DNA of 64,000 bases. Origin: Basidiobolus meristosporus CBS 931.73. Taxonomy: Eukaryota > Fungi > Basidiobolomycota. Below the pieces are notes generated by a model, which did no database searches, was not told the origin of the DNA, and saw only the letters and a program-made list of their open reading frames with translations. The DNA is taken from positions 1-64,000 of the forward strand of contig MCFE01000399.1 in NCBI GenBank assembly GCA_002104905.1. The letters run 5' to 3'. This document shows, one piece after another, positions 1-64,000 of this stretch. Both the position numbers and the translations under genes were made by a program. The stretch's first letter is position 1, and each line of letters begins with the position of its first letter.

Positions 1-253
1 GAGTGACGATTTGATAGACGACGTCGGGGCTTTCGGTAGTCGGCGTGCTTTCGCTTCTGGCGTAAGGCAGATGTCTGAAAGAATGATACGAATCGATCGT
101 TTCGGACCAGCCAAAGAGATCCTGTATGACGACGTGCAGTTGAAACAGCGAAAACGATGCAGGCACTAGGACTGTTCGAATGACACTTGATCCTCTACCT
201 TTCTCTACTAGTGCAGCTCGAATGACATAGAAAGTATTCCTCTGAGCAGCCAT
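1..253 (-). CDS. Plasmid pRiA4b ORF-3-like (MM3350-like) family protein, N-terminal part; continues beyond the window start
   Basis: Manual translation from ATG at 253 (minus) is open to base 1: MAAQRNTFYVIRAALVEKGRGSSVIRTVLVPASFSLFQLHVVIQDLFGWSETIDSYHSF. This matches the family N-terminal signature (R-x-x-x-V-P..T/S-L-x-x-L-H-x-x-I-Q-x-x-F-G-W..H-x-F). Not in the ORF track because it has no stop inside the window. Confidence 0.75.
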   Translation of the reverse strand, partial: MAAQRNTFYVIRAALVEKGRGSSVIRTVLVPASFSLFQLHVVIQDLFGWSETIDSYHSFRHLPYARSESTPTTESPDVVYQIVT

Positions 254-902
254 CAGGGAAATCGGGGCGATGGGGTTGGTGGTGGATAGGCGAGGTTGAT
301 TTCGGTAGGTGGATCGGGATGATGCTTTCCAATTGCGTTGAAAGAGGGGAATCGCAGCAGTAACAATCGATCGATAATGGTGGGGCAAAGAAAAATGAGG
401 GAACGAACAAAGTGGAGATCCGACCCACTCGACACATTTTTATAGGCCATCCGCCGCGGGCACGATACAAGAATAGTCAATTTTGGTACAGCACCCAAGC
501 ATCCACGACAACCGAAGGTTTTGGGAAACAGGGGAAATGATTGTGGAAGTGGTACGTCAACACCAAAAACGGGTGCTGTAAAGTAAGGGGCGATGGTAGA
601 TTTGTTCAGAAAGGGGAATTCATAAGGGGAGTGGTATACGGTGGGAGAAAACGAAGCAAATTCACGGGTTTACACCACATAAGGATATCCACCATACATT
701 TATGTATGATTTCATCCATCTTTCCTGCTCGGCAAATGCACAAAATAGATATATGAATATATATGGACTCGGGTTGGTCTTAGAAGGAGTTACATTTTTG
801 ACATATTATAGGTAGAAGATGGACAAATAGAGGTGGGAGAGACGGAAGAGTAACTTTCCTAAACGAACCTATAGCCGGACTGGTACAATCCACGCTAATG
901 TC

Positions 903-911
903 ATGACTCAT
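903..911. promoter_or_regulatory. Perfect Gcn4/CpcA/AP-1-type bZIP site ATGACTCAT, about 650 bp upstream of the pRiA4b-ORF3-like gene
   Basis: Exact 9-mer consensus in the sequence; function is inferred only. Confidence 0.25.
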
Positions 912-2319
912 TTCCCCGGGCTTCCTGCCAGTCTCTTCGCTCTACCGATGCTCCAAGAGGCCCCAGGGATGCGCCGTGGGCCTGGCGACCCAATGGCGAC
1001 TGCGCTGAAACTAGATTGTCCATGCAATGCTGATGATCCATGGACTTGTTTGCCTGCGAGGTAACTTGATGATCGACCAAATCTGATAGACTACCATCTC
1101 CCCTACGAAAGCATCATCGCAGAACCCACTCCAGTTGGACAATATACTGTCCAACAAGACACCATGCGTTCCACGATGCTTTCACCCAGCAGCCTCCAAC
1201 CCATTGGTTAGATGCTCCACACTTCACTGTTGTGGACTGCTAGCACGAATTTAAGAAAGGTGGATAGTGTAGTGGAAACCGGTTAGAATCACAAATGCAG
1301 GGCTAGGATTATGGTCAAGAGACGCCCAACATCAAGACACTGATAAGTTTGTGACGATTTAGGTATATATTTTGCTCAAAATGGGCCATCTTGCAGCACT
1401 TGTGAAACACACAATAAAGATGAGTGCCATTCGATACTAGTGGGGTGGAGCATGCTTGATTTATATCAATGCCTAGTCAGGAATATTGACACTGGCATTA
1501 CCTTCGTCCATTCATGGTTACACATTTCTAAATTGCATCAAGTGTTTGAAACCTTTGAAACCAGGTGTCTAATGATATCAAATCGCTTCGATATATCGGG
1601 GAGGAGGTTCAAAACAAGAAGAGCCAAGGTTGTAACACGTTCTAAAAGAGACTCCAATCTCAATTATCTCAGAATGATATAAAGAAATACTGCTTTGATA
1701 CATCCATGCTCCATGTATATAGCATGGATCCAGGTCGCACCGTCAGCGATGTCCCGCACAAAAACGAGAAGCCAGAATCACAAGCCAGCTGGACAGCAGC
1801 GCAGTGAAATACACACCAAGGCCTCCGCCATCTTCCAATGTGGCCTAAATGTGTGCAATCCTCTATGTACTCTACAACAGGTGCAGACACCCTTGTCAGT
1901 CGAGTCTTTGTACCTGCCCTGGTACCTGAGCAAGAAACGAGTAAACAAGTGGCCATGCTTGGTTGCATTCACGAGTGCTGGTGACCGGGCACTCGTTAGA
2001 ATCATTTTGGGACTCACCAAATGTAATCTGATATGCGAGTCTGATATCTGCCGAATCTCAGTGATGTTAGTTTGACCTCTCTTCACAATACAACCAACCA
2101 CCTCATTAGGGGGTGGTGACTACTGAACGTGATTGGATTTTATGATCAGCCCCAAGATTGAGGAGCTGGGGCCAATGATCCATCCTATTGCATGGAAGAC
2201 ATGTCTGCAGACGCATATCTTTTATATGGAGGTATTGATGTAGAGCACATATTTGTTGCAGGGCCCAGTAGAATATGACTGGCATGATGAATCGCCAAGG
2301 TGGGAATGACCTGAGCTGG

Positions 2320-2690
2320 GCCAAAAAAATACTCGGCGCTTTGATGAGAAGCCAACAATTCGACAATTGCTGTTTACACTGCTTGGTTTGCTCGCACACA
2401 CTGTCTTCTGCTGAGAGCCATAGAGCAACTGAGACGTAAGGTTATTATGTAATTCTTGAGAACATGTCTCGAATAGGCTACCAAAGCTGTGCTCAGAAAT
2501 ATGCAGATCCAACTTGCCCAGTGATTGCAAGGAGTGTCTCCCTGGCGCTTTGGCCATACTCTGTAGTTGACCGTGCCTACACAAACAAAAGCACATTGTA
2601 ATGACGAGCAAAGATTTAATGATGCATCGTTGAATCTACAAAAATTGGCATATTGCTTTCCGGGACAAACCCAGCATGATAAATTCGACT
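2320..2690 (+). mobile_element. Possible heavily decayed Mutator-like (MULE) transposase relic
   Basis: A stop-interrupted frame GPKKYSAL**EANNSTIAVYTAWFARTHCLLLRAIEQLRRKVIM*F resembles the MULE segment NN..E.FN.W...AR..P....IE.IR.K.M..F. About 60 codons later KHIVMTSKDLMMHR*IYKNW resembles a mutated SWIM start (H.VDL....CxCxxW). No terminal repeats were found. Confidence 0.25.
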
Positions 2691-3501
2691 CCGTGAATAT
2701 GGTATATCAACTCACCGTTTGTGATAGTCGTTGCGAGGCAATATGTGGGCGTACCAAACTGACTACTGATTAATCGACTAGTCGTCGGATTACAGAATCG
2801 GAGCAGACCCTTCTAGTATGACGGATCAAGTCGGTTCAGAACTCTTGCGACCGGGTACATCAGATCACTCGCGAGATATGGCTGATTATGAAACCTACTT
2901 GAGACATCGGATTCAAGAACACTAATGTTCGCACAGGTCACTGATATCCTAAGCTAGTTGTTTAGAACTAATATCGCTTTCTGATAGGCCGTATCGGTTA
3001 TTAGGTGTGGTTGTAGTTGTGGATCTGTTTTGGAAAACACCGAGTGTATCTTTTACTTTTGGTTTAGGCAAGAATAGAAAGTTCCCTTCATGGTCGAAGT
3101 ATATGGCTACGGTTCTCGCTCTAATCTATTTTTACGATGGAGAACCTAGAAATTTCCAGTTTGTAGACACGTAATCGGGATGACAAGAGATACAGTAGTT
3201 TAGATTACTTTTTCAAGTATTGAAACTTCGGTAGATCCCTAATTAGGTATTGTTCTCATATGATCTTGGAGAGATACACACTTATATGGAAATCCACTAA
3301 CAAAGGTATTCCTATAAAGAGAATAGTAAATTATATTTCTAACATGCACTTGATATTTACTGACAGAAATATCCCTCTTTCTCTGCAAGGACTCCAAATG
3401 TGTCGTATTGTTGTTATTGCCAAGCCAAAGGAATTCGTCCATGACCAATCGGATTGAGGCTTGGGCCACAGTACTTGATAGAAGGGCTGATTCTTCAACA
3501 A

Positions 3502-3507
3502 TATAAA
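3502..3507 (+). promoter_or_regulatory. TATA box (TATAAA) upstream of the CipC-like gene
   Basis: TATAAA lies about 55 nt before the ATG at 3563. Confidence 0.4.
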
Positions 3508-3562
3508 GCTTGGGATTTCAGTGAACATTCAGTATTCATTTACATATCCTCTATTTCTTATT

Positions 3563-3961
3563 ATGTTCGATCTCGGAAGTTTGTTTGGCTTGGGTGACAG
3601 TCAGGAGGCTCACAGACAGGTGTACAACAACGAACACCAGGGTTCCTTGACCCACGAGGTGATTGCTGGAGCTGCCGGCTTCGAAGCCATGAAGGCCTAC
3701 GAAAACCACGTCAGACGTTCTGGACAAGAACCCAGCCATTCCTTGATGAAGGAAATGTTGGCTGGTTTTGCCGCTGCCGAGGCCGACAAGCTTATCGAAA
3801 CTAAGGGACTCGACTATTTGGATGCCGAGAAGGTCAGACATCATGCCAAGGCCCAAGCCCATAGACTTGCCGAGGAGAAGTACAGAGGTGGTAACGGTTA
3901 CGAGGAGATCATCAACCAAGAAACCATCATCGAGAACAACGACTACCAAAGAGAATGGTAA
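3563..3961 (+). CDS. cipC: CipC-like antibiotic/stress response protein (DUF3759 family)
   Basis: Intronless ORF from ATG 3563: ...SLTHEVIAGAAGFEAMKAYENH...HSLMKEMLAGFAAAEADKLIETKGLDYLDAEK, the characteristic CipC motifs. Confidence 0.9.
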   Translation: MFDLGSLFGLGDSQEAHRQVYNNEHQGSLTHEVIAGAAGFEAMKAYENHVRRSGQEPSHSLMKEMLAGFAAAEADKLIETKGLDYLDAEKVRHHAKAQAHRLAEEKYRGGNGYEEIINQETIIENNDYQREW

Positions 3962-5493
3962 TCATTGGCACTGTGTGTACAAAATTCCTCATTGTAGTAG
4001 TATAGATTATTTGGAAATCGCACGGGAGCTATCCTTACGCTTTTGATTTCAATTTACCCTAGAATTGCTAATGGAAACCCATATTCAGCATAAATAAATC
4101 TTCATCAAAAGAATAGCCCTTTCACCCCCGTCGTTTTCATGCGCTGGATTCGAGAATTTCGGAGCTGGTAACTGGATTGACGCTTACGCCCTGAGTACCC
4201 AGCATATCCCTCGCAATTCCATCGAATTTGGGGAACCACGCCGTTGGGGCCAATCGTACTAGCGTCTACATCGAGATTGGATTGGGAAAAGGTAGATTTC
4301 CGTCTGATTAACCATCTTGTTGAATACTGATGGAAGGCCAGTGTTTACGTCATCTGATAGAGGCACTGGCATCAAGGGACCGACCGGCCTTTTCTCTCGG
4401 CCCAAACTGCCCACAGGGAATTTGGCAGGTGTGGTTAAGAGACTTTTACTGCTGTCAAAGAGGCGTTTGGGCGTACTCAACCATAATGCACTCCGGGAAA
4501 AAAACTGGATCCATCTCGGAGATAAGATAATCAAACCGAAAGTTCGTTTCGTCTCATGGATTCCATTTCAATGCTGGGTGCTGGTATGGAGGGCATATAG
4601 GCGTGATACCGCTTCATAGCTGAGCGATGTTTAAAGTTCTCACCTCGAATGTCACACGAGATTCTGCTACTGATGATCAGAGATAGATGGTTGGCTAGGC
4701 CAGAAATAGTCAGTGCTACCTCGTCGAAAGATTGACGGATTCCAAGATTATCCTTAGAAATCAGTGGCCAAGATCAGAGCAAGGTATTTCTTACGGAGGA
4801 ACATACGAATGGAAGTCAAAGTTGGGGGATTGGTGACTTGCGATGGTGTTACATGGGGGGGGGTGTTGTTGTTGTAAGCGTTTTACCATATGAGCAACAT
4901 CAATATTATCTTCATAGATCATCTATTGCTTCACATTATTATCTGTAGATTTGGCCAGTGAGGTGGCTGAGATATCACGACCGTGAATTTCCGACCCTAC
5001 TTCATAGGGTTGGCCCGAACTATTGCTGGGTGGCCTTGATTGTGTGGCAGCTGGTTTGTCTTTTCGTTGTGCAGTGTTGATGTCTCAAGCTGTCAACGCG
5101 CACGATTTTGGCACTAGTTTATCCGTAGGTGTCCGCTTAAACTCTGGGTCAGCACCTTTCCAAGCCACAACCATGCAGGTGTCCTGTTCTCTAGTATGGA
5201 GTACAATTATTGTTGGAGCAACCGAGCAAAAAAGGCCCATCAAAAGTATGGAGGTCGGCTCCGATTTATCAATATCCTTGGTTGAAATGATGCTATTTAC
5301 ATCTCATTGGCCTAAACATTAATGATATAGATAATTCGGCCATGTGATGTATGGTCTAGTCGTAGCACTCTTGGGATCCACCGGGCTTTCATATATAAGC
5401 AGCGGAGGCATCAGGATTATGGGCATTCGTTTTGGTGTTTCTTACTTCCTCACTTCGCGAACTCTACCAGTTTTAATTTAGAAAGAACAGAAA

Positions 5494-6559
5494 ATGAGTG
5501 CTGAACAAGTAATCCCCAGCCCTGCTTCATTAGTTGAGAAGTCTGTTGAAGTTAAAGAGGAAATCAAAACTTCCGGTGGCACTTCCGGTGTCAAATCATT
5601 CCTCTCTGGTGGTTTTGGTGGCATCTGCCTTGTGGCTGCTGGTCATCCTCTTGATCTGATTAAGGTCCGTCTTCAAACCTCCAATGCCTATACTGGCATC
5701 GTCGATTGTTTCAAGAAAACCATCGCCCGTGATGGCATCCGTGGCCTTTACCGTGGCATGTCCACTCCTCTTATCGGTGTCACTCCCATATTCGCCACCT
5801 GCTTCTGGGGCTACGACATGGGCAAGAAATTGCAAATTTGGGCACTAGGTTTGGTAAGTTGACGCCATGCCCTTGAGAGTGGTACGCTTGCTAATAATTT
5901 CTCTTTAGGATCCTAATGAAAAGCTTAGCATGGGCCAAATTCTCTTCGCTGGTGGCTTCTCCGCTATCCCTGCCACATTGTTGATGGCGCCCACTGAACG
6001 TATCAAATGTCTCCTCCAAATCCAAGGCGACGCTGGTGGTGTCCAGAAGTACAAGGGCCCCATCGATGCCGCCATCGGTATCTTCAAGGAAGGTGGAGTC
6101 CGCAGTTTGTTCAGAGGGACTGGTGCCACCTTGATCAGAGATGTACCAGGATCCGTCGCCTACTTCGGTGCCTATGAGTTTGCCAAGGCTGCCTTGTCTG
6201 ATGATGCTGGCCCTGATACTCTCAGCCCAATGGCTGTATTGGTTGCAGGTGGTCTAGCCGGTATGGCAAACTGGGCTGTTGCCATTGTAAGTGTAGTGTG
6301 TATCTCCATTATGTTGCGATGCGAGCTAACTGGTAGATTTGCATAATAGCCTCCTGATGTTTTGAAATCCCGCCTTCAAACCGCCCCTGAGGGGACCTAC
6401 AAGGGCGTTGCGGATGTATTTACCCATCTCATCCGTACTGAAGGCCCTGGCGCTCTTTTCCGTGGTCTTGGACCTGCTATGTTGCGTGCCTTCCCCGCCA
6501 ACGCTGCCTGCTTCCTTGGTGTTGAAGCATCTCTTAAATTCATGAACCAAATTTGGTAG
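5494..6559 (+). CDS. CRC1: Mitochondrial carnitine/acylcarnitine carrier (SLC25 family); exons 5494-5853, 5909-6286, 6350-6559
   Basis: Three carrier signature motifs ([30 protein letters not shown]), plus [18 protein letters not shown] and [11 protein letters not shown]. Both GT-AG introns are phase 0 and restore the frame. Confidence 0.92.
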
Positions 6560-6931
6560 AGACATACCTTGAAGATTTTCCACCATTCTATTCTGGTTTA
6601 TTCTACCGCATTCCCATTGTACCAAATAATACTTCGCATCATCACCAAATTTTGGGCTTGTCAGGACATTAAGGCATTCAAAATAAAGTAACCACAATGA
6701 ATAATAATTCCACAGTTTTCTCCTTCAGCCGCCTACAGGCTCTGTCGAATCCCGATTGGGTTTTACTACATCAATGTGACCTCATTGCCACCAAGATACC
6801 CCTGTAGGTCACGCCCATTGGGATCTCAACTCTCTTCCAGGGATGAATGTATTGAAATGGCGGATATTTATTTATTATGTGAAGCATATGATATGTATAG
6901 GGTGTCAGTTGAAAATGGTTACATTGGGAAA

Positions 6932-9196
6932 CTATTCAGCAGGCTTTGGTGACTGACTCGATGGACGTGGCTTGAAAAAGGAATCGGGAGTGATTAGGGT
7001 ACCCAGGGCTCGTCGCATATGGCTGGTCAAGTAGCTGAGACCAAGTTGATAACTGGCGTTCATCCAACCAAAGCCTTCGCGCGGTACAAATTTGAAATCT
7101 ACTCCGACATTCCCATATTCCACTTTGACTTGATGCGTCATCTCCACGATGTCAAACTTCTCCGGAACAACTCCATTAAAGTCGACGAAGGACTTGGTAA
7201 TAGTATAGAGCCAACGATATGCCAGACGTCGAGCCACATCAACGTACCCGTACTTTTCAAGGCCTACCCAGGCCAGCATCTGATGAGGAGCCCAACCGAA
7301 GGGATAATCCCACTGCCGGTTAGGGCGAGAGAGTGAGATAACACCTCTAGACTCCTCAGTACCACATACCAGTCCTCCAGTTACTTCGAATTTCTCAAGG
7401 CAAACCTGAACCAACTTCTCTGCCTGCTCTTTAGAGGCGCACCCCGCCCAAAGAGCCCAGAGGGATGTGACGGACTCGTAGGTGATTTGTTTCTCTTGGC
7501 GTGTATCGTAGTCAAAGTAAAGCCCTTTCTCTTCGTTCCATAAAAAGCGGTCGATTAAAGCCTTGCGTCTCTTGGAACGTTCAAACCAATAATCACTGGT
7601 GACGACTGAACCATCAGCCAGTGTGAGTTTGTCGTCGAAGATGTTTCGGATGGTTTCCCCGATGTCAATCTCGTACTTATACAGCAGTGCATTCAAATCG
7701 ATAGTCGCAAGATACGCACATCTCTTCTCAAAACGATAGGTTGTGTCGTGGCCAGACTCGCGCACCGCTCGATCGTTGATGAAGTAATCATCTAGCTCGG
7801 GCTCGATGACCTTTCCTTCATTATACAGCTTTTGATACGTTTCAATGTCAACCCCTAGTTTTTCGGCAAACGGGGCGATCACGTGATCAAAGTGAGTTGC
7901 CTCGGTCTCAGGGGGCATGCCAATTCCAGTTGGGTGATAACGACTAAGACCACACTTCGGATCCAAGCGGGGTTCACAGTTCCACACAGTGTGGTATTCT
8001 TTGATAGCGGCGCCCATTGCATTGGCTAACCACTTCTTGTTAGCTTCGGGATCGGCCGGAGGAAGCAAATCGTAAACCTTCAGGGCCATATCGGTCAGGA
8101 ACGGAGGCTGCGAGCGAGTAAGGTAATAACTACGGTTGGCGTTGAGAATCTTCCCGTAATGCTTGATCTCGTAGATGAAATTATCCACCATCCCCTTGGC
8201 TAATTCCAGCTTGCCGTCAATGAGTAAACCGAGGGACTCGAAATAGGAATCCCAGCCGTACATCTCGTTGAATCTACCTCCCGGAACAACAAACGGAACC
8301 CCACGTAAATTCTCGACACCATTCTCATCAAGATATTTCTCCATAGCTAGTGCCAGGATTCCAGGTTTGTTGTTTATGCTACGTACAAATTCGGGGGTGA
8401 TCATATCCGGAAGACGCTCAACCTCCAGGTTGAGATGGGGCCTGCTCTTTGAGGCGTTCACGTAGTATTCGTAAGTTTCGTCTTCGCCAGAAGGTACGTA
8501 AATCCGAGGGTTATGGTTGGCCGTTCTATTTTTCGGATCTTTACAAATGATTTCGAAACCCTCAGCATCAATACGTCTTGTGAGCCCGTCCCAAAAATGA
8601 TGCTTTATCATTCTTGACAATCTGTCGACAGGATTCTCGTTCAACCTAGCCTCGTCAATGACGATGTGTTTACGTCCATAGTCAGTGGCTAAAGCAAGCT
8701 CCTGCAACAGGTTGGAGAGCATGTATGTTCCACGGATGTCGTACTTGAGATAGCCTCCAGAATGCGCAGTACCTACCTGGAGCACCTTCGGGCCGACATC
8801 GTTGACGGTAATTTGAAAATCACCATCTGTGTCTTCCTGGGATAAAATGGTTTGCCAAGTCTCCTCTACATCGATCAGGAATTTTCTCGGCCTGGAGGAC
8901 TTCTCATCTGATAAAAGTGAGATTGGTTACTAACTGGCGATATAAGAGAAACCAATACGATGGATACCAACCATGCGAAGCTCTTCTACGTCTACGAAAT
9001 GAATCGGAGCCATCCTGCTGTGGCTTGGAGGAGTTTGACTATTCGGGACTGGGTTAGTGTGACTACAGCGCGACGGAAAGAAGTATGTGCTTACAGTGCT
9101 GAGGGTTCTGTTACGCAGTAGTTTTTTGTTGGAAGCAGACACATTGGTGTAGTATTCCGAAGCGGGAGCGAGGATATTGGCGTCAGTGTCGGTCAT
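6932..9196 (-). CDS. NTH1: Neutral (cytosolic) trehalase, GH37, with N-terminal PKA-site and Ca-binding region; 3 exons
   Basis: [41 protein letters not shown] and [11 protein letters not shown] motifs; Ca-binding [11 protein letters not shown]. 5' exons reconstructed from ATG 9196 give RNRTLS and RRRRASHDE phosphorylation motifs. Confidence 0.95.
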
Positions 9197-11225
9197 ACTG
9201 GGCAAGGTAGGGTAAAGATGAGATGATTAAAAGGGATATATCAGAAACAATGAGGGTGTATAAACAATATCGCCAAATATTAATAATTTTAGTAACGTTG
9301 GAACAGAGAACAATGTGTGGCAGTTAACACGCAAGTACTAGTAGTGTTAGTAACAACCCAAATGGAAAGACTAAAGAAGTAAAACGAGTCCAGCTGAAGG
9401 TACTTATATCAAAAATGAAACATCTAAGAAATGAATGAGATGTGTATATTGGTGTGGATGACGTATAAATCAAGAATAATCGGCATTGGTATTCATTTCG
9501 TATCTTATCATAGGGCACTGATTGGACCAGAGAGGCTGATTGAAATAAATGTCACAAAGCGAAAGTTGGATCGCACGTCACATGAAATGAGTAAAAAAAT
9601 GAAGATTTTATCCTAATTATGACGTATCACTCGATTTGAAATGGAAGTATGTATCATTATTACCTGTTCTGGGACGAATACTGATCATATATCAATATCC
9701 AGAGCACGCTGATTTATCACCACACTCCTACATTAGAGGCCTCCTAATGCAAACACCCTGATCGGTAAAATTCACAACGTCCACTAAAATCGCAATCGTC
9801 GCATCTATGGAGGCCCCACGGTATGCGACCAAACTAGCCTACTCCCAGGATGAGATCCACGTTACTGTCAAGAATTGCGGCCAACCTACCAACACAATGA
9901 TCTATGAATGCAACGAGGCAATGCTTGCGTTGTGCGTTGGCGATGATTAAACTTTGTGATTTTCCTACTGTCTTGGCTCCAATTGCAGTGTTTGATCAGG
10001 CGAGATCGTCATCATCAGATTGATATGGTAATACATTATTATTCCCCCTATAAAGAATTTAAACGTAATCATTATCGTACCAAACTAAACTTGGTCAGCT
10101 TTCCAAGCGTTGACCAGTGAATACTGTTCTATCTCAAGATCGTAGCTTGGGTCAGGATACATGGGTATCGCCGACTGCTGTCGCGGCTATTCCTGCTGAA
10201 AGGCTAAAAGAGCATGCCTTGGATGGGTTGGCTTCCATTACTGACAACCGGTTTGCGCAGCCTATACTACAAAACAAAGCCGCGTGCGTCTACCTCATTA
10301 ACTTCTTTTGGTACATCCACGTTTATCACACAGCTATGTTTGTGTCACCAATCACATCACAGCTTTCGCAGATGTCATTGAGTGAAACTTGGATGCGCAC
10401 GACAACTATGTATTCAAGCGTTTTATACATACCACTAATGTTGCTCTACTAGCATCAAAGATATAGATCTTTCAAGTGATACTTAGTTGAATCTGGTTAT
10501 ACCGCCTCATCCCAAAGCTCGAGAAATACCCAACTGCTTAGCAATCACCGTTCAAATCATATTTTGCTGTTTAGATATCCCTAGGCTCGGGAAAAGTCCG
10601 ATTAGAAAACAGAATCCGAGTGGTGGAGTGGGAGATGAAATCAACAGCAGAAAGATGGCTAGAGTAAAGCATGAATATATGGTTGCTGATTAGGATTCTG
10701 CAGAATATGTAGGGGAGGAAAGATCGAATCTCGATCATTTCTTAAACCGGAATGTACCATGTGCAGCATAAATATAGGCAAAGCCCGCTTAAATTTATGC
10801 AAAACACGAAACGAACATGTCAGTGCAAAGCAAAACACACGTATCCTGGAACTGGTTGGAAAAAAAAATGGATTCCTCCTTGAACTATTTTTTTCCATCC
10901 CCTTGTTTTTTTTTCTTTTCGAATTTTTTTTTTCTCGAAATAGCGTCAGTCACTTCGGGATACTAGATATTGATTGAATTTCAGTCAACCTACTTGACTT
11001 GTTTTTGAGCGGGTGCTGTGGAGTTTTACTTTCACATCTACACTAAAGGTCTTTGTATAGACCTCCCTTCAAACACACCACTCATAGATCTCTTAAATAA
11101 GTTAATATTGTAGCGGTCCCCTTCCTATATATATCAACATCGCGCTTGTCAAGATTTCCCTAGGAAGCGCTTGTTTTCAACTAGTATAGAACTCAGAAAC
11201 CCTTTCGTATCTGAAAACATTGGAC

Positions 11226-14200
11226 ATGGCCAATCAAAAACGCCAAAGAAGCGACAGCGCGTCCGCAAGCAAGGACCACAAGAAGGATAAGAAGAAGTCC
11301 GAGAAGACCTCAAAGACCACCGCTTCCGATTCCTCAAAGCCCGCTGCAGCCACCATCGAAGACTTCCCAAGAGGAGGAAGTACCGGGCTTACTCCTTTAG
11401 AGTATAAAGATATCAGCAGACAAGTTAATCAGGATATTCTGTTCTCTGATACTACTACTGGACTCGAAGAGCCGCCCAGCAAGAAGGCCAAGGCCTCCAA
11501 AAAGGCCAAGAAGTCGAAACCCTCCAAAAATGAGGATGGAGACGACACAGAGGAGAAGCCCAAAAAGATCGAAAGCTTGAATTTCAAGCGTTTGGCTATC
11601 GGAACCCTTATGATGGGCGTTGTCACCCAGGTCAACGATCTCGATATTACTGTGTCTCTTCCCAATCACTTGATCGGTTTTGTCTCCATTACCGAGATTT
11701 CTGATGCCATCTCTGCCATGGTTGAGACAGCTGCTAAAGCCGAAGAAGATTCTGACGATGAGGAGATGGTCGATACAGCCCTCCCAAGCCTTAAGGAATT
11801 GTTCCAAATCGGACAATACGTTAATTGCTCAGTCACGAAGTTGGAGGGCGCGTCCGACAAAAGCGCCAAAGCCAAAAAGCGTATCGAGCTCAGCCTGAAC
11901 CCATCCATTGTTAATGCTGGTATTATGAAGGATGATTTGTGCGAGGGTATGATAGTTTCCGTGTCAGTTCAGAGTGTAGAGGATCATGGTTATTTGTTGT
12001 CAACGGGTGTTGACGGCGTGACCGGATTTCTTCACAAGAAAGACGCTGGAGACAAGTCCCTAGCTGTTGGCCAAGTTTTGCTTGGTGGTATCAAGAGTGT
12101 TTCTGAAAACAACAGAACCATCAACGTGACAATTGATTCGCAAGTGATGGCTAAGGCTGCACCCAGTCATACGTTGTCCAATATGTCTTCCTTGGTTCCT
12201 ACGACTCTGATTAATGGTATGGTCACTGCCATCAATCCTAACGGTCTAACTTGCAAGTTCATGGGCTTTTACGATGGTACCGTGGACCTCCACCACATCG
12301 GGCTCATCGTAGAGAATGAAGATGATATTTCAAAAGCTTTCAAGGTTGGTCAGAAGATCCGGGCTCGTATTCTTTACATGTCCCTTGGTGTCAACGAGAA
12401 AGTCATTGGGCTATCCCTATCTTCTCATGTCCTTTCTCTCTCTCAACCTGAGGTAACTGGATATGAGCTCGAGGACAACGTCAAGATGATCCCTATCGGT
12501 ACCATCTTCGAAAAAGTTACCGTCAGACGAGTTGATTCTGGACTCGGTATCTTGTGTGAGATTGATGGAGTGGAAGGTGTTGTTGGCCAGACCCACATCT
12601 CTCGTTTGTCTGACTCTCATGTCGCAAGCTTGAGTGGCCACACTGGGAAATACAAGGTGGGATCCAAGCACCCTGCCCGAGTTGTAGGCTACGATGCACT
12701 TGATGGCGTTTTGCAACTCAGTATGCAAAAGTCCGTTTTGGATGAGAAGTACCTGAATATTGACGACATCAAAGTTGGTGAAGTGATCAAGGGTAAGGTC
12801 CAAAAGCTCATCAATAATGGCATCCTAGTCGAGTTCAGCACCGCTATCAATGGATTTGTCCCAACCCTTCATATGTCCGATATCAAGCTTCTTCATCCTG
12901 AAAAGAAATTCAAATCTGGCGACAAAGTCAAGTGCAAGGTCCTGCACACTGATTCCAGCCAGAAGAAGGTGATCCTCACACTCAAGAAGTCCCTAGTGAA
13001 CTCTCAACTTCCCATCATCAAATCCTACAGCGACGCTACTCCTGGCGCTGTTACTCATGGTGTGATCACCTCCGTAAAGCCTTCTGGGTGTATTGTTACA
13101 TTCTTTAATAATGTCAAGGCTTTGGCACCACTTCCTGAGTTGAGCGACTCGTTCATCAAGGATCCCACGACTCACTTCAATGTTGGTCAGGTTGTTAAGT
13201 GTCGTGTATTGACAGTCGATCCGGAACGTGAGCAACTGCGGGTCAGTTTCAAATCTGAACCCACCAGTGTCGCCGCCAAGGAGGAGCGCAATACTGATAT
13301 GAGTGTCATTTCTCTTGGCGAAATTGTGTCCGGCAGAGTTACTTCTTTGTTGGAAGATGTAATTCATTTAGTCCTCGAACCCTCGAATATTCGCGCTACA
13401 CTTCCGGTCTCCCACCTGAGTGATCATCTTGGAGCTATCCTGAAGACTATTGTTGGCTCCATCAAGGTTGGTGACACTATCCAAGACATGGTTGTTTTCG
13501 CCAAGAATGAGCAAAAGAGTGTTGCTATGGTATCCAAGAAGCCGCTTTTGGTAAAGGCTGCCAAGGCCGGCAAGTGGCCTAAATCAGTCAGCGAGGTCTC
13601 TGTCGGGTCAATGATCCCTGGGTACGTACGCAATGTTACCGACTTTGCCGTGTTCGTTGGATTTCTTGGGGACTTCGGAGGTATTGCCTTCAAGAATAAT
13701 ATCTCCGATCAATTTGTTGCCGCTCCTGCCGATCATTTTTCACCCCAACAAACCGTTCTATGCAATGTCACTACTGTCAACGCCGAGGAAGGTCGAGTTG
13801 AACTCTCCTTGAAGCCTTCGCAAACTCCCGTCGATAAGACAACTTTCGCCAAGAATGGTGATTTCATCGAGGAGTACTTTGAGGAGCTTAATCAAGGACA
13901 TACTGAGCAATTCTCAAGCCCTGGCGAATTTGTACAAGGAAAGCTTCAACAGATGTTGCCTTACGGATGGATCATTGAGCTTGAGAATGGCATGTCAGGC
14001 TTTGTGACAAACGAGCATACCAAGGATGTCGCTGCCAAGGTTGGCGACGTCGTTGTCGGCAAAATTCTCGATGTCAATCCCGAGAAGAAGATTTACGATT
14101 TGACCCTTAGAAGTGAGCATGTCAGCGATGCTGACAAAGCCAAGCTTTCTGGTGATCTCAGCAAGAAGAAAAAGAGCGGAACCAGCAATATCATCAAGAA

Positions 14201-17120
14201 ATTGGAGACCATTAGCAAGGGAGCCAACCAGCTTGATTGCGTTGTTGAGCTCGTGAAGGAGGATTACCTTGTTCTTTCTCTTCCAAACAATAGCAATTTC
14301 ATTGCCTTCGCATCAACCAAATCTTATAACTACCGCGCGAAGCCGTTTATCCGTTATAAGCCTGGCCAATCCCTCAAGGCTGCAATTTGTAAGATCATCA
14401 AGGGTGCCAATCAACGTGTCTTGACAACAATTAGCCAAGAAGCACCCGTGAAGCCTGCTAAAGGAATCTTTGCTCGATTAGCCAAGGATCCTTTCGATAA
14501 GACTATCGAATCTTTCGATGACTATCAGCCAGGAAGAATTACTAAGGGTCAGGTGGCATCCATCAAGGAGATGCAAGTGAACATCAACTTGGCTGCTAAC
14601 ATCAAGGGAAGGGTCCATATTTCTGAGGTTTTCGACAAGTTCGCTGATATCAAGGATAAGGCTCATGTCTTCAAGAATCTTAAGCCTGGCTCTATAATCG
14701 ATGTCAAGGTCATAGGCTATCACGATGCCAAGACCCACAAGTATCTCCCCATCACTCATCGCACCTCTGCCGCTAAGACTGTTGTGGAGTTGACCATCAA
14801 GCCTAGTGAGATGAAGGTCCAAGACAAGCTAGAGGCTGACCGTCCTCAATTAGAGGAATTGAAGGTTGGTGCCAAGTTGACCGGGTTTGTTCAAAAGGCG
14901 CTTGATGATGGATTATGGATTTACGTCTCTCCTAACTTGCGTGGCCGTGTGCTCCCCATCTACACCTCCACCGATCTCGAGGTCGTACAGAATATTCCCA
15001 AGCACTTTACCACCGGAATGGCTGTGAGCTGCAACGTTCTCGGCATCAACTCGGAGAAGTATATCCTTGACCTTTCTCTCCTCGCAGAAACTAACAGTGC
15101 TGCTGACACATTTGAGGGTGTCAAACCCCAGAGCTCTCTGATTGGTCGTGTTGCCAGTGTTAAGCCTACTGGCCTTAACATCCAGCTGTCGAAGACCGTA
15201 TTTGGTCGGGTTGGTCTGACTGATATCGCTGATACTTATGTATCTGAGCCTCTGAAGGATTTCAAGAAGGACCAGTATGTTAGATGCTTTGTCCTTGCTG
15301 TGGATGCTCAGAACCACCAGATCGACCTTTCTTTAAGACCATCCTGCTTCGATCAATCCGTCAACGTCGTCGACAAGCAAATCCAAGGAGTCGAGGAAAT
15401 CGAAGTGAACAGCGTTATCCGTGGCTACATCAAGAATATCAATGACAATGGCTGTTTCGTAAGCTTGGGCCGCAACGTTGCTGGTCGTGTCAAGATTTCC
15501 GAAATCTCTGATGCATACGTCAAGGAATGGAAGACTGAAGTTAAAATTGGCCAGTTGGTCACTGCTCGCGTGCTAGCAGTTGACGCTGCCTCGAAACGTG
15601 TTGAGCTTTCGTTGAAGAAGTCACAGGTGGATCCCAACGTTGCCCCACTCCTAACCTTTGCTGATATTCAGGAAGGGGAGAAGATTAAGGGTTCCGTTAA
15701 GCGTATCGAAAGCTACGGTATCTTTATCAGAATTGAAGATAGCAACATCAGTGGCTTGTGCCACATCAGTGAAGTGTCCGACACCAAGGTCCAAGACCTT
15801 AACAAGCTTTACTCCGTTGGTGATCGTGTCAAGGCAGTCATTTTGAAGATCGACACTGAAAACAAGAAGGTATCCTTCGGACTTAAAGCCACCTATTTCA
15901 ATGACGACGACATGGAGTCTGAGAGCAGTGATGATGAAGAGTTGGAGGATTCTATGGATGTTGAGGACGAATCTGATGATGAAAATGAAGCTGGGGAAAG
16001 TCTTCTCGACCTTGAAGCTGAGGCTTCTGACGACGATGATGAGGATGAAGATGAGGACGAAGAAGAAATGGAAAGTGAGGACGATGCCAGCGAAGATGAT
16101 GACGAGGCAAGCGATGAAGAGGTGGATGCTATGGAGGTTGACTCTGTGTTGCCCGCATCTGGATTCAAATGGGACGAAGCCGAAGAAACCAAGGAGGAAA
16201 TGAACCTCAGTGACTCTGAAAACTCGGATGCCTCCGACGATGAGGCACAAAAGAAGAAGAAAAAGAAGAACCAGAAGGCGGAAACCGTTGATGTTACCGC
16301 TGAGCTTGGCCACTCTGCCCCCACTGTTGCAGCAGACTATGAACGACTTCTACTCGGCTCACCCAACTCATCCTACCTTTGGATTAACTATATGGCCTTC
16401 CAACTTCAATTGTCCGAAATCCAAAAGGCCCGTGAGATCGGAGAACGAGCCATCAAGGCAATTAACTTCCGTGAAGAACAGGAGAGAATGAACGTCTGGG
16501 TTGCCATGATGAACTTGGAAAACAAGTTTGGCACTCAGGAAACTCTTGAATCAGTGTTCCAACGCGCCGCCCAAGTATGTGAGCCCAAGAAAATTTATCT
16601 TCAACTGGTGCAAATCTATGAGCGCTCCGATAAAATGGACCTTGCCGAACAACTCTACAAGACCATTACCAAGAAGTTTAGTACCAGCTCCAAGGTTTGG
16701 ACCAACTTCGGTCTCTTCTACTTGAAGCAGGGTAAGGTAGACCTTGCTCGTGAGCTTCTTCAACGTAGTTTGAAGAGTTTGGCCAAGAGGAAGCATATCA
16801 AGACCATCACTAAATTCGCCCAACTTGAATTCAAGTATGGCGAGCCTGAGCGTGGCAGAACCATTTTCGAAGGTATCATGAGCAACTACCCCAAGCGTGT
16901 TGATCTCTGGTCCATCTATCTTGATATGGAGATTCGCGTAGGTGAACAGTCAATCATCCGTCGTCTCTTCCAGCGGGTCACTAGTCTGAAGCTTTCCTCC
17001 AAGAAGATGAAGTTCTTCTTCAAGAAGTGGCTAGCTTACGAGAAGAAATTCGGAGATGATAAGAGCGAAATGGAGGTCAAGCAGCGTGCTTTGGCTTATA
17101 TTGAATCCATCAGTTCCTAA
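11226..17120 (+). CDS. RRP5: rRNA biogenesis protein Rrp5 (tandem S1 domains, acidic tract, C-terminal HAT/TPR repeats)
   Basis: Single ORF of about 1,964 aa. DFPRGG N-terminal motif, many S1 repeats (e.g. GSVKRIESYGIFIRIEDSNISGLCHISE), D/E-rich linker, then ADYERLLLGSPNSSYLWINYMAF and KFAQLEFKYGEPERGRTIFE. Confidence 0.97.
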   Translation: MANQKRQRSDSASASKDHKKDKKKSEKTSKTTASDSSKPAAATIEDFPRGGSTGLTPLEYKDISRQVNQDILFSDTTTGLEEPPSKKAKASKKAKKSKPSKNEDGDDTEEKPKKIESLNFKRLAIGTLMMGVVTQVNDLDITVSLPNHLIGFVSITEISDAISAMVETAAKAEEDSDDEEMVDTALPSLKELFQIGQYVNCSVTKLEGASDKSAKAKKRIELSLNPSIVNAGIMKDDLCEGMIVSVSVQSVEDHGYLLSTGVDGVTGFLHKKDAGDKSLAVGQVLLGGIKSVSENNRTINVTIDSQVMAKAAPSHTLSNMSSLVPTTLINGMVTAINPNGLTCKFMGFYDGTVDLHHIGLIVENEDDISKAFKVGQKIRARILYMSLGVNEKVIGLSLSSHVLSLSQPEVTGYELEDNVKMIPIGTIFEKVTVRRVDSGLGILCEIDGVEGVVGQTHISRLSDSHVASLSGHTGKYKVGSKHPARVVGYDALDGVLQLSMQKSVLDEKYLNIDDIKVGEVIKGKVQKLINNGILVEFSTAINGFVPTLHMSDIKLLHPEKKFKSGDKVKCKVLHTDSSQKKVILTLKKSLVNSQLPIIKSYSDATPGAVTHGVITSVKPSGCIVTFFNNVKALAPLPELSDSFIKDPTTHFNVGQVVKCRVLTVDPEREQLRVSFKSEPTSVAAKEERNTDMSVISLGEIVSGRVTSLLEDVIHLVLEPSNIRATLPVSHLSDHLGAILKTIVGSIKVGDTIQDMVVFAKNEQKSVAMVSKKPLLVKAAKAGKWPKSVSEVSVGSMIPGYVRNVTDFAVFVGFLGDFGGIAFKNNISDQFVAAPADHFSPQQTVLCNVTTVNAEEGRVELSLKPSQTPVDKTTFAKNGDFIEEYFEELNQGHTEQFSSPGEFVQGKLQQMLPYGWIIELENGMSGFVTNEHTKDVAAKVGDVVVGKILDVNPEKKIYDLTLRSEHVSDADKAKLSGDLSKKKKSGTSNIIKKLETISKGANQLDCVVELVKEDYLVLSLPNNSNFIAFASTKSYNYRAKPFIRYKPGQSLKAAICKIIKGANQRVLTTISQEAPVKPAKGIFARLAKDPFDKTIESFDDYQPGRITKGQVASIKEMQVNINLAANIKGRVHISEVFDKFADIKDKAHVFKNLKPGSIIDVKVIGYHDAKTHKYLPITHRTSAAKTVVELTIKPSEMKVQDKLEADRPQLEELKVGAKLTGFVQKALDDGLWIYVSPNLRGRVLPIYTSTDLEVVQNIPKHFTTGMAVSCNVLGINSEKYILDLSLLAETNSAADTFEGVKPQSSLIGRVASVKPTGLNIQLSKTVFGRVGLTDIADTYVSEPLKDFKKDQYVRCFVLAVDAQNHQIDLSLRPSCFDQSVNVVDKQIQGVEEIEVNSVIRGYIKNINDNGCFVSLGRNVAGRVKISEISDAYVKEWKTEVKIGQLVTARVLAVDAASKRVELSLKKSQVDPNVAPLLTFADIQEGEKIKGSVKRIESYGIFIRIEDSNISGLCHISEVSDTKVQDLNKLYSVGDRVKAVILKIDTENKKVSFGLKATYFNDDDMESESSDDEELEDSMDVEDESDDENEAGESLLDLEAEASDDDDEDEDEDEEEMESEDDASEDDDEASDEEVDAMEVDSVLPASGFKWDEAEETKEEMNLSDSENSDASDDEAQKKKKKKNQKAETVDVTAELGHSAPTVAADYERLLLGSPNSSYLWINYMAFQLQLSEIQKAREIGERAIKAINFREEQERMNVWVAMMNLENKFGTQETLESVFQRAAQVCEPKKIYLQLVQIYERSDKMDLAEQLYKTITKKFSTSSKVWTNFGLFYLKQGKVDLARELLQRSLKSLAKRKHIKTITKFAQLEFKYGEPERGRTIFEGIMSNYPKRVDLWSIYLDMEIRVGEQSIIRRLFQRVTSLKLSSKKMKFFFKKWLAYEKKFGDDKSEMEVKQRALAYIESISS

Positions 17121-17671
17121 GTTTCATTCCCATCCCTTGCCTTATTGAAGTTACCCTCATTAAGCCTATGTCGATGGCATGTTAGAAATTAATTTATTAT
17201 CCTTTTAGATTCAATCCTGGTTTATCTTGGCTAAGGTCAGAAAACATTCTGCCTAAAATCTCCAAATGTCTCCTGTAAATTTTTCGCTAAGCTACCTTTC
17301 CCTATGCATTAATAAATGTTATCTCTATTACAAAACCAAGACAAATCGAGTTGCTGTCTAACCCTATCAGAATGACTAATAGCACAAGATGCATTTGAAT
17401 GGCTCCTGAATGTGTCCCATCGCTTAAAGGAGATGCGTTGGTATCGAATTAGTGATCTTGGATTTTGGAGGTTGCCAAATTAGAAATGAACGAGAGATCC
17501 CATTGGCCAACTGAAAAAATTATTTTATATTGCCCGACTTTATTGATTTGATTGTATTGAGCAAGCACTTAACATCAAGCGTTCGCCAACTCCTTGATAC
17601 ACAGCTTATTTTCTCTAAGCTCTTGGCTCTTGGTGCATCACGCGATCCCTTTCGCTTTCTGAGTTGTGATT

Positions 17672-19943
17672 ATGACCAACGAACTGAGTGATAAAGTAAC
17701 TGTTGTTTTTGCCTCCCAAACTGGCAATGCTGAGTCTATCGCTAGAAATATCTGCGATGAGGCGATTGCTCGGAACTTTTCCAGCAAGTGCATGGTGGCT
17801 GACGACCTTGACAAGGTTCTTACCTTGCCTCTCTCATGGACGATAGCCCGTGCGTGAATATGCTAACGCTCACTATACTTATAGGCCGCACTAGAGGCTG
17901 AGAATGTTTTGATCTTTGTGGTTTCCACAACTGGGGACGGCGACCCACCAGACAATTGTATCAAGTTCTGGAGACAGCTAAGAAAAATGAAGTCGGACAA
18001 TATTCTCCCCCACGTGCAGTATGCTATCCTAGGTATCAAAATATGGACGAAGGAGTACTTCTTGATATCACACTAATGCATGACAAAGGTCTAGGCGACA
18101 CAAACTATGACAACTTCTGCAACACTGCCAAACGGCTTGACCGTAAATTCCAAGAGGTTGGCGCGACACCTTTCTATCCTAGAGGGTTGGCCGACGATGC
18201 AACTGGGTATATAGTATATACAAACATATCGCCGATTCCCTACTAAACTAGTTTCTAGTCTTGAGGAGATTGTGGATCCATGGATCGAAGGGCTATGGGA
18301 TGCACTCGCTAAGGTTTGCAGCCGAGGAGGCCAGACTGATCGAGTCGACGAAATTGCGAATACCATGGATAGTATCAAAGTCGAATCCCACGGGCTCACT
18401 GCAGCTGAGACCGAAGAGCTTCAAAGTGGACACAAAATCATGATCAACGAGGGCGCACTAGCGAACCTTTCTCAATTGACTGGCTTGCCCCGCATTCCTA
18501 ACAGTGTATGCAAAATTGCAGATTCTGCAAAAGCTGAAGCTGTGAAAACCGAACATGGAATACCGGGATATATTAAGGTTCCTGGATCTGTGTTTACGGG
18601 AAAGATCAAAGGCGCGCGCATGTTGACCTCTCCTGACGCAATTAAAAGGACCATCCATCTTAGCGTAGATATCTCCGAATGCAGCAACGAGCTGGAGTAT
18701 GCTGCTGGTGATGCCTTTGGTATCGTCTGCCCCAACAATGAGCTTCTTGTCAATGGTATCCTTCAACGCCTGGGTGTTTCCGAAGAAGAGTCAAATCAGA
18801 TAGTTGACATTGAGCCACTCACTGAGAGTACCACTCTTCCCACTCATCTTCAAGGCATCCAAGGGGCAACCATTGCCGATATCTTCAGATATGTCACCGA
18901 TTTAACTAGTCTTCCCAAAAAGGGTTTCTTGAGAATGCTCGCAGAACATACGAGCGACGAAACTGAAAAGAAGCTTCTTCTTCTGCTGTCCAGCAAACAA
19001 GGTGCTTCGGATTTCAACTCGCTCAAGGAGCAGATGCCCACGTTGCTAGACATTCTTTCCACCTTTCCTTCTTGCAAGCCTCCGTTGGCTCGTCTGATAG
19101 AAAACCTGCCACCTCATCAGCCCAGATATTACTCGGTGTCGAACTCCCCTCTAAAGCACCCCAAGCTTCTCAACTTCGCTTTCAATATAGTTAAGTACTC
19201 CTCTCCAGAACCTTTTAATGTTCCAAAGGTTGGTGTATGTACTCCTTGGCTCGACGACCTCTCGGGACTTGTGCAAACCAAAGAAGACAACGAAATCCAA
19301 CCCTCTATGCGCGCATCCATTCCGCTGTTTTTAAAGAAATCCCAAACGCCATTCGTTCTCCCATCGAATACCAATACTCCAATCATCATGGTTGGGCCAG
19401 GCACTGGTGTAGCACCATTTGTTGGATTCTGTCAGCATCGCGATGAACAAAGAAAAATCAAAGCTCGTATGGGAACTTTGGGCAGAAATCCATCACTCGA
19501 TATTGAAAATTGCTTCGGGGAGATGTGGCTATTTTACGGATGTAGACACAAAGAAAGAGACTATCTTTATCGCAAAGAGCTCGAAGACTTGAAGACGCGT
19601 GGTGTGCTCAAGGAGCTTGTTGTTTGCTTTAGCAGAGAGGCCGAAGACGGTGAGCCCAAATATGTCCAGGACAACCTTAGAAAATATGGCGAAGAAATCT
19701 ACAAGCTTATGGCTGAGAAGAATGCTTACTTTTACCTATGCGGTGATGCGAAGAACATGGCCAAAGGAGTCAACGAGGCGCTTACAGATATTCTCTGTGA
19801 GTATGGGGGTCTGGCTAAAATGGAAGCTATTGGCAAACTTGGCGAGTGGACCGCTGAAGGCAGGATTTTCAGAGACCTCGTAAGTTCCCCAAGCATTTAA
19901 TTTGTTCAACTTGACGTACTGAACTCTTTTCCAGTGGGCGTAG
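17672..19943 (+). CDS. MTRR: Methionine synthase reductase (diflavin flavodoxin/FAD/NADPH reductase); multi-exon
   Basis: Spliced flavodoxin domain ASQTGNAESIA...STTGDGDPPDN...LGLGDTNYDNFCNTAKRLD...ADDATGLEEIVDPWIEGLW closely parallels MTRR rather than CPR or NDOR1. Also PRYYSVSNS, GVCTPWL, MVGPGTGVAPF and YLCGDAKNMAK. A last intron gives the terminal RDL|WA* (stop 19941-19943). Confidence 0.88.
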
Positions 19944-20664
19944 AATCTCGTATCCAGGTAGAGGTGGCGAATGAGCAGACGCTCTTTTTGCATAGAGCAT
20001 GGTATCATAACCGAACAGCATGCATACGAAGTATATTTATAACGATCAATCCACATTTCAGTGCAAGTTTACCACACCAGCATCAATTGAATAAATCAGC
20101 GACATTCTGTTTAACCACGGCTGTATAGCTTGAATACATTTGATGTGAGCGTCTCCAAAGCCCATATCTATCTCTTGATCGTTGCCCCAGTGATATTGAC
20201 CTCATCGGTTTGATATTTGTATAGAATGAGTCTTCCTACATCTGATTCGTGGGAATATTCACTCTTGCTTAATGCTAAATCTCGACTGTGCCAACCAATG
20301 CTGTTCTGGTTACCATCGGTATTCAACATTTCTATGACCTCATTACCGTTGATCCTGATCTGTGATGTTACCGTATTTTGTCTGGCCAATCAAGCACTGA
20401 GGGCTTTTCGAGAATTGAAATATATCTTATCTATATGAGGTAGCTGGGACTGTCACGAGAGTCATTGATTGCATGATCCTGGAGATTAGTTCTAATATGG
20501 AATTTTTCTTTTTCCACAACGTCGAATTTTTTATCGAGTACAACTCATATTTCGGCAACCTGTCCTTGACCATTACCATCCGTACTTTGCTCGCTAATTT
20601 TCGAGGCTGTAGATAATTTACACCTTGATTTTCTTTCTATTCTATATCCGCACATATCGAGGTA

Positions 20665-22231
20665 ATGTCGCACTTAGCCCCCAAAAATCTCTTGAAGAAA
20701 GCAGTCAAGAGTTCCAGTCGCGCCTCCAGCAGAGCCTCCAGTCGTGCTACTACACCAGCTGGCAGCCGCCACGCTTCCGATTTTGAAGACGACGGATTTT
20801 CAGAGGCCTCGGACTCTACTTTAGATTCCCTTGCAAGCTTTCAGGATGATCTAACTATCATCGACTATGGTGACGAATTAAAAAGAAGCATTGAAGAACT
20901 ATCGGAGAAACGAACCTCGTAATCAGCCTAAGCTCTTACATCTTTCCGAACTTTTCTAAATTGACGTACCCTAGCACGCGCGAAGCTGCCCTGTTAAGAC
21001 TCGCCAAACTTCTGAGTCACAAATACTTGGAGGAGGATCTACTCCTACAGCGTAGTACCATTTTAGATGCTCTTAGAAAATGCGTTAAAAAATCCGGCAG
21101 TATTCAGGAGAAGATATTATCTGTCAAAGGTATTTCATACTTTTATTGGAAGTCTATTAATAGCCTCTAACTTGATTTGTGCAATAACAGTTGTCGCCCT
21201 TTGCTTTATTACTCTTGGCGCGGATGAGGAGAGCGCGTATAAGGAGTTTGCACCTATCTTGAAGACTATCGTCTCTAATGTCACGGACGGTGACATCCTA
21301 TCTGCAGTAAGTAGCACCTGTCAGGGTGCTCTTTGAAGCATATTAACAATGCTTTGCTAGGTGATCAATTGTCTGGCGATGATATGCTTTGTTTCCAGCT
21401 CAGATGAGCAAGAGACACTTTTGCTTATGGACATGTTTACCACAGTTTTTAAAGATTCGCGTCAAATGCCTCAAGCTGTAGTGAGTGCTGTTAATGCGCA
21501 TGGCTTATTGTTCACTACCCTTGATGGGCCACGTATTACCCGTGATATCTTTGACAGGTGCGTATTTCTGTTTAACATTCCGCCTTTTTCAGTCACTAAT
21601 CAGGTCATTTAGTACGATGCCAATCTTGACCCGTTTACTTGAGTCCTCATCCATGGAGCTGCGTGTTGCTAGTGGAGAAAACATCGCCATGATGATTGAG
21701 GTCCTGAGTAGCGACCCAGTAAGTAGCATTATGGTGATACTGACCACTCCATTAGTTGTATGAACTCAAATACTTTGACAGGATTCGCCGTTTAGATACG
21801 ACAGAATGGATAATCTCCTCATTTCATTGAACATGCTAGCTACCGATAGCAGTAAACGCCGTTCTAAGAAGGATCGTTCCACTCAAAGGTCCGCGTTTCG
21901 AGATATCGTGAATTCGATCGAGGAAGACGAGGCTCCCGAGGTAAAGCTTAAATTCCACGGAGAGGTAATTACCTTTAACGGCTGGAGCGAAATTAAACAG
22001 CTCAACGCTTTCCGTGAAGCGCTTGCCGAAGGGCTTCATGTACATTTCCAATACAACGAGCTTCTACACGATATTTTCCAAGTTTCGTTCTCACCAGATA
22101 TGGATAGCGAAGACTATCGTCCCCCTAGCTATGTCGTATCACAGAATTCGGAGATTTCTAAGCAGAGATCCCAAGACAAGAATAGACAGCGCCAACAGCG
22201 TAGTAGACACATCGGGCTTTATGAAGATTAG
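20665..22231 (+). CDS. Interferon-related developmental regulator (IFRD)-family protein; multi-exon
   Basis: N-terminal SRASSRASSRATTP, IEELSEKRTSTREAAL, and the C-terminal LATDSSKRRSKKDRSTQRSAFRDI...LKFHGE...W....LNAFREALAEGLHVHFQYNELLHDIF pattern of IFRD proteins. Confidence 0.82.
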
Positions 22232-22496
22232 ATATCTCCTCGGCATCGCACACTGATTCCTGGACATACTCATGGTTAATGTCCATTTTTGATGTGCAAA
22301 CCGTTGACATCCCATTCTAAGCTCTCTCTTTCCCCTGCGTTTGTTCATAAAATAAATATTGTAAGTAGATCTGATGCGTGAGTAGCACAACACTGGTTGA
22401 CTCGGAAGCTTGCTTGTATCACAAAATGGATGATTTATTGAATGTGTTGATGGTGGAAAGGGATTTTACATAGATGCATATATCAATGTGAAGAGG

Positions 22497-22914
22497 CTAG
22501 TGAGCATCCTCACGCTTGCTAATGTAATCTATGGCATGGCTGACTGTCTTGATCTCGTCGGCGTCTTTGTCGGGGATTTCAACAGAGAATTCTTCTTCAA
22601 TAGCCATAACAACCTCGACAGTATCAAGGCTATCAAGACCAAGGTCCTTGTTGAAGTGGGATTGGGCGTTCAACTAAACAAACCGGTCAATAGAGAATAC
22701 TACCAAACAGAATGCCAATAGAGGTTACCTTGCTTTGATCAACTTTGTCGTAACCTCTCAAAACATCCAAGATTCTGCTCTCGATATCGGAGTGAGAAAG
22801 GGCGCCTGCGGAGTAGAAGCGAGAAAAACCATAGATTGTGGGGTAGGCAGTTCTAATGGCGTTAGAAGCCACAAGGGAGCGAGCAACAGGGCGGAGAGCG
22901 GTAAATCCAAGCAT
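22497..22914 (-). CDS. ACP1: Mitochondrial acyl carrier protein (NDUFAB1/ACP1); 2 exons
   Basis: Arg/Ser-rich presequence from ATG 22914. Exon 2 encodes [39 protein letters not shown], with the phosphopantetheine DSL serine. Confidence 0.95.
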
Positions 22915-23855
22915 GATTTAGAACAAGGTGAGAGGTGAAACAAGCGTTGGCCCAATTCCTTCCTCTTGCACATAAATCCCTCCCCCGCTCAAAAATTTGA
23001 TTATCTCCAGGTTTTTTGGGGAATTGGTGTGCTCGCCTCTGATTTGACCATTTTGCGATCACCCATTTGAGATTATCACCCCGCATTGTGCAGACATGTA
23101 ATCATTACTCATATAGCCAACTGATCCTATAGGTTTAAACGTCGCTTGCCTTAACCAGGATGCCGAGTTTATCAATCAATGCTCAACACAGATTGCTGAC
23201 ACTACCGTTATGTAGATGGCATCAATCTCGTTTTCAGTCTGGCTGGATACTGTTGTCTTCGCCCATGCCCTTCTGTCCGTGATGGTCAAGGGTTACACCA
23301 ACGAACAACCTCTTTTGATGACATGAGGGTGAACGTAATCTACCAATGCTAGTGGGATTAGTATGATTTCTTGGAAATGGATTAAACTTTTGACTGGCGT
23401 TTGAATTCCATCATTAATCTGGCGAAAATATCAGATTTTGCCTAGTCGATACAGTATAGCACAATGCCCTAGCATAGAGTGCTACAAGCATCCCTTATAT
23501 CACCACCCGTGTTCCCTCTTTCCTCCCTTTTAAGACTCCCTTCCACGTCCAGGCAAACAGTTAATCTCTTCTAAAGCGCAAGTCCACTATACAAAGGTAA
23601 AGAATGGTTGAGCCTCGGCACTAGCAATGCGCATGTTCCCGCTAACTCTTCATTCTCATATACGTGCCGCGACCGCATTAGGTGGCCTTTCTTACCTTTT
23701 TAGTCAAGTATATGCGATTTAAGTTGCTTTCACTCAACTAGGTGAGAATAGTTTTCTTATTTGGGGTTTTGACTCGTAGTAGAGGTTAGACGGGGATTTT
23801 GGTTTGAGCTAATATTCGCGACCAATTCCATTTCTACATAGAACCACTTGAAGCA

Positions 23856-26229
23856 ATGAACGACAAAGATAATCTCCTACACGGATATAATGGCTATTCT
23901 AGTCATCACATGCAGTCCCAATTCCTCTACAACAATGGCAGCCCAATTCGTTCCTCGAACCATACCCCTTCGCCTTCCACCTCCCCAAGTCCAGCATTCA
24001 ATTCGTATAACGGTTCTAGCCAGCTATATTCTGGCATGCTTCCAAGATACCCTGGCCAAATAAGTCTATCCCAAAATTCGCTACTCAATCCTGGCATATC
24101 TTTGAATCAGCATTCTCAAACTCTGAACTCCCAAGCCTCCAGTGCTAATAGCGTGTTGAATATGGTGTCATCATTGCCAACACCAACTACTGCGCACCAC
24201 CAGCAACAAGTTAATTATCTTCAAATTTCGCGCCAGTCCTCCAGCCCTCACCATCATGCGCGAACTGCAGCGGCGTTATCTCGTTCCACTGCACACAGTA
24301 ATCCCATCACCATCGCCGATCCAAACAACCCTTCCGTCGCGATAAACGGATTAACCAGAAGAGCGCAAGATAAGCGAGCCAACAAAAATGGTCCACAATG
24401 GACAGCGCTAGATATTGGAGGAATGGGGCTAAAGAACCTAAGTCTTGAACTGTTCAGTTATCAATTCCTGACTACTCTATACTTGAATCACAACAATCTT
24501 ACCTTCTTGACTCCGGAAATTCGTCGGCTGAGAAGCCTCACGCATCTGGACATCTCGGGAAACAAGTTGACCTCCATTCCGGCAGAACTCGGGTTCTTGA
24601 TTAATTTAAAAGAGTTGTTTATGTTTGACAATCTATTAGAAACCTTACCACCACAGCTTGGTACTTTGTATCAATTAGAAAATCTGGGTTTAGAAGGGAA
24701 CCCCATTAAAGAACCATTCATGTCAATCTTGTACAAGGATGGTATCTCTGAACTAATTGCCTATCTACGAGACAACTGCCCAGGTATGGTGGCCTTTTTG
24801 AAAGCTTCCGGAATCATTCGGATCAATAACACTTCACCTTACAGCTCCTCCTCCGCCCCCGGAAAGAGAATGGCTTGCCTTTGAAAGTGAGAGAAGTGAA
24901 GCTGCTGAGCAAGAAAGTAATAGTAAGCGGTCCCATACAGACTCACGGCAAATCTGGAGCTAATGCTTGCATGTTATCTTCCCCTTAGGCATGTTTACTG
25001 TTTTGACATATAACATATTAAGTGAGAAGTATGCTACTTCCCAGCAATACGGTTATACTCCTTCATGGGCTCTTGAGTGGGAATACAGAAAGGATCTGAT
25101 ATTACAGGAGATTCTCTCTTACAGCCCGGATATCCTATGTCTACAGGCAAGTAGTTAGGATTATGTACAGATACTGGGGTTACATAGAAGTAACATTGCG
25201 CAAATCTAGGAAGTTGAGGCTTCTCAATACGAAGAGTTCTTCCGCGATCAATTAAAGCAAGCGGATTATGATAGCGTATTCTGGGTCAAGAGCAGAGCCA
25301 AGACTATGAGCGAGTGGGAGCGGAGATCTGTTGACGGTTGTGCGACATTCTTCAAGTCTTCGATGTGAGTGCGCGGATACATAGAGCTTAAGGCGTATCG
25401 TACTGAATTTGTATCCTCCCTAGGTTCAGCCTTCTGGACAAGCAGATTGTCGAGTTCACCCAAGTGGCCATGAAACACCCCAATTTCGAAAAAACCGAAG
25501 ACTTTTTCAATCGATTCATGACCAAAGATAACATATCCGGTTTGGCATTATTGGAAACGAAAGAAACCAAGCAACAACTACTAGTGGCGAACGCACATAT
25601 CCATTGGGATCCGGCATTCTCCGATGTCAAGTTAATCCAGGTCGGCATGCTTATGAACGAGGTTACTCGGTGCGGAAATGAGTGGATCAAAAGATACCGT
25701 CTGGCCTACAAGGATATCAGCAAACTTCCCATTCTCCTCTGTGGCGATTTCAATTCTCTGCCTACTTCTGGCGTGTATGAATTTTTGTCCAGAGGGTCGG
25801 TCACTTCTGAACACGAAGATTTAGTTGAGCATAATTACGGCCTATTCACTTCTAAAGGGTTGTCCCACGATGTCCCACTTCGTAGTGCCTACTCGCAGAT
25901 CGGAGAGCTGCCATTCACGAACTTCACAGCGCATTTTACTGGTGCCATTGACTATATATGGCACAGCACTGGAATGTTAACCGTCAACGGACTGTTAGGC
26001 GGACCGGATGGAGAATACATCTCAAGAAATGTCGGCTTTCCAAATGCCCATAACCCCTCCGAGTAAGTATATTTTCGCTGATCTGATAATGTAGATGTAG
26101 ATGTATATACATACGGAGGGACTAATATGCTTTCTTATCAGTCACATATGCCTGCTTGCTGAGATCAAGTTCAAGTCACCTCCAGCAGGTCCCACCTATC
26201 CCCAATTTCGAAAGCCCACCAACAAATGA
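23856..26229 (+). CDS. CCR4: CCR4-NOT deadenylase subunit Ccr4 (LRR + EEP nuclease); multi-exon
   Basis: [25 protein letters not shown], leucine-rich repeats, [15 protein letters not shown]|[35 protein letters not shown] and PS(D)|HI motifs. A further upstream or 5'UTR exon is possible. Confidence 0.95.
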
Positions 26230-26849
26230 TTACAATAGAGCACACTTTAATTTACTCGGTCTTTCATGGTAAGACTCCCTTGTTGATTCCAGAGAGTTTG
26301 AAGGAAACGGTTCACCTGTCTTATAGGCCACGAGATATACTATAACTCCATGTGATCCGACATTCAATGACTTCAAATCAGCTATATTCCTAATATTTAT
26401 CAGCATTTGTTGCTTCGGATTTGCTTCACTTTCTTTTCAATCAATGCCTTCGTTTAGCTTGTCCCTCTATTCAGTTCCCTCATTTATTATCCACCCCCTG
26501 TCTTCCTTCCCTGGTGTAAATAAGCATTGTAGTTTCAAGCTAGTCCAGCCTTCATCGATTAAAAGAACTGAACGTGCGAAACTTCCCATGTTTGGTGAAA
26601 GACAAATACCGCATGGCTACAATAAGGGTATGTTGCTAGACAGGGTCTTCAATAATAATATGCATGTAACGCACTTGCTCGAACCAATGCCATGGATGTT
26701 TTGGGCTGGACACGTTGTTCCTCGGAGATGTACTTGAAGCCATTGAGATGTAGCTTTATTTGATTTTAAAGGTATACGGGCTAGATATTAGGCCATGGTG
26801 GATAACGCTGGGGGAATGGTCAGCTAGGAGCAAGCGACACAGATGATCT

Positions 26850-29384
<2,535 letters not shown>

Positions 29385-30820
29385 CTCTTCAGTGGCTACG
29401 ACAAGGATTTGTGTTGTCTTTTGGAGTTACAGCAAGAAACAAGGGATATCAGTCACAACTCGGTGTACTTGCGTTGGGACACGGAGGATGCTCAACAAAG
29501 GGGAAATACAATGAAGAGCCAAGTCAGGGTGGAGAATAAGACGGTCACGCAATGGCCAACAATTTTTAATTACCGGCTAGTTGTGACGGTGATAGATACG
29601 TTATCAGTCAATTTAGTATACTTCAATCTATTCAAAGTTGCCAAATCATTAAGGATGCCATGCCAACTAAGCCCTCCTCCCTCCGTCCATGACGAGGATG
29701 GAAAGGATTGGTTCATTGTTAGATTGGTACCCTAGCATCACTACCACCGAACCTGATACGATCAGAGGTCAGCATGTACTTCATCCCCCCTAACTTCATT
29801 CTCAAGGTTTTACTTTTTTGGTGAATGGTAAAACCCAGCCTGAATGCATCCTAATCTCTGAGACTATTCATACTAAATGTGTTTATTTTCTTGGCTTTCT
29901 TTGCAATTAGAGTGTACGTCTATGGTGTGGATTAAAACGCCCAGCAAGGTTCCAAGAGTTTGCACGATGCTTTAGCATATCACATCCTCAACTGTATCTT
30001 CCAGGTGGCACCTTGGATCCTGCTTACCGCTAAGGTGTGTCTTCGATTGCTGAGCACTCATTACAGCTTCCTCTCGAACAGACTTCCTGTACGTCAGTGA
30101 GTGAGAGCATTGCCTAATGGGCCCATGTTAGAATGTGGGGGGATGAGAGGGCTGAAGGTTTGGGCCTGAGCCAGCAGAACCTCTGAAGCCTTTCCATAAT
30201 AAACTCACTGACGAATGAGTCTTTCAAGTCACAACTCACAAGGATATATGCCTGAGATTACGAGGCTGGGAGACAGGCAGATGACGTTCTGGGTTGCGAT
30301 GCCTGCTTGATTGGCTGTATAATCTGAGATGAAGCGATCCACATCGTAGTCGTGATTGTGCAACCTGATGCACTACGTCACATCAACTAGCAGTCTGGAG
30401 TGAACTTCAACAATGGCATTACAATTTTGGGCTGCGGCAAGTGGGATTGGCATGGTGACATACGATCATCGCTACCTGCCAGTGTTCCGATGTAGCAAAC
30501 AGCTCACCTGCAACACATTCGGTGGTGATCAACCTCCAGCCATATCACAACAGAATACGAAGTGACATGCTCACACCATCTGCTCGAACCCAAATTATTG
30601 CTTATTGTGGTCGGAATATACTCTCACTCCGCCTGTAGGCCGAAGTAACCACCAATTTTATTTTAACCTTATATAGTTACTAGCTATGATTAGTGCCCTA
30701 AAATACGATCAAAGATTCAAGTGTAGTGATGCTCGTATTGAAGGAAAATATACGGATAAAATTACAAGGCCGTCTGCATACCGTTAGATCATTGAATACA
30801 ACTTCGCTCAACTAGGCGCT

Positions 30821-31699
30821 TCAAGAATCTTCGAACTCTGCAGTCATGAAGTTGTTGATACGAGGGTAATTCGCCTTTTCGTCAAGTTGGTTTTGAGCCC
30901 AGACCAACATCTTCAATAGTCCGGGAAGCTTGGGGTCTTTGTCTTGACTTTGTGAGGTTAGAATTGCCGCGTTCAGCTCACTGGCTGTTTTCTGGCGGTG
31001 AGTGTGATCCAAAAGCTCGCCAACCGGAGATTTTCCGAGGTCTTCAAATGCAAGTAAGGCCATGGTTTGCTCAAGCTCCTGCAACATCTCGGGATTCTCC
31101 TCGCCACGTGGGGCCAATTCCTCTTGTGCGAATTCTAGTGCCTCATCGATATTTCCTTTACGAATGAGTTCAATCAAACGTTGTTGTTGCAAATGGAAAA
31201 AAAGTCTTGGATTGGTGTCTAAAATCTAGGAGGCATCGATTATGCAAAACATTAATTTCGAAACAAGATGCTAGTTACTTGTGCATGCTTCAGTGCTATT
31301 GCTACAAACCTCAGGGTCCAGATCATTAACTCTTTCAATTGCCTCCCCAATATCACCAGTGTGTACGGCATTGCGTATATTCATTCGGTCCTCAATCGAG
31401 GCGAGATCGATGTTCGGAGAGAGCCCACATTCTTGGCTGAATTTCTCTGCCGCATCTTTATAACCTTCTATGACCAGGTAATTCATGACAAGTTTATTCA
31501 AATCGCTGTTAACGAGCATTTTAGATAAGTATTTGAAAAATCTATAACCTGCAATGAATTTTACTTACTGTTTGTTCACTTGGACTTTGCTCAGTCTTTC
31601 TGACCATTCATCCTTGGAGATGGTTTGCTTATTATTGGAGGTGGTCTATGGAAAAAGATTAGCTTGTTATGAGGCAATGAAAGGTTTAAGTAGTACCAT
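30821..31699 (-). CDS. GID8: GID/CTLH complex subunit Gid8 (LisH-CTLH-CRA); multi-exon with an ATG-only first coding exon
   Basis: DEWSERLSKVQV, DLNKLVMNYLVIEGYKDAAEKF (LisH), QQQRLIELIRKGNIDEALEFAQEELAPRG, RQKTASELNAAIL and LLKMLVWAQ. ATG|GTACT at 31699. Confidence 0.93.
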
Positions 31700-32212
31700 T
31701 GCAGGAGTAGTCGTCAGTGAAGTCTAGGCGGTATAGAGTAGTATAAGTAGGGGAAATCTCTCAATGGGCTGTAGCATTTAGAGTTGATTAAATTTATGAA
31801 CAAATCATACTCGTTAGCGAAGCTTGTAGGAATTCCGCTAACGCAATCAAATATACATCATTTGAACAAGTCGTAATAGTAGAGCAGAGGATTTCGAAGC
31901 CAATCGCAACCAATAAAAATATCGCATGGGAGAACTAATGCAGTGTCAATCATGATAACTAACCAGAATTTGATGGGTTTGTGAAAACCGAGATAGTGTA
32001 TGTGCATTCATATAAACTTGAACCTCTATGAAAATATTCAATTAACTAGAGTTAAGTTTAAATATTTGATGAACTTCGCCAAAGCCGATTTTCAAGAAAA
32101 CTTTCATTGTTAGTATTCCCACAAGTGCGTCGACCTCTGATACTAAGAACTCGCCTTGTGTGTAACATTGGCCATTTAATACACGAAACCAAAGAGGCAG
32201 TGAACGGGTTTT

Positions 32213-34224
32213 ATGGCTCCAAAAAGAAAGAACTACACCAACTTGCCTGATGAGCAGGAGGCATCATCATCAACAGCTATTCCACAAATGACACAACCTG
32301 ACGATGCATCAACGCCCTATTATAGGCGTTCTGGAAGTAGACAACCTGTTTCTGAGCTCCCTTCTCGCGTGGATGAAGAAATTGAGGCTGTATGGGTTGA
32401 AACCGAAGCCAACACTATGCAGACGTTTGAATTCGAAGACAACGAGAACTCGAGGCGTAGCGCCATGAGTATAGCCGCAGATTTCATGAAGGTAAATTAT
32501 CCAGCTAGTTTCCGTGATCCTCTAGGAGATTAAGCTCACATCTACTCTAAACAGGATGGGCTGAAAAAGAAACTCTATTTATTGCTTGAAGATCCCTCTT
32601 CTTCTCCAGCTGCGTTTGTAGTGAACGTTTTCGTGTCGTTTATGATCGTCTTAAGTACTGTTGTCTCTACGGTCGAAACCATTCCAGCATTTCACTATGC
32701 CGGAACCTCATTATGGTACTGGTTTCCTGACTGTGAAGTCACCTCAATACTACAGCCATTCACACGCTTCTAGGTTTAATTTCGAGACTACAATCGTGTT
32801 TCTTTTTACTGTGGAGTATCTATTAAGATTTTACGCCCATTCCGACTCTCGAGAGCAGTTGTTTAAGTTTGTCATAGGTAGTTTAACAGGTATGCTTTCA
32901 ACGAATGATTCTAACGCGAAGCTATAGCACCGCTTTCAATCATCGATGTTGTTGCAATTGCACCCTACTACGTTGAACTGGTCCTCAAACGAGATACGGT
33001 AAAAAATATATTGGTGCTACTATCTAGATCGAAGTATTGTTACCTAAACGTCGATATTTTAGTCCTACGAATTTCGTTTTACCATCCTGCGTTTGTTTCG
33101 TTTGTTCCGGGCTTTTCGCGTATTTAAATACTCCTCTCTTATCCAGGTAACCTTGTAGCTGTCTAACCCATTAGGGCCCATGTTAACGATTTTATATTGT
33201 CAAGCTTTCCATCGAAGTCATGATTATTGCCATGAAGAAGAGCTCGGATGCTTTATACGCACTTTTCCTCTTCTTCATGCTGACAATTATCGTCTTCTCG
33301 AGTCTGCTCTATTTTGTTGAAAGAGGTAGGAAATGCTGCCAGAGGGGATTTTTCGTCTACTAATCGCGCGTGATAGGTGTCTGGGATGAGGAGAAAGAGA
33401 TGTTTGTTACTCCTAGCGGTGGGCCAAGGTATTAGAGACTAGGCTGTTGGCGTGACATGGCGTGTACTGACCATGTTTCTACAGCAAATTTGATAGCATT
33501 CCTGCCTCATTTTGGTATGTTATAGTGACCTTGACCACCACTGGATATGGTAAGTTACGATAGTATCCACTAATTCAGTGGGCAGTACTTAACCATGAGG
33601 CTATATAGGTGACATGGTTCCGGAAACCTTTATCGGCAAGCTCATCTCTTTTCCCATTATGATGTGTGGTATTCTGGTACGCCCAAGCATTTGACGATAA
33701 CCCTCGACTCATGTTAACGCCACACTCTCATAGCTTATTGCTCTTCCGTCTATCATTGTTGGTAGACATTTTACTGTTGTCTGGGACTACACCAAAAGAC
33801 ATAGGCCAAACCAAAGAGTGAGCTAGTTTTTGTTAAATTCGCTGCTAGTGAATTTACTTATCTAGATTGGTATAGCTTCCTAATGCCGAAGATAACCAGG
33901 AGCAAGATCCGTTGGGTCCGGTAGGAAGATACTCCAGTAAGTTTACGTTGCGGTCTTTTATGTAGATGTGCTATTTAACAAGACTCGCTAGTCTCCGATC
34001 TCTCACGAATGGACGCCTTTCGTACCATTACTCCGGATCCTCTGGACGCGAATCGTGATTACGCTATGCTAAATAACGATAATCAAAATCGTGAGTTAGG
34101 TGACCAAGTACAAGCCTTGATGGAAGTACAGAAGTCAAATCAACTTATGATCAAAAAAATCCTTAAGCTCTTGGAAAACCAAAACATAGCAAACGACGAA
34201 GATCTAAACCTAAAAAATGACTAG
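32213..34224 (+). CDS. Voltage-gated potassium channel (6TM, Kv-like, no obvious T1 domain); about 10 introns
   Basis: [11 protein letters not shown] (pre-S1), S1-S3 helices, S4 [14 protein letters not shown] with basic residues every third position, pore [25 protein letters not shown], and S6 [10 protein letters not shown]. Confidence 0.93.
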
Positions 34225-34513
34225 TGAAGCCATACCTTTGTACAATTCTTCATCATATTTTATTCTTTTCTTTCCATTATAGATGCTTTTGAACTTAAAT
34301 AAAATAGCCCATAGCACTGGCCTCCACGCGTATCTTTCGAACAGTGCGTTGTAGCAACATGGTGTTATTGGTATTACAGCTGAATAATTTTTAAAACTAG
34401 TTTTATGTAAAATGTATGTGGATGCAAAGGAGACTTGAGTGGGGTGATGGAGGATTTCACTCAATGGAATTGGCGCGGTCTAGTTGGTTTTTCCCTTTCT
34501 AAGTCTTCTCTGC

Positions 34514-34739
34514 TTAGCCTACGGAAAAAGAACTAGGGGTAAATTTCTGAACAGTTAGTGATTTGGCACGAGCAGTATCCTACCTTCAGCATGGCCTTGA
34601 GTTTGGCGGTTTTTCCTTTCTTTCCTATGGCGAACTGGCTCTTTTGGCGGATTTGTTCGAATAGCATGTTGTTCGCAGGTAGGCTGTTCCTGATAATAGG
34701 ATTGGTAGTGGTAAGCACACGATTCAATAAACCGAACAT
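34514..34739 (-). CDS. Putative very small, basic, mitochondrially targeted protein (possibly a mitoribosomal peptide); 3' end uncertain
   Basis: ATG 34739, presequence-like MFGLLNRVLTTTNPIIRNSLP...QIRQ, then KSQFAIGKKGKTAKLKAMLK. A clean GTAGGA..CACTAAC..CAG intron gives KFTPSSFSVG* (about 62 aa). Family not recognised. Confidence 0.45.
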
Positions 34740-35113
34740 TACAGTGTAGGAAAGTTGGACTATTAGAGGGGTAAGCTGTAGAAAAAGTCAATTTGATATT
34801 TCTCTGCGTTTGTCTAATTTTTCACTTCACGTTTGATCGGTTCATTTAGGTTTGCGGTGTCAGGTGATCGAATCCCACTATGCATTATTTGTAAGTTCAT
34901 ACTTAAGTTATACGGAGATTCTAGGTTTTGTTGATTGGAGATGATCACCCAGTAGTTAAACTGATTTGCTCACCAAGGAACCAATTAGATCTTGTTTGGA
35001 TGTATAAAAACAAACAAACAAATCGTACCAGTATGGGAACAATTAACACTATCTCTTCAACAGTAACTTGGCGAATTCCAAACTACCTCAACAAGGACTG
35101 ACATCCAGGAGAT

Positions 35114-36869
35114 ATGGAAGAAGGCATGCATATAGTAGAAAATAGAGTGGCGTCCTTCATGGAAGCTAAGTTCGCCTGGCCACATCCTGACACTTTTGGC
35201 GTCGTACCCTTGAATGTACTAGTATTATTCAATTGAAATATTGAGTTCTGCGGGACTATCCCTAGCTCTTTCAATTCTTGCTAATCTATTTTCCATGTTC
35301 ACATCAAGTTGGCCGAAGCTGGTTTTTACTTCGATCCACAATCCAAAGAGGACGATAGTTGTGTTTGTTTTCTTTGTCATAAATCCTTGGGAGGCTGGGA
35401 AGAGGAAGACAATCCAGTGACTGAACATATTAGTCACGCTCCCTATTGTGCTTGGGCGAAACTCTTGTGTTCTCGATTGTATGTCGAAAGCTCGGCCATA
35501 CCACTGAAAGATTTTGCTGAGGATGAATACCTTCCCACTTCCAGTGCTATGGAAGCAGCCAGGGCTGCAACCTTCCAAGAATTTTGGCCCCATGAGAACA
35601 AGAAGGGGTGGCTTTGTAACGTTAAAAAGGTAAATCTTTAGCGGCAAAATGGTCGTTTACAAAGGTTAACTCATCTTATTGAGCAGATGGCGAAAGCTGG
35701 GTTCCACTACAACCCTACCCCAGATTCTGATGACACTACCTGCTGTATCTACTGCAATACCACTCTTGATGGATGGGAGCCACGTGATAGCCCTGTGTAA
35801 GTAGCCTCTTTGACAACAAAGGAAAGAGCCATCTAACCGCGCCCCTTTATTGTAGCAAAGAACATCGAAAGAGAGCCCCTACCTGTCCGTTCTTTGTCAA
35901 AGATCTCAAAAACACCTTGAAAAAGACTACTTCTAGCGAAAAAGGGGTGTGCTCTGATAGAGAAAGCGAGGTATTCATGTGATTATCAAATAGTTGAGTG
36001 TGAGTCACGTAGTAAATTCAGGGGTTTTTTACTAGGCTGAAGAAGTGGAGACGAAGGTGGCCGTATCTCGCTCCAGCACTAAGAATGAGAAACCTCAGCC
36101 ACAATTGAAACCTAAGAGCCAAAGAGGAGTTAAAGCTAAGAAAGAGGTGAAGGCACAACCTGAAGCATCTCCAACCACGGTTGTTAAGGCGGACCAAGAC
36201 GATGAGTTACCACCCGCAATACCAGAGCGTAGAGCACGTGGCGGTCGTAAGAGAAAAGCAGATACAGTCGCTGAAGAGATAACACCCGAAGAAAACGATG
36301 TCAACACTAGTACCAATGATAGAACCATCCAAAGCGTTGGCAACAAGACACAACCTGAAACCAAATCCAAGTCGAGAAAAACCAGAAGAAACGAGCAAGT
36401 GGATACCAAGACCAACACACCTGAAGAATGCGTGGAAGCAGATAAAACACGACTTCTGGAGACTCAGGTGCCTCCTTCACCACAGGTATTGAATGAGCGT
36501 TCTACCGGCGGCGAAGAGACAACGCTGGCAGATGTGCAGAGCCATAAATCAAATCCCCAGCTTGGCACTCCTACATCCATTTCTGATTCTAACCTTGATG
36601 AAAGCTCACCAGATGTTGATGGACCACTTGCATCCTCATTATTGAACAAACCTCGCCAACCATCGAATCTACCTCAGGATGAGCAAAATAATGAAATGAT
36701 GGTTTGGGAGCTACTGAGCGATGACGAGCGAAATATGTCAGTAGAGCAGTTTATGCGATCGTTGATTGACAAGCAAGTGAAAAAGCTGCAGTCCGAGAGT
36801 GAGCAAAAGATAGCGCAGTTTATGCAAGAAGCAGAGAAAATCAAGGACATGATCATTGCTATGGACTAG
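35114..36869 (+). CDS. BIR1: Survivin/Bir1-like chromosomal passenger protein with two BIR domains; multi-exon
   Basis: NRVASF..WPHP; LAEAGFYFDP..DDSCVCFLCHKSLGGWEEEDNPVTEHISHAPYC; second BIR MAKAGFHYNP..CIYCNTTLDGWEPRDSP|..EHRKRAPTC; low-complexity linker; C-terminal MSVEQFMRSLID helix. Confidence 0.9.
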
Positions 36870-37577
36870 TAATTATCACCATTTAACCAACTAATGGTTT
36901 CTTTCCCGTATTGTATTATTTCAGCTTCTTTGACAATCTATACATAGACTTTTTGTATTAAATAAACACTTGATTTCTTTTCACGATACACCGAATTCCT
37001 TATTCAACGCGGCGGGTAACCTCGGCCATAATGCTGATACTCGATAGCGAGGGGTTGTGCATCAAGCAACAGTTCTACACTTCCAATATTCTCTCAACTC
37101 CTCCAATGACTACCAACCATGACACGGACGAAGAACACACCATTGCACCAACCTGATATAATCTGCCTTATCATCTCAATCTCAAACACACCGTGAATCA
37201 TGAAATCCGGTCCTCCATAGCTCAAGCAGGCCAATAGCAATGTGACCCTCCCACCTCCAAATCAATATAGATTAATACCACGACCGAACTTGTACAAACC
37301 ATGGGCCAAGAACATACAGGTTGATCGGCAATGTTTAGGCTAGGTCGAGAGCGTAGAAAATCCACAGTTACGGGGACTTCAGCACTCTGGTTAAACAAGA
37401 GCGGCATACCTGTGAGATGTCATGCACCTAGCACGAATATGAGCACGATGCTCATTGGCTGAGGGACTTTGGAACAGAGACGAAGGCTCGTCACTATGCC
37501 TACATTGGCAACGTGGTTACGACTTGCGAAATCGAGATGGCCTGCGTCACCTGGCATGCAATGAGCATTGCTAATAA

Positions 37578-38016
37578 TGACTCAGTAGATAGTAGAACAA
37601 CACAAAATCCGGTGATGGCCTCTGATGGCTGTACACATCAAACGTGCTACGATACTCTTGCATGGTAGATCATCACCTCGTGGCCAGTCGCTCACAAGTT
37701 GAACTCGCCCCATCGATCTCTCGGCGGCTGGACAAACACTGCATCACGTCAGCATAAATCATCGAAAATGATGAATTGTAAATAGGGCATTTGCCTAATG
37801 CACCGCAAATCAGAATCCATGCCTCGTTATCCATCGATGGGACAATGTGTAGCGGCCTATTTTGACAAGAAATTTACGGATATGGGCAATTCAGGGGCCG
37901 CTCCTTTGAGTGTAACTCTTTTACCCCGTTTTTCAGATGATCAAGTCCACTCCACTCACTGAGTTTCCTTTTCCATCCAGGCGTATGAAACTATTGGCCA
38001 TTACGCGATGACTAAT
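37578..38016. promoter_or_regulatory. Candidate Gcn4/CpcA sites upstream of DAHP synthase: TGACTCA at 37578-37584 and ATGACTAAT at 38008-38016
   Basis: Motifs seen in the sequence; yeast ARO3/ARO4 are established Gcn4 targets. Confidence 0.4.
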
Positions 38017-38216
38017 CCTTCATCTTCCCTTCGTTTATCTGTAACTGCATTTTTTTTTCAAGCATTATCATTATAGGAGTAAGGAGTAGACGGGGTATCG
38101 CATCGCCTGTATATATTTAAGCTACGCACCGGGTGGCATATAACTATTCTTCCCAAGTTCTCTGTCGAGTCTCAAAGAGACCTAACATATCAGTGTTGAG
38201 AAACATTTCACGTACC

Positions 38217-39368
38217 ATGGCTTTTGAACAAACCGACGATCTCCGCATCTCAGGCTACGACCCTCTCCTTCCTCCCCAAATTATTCAGGAGGAGCACGCG
38301 TTGAACGACGAAGCAAGGAACACCGTTCAACAAGGCCGAAAGAATGCAACTGCTGTATTGAAGGGCGAGGACGATAGGGTTCTGGTAATAGTCGGCCCCT
38401 GCTCTATTCACGACATAGAGGCAGCTAAAGAATACGGTTAGTATCCTAAATCTCTGCTTGAAGTCACGAGTTTCTTAATTCTGATCGTGATCCACACAAT
38501 AGCCCAGAAATTGAAGGAAGTGGCCCAGAAATATGACAACGAACTAGTCGTGATCATGCGTGCCTACTTTGAAAAGCCTCGCACCACTGTTGGCTGGAAG
38601 GGCTTGATCAACGACCCATTCCTTGACGGAAGTTTCCAAATCAATAAAGGCCTACGCATTGCTCGCCAGCTGTTGATCGATATTACCTCCATGGGCGTTC
38701 CTGTTGGGTCCGAGCTGCTGGATACAATCTCCCCTCAATTCCTGGCGGACCTTATCTCCTGGGGTGCCATTGGTGCTAGAACCACAGAATGCCAACTCCA
38801 TCGTGAGCTTGCATCAGGTGTATCCTTCCCTGTTGGATTCAAAAACGGAACCGATGGTAATGCTGGCATCGCCCTCGATGCGATTCGCGCTGCCTCTCAT
38901 CCTCATCATTTCCTTGGTGTCACAAAGCAAGGATTGGCTGCGATCACCAACACATCTGGAAACGATACCTGCCACATTATTTTGCGCGGTGGAAATCAGG
39001 GGCCCAATTACGAACAACAACACATTGCCAGTATTCGTGAAGAATTGCGTAAAACAAAGCTAAGAGAAGTGATCATGGTTGATTGTAGCCATGGAAATAG
39101 CTCTAAGCTTCACACGAATCAACCTAAAGTTTGCTCCAACCTTGCACAACAAATTGCAACCGGTGACAAATCAATTGTTGGTCTGATGATTGAAAGTAAC
39201 TTGGTCGCCGGTAGACAAGACATTCCGAAAGACGGACCTACCGCCCTTACCTACGGACAAAGTATTACCGATGCTTGTGTTGACTGGGATTGTACAGTGG
39301 AGATGTTGGATGAGTTAGCTAAAGCCGTGCAGCAGCGCAGAAGCTTGTGTACCAACGGAAACCACTGA
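38217..39368 (+). CDS. ARO4: 3-deoxy-D-arabino-heptulosonate-7-phosphate synthase, class I-alpha; one intron
   Basis: DDLRISGY, VIVGPCSIHD, MRAYFEKPRTTVGWKGLINDP, GAIGARTTECQLHRELASG, GFKNGTDG, MVDCSHGNS, ESNLVAGRQ and YGQSITDACVDW. FLGVTK (Gly) is the Tyr-sensitive Aro4-type residue. Confidence 0.93.
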
Positions 39369-40248
39369 GTGCGATAGATTGAAAACGAGGCGGAAATCAT
39401 TTTGGCGTTAGCTTTGGAAATGACATGTGAATATTTTTCATTCGTAATATAGATATTTCCTTCACTTTATGTATGGGCTTGATTATTCAGATATCCAAAT
39501 AAGATAATTGCAATAAATGGCTCATTGTTCTTCACATAATCATCATAAACTTCTCGTTCCCATGCTCGTTATTCATAAGAATCTTTCTATGGCGGTCATC
39601 GAATGCTGCACTAACAATGGTAGGTGGACATACTGTATGGCCGGTGAATGGTGTTAGTCACTCCACAATGATATTACAATAGCCTTTGGGACAAAAATAC
39701 TGCTATTAATGGCCTTTCATCCATGCACTGACAAAGGGATATCGATATCTTTAAACCATCAAAAACAATTGTTTTCGTAGTTAACTTTCCACTTTACTCT
39801 AGTGAAACGACCTAATTACCGATATGGAACCTCAATAAAACCTTGCATGCGAAATACTGGAATTCCTCTGCTACGTGTGACCAAAGTCCATTTTCAACAA
39901 CGCCAATTACATCACATCAAAGTTAACATCGTGCTGAGCATCATTAATGGTAGAAGCGTACCAGCATTGAGTTCACAAATCTCGGTTCAATGCACATCAA
40001 CCTTGCATATGTAATCTATTTAGGACCATACCATCATACAAAGAGAAAATTGAAATATTCGAAAAAAGCTGTACAACATTGGATGTGCTGTTGATTTTTC
40101 ATTCCAGGCCTAAAGTCGGCCAATTCCTGACTTGCTTCATGGATATCGCATTTTGGGCCAACCAATGTTACTGTGGTACAGGTTTAATTGCTGCAACTTC
40201 CATTCAAGCGTTTCGAATTCACTGAGACTTTCTTTTTCCATCAACCCA

Positions 40249-40255
40249 TATAAAA
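40249..40255 (+). promoter_or_regulatory. TATA box (TATAAAA) upstream of the His-brace gene
   Basis: About 90 nt upstream of ATG 40342. Confidence 0.4.
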
Positions 40256-40341
40256 TGGTGTATTGCGCGTGGTTCAGCATCAATTTCGTCAGCTTCGGGT
40301 GCAGGTCACTTTTGTTATCTCAGTCTTAACGCATATTTGAC

Positions 40342-41160
40342 ATGTGGGGAAAAAAATTCATCGCCTTGGCAATCGTTTCGCTTGCTTGTGCCGTCAATGT
40401 TGAAGGGCATTCTTATCTAACTGGGCCTGACCCACGCGTTAGACAAGGCCAATGCCGCCTTGATGGCAAAACATTCTCCGGCTCAAATCCTAAGACTTGT
40501 TATGGGCCATGCGAATCTACCGTCGTAACACCAATGAATAAGCGCGCCGTCTATCAAAGAGGCCAGCAAATCACAGTTTCTTGGGCCCGCAACAACCACC
40601 CCGGAGGCTTTGTTCGTCTTGCATTTGCGAAAACCTCCAAGTCCAAGAGTGCTAGTGAATTCGATAAGAATGTCCACAAGTACTCTTGTTATGAAGCTGG
40701 GCCTGGCTGTAAAGGCCAGAGTAACAAAAACAATAACGACAAGTTGGGAACCAGTACCAAGAACTGTAACACTATTATCAACATTCCCAAGTGGCTCGAT
40801 GACGGTGAGTGGACTCTGCAGTGGTCTTGGTATGGCTCTATGCAAGGCCATGGAGACTTCTACTCTTGCTCGGATATCATCATTAAGGGTGGCCCTAAGG
40901 GCAACAACCAAGGTGCAGCATTTGAGGGAGGTGATCCTCGTAACCCCAGTAAGCAACTCTGTGCTATTGGATGGGGTGATCGCCTGGGAGTATGCAAGTG
41001 GAACAGATGCTGGGATCCTAAGAACAAGAACTCACGCGCACCATTCGTAAAGAAAGGATGGAACACCAATGTTGTAATCAATGCTGTTCCATATTCCAAG
41101 AAACCTTTGAAGATGTTACCTGGTCGCAACCCCAACACTAACAAGTCTACACCTTGGTAA
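40342..41160 (+). CDS. Secreted His-brace protein, lytic polysaccharide monooxygenase-like (family unassigned)
   Basis: Signal peptide ending VEG followed directly by His23 (codon 40408-40410); second His in WARNNHPGGFVRLAF; WTLQWSWYG; aromatic in FYSCSDIII; 10 Cys in the mature chain; intronless, 272 aa. Confidence 0.8.
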   Translation: MWGKKFIALAIVSLACAVNVEGHSYLTGPDPRVRQGQCRLDGKTFSGSNPKTCYGPCESTVVTPMNKRAVYQRGQQITVSWARNNHPGGFVRLAFAKTSKSKSASEFDKNVHKYSCYEAGPGCKGQSNKNNNDKLGTSTKNCNTIINIPKWLDDGEWTLQWSWYGSMQGHGDFYSCSDIIIKGGPKGNNQGAAFEGGDPRNPSKQLCAIGWGDRLGVCKWNRCWDPKNKNSRAPFVKKGWNTNVVINAVPYSKKPLKMLPGRNPNTNKSTPW

Positions 41161-44100
41161 TGGTAACTAGGCTTACCCCAGCAAACATTGACTATTGAAA
41201 ATGAATGTTTTGATTTCCATCATGTCATTCGACATAATAAACAAATATTTCTGAACACGCTTGAACAGATAGTGGTATCTTCCTCTAAAGTGTAATTCAT
41301 AATGTTGGGCTGTTCCGTGATTTCAACTACCGCTACATTATGGATCGATTCGGTGGTGGTGATTGCCGCAGGGACCAGTGTGGATTCGACGAATTGAATC
41401 AAAATATTGCAAATACTACATTAATTGGTGTGGCCGTATGATGCTTTCACTGGTATCACATGCACATTCTGAACGTACTCATTGCCTTTGAGTGAATCGT
41501 TGGTGGACTACACTCTTTACATTCCCTTTTAAAGCCTATATTTAACCCACTCTAAAAGGGGTTACAGGGATGAGGTGGAACATCACCAAGCGGGCTTTAA
41601 GGGAGCGTCAGTTAAAAAGAATGTTTGAATTACCACACTTGTTTTTCACTGTTGCATTTTGGCACCCGTCATAATCAAGTCGCGAGTTTACTGAAATGCT
41701 CCCTATCGCGAAATTGTTACTGCTATGTTTAGACAGTAAGGTTTGGAGAGCGTCGTTGTGACAATATGACTGCTCCCCAAGAAGTGTTGAAAGCCATATC
41801 CTAGCTTATTTTGTATTTCGAGTGCTCTCGTTATCTGTACTTTGTCTGCTATGCAAATAAACGTACTTTAAGTAATACTAGCCAAGCACAGATCATATGA
41901 TGTGAGGTGCGTCGCTTTGCGAGAACTATAGGCTCAACCTTACGGCCAGTACCATCGTTGCATTTGATATTGCTTTGATGGATGCCATTGACTTTTCTTA
42001 CACGCAGATTGCCTCCCAAACGCCGAAACCATTATGCTTAGCACCTCATTCCAATCTTAGGCAAACTTTTGAATCCCGATAAGGACTGTTATCGGATCCA
42101 AATCTCATCGGCTCCGCCCCTCCTGTCTTTTTCGCCGAGCAAGATCTGGCTTCAACTTTTGAACTACACTACCGATGCAATAATTATATTGCTGGCTGGA
42201 GCCTGCAGCATATTTTAATTAGTATTTACTGGGGACATTGAGGCATCTTGGCTTACACCTGTGCTCTGTTGCCAAGGCCAAAGTCCAATTTTGTATATAT
42301 TACCAAACTCGACTATACTGTAATCTATTCAGCTGCAACCTTCAATCCAAACCTCAACTTTTAAGGCGTAGGTACACTAATTTGTATCCTTTGTATTCTT
42401 CACCTGATTAATGCGATATTTAAGGACTTCGATATGCTGGTCACACTCCCAAATCATGATGATCACAAAAGTAGCCTTGTGCATGAAATTCAAATATGAT
42501 GGACATTGATACTGGTGCATGTATCCATTCCAGCTTCCTACCGAATCGCGCTAATTTTCATCTGGTGTGTATGCGAATTCGCTACACAGGCGATTTGTAA
42601 CGTTGCATCGCAAACTACCTATGTACTTTTAGAGGGCCTGGCTACCACCAGTCACCAGTTTGCCGACAAAATAAAGCCAATGAGCCAACTTCGACATAGT
42701 CGGGCAGCTAGCACAGTAATCTAGATGGGTGACAGTACTTCGCTGTGCAAAGGTATTGAACATAGCCGTCGTATTCATCACAGGTTAAACTTCAACACTC
42801 ACGACAGAATCCAACAATACCCGCAAGCACCATGACGTCACTTCGCTGCTTTGTATTGTTTTACAAGGGAAGAACGATGTACCTCGTTACCGTGGGTCTT
42901 TCCGTTTGGGCTACCTGTTCCGTGGTTGATGAATACAATTTTAATTCATCAATTAGAAGCGTAAAATCGAAATTGTTTTCGTAATGTGTTACTCTTCTTT
43001 GGGTGAAGGCACTCAATAAACAAGGCCTAACGCCGAATTTTCCCCAGCAGAAGCTCCGTGGAGATTTATCTGATCATAAGGTAACTAATAGTTGATATGA
43101 TGAACAACACGCATCTCAAGAAATCAAATGTATTTGCGTCGAACTGTGGATGGCTCGTATTTAATTAAGGAGACCGGGAGGAACTCATTAGTTTCTCAAC
43201 TCAGGGATATAGCTCGAATACCTTGCAGAATCAATTTATCTATCTGTATACATGATATAAGTCATATATTCTGAAGTAAGGGTGGCTGCATTTCAATCTC
43301 GCATATCAAGGGAAATAACAAAGTAGACTGGCGCACGAGAAACCAAGTCATTGTTAACCTGGGCCTACAGCGATTTAATCGCGGCCCTTCTGAGCAAATT
43401 GCTTGCTGGGAAGCCGAATCCCTAGTGTTGAGCAGGGGTCCATATGGTAAAAAGGGTCAGTAGTAAAGCGGATGGCTATGATGGGCGGTCTCTGTATAGA
43501 ACACAACACATTGGCTTGGAACAAATGGAAATTCCGCACACTTTCGATGGCAACTGTCACGTTGATAGAAAATTACTTGGGAACTGAGGATTGTTCATAT
43601 GCTCGTACAAATTAATCAAGCAAATCACTTGTGCCCATTTGGTATGCAATTTATGGCAAGCACATTATTGTTTTCTGAGGACTGATGTCATGTTGATATC
43701 GATCATTCCATTGTAAAACATGGCGATCATACTTGTCCTTTCGTGTTGGATGCCAGGGGCTATCAACCATACAGTTTGGACCAAGGGACGGAAACAGGCA
43801 GAAATCCGCCCTTCAGCAATAGGAACCATCCAAATTATATGCGCATCGTATATGGTCGGCGTAGTGTTAACCAACTAAAGGCATTGATTGAAATCCTCGA
43901 AATCTTACTCGAGACCTAATTAAATTCACAGACCACAAATGAATACAATACCGTTAAGGAGCTCAGCAAATCGGAGAGGCTATTAATAGCTAATCATATT
44001 AAAATACGAATTGATTCATTACTGAATCAGTCATAATGGAAATATGTACCTCCTCAAGTTGCACAGCTTAAATTGAACTTGTTTGGAGACGGACGCGGGG

Positions 44101-44353
44101 GCTCAGTACTAATATTCTTTGGCCATCCTTAGGGAAAGTGAAAATTTTGGTTCCACCAAATTATAAACTTAAATATGTATGGTAGTCCCTACGTTCCTGG
44201 CTATTTATCACTTGATATTTCTATCCATATCCTTTCCACTTCACAGGCGCTTGGTCGTCCTACTCTCCTCTCTATCTCTGCTTCGTGTTGTCCTTGCATA
44301 CTCAGCCCCTTCTGCTATCCACCCTCCCGTCATTTTCCACTCGTTAGTAAACT

Positions 44354-45632
44354 ATGAGATTATCCGAAGTCCTAAAATCGTTTGTCGTTTTGGGATTGGC
44401 AAGCACCTCTCTAGGTAATAACACTGCCTGTAAGGTTCCTTCCCCCAAGACCCACGTATCCTATCGCGCTTCTGGCCCCATTGTCCTTGATGGTAAACTT
44501 GATGACCCTGCTTGGGAAAAGGTCCCCTGGACGGATTATTTCGGTAACATTCAGGGACCTGCTGGCATTGCCCCTCCACCCGTCATGAACACTCGCGTCA
44601 AGGTATATCGGGTCTGCATGGTTTGATAAACGCTTGAAATCTAATCTTCATTTAGATCATGTTCGATGACGAGTATATCTACGTTGGCGCTCAGATCGAC
44701 GAAGAAGTCATTCGCGCCAAGACCAAATATTGTGAGGGAGAAAGTAAGACCGATTATTTTCGTACGAGATTGATTCCCTATTAACACACTTTTCAGAATG
44801 GGATGATAATGACTTCCAATTCTACCTTGATGCTGAACGTACCAACACAAACCTCAAGGTGATCAAGATGAATGCCTTGGGTCTCTACGAGTCCTTGATC
44901 TATGATAAGCCCCCTAGCAACAAGGGAGTTGGCAAACCTTGGGACATCAAGTCCAAATTTGAATTCAAGGTCTACACCAATGGTAAAGTTAATGATCCAA
45001 GATGGACCAAGGTCAAGGGAGGCTATTGGTCTGTCGAATGGAAACTTCACAAGAGCCTATTGTCAAACAAAGCCTCTACCAAGCGTGATGTTGAAGGAGT
45101 TCCAGCTTACCAGAACATGAATTTCTTGCGTACTGGCTATAACCCTACCTCCGTGTATCCTCTACCTGATCAAACAAACTTCACCAGTACTGCTTCTCTC
45201 TTCTTTGGAATCCCACCCGTTGTCAACTCCCCAGTCATGCGCAAACGCCATGAAGTCACTTCCAGATACCAATTCTCTTGGACTCCTCAATATTCCAACG
45301 ACCCTACCAATCCCGATCTTTGGGGCCATGTTGAATTCAAGGACACCACTGACACTTCTGTTCCATTTGTTGAGGATCCCAACTACGCCACTCGCTATGC
45401 CCTCATTCAAGTGTACCTCGCGCAGCAGGCATACGCCGCTAAGAACCAGGGCAAGTTTGCTAACGTATACTCGAAGTTAAACCTTGACTCTGAAGTGATC
45501 GGCAAGTGCGTTCCTGTCCCGAAGATTAAGGTATCTAATGATTGCCTCAACTTCGACGCTTTCATCAAGAAGAGCAAGGTCGTCGGTACCATCAACGACA
45601 CCCGCGAGATTATTTTCAAGGCCCATGCCTAG
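44354..45632 (+). CDS. Secreted carbohydrate-binding family 9-like (DOMON-like) protein of bacterial type; exons 44354-44602, 44656-44743, 44797-45632
   Basis: Signal peptide; YRASGPIVLDGKLDDPAWEKVPWTDYFGNIQG, NTRVK|IMFDDEYIYVGAQIDE, WDDNDFQFYLD...MNALG, WSVEW, WTPQ...PDLWGHVEF and RYALIQVYLAQQAY. These resemble Bacteroidetes CBM9-like proteins. Both introns splice in frame. Confidence 0.82.
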
Positions 45633-46489
45633 GTCCCCTTTTTGGATTACATTATTATTCACACTGATCGATCTCAAACAATAAGAATCCTTTAATCAGT
45701 TTTTGTCTGACTTAATAATATGTATTACATCTTCGATCCCTTTTTGATATGTGGTCTTCATCCCATAGCCATCTCATGAATGTATTCCCCAACATGGGGT
45801 TACTGCGTAACTCTTATCATTAAAATTCGTGATTGCAATCACAACCTATTCGTGGTATGTGCAGCGCTGGACAACATAACTCAGCATGGATTTGTCGGCT
45901 TACATGGTTCTGGAGTCGTTTCAAACAACAGGCATCAAGCATGTACCGCGTCTGCTACCCGAGAGTTGCGATTCTTGACGGTGGCACATGGGATCCGAGA
46001 GCCAACTCAGAATTCATCTTCACTCACCAATAGATGATGGTTTTATCTTACCAGTCCAGTCATCCTATTATTCTCAGTAACAGGTTCTTTCCAGATGGTA
46101 CAACGAAAAATGAATTGGCTCTGATTCTCATCGGTGTCAGCCTTTATGTAAGCAGAAGATGATACTTCACTCTTACCTAAAATGGGTATAGGAGATTTAT
46201 TGTGTGACGTGGTTTATAAGCGCTTCCATACTTTCCATTATCGGCAGTGAGATTGCCATATTCGCCATTATAAATCATCGATTATGTATTATGTAAGTAT
46301 GATTGTCTAGCGTCGTAGCAATATGCCGGACTCCTGAACTCTATCAGCCAAGATATGGATATTTTCTTAATTTGGCCTGGGCTCATGATCAGTTTCAGTT
46401 TGGGATTTCTTCTTATACCATCTCCCATCCCTCATATATCTGCCTATCCTCATGTATCAGGCTCAACTTTGTATGCTCTCATACGGATT

Positions 46490-49206
46490 ATGCCACTTTT
46501 GGAAAACTCCTTACACTACTCCTTGGAGAATATTAGAAAAGATTTAAGCAATGGAGTGATTGAAGTAGCGAAACTGAAATTAATCCCTCTTGTTAACGAT
46601 TATCATACGGTCCTCGAAGTACAGGTGCGTTTCAACATCATATAATCATCCTTAGTAGTGGAAATTTGATCCTAGTATTTGCTTTCAAGCTACTTCTACT
46701 TGAGCTAGCCCTTGCTGAAGGAAATTTTGTAAAAGGCCTTCAAGTATTAACGCACCTGTAAGTTCTTTCCAGCAAGAGGTGTCAATCATCATACTAAGCT
46801 TTTCCTATAGGCGAGCGAAGCACAAGTTCGAGGAGAAATACAAAGAACTCGTATGCCGCATCGTGCACTCTGCTTTACTCGAGTCAACAGAGGATCATGC
46901 TGGTACTACAACTAGTCATTGTCTCAAAGTATTCGGAAATGCTTACGTTTCTTATTTTGTTTATAGAGCTGTTTCGCCAAACCCCTAGCAATGTGCAAAA
47001 GGATTTATTGGTTGAAGTAGCAGGTATTGGCTTGTTTGCTTCTTTCGAAACACTTCAAACATAACACCAATTTTGAAAGAACTTTATTCGTTAACAAACC
47101 GATTGTTTGATGCCTCTCGTATTTTTGCATTTCTCTGCTTTTTGTTCCCTGAATTGGCCTGTCAGTATGGGGTAGAGTTCGGTAAATAATGTTACTCATT
47201 GAAATATCTTAACCATCGGAATCTTGCTTTAGCCGATTGCTGCTGACTTGGTCATCAAGGCAGAGAAACAAAGTAAACCATCGGTACCGGTCAACACATA
47301 CCGTCGTTTCTTCTGTAAGTTACCTATACATCTATGTACTTCCGCATTTGATTTTCTAATTGATTTTCTCCAAGTATGTGGAATTTTGCCGCAGATTTTC
47401 TTGGACAAAGTAAGATGCAAGGGTCCGGAAACAAACGATCCTGACGATAAAAAGAACTGTCAGAATATGGTATCATACGAGAATCTTCTGGAGTGGATGA
47501 AACTACATCAGGCATATTATATTGCTCAGATTGATTGGAGATCCATGTACCAATCTATGGTGCATGTACTCAAACAATGTGGTTTTCTTCCTCAAAAATG
47601 GTAAGCTGTCCTTGCGAGATAGGCCGATATACGTTGATTCGAAAACTCACGATTTCAATTAATTATGGCTTGCAGCGAAATATCTTCAATAGTGCCTGAT
47701 GCGAATTCAAATATCATGTTTCCTGACGTTCTCTTGGAGTCGCTGCGTCTTCAAAAAATTGATTTGCCAGTTGATCTCAAGTCGCTATTCCTGACAACCT
47801 GCTTCACCCAAATCTGCTTTGAATATCAGTCATTGGTCTTTAATCCGACCAAATCCAACGGTATATTCAATTTCTGACATGTATACCACCTTGCAGATTT
47901 TCTCATATCAGATCTAGAATGTTCAATTCCAGTTGGCGATTACAACGGTGCCAAAAAAACCAAGAAATCCAAAACAGGCAAATTGTCGAAGAGTAAACAG
48001 AAGTCCAAAGATGTCAGCTCAGCTAGACCCGTAACTGACGCAGCTACCCCAACATCTACATCAGGAGGTGGTTAACTCTTTTCGCTTACATCATATAGTA
48101 CCAAGCTAACCCTACCTCAATAGAGAATTCGAAAGTATCCGCACAAACCACAATTACCCTGCGTAAAGCCCAAGAGATTCTTATTCTAATAGAAAGCACT
48201 GATGGTGGTCAGGTTTTGGAACAAATGATCAACGACTGGTCCTTGCCATTTCATATCACAAACGCAATACTGCTATGTAATGCAGACATACGTCTGATGG
48301 AGGTACTAGCAACACTTGTAAGCCGTAACCCTTTTGCTAGCTTAAAAATTGATGATATTATGGCTATGTAGAAGCGCTACTCGGATTCGTACGAACTTTA
48401 TCTCGAACTATCAAAAAGATGTCAAACTCGGTGGCGCTTGAAGAATGATATTGCGGATGGCACCTCGGTCTCATTTCATCCGCTGTATCAGTTTCGATTG
48501 CTTTACTCACTCAGCTTGGCTAGCGATCACATGGGACAATCAAAGGTATATGTTATTCTCAACTGTATTTACTAGCATATTTTGATGAGTTTGTCAGAAT
48601 GCCCGAAAATATCTTTTTCCAATCTTGTATTCGGGAATTCCTTGTGGCTTCAACGACTTGAGTTTCGATTTCGAACAATCCTCCAAATTCCGCCTCCGAC
48701 CAGTGTCCACAGCCGCGTTGCTTAGCCGCTGCATACAAAACCTCATAGTTTCATATGTAAACGATATTGAGCAATGCGGATTCGATCATGACCTCATAGG
48801 GGATCTTTTGGTTCTGTCACAATTTGCACCGGCACAACTGCCCGACCAACTACAGTGGATCTCTACCTTGCTCATTCGTAGCGGCAGATTTGTTTACCGG
48901 GAATTCTTTCACTTTGTATTTTCTGAAGCCATACTTCAGCAGATCTTTCAAGTCAGGAATCTCAATGATCTGTATATATCACTCCTACCCGTAAAAAATG
49001 AGACTTCATCGCCGGAACGATCTGAGGTATCACAAGTAGAGCAGAATCGAACGCTGGAAGCCCATTTACAACTTGCACTAGAGAGAACACCAAAAAAGAT
49101 GCAACTTCTCCGAGAGTTTAGCAAAAGGACATATCTTCGGGATCAGGGAGTGCCTGTACATGTATGGCAACGTAATATACATTCTGTGATGGAATTCTGG
49201 AACTAG
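46490..49206 (+). CDS. INTS10: Integrator complex subunit 10-like protein; many exons, exact structure uncertain
   Basis: C-terminal exon IGDLLVLSQFAPAQLPDQLQWISTLLIRSGRFVYREFFHFVFSEAILQQI and LQLALER parallel the metazoan INTS10 C-terminus (LGHVIVLLQ..WP....G.FQYENFFNYV..DMLEEF; FRLAMER). The N-terminus EVAKLKLIPLVNDYHTVLEVQ aligns loosely with AAKAWLITARSLYPADFNIQ. Confidence 0.65.
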
Positions 49207-49433
49207 TAACCCTATTCTATTTCGGTGACCTGTAACACATGGTATATCTAATATGAATAAATAATTGCATGTAAACACGTTCGAGCATTCTTCTGCTAAA
49301 GGGCAGTAAATAGTATTAATTTGAGATCAGTCTACTAGGAATGATTCTTTATTCCAAATTTCTATCTACATCATAGCACCCTGATATGGCGTAACACGAA
49401 GGTTGAGTGAAGGAACGAGAGAGCATCCATTCG

Positions 49434-50607
49434 CTATAAACAAGAGGCCACGGGCTCCAACTTCAAAGTGGCCTGGACAATCTGCCCACCTTCCCAAACA
49501 TCATCGGGGTCCAGCCTGATGGGATTAACGACGATACCACATTCGACACAGATCATACTCTTATACTCATCATCTCCAAAGTCCGCCATACCATTGGCTC
49601 TCTCAACCCAGGGATTCCAAATCACAGCATCGTCTAGATTGTTCTTTCGGATAAACAACGCTTTGCCGTGACCATGGTTTAGTTTTAGCTCCAGCGAGGT
49701 AACGTTTTTGTACACACTATCGACTTCAGAATTGACCTGGATAGCAGAGCGATCTTCTTTACCCTCGATGCATTTGACCTTGTCTGTATACTGATACCCA
49801 TGGAGTCCACTGACTGAAGCATTGGAGACATCCTGATATAAATAACAACAGGAGTTAATGGTCAATTCTGTAGAAATGCATAACCAAGACTCACAGGAAC
49901 TTGGAAGTAGGTATGAGGTCAAGTTGTGAAGTCAAAGGACTTTTCATTCTCGACAGATTCCGTATTCTTCACCGTCAGATTAGTCTCCAAGGTATCTGCC
50001 TTCAGAATAACAGTGTATACCAACTCGAAAGTGAGCGGCCAGATTTTACGGAAATCAGGACCAATTTGTACACCATTTAGGCCTACTCAATCGGGCTATT
50101 GGTCTCAGATAGATCAAACCAAGACAACATCAAAACTTTCCAAAACGAACTTTCACTTCGTCCTCAGCACTAGAAACCGTCCCAAGCCATTAACAACGAG
50201 TGATTCTAGCAAATCCGTGTTGCGGCAAACCAGCTGCTGGGTTGGGTGCCTCCGCTTTACCGAAGTTTGGGAAAACAAGTGGAATCCTGGATAAAAACTT
50301 GGCACATGATCATATCCAGTTTCATTCAGCAGTGCCCACTGACCCACCCCGGATGGCCTTCGTTCCGTTGAGAATCGCTTTTTGGCTATGTTGTGGTTAG
50401 AAATGGTTTTAGATAATGCCATCTTCGCGGTTGGAATATCACTCACCTAACAAAGAGTCTTTCTGCATCCTTAACCTTCCAGCTTGTAACAGTGGCCCCG
50501 TAAAGGCTGATTGTGGCAGCAGCACCTTCAGGGTGATTCAGCACTATTTGGTCAGGTGAACCATCCTCCGCCTGAATAATCCTAACTGCTTTCCTGGACC
50601 AAGTCAT
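49434..50607 (-). CDS. Glucose-6-phosphate 1-epimerase (aldose 1-epimerase/mutarotase family); multi-exon
   Basis: From ATG 50607: ISLYGATVTSWK; later LHTYF-type segment, EVDSVY, DAVIWNPWVERANGMADFGDDEYKSMICVE and WEGGQ. Confidence 0.9.
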
Positions 50608-51513
50608 GATTTAATCAGGAATACCTACACAAAGCTTTTGGAATAGAGATGCTTATATTAGTTTGGTTTCCCATGGTATGCTGATTGTGCTATATATGTT
50701 GCATGGCAGCATAAGAGATCACGTGCAAAGACAATGTTTACGTATACAGACATTCGAAGGCATCGTGCGGTATTTGGATAAACAAACGGGATTAGTTTCC
50801 CCTTGTCTAGCTCTTCGATCTACCATTTCTGAGAGCCCAACTGGCTATTTTCTTTGAGAAATCCAAGGCAAGTGACGTAAGCAATGGTCAGGTCAATTAA
50901 TTGCTGGCGAGGATCAAAGATGAAGATCGATCATATCAATGCATTGACGGATGACGCAGTGTAGTAGATCTCACCCAGTATTGTTGGTCACCATAGGATA
51001 TACTAGGGACAAAATAGTTGATTTGGGATCAAAGGAAATAAACACAGTCTAGGCACTCCGTATTCCAAGCAGAATTTCGACCACACCTAGTCTACTCATT
51101 GAGCTACCTGAGCATAATGTTGATTGAGATGGTGGTTTAATAAGCACAGGCTTGATTTATTTGGCGATATAATTTTCAAATTATATATTTAATTCAGATT
51201 TCCTCTAGAGCATGCAGCAGTTCCCCCAAGTGCATCAGACTGAGTCCCCCGAAATTTCGATAATTTCCTTTTGTAAAAGATCGGGTTATGACAGAATGCC
51301 ATAAAAGTTTCCACGTAATAGCATTAGTTTAGAAAGGTGATCAATTTGATTAGTTGAATGGGTGGTGGGCGTCATATTCGTATACCTTTGCCACAATTTG
51401 TCTCCTTTATTTTTCCTCAGCTGCATTTTTATTAAAGAAGGAACACTCAACTCCTTTTTACCCTCATACTTTTAAAAAAGCAGAAACCTCGAGTAAATCG
51501 TAAACCAAAGATA

Positions 51514-54500
51514 ATGATACAATCTCCCTGTATTCACGTCCCTAGTAAGCGGACAGAAGAGGTCGATTGGGCTACCCCTCTGAAAAAGTATATCGCTAGT
51601 AATTATCAAGATGACCCAGAAAAGTATCTGGAAGAGGTCAATACTATCAATAGACTTCGCCAAGACATGCGTGGTGCTGGGAAAGATACTACAGGAAGAG
51701 ATTTGCTTTATCGTTACTACGGCCAATTGGAATTACTTGATTTACGCTTTCCAGTTGATGAAAACAACATCAAAATTTCCTTCACTTGGTACTATATTTT
51801 TTGAGCATTTTTAGTGTTCGACTATCTAACGGGCTCTTTATTTGCTTAGGTGTGACACTTTTACTGGTAAATCTACCTCCCAGTTCTCCCTAGCTTATGA
51901 GAAGGCGTGTACCATATTCAACATGGCCTCAACCTTATCAGCAATCGCTTCTTCCCAAGTTCGCTCGGAACCGGATGGCCTGAAGCGTGCTTTCAATTAT
52001 TTCCAAGCTTCAGCTGGGATGTTTACCTACATTAACGAGAATTTTCTCCACGCCCCGTCTACCGATCTCAGTCGAGATATCGTCAAAATACTCTCTCAGC
52101 TTATGCTGGCTCAGGCCCAGGAATGTTTCCTTGAGAAGAGTCTTGGCGAAAAAAAGAAAGACGCTCTTATAGCCAAGTTGGCCAGCCAAGCTTCGTGGTC
52201 GTATGGGTCAGTTGTTGATGCAATGAACGAAGGGGTTGCTAAGACTGCTCTTAGCCGCTGGTGGCACATGGTTTGTCAGGTAGGTTGATTTATGACAACC
52301 AAGGTAAATGGTAACTGCTTTATTTATGAACAAACAATTATTATTAGGCAAAACAAAAGCATTACCAAGCTGTTGCTCAATACCACAAAGCCCTGGCATG
52401 CGAAGCCGAAAACAAATATGGTGAGGTGGTTGCTCGTCTTACGTATGCAGAAACCAATGCCAAAGAGGCAACGAAATTGGTGAATACGTTTGCAAGTGGA
52501 TTCACGCCCTCCTTAACATCCATCCCACCGGATGCCGCAACGGCGCTTCAAGATATTGCCAAGTCTTCTCAGACCATCATTTCGGAGAAATTGGTCTCTG
52601 CAACCAAAGATAATGATTTGGTTTACCATGACATTGTTCCAAATGTTGATGTGCTGCAACCAATTGACAAGCTTAATGCTGTCAAACCTATTCCAATTTC
52701 CGAACTTTACGGGCCTAACGAAATCCAGAAGGTCATTGGGGTTGATATTTTCCAAAGGCTAATCCCTTTATCTGTCCATGAATCATCGTCTCTATACTCC
52801 GAAGAGAAGGCCAAAATTATTCGCAAGGAGACGGAAAGAGTGGATCTTGCTGATGGTGAGCTAGATGCGGCTTTATCATTCATGCAGCTTCCTGAATCCA
52901 TTGAGAAGTTCAAGAACAGAAATGGAATGGGGGAGAAGTCGATCACCTCTCTTGCTCGGAGCACTCCCGAGGTGAAAGAGTGGGCTAGAATGATTAGCCA
53001 AGAAGAAAACGAGAGAGGAATGGTTGGGGAGTTAATTGTCACACTTGAAGGGCTCAGAGGCAAAGCTAAGGAATTGCTTGATGGTGTTGGCATTTCCCTA
53101 GAGCAAGAACAGCGTGATTGTGAAGCAATGAGGGTAATTCGCTTCCTGAAAGACATCTTGACACAATCACATATTGATATTTATTCTTCTTTTACAGGTT
53201 AAATTTGGGGATCTCTGGACTCAAAGTCCTTCTGGTCCACTCACTGCCAGCTTCCGACAAGACATCCGAACCCACCGCGAGGCTCTTGATAAGGCCATAG
53301 CTTCAGATCGGACTTTAATCTCAAGATTTGAAGAGATACATTCTTCTATCGAGGTACTTCGTGAAGGGGAGCACAGCGACAGATTGGAGCAAATGTTTGC
53401 TGAAGCAGTTGCCAGCGCTGCAGGATCTGGTAGGGGTAGTAATTCTGCTGAGAACTCTCTGCTTGATACCGAGATGGAGGACGGGATCGAATCCAACATT
53501 ACAAATATTGAGAAGAGTATTGAGAAGTTAAACAAGATTAAGAAGGAGAGACAGGAAACTCTTGATGATCTGAAGAAAAAGGTTGGTTGTTTTATCTAGT
53601 AGGCATATTTACAGCCCAATTAACGCATTTCGTTCTACAGATTCAAGACGATGACATATCTCACTTGCTGATTTTGAACAAAAAATCACCAAACATCGAA
53701 TCGCAGCTGTTTGCTACTGAACTAGAGAAATTTAAGGGACACCAAAATCGTATTACTGCAGCAGTGCATCATCAACAAGCTCTAATCCAAGAGCTCTCTG
53801 GTTACTTCAAGGCTCTAATGGAAGGAGCTGAAGCTAAACGAGTTCAACGTATCTGGGATAATGCTGAGGCCAAGAGAGACGAAGTAACTAATAAGCTTCG
53901 CACTGCGTCTAACGATTACATGGATATTAAGAACGGTGTTAGGTACGAGAAGACAATGCAATGTATATGCTTTCTTAGTCACCTAATCCATTTTTTCTGT
54001 CTACAGAAAAGGAGTTCAGTTTTATGCAGACTTGAATGATGTCTTGGCTGATCTGAATGCCAATGCTCGGAGACTAGTTCACGATCGCGAACAAGAAAGA
54101 CAATCTTTGATCCAGTCCATTGAGGGGAACAAAATTGAACGTGAGCATCAAGCGTTGAAGGAGCAATTGGAGAAGTACCAAGATGTTCCTCTGGATCGCG
54201 GCCAACGTCATTTTGACAACCCTCCTGTAAACCCCAATTTTGCAAATTCGGCTGAGGCGAATATCTACGCAGATATGGCTATCAAGAAACTTACTGAGCA
54301 GGCCAACCGTCTTCATATCCATAATGAGGGCAATCAGCACGCTTATGCACCAGGCCCTGACGCCTCATCTCCATTCAACTTACCTCCTCCCGCACAGGCA
54401 CCCAGTGCACCGATCCAGGGACCAACCAGATACAATAGTCAACCCGACTACCCTACCGGTGGTTCCACATTCTCACCTCCCCCACTCAACCCTCAAGGCC

Positions 54501-56254
54501 CTAATATCGCACAGGGTGTTTGCAAAACCCCGTCTTATGGATCAGACAAGGACCAGAGTGCATATTATCCACCACCACAAAACGCGCAGGCACCAATGGC
54601 CAGGACCCCATCATACGGATCAGAAGCCGACCACCATAACCCATACTTCCCACCTGGTGGAAACCAACCACCATTACCGATGAATGCACCTCATGGTGCT
54701 CAACCTAATATGGGACCTGGGGGCTATCAAACTGCTCCATCGCCTTATATTAAACAAGATCCCCAATTTAGAGCACCTAGACAACCTGCTCCACAGCATC
54801 CCCATGCTAATATCCATTCACCGGATGTTGCTGAACCCAGGCAGCTTTCTCCAGTAATTGATCGTAATCAAGCTCCAGTTGGTGGTTATCAAGGTCAATA
54901 CGGTTATGCCCAGCCCCCATACCAGCAGCAGCAGCAGCAGCAACCCATTCAAACCTCACAACCTCAGAACTACTCTGCTCCGATTGGATATGGATATCAG
55001 CAGCAAACCCCAGCTTCCGAAAACGTTACTAGCCCACAAATGAACACACCTGGATGGCAATCCCAACAGCAATATCAGAAAAATCTACCACCACGCCCTG
55101 AGTTCAACCCTGGCCCTGTGCAACCGACCCAACAACAACAATACCCTCACCAGAACCCTCAACTCAATCAATATCCTGGCTATGGTGGGTCGTCGCCTGT
55201 TCCGGGTCAAGCACAGGGACTACAAAGACAGCCCTCAAATTATGATTTACAGCTAAAGCAGCCATCTCATCAAGGACAACATGTGGGAACAAGCGGGCAA
55301 CCTATTCGTAACCAACCTCCCCAACAACCTCAATATCAAGGCTTTGATCAAAGCAGCCAAAGACCTGAACATCCACAATACTATAACGCACGTACTCAAC
55401 AACCACAATACAATGCCACAGTACAGCAACAACCTCATCAACCACCACCACCACCACCACAACAACAACAGCACCAGCAACACGTTCGTCCGAATATGTA
55501 CCAAGAGGGAAATCAAGCCTCACATTCGCAATACCCTTATGGTAACGGACAAAGTGGGCAAGTGATCTCATCACCTTATCAACCAACCAACCCAGCTACG
55601 TTATCTGGTGGCTCGGATAACTCATACGCATCTGCGTCACAAGTTCCACCTCAACAAGGATATCAACCACAGCAAGCCCCGTATCAACAATACCATGGTC
55701 AACCCCAGAACCAACCACCTACTCAAGATCCAAGATTGAGAGAGGGCTCGACTGGACAACAGTTCTATCCTTACCAAGGAGGATCGGCTGGACAGATGGG
55801 TCATCAGCCCCCTCAGAATCAACAACCACCACCTCAACAAGAACACGCCCACCCCGGTTATCAACAAAGACAAGGCTATGAAGTCCAACCTCAGCAATAT
55901 CAGCAGTCCAACCAACAACAGCAATTCCAGACTACCCCTGGCCCCCATGGCTATCAACTGCAACAAGGCTACAACCCTGGCCCACCTCAAGGGCCTACTG
56001 GCTACGTTAACCCATCGCCTCAAGGATGGCAGCAAGGTGCACCACAGCAGCAGCAACAGCCAATGGGTAACCAATATCAAACACAAGGTGCGATCCAAGG
56101 CCAGCAGCCTCCTGCCCCACAGCAGCAATATCAGCCACAACAGCAGCAGCAGCAGCAGCCCGGACAATGGAATGGTTACCCTCAACAGCAGGTACCACCA
56201 CCGCCACAAGGGAACTTCTATGGAGGACAAGGCGGCGGATCTCTTTTGGATTAA
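51514..56254 (+). CDS. BRO1: ESCRT-associated Bro1 (Bro1 domain, V domain, very long Q/P/Y/G-rich tail); multi-exon
   Basis: VPSKRTEEVDWATPLKKYI, LLYRYYGQLELLDLRFP, SLAYEKACTIFN, AFNYFQASAGMF, KDNDLVYHD, DIFQRLIPLSVHESSSLYSEEKAK and DDDISHLLILNKK, followed by a low-complexity tail. Confidence 0.95.
54910..56210 (+). repeat. CAG/CAA/CCA microsatellite-like tracts encoding polyQ/polyP in the BRO1 tail
   Basis: For example cagcagcagcagcagcagcaa near 54923, caccaccaccaccaccacaacaacaac near 55440 and cagcagcagcagcagcagccc near 56141. Confidence 0.8.
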
Positions 56255-56774
56255 GATAGGAGATCAGCGGTTGAATCACCATGGGATACTAGCACCCCAC
56301 TAGTTGGTTTTACCGGTGAGAATCATGTAAACCAGTCTGTCGACATTGGCATTTTCTGTTTTTCTTTTATGTAGCAAAAGATATTATTAGTTAATGTATA
56401 AATTTAAGAATCCCCTTCCCCAACATCCGGTCTGAGAAACAAATCATCTCATGAACTCTGTTTGAATTCAATAAAACCCATCATTATCATTATCATTATC
56501 GGTTACACCAATGTTTACATTCGCATTAACATTGTACATCAAGTCGCCAAAAAGAGAGATCCTCGATCAAGACAATTCCCGTCACAACCGCTGTGATGTT
56601 CAACATGGGTATTTGGTTTATTACTCTATATTACATATGTATATTTCTGTCTCTGATGGAGGATCCAATATAAAACTAGAACCTATCTAGGTTGCGTGCT
56701 CTATGTATGTGTACGTGCGTGAAAATGTATAAATATGGGAAGGGAATTTGATCAGGGTATGATGGGTTTGAACT

Positions 56775-57841
56775 TTAAGCTGCGGACACGATGGCACTGT
56801 AGTGGGGAGGGGCCACTATAGTTTCCATCGAGCACTCATATGACGGTGGTAATGGGATGATGTTGTAGCTTGGCAATTCTTCGTCAGTATCCAGACTTGG
56901 TGACGCGATAAGAATTGGAAGTTCGAAGTGGGCGCTAGTCAATTTGCCTTTGTAGCCGAGGTCAATGCGTATCTGGAGGCGATGGGTTACCTCGATATAC
57001 TCGTTGCTGGAATCGTAAACTTTAAGTGAGGAGGGGATTTTCACCATCAGCACCTTCTCGTTGTTCACAAGCTCCTCTCGAAACCAGACGAAGCTCATGT
57101 CTAACTTCTTCTCAGTTTCTCTGACAACCTGGTTGGGGTCTTTTGGAGATTTGTATACGATGTGCTGCTTCAATAGGCAAGCAGCAAGGAGAACCTTGTC
57201 TAGCTTGGTGTGGTCAGTGATTTCATGTTGAAGCTGTAGGGGGAACTCATCGCCAGGAGTGAATCGCTGGTTTGGAATGGTAAAGCGGCATGATAATTTG
57301 CTTTCCCACTCTTGCTCCATTTGAGTAACGTGACGAGGAGTCAATAGGGAATCCACGTAGCGCCAAATAGAAACCGGCTTCTCTGCCTTGAGTTTGGAGT
57401 ACAACAAAGTTGTGTCAACCACAGCCTTGAATTTATATTGGATGGATCCGGATTCAGCTTTAATGGTCTCGGGTAAATCTCTAGGCATGGCGAGTGTGAA
57501 GTCATAACTGGTGGTCTGACCATTCTTGAATGTTTGGCTCACAGATGAGTTGAGGAAAGACCATTCTTTATGGTAGAAAACCGTCTCATTCTTACGAATA
57601 TCTAGATGTGAGGAATCGATTAGAGATCAATATGTAACAATTTGACACATTATTGGTACATACCTGAAGCTGTTGAAACAGTATATCTTCCCTCGAACTG
57701 GAGTGTAATTTTGTTGACCTTGATCGTAGAATTGGGAGAAAATATCAAGGTTCCGCAGAGAATGTGATCACCGCTTCCGCCGTAGCCTTTGTAGAAAGTG
57801 TCTTGGTCCAAGACAATGTCGAGCTGTGTTTTCCTGGTCAT
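56775..57841 (-). CDS. Alpha-arrestin (arrestin-related trafficking adaptor) with C-terminal PY motifs; 2 exons
   Basis: ILCGTLIFSPNSTIKVNKITLQFEG, YDFTLAMPRDLPETI...GSIQYKFKA, IEVTHRLQIRI and ELPILI; tail motifs LPSY, PPSY and PPHY. Confidence 0.88.
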
Positions 57842-59053
57842 TCTGGTTCCTTGAGAAGTATTTTGAAATCAGAAGGCCCTCCGTTCTCTTTTATAACATT
57901 TCGAGGGTGTGTCAGAAGGATAATGTCACCCATTTTAGATGAACCATATATAGTGCCATTATCTCTTCCCGTCCCACTTGACCCATATTTGCATACCAAA
58001 ATTTTCAGATGCCTGCGATTAGAGATTACCTGAGCATCCAAAAAAGGATGCATTCTCGTATCAACAAAGGGCCATAGCAATGGAGTGTAAATATCAAATG
58101 AATTCACTGATTTTAGGAGCACCATGAATCAATTGGAGTAGCTGGATTCAGAAAATATTTGAGATGGATTTGCGATAGGGTGATTGGCGGACAATATGAA
58201 GAACCGATTGATAGATCTTGCCTTGTAAGGATTATCGATAATAGTCGGCAAATCAAGCATCTCAACAGTGCATCTTTTTGTAACACAACTAGGTCTCTTC
58301 TGCGGATTTCAGATCATGATTGATATCAAGTCCGCCATAAATAGTTTTCCAATGTCTGAATTAATAAGCTGCACTTCAACCATGATATCATTGATTAGCT
58401 TGATAAACATTTTAACGGGTGGATCGTTTTAAATACGTAAATTACGTTAATGAAAGCTCGATAGATAATACTCCATCCACAGAATGGTGGACGAATTATT
58501 TAGCAGAAACTGCGGAACAGGATAGTTGTTATTTGGTAATACTGAATATCCATTTTCATGGATTAGGATACGTTTACTGGTTAAGGTAATCAGGATAATG
58601 TTAAATCTGTCAAATCTCTAGTGTGGAGATCTAGTTCGTAATGATTGTTTTGTTCAAATCTAATGTGTTTGGTTTGCTGGCATGGTTCCGTGGGTGAACC
58701 TGCGGAAGGATCATGAACACTCTAACAAATTGTCCAATACCAACCACTTGTGCACTGTTGAAGTAAGCTTTAGTAAAGTAATGGTGGCAACGTAATCTCT
58801 CGATCTGCCAGAGTTTCTACCAATACCAAACAAACATTGTATCAATCTGACTGAATCTATACAGTGCAGGGATTTTTCAACATTACCTAGAGCAGGGTGA
58901 TAATCTAATATGTGCTGAGACTCGACACCAAACCAATTTGATCTACAACACGCTGAATATATATAGTATGTCAAATTATGATAGTTTCGCCTAGAAAAAG
59001 TGTTTATTCAGGTACTTAATCCAAGCGTATTGAAGGGGAAATTATCTAGGAAA

Positions 59054-59462
59054 TTAATGGGCACGACGAGACTCAGCAATGACGTTGGACATCTCCTCGA
59101 CCTTGGCCTTGGCACGGATGAAAGTACCGAGTCTCTTCTTGGCAAGCTTACGGGCACGCTTATCCTTGGAGTTTTTCAACAATTCCATGATACGACGTTC
59201 ATATGGAGCAAAGCCAGCAACTTCACGAACGATTTCACGGACGAACTTAACGCGCTTGGAAGCAACCTACGATGATAATGCGGCGAAGTTATTACCCAAT
59301 TCGACCAAATCCATCTATAGATACTGTAGGTATCCATCCATTGAATTCGTTAAAAAAACTTACCCCCTTCTTGTGGGAAGGCTTGACCTTCAATTCACGA
59401 CGAGTGGTGATGTGACCGTGGTTAGCACCAAGGATAATACCTGACTTCTGAGTAACGGCCAT
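59054..59462 (-). CDS. RPL36: 60S ribosomal protein eL36; 2 exons
   Basis: [10 protein letters not shown]...KPSHKKG|[59 protein letters not shown]. Confidence 0.97.
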
Positions 59463-59782
59463 TTTTGACTCTTCAAACGAAAATACACGTTTCGTCGTGG
59501 AAGAAATAAGAGAAGGAGCAATCTAGCCAGCGTCCTTGGTGGTCATAAAGCTTCCAATCCATCATGGAAGTCCTTTTTTTGCGTATCACATGATTCATCG
59601 GAATTATTTTTTTTCTGGCAAGTGAATTTTTTCTAAACAAACATCACCACCGTTTTTGTTTCCCCAAGAGAAACAAATGTTGGAATGTAAATCCCCAGAT
59701 TTCCAATAACCAGATCTTATATATTTGAAGTGTGCATTAATTTTGGTCAGTAACTTAAACAATACCCAGTGTCCGGTTAAGT

Positions 59783-60206
59783 ATGTTAAGGAAATACTTC
59801 CACCAAGCTAGAGCTCTACACAATAGGCTGGAGCCGCTGATACTCAGCACCTTGACCATTCAAGGCTCTGCTACCACACATGAATTGCGGTTGGCTTGCC
59901 GCACACCAGAGAGCGCAGATAATGCTGTTGACAAAGCCATCCTCTCACTTGAAAAGGAGGAATTGATAGCTCGAGTGCAAGCCACCTCAGCTAAAAAGCC
60001 CTCAGATTACGTTGGTCCTGGTGGCTTGAGTGCTGAACAGGCAAGCACTATCTAATTCTAGTTCTTCACTCCAACTTATTCATTTTTATGCGAGTCTCTG
60101 TATGTAGATATTTAACAAAGTGCAGGAAGCCAGACGTCGTGATGAGGAGAGTAGCCTTCATAAAGGCACAGGACTTGACAAAGATATCAAGTGGAAGATT
60201 GTTTGA
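59783..60206 (+). CDS. Hypothetical small protein with a presequence-like N-terminus; 2 exons joined by a GC-AG intron (60041-60107)
   Basis: ATG 59783 MLRKYFHQARALHNR. The CAG|GCAAGC donor with the acceptor at 60107 gives IFNKVQEARRRDEESSLHKGTGLDKDIKWKIV*. Divergent from RPL36 across about 320 bp. No family recognised. Confidence 0.55.
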
Positions 60207-60560
60207 GAAACAAAAAGGGCTCACAGATAGGATATGGTGGTTTTTGCATCCCCGACACGCCTCGTTGTTTTCAAGCCTCTGACGGTAGGTGCCCCTTGGC
60301 TAGTTCAATCCACAATCGGTAGCAGCTGAATCTTTCGACAGCATTGCACAAGCATAGCAGAGGGGAAGTCCGAAAGGGAAAACAAAAGGAAATAAACCGT
60401 AATCTATGATTTTATTTGCCAGTGAGCTAGGGAGAATAAGTCGTGCTGACGACTCTGTTCACCTGACGGGTGAAAATTAAAACTTCTTGCCATAGATGAG
60501 AATACTAATATGATTACAAGACAAAAGGGGGATGGACCATGACTTGGTTGTATACGACAC

Positions 60561-62044
60561 TTAAAATCCGTTGTCAAATAGGTAATTGGCCGCTAGCTCC
60601 TCATTTTTATCGCAGGCAAAGTAGGCTTCGGTGGCGGTTTCACGGTCGAATCCTAGCGCAACCAGCTAATGGAGATACGTTAGTACTGCTTCAGGTGCAA
60701 AATGTTCGGCGGGACCTACCCTGTCTATAGCTTCTTTTTCTTGTTGTGAGATTTGAATGAATTGCATATCTGATTCTTCGGGGTCATAGTCCTCATCATC
60801 ATCCATATCATCGTTCTCTGCACTTAACAGTTGGAAAAAAGTTTCCTGGTTTTCGTTGATTAGTTGAAGGAGTTCGGGGTTGGCTTGTCCGAGTTGTTGT
60901 AATAAAGGCTGGAGTAACTCGGGATTTTGATGGACCAGTTGACGTAGTTGTTGAAACTGTGGCTGTCCAGTCAAGAACGAGATGTCAACATCATCGTCGT
61001 CATCTGGGTCTTCCATAGCAGCTGCTTGTTCAGCGGCTGCGGTGAAAAGATTCTGAGGCTGACCTATAGATTAGGGAGAATGAATACCACGGTTAGTTTG
61101 ATGCCGGCTTGGAGGTGAATTTCAGGAATGGTATTTACGAAGCATGGTAGCCGCGCTTTCCTGTGGCGTCTGTTCTGGAATACCCTAGAATAAGATGCAT
61201 CAGTTTAACTGGAAAAATAAACCGTGTCCACAAGTCAAACGAACATTCATTAAATATTCTACTGCTCTATCGGGGTTGTTGAAACTAGCCCGCATGGCTT
61301 TTGTGATCTTCTCACGTTCGAATCCCATTTCCAGCATATGAGAGATAGCGGCTTCATACTCGGGACCAGTAGCTGGGAACAGACAAGTATTAGTCCTAGC
61401 ATCAGTGAAGAGAGAGTACGAGCGGTAATACCTAACTCATTCTCTATGTTGCTTTCGTTCTGGGTATTGGAAGGTTTTGGGGCAGGTGTATCATCAGCAT
61501 TTTCTTCAACTTGACGTTGCACGTTTCGGGTGGGCGCTTGTGGGGTTTGGATTGGAGCTGCTGGTGGAGCAGGTGTGTTCGGGACTTCAGTAGAGGTAAC
61601 AGGTTGAGCCTTGGGCTATAAAAGGCAAGTTAATTATTTGCATTTAAAGGCTACATGGCGAATAGCAAAGTCGATACCTTTGATACCATGACAACCATGA
61701 AATCCCGCTCAGTGGCGTTGTATTCGGAAACTAAGTTTTCATCGACCAAAATCTTTCCTGAAATGATTGAAAAGCCGGTAAGCTAGTGGACAGAAATTTT
61801 GGGGTGAAAAGCACAGGATGCCGAAATATATACCCGAGAAAATGAGTTTTTGTTGAGCAACAGGAAAGCCTTGACTTTGTTCAATCTTTTCTTTTAAAGT
61901 TGAGACCTGGTGTTCCCAAACCCAATGCGTGGTTAAGCTCATGGAGATTTTCTTCGTCATAAAGGAAGCAGTGCTTACCTTGTCGTGGAGATCTACTTCG
62001 ATTTGGAATTGTTTCTGCTGTAAGGTTTTGATTGTGAGTTTCAT
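60561..62044 (-). CDS. RAD23: UV excision repair/proteasome shuttle Rad23 (UBL-UBA-XPCB-UBA); multi-exon
   Basis: [21 protein letters not shown]|KIL; [27 protein letters not shown]; [25 protein letters not shown]; final exon [28 protein letters not shown]. Confidence 0.96.
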
Positions 62045-62315
62045 TATGTCCTTGTTGCTACTCCAGTAGGTTGAATTAGTGGATGTTGCTTAAGGTAGGA
62101 TGCGTATATTCGTTCGATATCACGTGATCATGACCCCTCGGAATCTTACTCAGGACGACGCGTATTAATTTTTTTATGTTTCGCGAATCCTTGATATTAG
62201 ATTTTTTGTTAGAGCAACGGACGGCAGAGCGAGTAACACACCATTCAGAAGAGCTTGTATTTGTGACAGCTGGCCGTATTTATTTGTAAAGAATGGTTGG
62301 ACGACAGATGTTGAT

Positions 62316-64000
62316 TTACAATGGAGCGGTCTCTCGGATGAGCCAGTCATAAGCTAACTGGTTATTTTTGAGGAGCGGTGCGATCTTCGAACGTGTGAGT
62401 GAATGATAATCATTCACCCACTTGATTTCTTCAGAATTGAGCAGGGATGTTTGAATCAACTTCCGCATCAGTGGGACGAAGGTAATGTGCTCGAAACCGA
62501 GATAACTGGAGTCCCCAAACCTATACGGAGTGTTCTCTTCACGAACCAGCAATATGTTTTCAATGCGGATGCCAAACTTCCCATCCTCATAATAGCCAGG
62601 TTCATTGGTTACAAGCATCCCATTGGAAAGGCCAACTTCATTGGCGCTTGCACGAGTCGCAATGCTTTGGGGACCCTCATGGACATTAAGGAACGATCCC
62701 ACACCATGCCCAGTACCGTGGCGGAAATCAAGGCCTGCCTTCCAGAGGCTGCTCCTTGAAAATGCATCAATTTGATAGCCTGTAGTACCTTTAGGGAATA
62801 CTAGCGTATCAATAGCGATGTGCCCTTTGAGGACTCTAGTATAGCATTCCCGCTCATACTCAGTTGGGTTAGTAAAGTGAAGGGTACGGGTAACGTCGGT
62901 TGTGCCGTCACGATATTGAGCTCCAGAATCACACAGGTACATCTGATTTTTATCAATCATGGAACAAGTGGCTTTTTCAGGCTTGTAGTGAATGATCGCC
63001 CCGTTGGGTCCTGTGGATGAAATGGTGTCGAAACTGATGTCAAAGAAATTCTCTTGCTCTCTTCTGTATTGTTCGAGTTTGTCAGCTCCATCAGCCTCAC
63101 TTATATTGCTGTTACCCTGGTTAACCAATTCATCCTCCAGCCAAGCAAAATAGCTAACCAGAGCAGCAGCATCTCTCAGATGGCATTGTCTCATGCCTGC
63201 AAGCTCAGTCTCATTCTTTATACTCTTAGCATCACCTATTGGAGAGCGCAGCTCATGCGCGCGCTCAGCTCCAATGGTGTCGTACAGAGCAAAGCTAGCC
63301 TTATTAGATATAAGGAATTTCTAATAAAATTAAAGAGTTAACTTACGATCAGCGAAACTTGTAAATATTTCTACTTACCTTTTGGTTGACTTCTGCCTGT
63401 ATGGAGGCTTTCTTCAACTCTTCCCAGATGGCATCATAGGGACGAGTCTTGACATTCATCCCCAAGTGTGACTTTACCTGTAGAACAAATGTTAATGGAT
63501 GGGACGTATTAGTGTTCTAAGAAGCGTTCTACGAACCTCCTCAGTGAGTTTCTCCTCACTAACATAGAGGGTTGCTTCATTACCTGTGACCAATGCATAA
63601 GAAAAAAAGACAGGGTTGCATTGAATATCGCTACCACGCAAGTTGAAAAGCCACGCAATCTCATCCAGAGTAGATACTATGAATCCATAAGCGTTGTATT
63701 TTCGTAATTCTTCTCGAAGCTGGAGAAGTTTATCATCCACTGAACGACCGGCATACCGCATCGGGTGAGGAAAGATTTTGTTTGCGGGTAGGCTGGGTCG
63801 ATCCTTCCATATCTTATCAATTAAATTATCCTTGACAGTCACTAGAGCGGAATTAACGCTGGTCAATCTTTCTTGAAGTTTTCTCGCTACAGGAGCGGTA
63901 ATAAGCTTTGGGTCTATTCCAATCCGGGACCCAGCTGGAAGGTTATTGGTGACATACTCCTGCCAGGTTGGGACATTAGGGAGCCCTTGTTTCATAAGAG
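62316..64000 (-). CDS. Xaa-Pro aminopeptidase (aminopeptidase P, XPNPEP1/Fra1 type, M24B); 5' part lies outside the window
   Basis: [88 protein letters not shown] and WVNDYH. Confidence 0.95.

What the first reader, a model, noticed from the sequence alone, without database searches (positions are those of the whole stretch)
40342..41160. Secreted His-brace (LPMO-like) copper protein that does not fit a named AA family
Seen in sequence: predicted signal cleavage (VEG|H) exposes His as residue 1; a second His lies about 63 residues later in NNHPGGFVRLAF; there is a W-x-L-Q-W-x-W strand and a FYSC-x-D-I-x-I strand; there are 10 mature cysteines and a Lys/Asn-rich C-terminal extension. Established: His1 + a second His + a late Tyr/Phe in a beta-sandwich is the LPMO copper site. 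Inference: the second-His context differs from the contexts I recall for AA11 (HGGGSCQ), AA15 (NHKGYF), AA17 (HPGPCE) and AA9/AA10, so this may be an uncharacterised LPMO family of early-diverging fungi. The lysine-rich sequence hints at an anionic or cell-wall substrate. The gene is intronless in an intron-rich neighbourhood.
Basis: partly seen in the sequence, partly recalled or inferred. Interest (0 to 1): 0.8.

Follow-up and report, generated by a model that had tools for sequence, protein, structure and literature searches.

The report
Secreted AA11-like copper LPMO, unstudied family
This Basidiobolus gene encodes an exported protein built like the copper enzymes (LPMOs) that cut chitin and cellulose oxidatively; it belongs to a large, unstudied eukaryotic family whose nearest known relatives are fungal AA11 enzymes, and whose other members are sometimes fused to chitinases and chitin-binding modules.

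Summary
Window 40342-41160(+) is an intact, intronless 272-aa gene with a signal peptide ending VEG|H. It has His23, His86 in RNNHPGGF, the WTLQWSW and FYSC strands, and 10 mature cysteines. It lies in the same gene order as its B. ranarum orthologue and is under strong purifying selection (dN/dS about 0.04).

An AlphaFold model (pLDDT 90, pTM 0.90) matches only LPMO folds. AA11 is best (Z 11.8, 15% identity), just ahead of AA9, AA10, AA13, AA15 and X325. No Pfam LPMO model hits the protein. The bacterial SCE4755 model scores far below its cut-off.

The family is large: 487 representatives at 50% identity. It is not confined to early-diverging fungi. Named members come from Basidiobolus, Smittium and several red algae; most others are unnamed environmental sequences.

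His1, His64 and the axial Tyr/Phe are conserved, but AA11's Asn-x-Glu second sphere is replaced by glycines. Two members are fused to GH18 chitinase, one of them also to a cupredoxin; others carry CBM18. This points to chitin oxidation.

My reading is a probable new LPMO family beside AA11, untested biochemically. I could not run dbCAN/CAZy. The scan had already reached the same reading for an equal-length gene on another piece of this genome (s1-236127).

The parts
40342..41160 (+). Complete intronless coding sequence (272 aa plus stop) of the secreted LPMO-like protein
   Evidence: ORF. The orthologue P0001 is 88% identical, of equal length and in the same gene order. dN/dS is 0.037.
40342..40407 (+). 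Predicted signal peptide (residues 1-22, ending V-E-G)
   Evidence: Hydropathy profile and -3/-1 rule. Homologues carry a hydrophobic N-terminus directly followed by the aligned His. SignalP was not run.
40408..40410 (+). His23, which becomes His1 of the mature protein (first histidine-brace ligand, inferred)
   Evidence: His in 93 of 97 family members. Model residue 1 aligns to residue 1 of solved LPMOs. Aligns with His1 of AoAA11.
40588..40617 (+). R-N-N-H-P-G-G-F-V-R motif containing His86 (nt 40597-40599), the second histidine-brace ligand (inferred)
   Evidence: Family counts: His 94/97, Gly89 97/97, Phe90 91/97, Arg92 89/97. Aligns with the H-G-G-G second-His motif of AA11.
40810..40830 (+). 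W-T-L-Q-W-S-W strand (residues 157-163)
   Evidence: Aligns with Y-T-L-A-W-T-W of AA11. Trp161 is conserved in 87/97 and Trp163 in 82/97.
40849..40872 (+). H-G-D-F-Y-S-C-S strand. Phe173 (nt 40858-40860) sits at the axial Tyr/Phe position. Gly171 sits where AA11 has its second-sphere Glu. Asp172 is conserved in the family.
   Evidence: Ungapped alignment to the AA11 segment N-R-E-x-Y-M-N-C. Column counts: position 173 is Y77/F14/W3, position 171 is G62, position 172 is D76.
40408..41010 (+). Family-conserved catalytic core (residues 23-223), with conserved cysteines at 38, 53, 57, 116, 123, 142, 176, 207, 218 and 223
   Evidence: Profile matches cover about residues 6-225 of the query. Conservation. 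Block-mean pLDDT is mostly 90 or more, with a dip to 64-67 around mature residues 101-120.
41011..41157 (+). Lys/Asn-rich C-terminal segment (residues 224-272), predicted to be folded: a helix and two short strands packed on the core
   Evidence: Block-mean pLDDT 79-96, helix at mature residues 204-215. Pro250 is conserved in 85/97 and Pro260 in 79/97. AA11 structures align out to model residue 244. The Lys content is specific to this lineage.

Best explanation
The gene encodes a secreted, single-domain, disulfide-rich copper protein of the LPMO superfamily. After signal-peptide cleavage, His23 becomes the N-terminal residue. Its amino group and imidazole, together with His86, would hold one copper ion (a histidine brace) above Phe173 on the flat face of a beta-sandwich. 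Reduced copper plus H2O2 or O2 would then oxidise a glycosidic carbon in a polysaccharide, most likely chitin.

The protein belongs to a large, uncharacterised eukaryotic family that is a sister of AA11 rather than a clear member of it. It shares the fold, the H-x-G-G second-His motif, three cysteines and the W-x-W...Y-x-x-C strands with AA11. It has glycines where AA11 has its Asn-x-Glu second sphere.

Shown here: the gene, its conservation, the fold assignment, the conserved residues and the fusion partners. Inferred: cleavage site, copper binding, catalysis and substrate.
For: - Gene reality: intact ORF; same gene order as the orthologue; dN/dS 0.037.
- Fold: AF2 model pLDDT 90.4, pTM 0.90. 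The Foldseek top 50 are all LPMOs or LPMO-like, with AA11 best (E 9e-6, target-normalised TM 0.53-0.56). VIA-align gives AA11 Z 11.8 (rmsd 3.5 A, 176 residues aligned, residue 1 to residue 1), AA9 10.0, AA15 9.8, AA10 9.8, AA13 9.7, X325 9.5. An exhaustive search puts 23 LPMO or LPMO-like chains first, then drops to Z 6.6 and lower for other chains.
- Sequence: the family profile hits AA11 crystal-structure sequences at E 1e-8 from His1 onwards, then AA16 at 1e-5 and AA9 at 2e-5.
- Conservation: His1 93/97, His64 94/97, axial aromatic 94/97.
- Substrate and redox hints from other family members: P0040 is LPMO-like domain + cupredoxin (PF00127, E 3e-11) + GH18 chitinase (E 5e-83). P0068 is LPMO-like domain + GH18 (E 6e-80). 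P0010 and P0006 carry CBM18, and 6 of 97 members carry Chitin_bind_1.
- Published context: Zoopagomycota genomes are reported as enriched in LPMO and chitin-degrading domains linked to animal hosts (PMC10079182).
Against: - No biochemical data exist for any member of the family.
- The canonical second-sphere Glu/Gln two residues before the axial aromatic is missing (Gly171). Such residues are considered important for LPMO catalysis (PMC12186267). LPMO-like proteins without activity exist (X325 is a close structural tie, Z 9.5).
- This protein itself has no CBM or GH18 partner. The chitin hint comes from relatives of about 30-38% identity.
- No RNA run was listed, so expression is unshown.
- SignalP and dbCAN were not run.
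Confidence: 0.6

Rival explanations
1. It is simply a divergent member of CAZy family AA11 (a lytic chitin monooxygenase) that dbCAN/CAZy would already file there, so there is no new family.
For: AA11 is the best match by sequence and by structure. The H-x-G-G motif, three cysteines and the C-terminal wrap are shared. dbCAN-based studies report AA11 expansions in Kickxellomycotina and Entomophthorales (PMC9866270; PMC11105155). Those counts could include this family.
Against: Identity to AA11 is only 15-16%. The lead over AA9, AA10, AA13 and AA15 is under 2 Z units and about 10 bits. AA11's Asn and Glu second-sphere residues, described as virtually identical in all three AA11 structures, are glycines here. 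The axial residue is Phe in this protein. With the A2 profile, family members score 90-344 bits, against 33-38 bits for AA11.
Confidence: 0.2
2. It is a non-catalytic histidine-brace copper-binding protein, used for copper acquisition or buffering or as a cell-surface protein like X325/Bim1, and not a polysaccharide-cleaving enzyme.
For: X325 scores nearly as well structurally (Z 9.4-9.5). The canonical Glu/Gln second-sphere position is glycine. About 20 of 113 family members end in a membrane helix or a GPI-like hydrophobic tail, as X325 proteins do. Two of 97 members hit the BIM1-like Pfam model weakly.
Against: This protein has no anchor. The query gives no BIM1-like Pfam hit. Family fusions to GH18, CBM18 and a cupredoxin fit an enzyme working on chitin with an electron donor. 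The full-size LPMO surface, about 200 residues aligned with AA11 and AA9, differs from the compact X325 (125-130 residues aligned).
Confidence: 0.12
3. The gene was recently acquired from bacteria (the SCE4755 'polysaccharide monooxygenase-like' family), which would explain why it has no introns.
For: The gene is intronless among intron-bearing neighbours. There is a weak hit to NCBIfam NF043005 (E 9e-5). The protein-atlas feature search lists SCE4755 clusters at 0.91.
Against: The score is 22.5 bits against a cut-off of 75, and only 9 of 97 family members hit that model at all. All close relatives with names are eukaryotic. A motif scan of 185,579 bacterial and archaeal species genomes found no relative. 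ORF GC (47.7%) is close to window GC (44.2%). Gene order is shared between two Basidiobolus species.
Confidence: 0.03

Closest known systems
CAZy AA11 lytic chitin monooxygenases (AoAA11 4MAH/4MAI, AfAA11B 9EXJ/9HDG, AfAA11A 7P3U)
   Same: Best match by sequence and structure. Shared features: N-terminal His, second His in an H-x-G-G motif, the G-x-[YW]-T-L-x-W-x-W strand, the axial aromatic three residues before a conserved Cys, three aligned cysteines, and a C-terminal segment that wraps the core. The chitin link comes through family fusions.
   Different: Identity is only 15-16%. AA11's second-sphere Asn-x-Glu before the Tyr is Gly-x-Gly here. An Asp (76/97) precedes the axial residue. The axial residue is Phe in the Basidiobolus proteins. 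The N-terminus (H-S-Y-L-x-x-P-x-x-R) resembles AA10, AA13 and AA15 (my recollection) rather than the H-M-M-M-A-Q-P of AoAA11. There are two extra conserved disulfide-forming cysteine pairs. The taxonomic range includes red algae.
AA9, AA10, AA13 and AA15 LPMOs
   Same: Same beta-sandwich fold, with residue 1 aligned to the catalytic His1 (Z 9.7-10.0). Ten of 97 family members hit Pfam AA9 weakly.
   Different: The query hits neither PF03443 nor PF03067. Identity is 11-18%. Only the core (model residues 1-160) aligns with AA10, AA13 and AA15.
X325 / Bim1-like copper-binding LPMO-like proteins (LaX325 6IBH/6IBI)
   Same: Histidine-brace fold (Z 9.4-9.5). Some family members are membrane- or GPI-tethered.
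   Different: X325 is much smaller (125-130 residues aligned). The query gives no PF20238 hit and has no anchor. Family fusions point to an enzymatic role.
NCBIfam NF043005, SCE4755 family polysaccharide monooxygenase-like protein (bacterial, uncharacterised)
   Same: Weak similarity across residues 54-179 (E 9e-5). The atlas feature score is 0.91.
   Different: The score is 22.5 bits against a cut-off of 75. Only 9 of 97 family members hit the model. No paper mentions the name.

Membership tests
LPMO superfamily (histidine-brace copper proteins) | Secretion signal cleaved so that a histidine becomes residue 1 | tested here: inconclusive
   The hydrophobic N-terminus and the V-E-G|H site obey the -3/-1 rule. 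93 of 97 homologues align a His at this column after their own signal-like N-terminus. SignalP was not available and there are no protein data.
LPMO superfamily (histidine-brace copper proteins) | Immunoglobulin-like beta-sandwich fold matching solved LPMOs | tested here: met
   Model pLDDT 90.4. All top Foldseek and VIA-align hits are LPMOs, Z up to 11.8. The next chains outside the LPMO and LPMO-like group score Z 6.6 and lower.
LPMO superfamily (histidine-brace copper proteins) | Conserved second histidine and an axial Tyr/Phe | tested here: met
   His86 is conserved in 94/97. Position 173 is Y77/F14/W3. Both align to the AA11 ligand His and axial Tyr. The spatial adjacency of the two histidines was not measured because no coordinates were available.
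LPMO superfamily (histidine-brace copper proteins) | Copper binding and oxidative cleavage of a polysaccharide | not testable with these tools
   This needs expression, EPR and product analysis.
CAZy AA11 | Significant sequence similarity to characterised AA11 catalytic domains (CAZy/dbCAN assignment) | tested here: inconclusive
   The single sequence gives E 0.007-0.035. The family profile gives E 1e-8 (33-38 bits), about 10 bits above AA16 and AA9. The dbCAN AA11 HMM was not available.
CAZy AA11 | Second-sphere Asn and Glu with an axial Tyr (N-x-E-x-Y), virtually identical in all three AA11 structures (PMC12186267) | tested here: not met
   The ungapped alignment puts Gly169, Gly171 and Phe173 at these positions. 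In the family, the Glu position is G62/A7/S7 of 97.
AA10 / AA15 / AA16 (Pfam PF03067 LPMO_10) | Match to PF03067 above the gathering score | tested here: not met
   No hit even at E up to 10.
AA9 (Pfam PF03443) | Match to PF03443 above the gathering score | tested here: not met
   The query gives no hit. Ten of 97 relatives hit weakly, best E 1.4e-7.
X325 / BIM1-like (Pfam PF20238) | Match to PF20238; compact domain of about 150 aa; GPI anchor | tested here: not met
   The query gives no hit. The domain is about 250 aa. There is no C-terminal hydrophobic tail.
NCBIfam NF043005 SCE4755 family | Score of at least 75 bits | tested here: not met
   22.5-22.8 bits.

The most novel reading that the evidence does not exclude
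This protein represents a bona fide new LPMO family that would deserve its own AA number. The family is spread across fungi (Zoopagomycota), red algae and many uncultured eukaryotes. Its copper-site surroundings are unusual: glycines replace the canonical Glu/Gln and Asn/His second-sphere residues, and there is a conserved R-N-N-H motif and an Asp next to the axial Tyr/Phe. It would act on chitin. Natural fusions to GH18 chitinase and to a cupredoxin suggest a built-in electron donor.
Probability: 0.45. Interest if true: 0.75.

Novelty: new variant of a known kind. Interest (0 to 1): 0.58.

Why it matters
Each new LPMO family so far (AA11, AA13-AA17) has brought new substrates or new copper-site chemistry. 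This family is large: 487 clusters at 50% identity.

It occurs in organisms where no LPMO of this kind has been described in the papers I could search. These include red seaweeds and animal-associated Zoopagomycota.

It also lacks the second-sphere Glu/Gln thought to position H2O2. If it is active, it would test how essential that residue is.

The GH18 and cupredoxin fusions offer a ready hypothesis for the substrate and the electron donor. For Basidiobolus, a gut-associated saprobe and occasional pathogen, the protein may contribute to insect-chitin use or to cell-wall remodelling.

Tried and rejected
- The RNA evidence search listed no run, so expression is untested.
- The bacterial and archaeal genome scan failed with the 97-sequence alignment because it has no conserved stretch to search with. 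With the 4-sequence alignment, 57 stretches matched a pattern but none was a relative. This weakens recent bacterial transfer but is not exhaustive.
- Paper searches found no description of this family. I searched for SCE4755, DUF7492 and AA11-like, red-algal LPMOs, and new LPMO families.
- The 'LPMO14' and Drosophila families of PMC5320794 are, from my own knowledge, the later AA16 and AA15, not this family.
- AA18 is cited to Santos et al. 2025. I recall that as a different fold, but I did not check it.
- A weak tblastn hit at 14232-14552 (E 0.095) lies inside a 1966-aa ORF, which from its sequence I take to be an Rrp5-like protein. It is noise.
- The listing of cluster members gave no organism names for the ten closest environmental relatives.
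- Model coordinates are not exposed, so I could not measure His-His geometry or identify replacement second-sphere residues.
- SignalP and dbCAN are not among the tools.
- I did not build an AA11 profile, because no AA11 sequence was available by reference.

Full report
**The object.** Window 40342-41160(+) is a single 272-aa ORF starting at ATG (sequence).
- a signal-like N-terminus ending V-E-G, directly followed by His23;
- His86 in R-N-N-H-P-G-G-F-V-R;
- W-T-L-Q-W-S-W at residues 157-163;
- F-Y-S-C-S-D-I-I-I at residues 173-181;
- ten cysteines in the mature chain;
- a basic, Asn-rich C-terminal third.

The mature protein has a net charge of +21 and 10% lysine, three times the family median.

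**A real, conserved gene.** The closest proteins are two Basidiobolus ranarum hypothetical proteins, at 88% and 76% identity, so the window is from a Basidiobolus species. The 88% copy lies in the same gene order as here: DAHP synthase, then this gene, then a CBM9-like gene. It is also intronless and 272 aa long (window neighbours). Between the two species, synonymous sites are saturated (pS 0.70) while pN is 0.07, giving dN/dS 0.037.

**Database families.** Pfam gives nothing for the query, even at E up to 10. NCBIfam gives only a sub-threshold match to the bacterial 'SCE4755 family polysaccharide monooxygenase-like protein' (22.5 bits, cut-off 75). Against PDB sequences, the three best hits are the three AA11 LPMOs (E 0.007-0.035). 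Their alignments pair N-H-P-G-G-F with T-H-G-G-G-S, and W-T-L-Q-W-S-W...F-Y-S-C with Y-T-L-A-W-T-W...M-Y-M-N-C.

**The family.**
- A profile search of 1.84 billion representatives found 487 clusters at E up to 1e-3 and 324 at E up to 1e-10. Matches usually cover about query residues 6-225.
- Almost all full-length members have a hydrophobic N-terminus followed by H-[ST]-[YFW]-[LMI]-x-x-P, and later an N-N-H-x-G-G motif.
- Named members are from Basidiobolus, Smittium mucronatum and the red algae Pyropia, Porphyra, Neoporphyra, Gracilaria and Agarophyton. All are annotated as hypothetical proteins, except the Smittium protein, whose UniRef name is 'Chitin-binding type-4 domain-containing protein'. 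The rest are unnamed metagenome or transcriptome sequences.
- In a quick ML tree, the three Basidiobolus sequences form a long-branched clade in one of two main groups. The red algae sit in the other group.
- The family is therefore widespread in eukaryotes, not a speciality of early-diverging fungi.
- A motif scan of bacterial and archaeal species genomes found no relative. Only 9 of 97 members touch the SCE4755 model. I see no sign of recent bacterial transfer.

**Fold.**
- With a 97-sequence alignment (A2), AlphaFold gives pLDDT 90.4 and pTM 0.90. Block-mean pLDDT is 79 or more in every 10-residue block except mature residues 101-120 (64-67), and no residue falls below 50.
- The first 50 Foldseek matches are all LPMOs or LPMO-like proteins. 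AfAA11B and AoAA11 come first, with E 9e-6 to 5e-5, target-normalised TM 0.52-0.56 and 16-17% identity.
- VIA-align gives Z 11.8, 11.5, 10.7 and 10.6 for the AA11 structures (rmsd 3.5-3.6 A, 165-177 residues aligned, model residue 1 on chain residue 1, reaching model residue 244).
- Other families follow closely: AA9 10.0, AA15 9.8, AA10 9.8, AA13 9.7, X325 9.5.
- The exhaustive search of 48,161 chains puts 23 LPMO or LPMO-like chains first, including AA16, fusolin and AA14. Scores then fall to Z 6.6 and lower for chains outside that group.
- The ESM-Atlas shape search agrees. The best cluster is a Zoopagomycota one without Pfam. Next comes an Ascomycota 'endoglucanase' cluster without Pfam, which I take to be AA11, and then AA9.

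**Relationship to AA11.** The family profile matches AA11 sequences at E 1e-8 (33-38 bits), from His1 through the axial Tyr. AA16 scores 28 bits and AA9 27 bits. True family members score 90-344 bits with the same profile. AA11 is therefore the nearest known family, but only by a modest margin.

Shared with AA11: His1; the H-x-G-G second-His motif; cysteines aligned with Cys57, Cys123 and Cys176; the W-x-W strand; the aromatic three residues before Cys176; and a C-terminal wrap.

Different from AA11:
- Identity is about 15%.
- The three AA11 structures share an axial Tyr plus an Asn and a Glu in the second sphere (PMC12186267). The ungapped alignment places Gly169, Gly171 and Phe173 at those positions.
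- Across the family, the Glu position is Gly in 62 of 97 members. The axial position is Y77/F14/W3. The residue between them is Asp in 76 of 97.
- The Basidiobolus proteins are among the minority with Phe at the axial position.

**The C-terminal 'extension'.** Residues 186-223 are conserved in the family: F194, G197, C207, C218 and C223, and further on P250 and P260. The region is predicted with a helix and short strands at block-mean pLDDT 79-96. It is mostly part of the domain. Only the lysine richness is lineage-specific.

**Function.** This protein is a stand-alone catalytic domain, but relatives supply context.
- P0040 (1515 aa) is LPMO-like domain + plastocyanin/azurin-type cupredoxin (E 3e-11) + GH18 chitinase (E 5e-83).
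- P0068 (985 aa) is LPMO-like domain + GH18 (E 6e-80).
- P0010 and P0006 carry CBM18 hevein-type chitin-binding modules. Six of 97 members carry Chitin_bind_1. One has a weak CBM2 hit. These members keep His1 and the N-N-H motif.
- About 20 of 113 members end in a membrane helix or a GPI-like tail.

The most economical reading is a copper-dependent oxidative enzyme working on chitin. A cupredoxin may serve as reductant in some lineages. The missing canonical second-sphere Glu/Gln keeps open a non-catalytic, X325-like copper-binding role.

**Literature.** I found no paper on this family. dbCAN-based genome papers report AA11 expansions in Kickxellomycotina and Entomophthorales. Those counts may or may not include this family, and I could not run dbCAN.

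**Earlier scan notes.** The scan's own earlier notes list several unclassified histidine-brace candidates in this genome. One is an 819-letter intronless gene on another piece, whose follow-up reached the same 'AA11-like, uncharacterised family' reading. It is probably a paralogue or an allelic copy. I reached my reading independently.

**Limits.** There is no SignalP result, no dbCAN result, no model coordinates (so the His-His distance was not measured), no RNA evidence and no biochemistry.

Noticed in passing
P0040 (1515 aa) and P0068 (985 aa), environmental relatives: These are natural fusions of this LPMO-like domain with a GH18 chitinase. In P0040 there is also a plastocyanin/azurin-type cupredoxin domain between the two, a possible built-in electron donor for the copper site.
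   Followed up: partly
window 38133-39368 (+): A DAHP synthase (PF00793) gene split into two ORF pieces by a short intron. It is the upstream neighbour in both Basidiobolus species.
   Followed up: partly
The gene at the matching position in B. ranarum has a weak PF06452 CBM9_1 hit. The order DAHP synthase, LPMO-like gene, CBM9-like gene is conserved.
   Followed up: partly
window 41161-44353: A gene-free gap of about 3.2 kb downstream of the gene, about 1.6 kb longer than the corresponding gap in B. ranarum. Only window 43906-44260 still aligns (74%) to the B. ranarum region upstream of the CBM9-like gene. The extra DNA was not examined.
   Followed up: no
window 11220-17120 (+): A 1966-aa uninterrupted ORF with a long acidic stretch. 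From its sequence I take it to be an Rrp5-like rRNA-processing protein, but I ran no family search on it. It is the source of a spurious weak tblastn hit to the query.
   Followed up: no
Family-wide (alignment A2): The Basidiobolus copies (Lys-rich) and the red-algal clade (mostly Arg-rich) are both strongly basic, with net charge from +17 to above +30. The family median is +2 and some clades are acidic. The reason is unexplained.
   Followed up: partly
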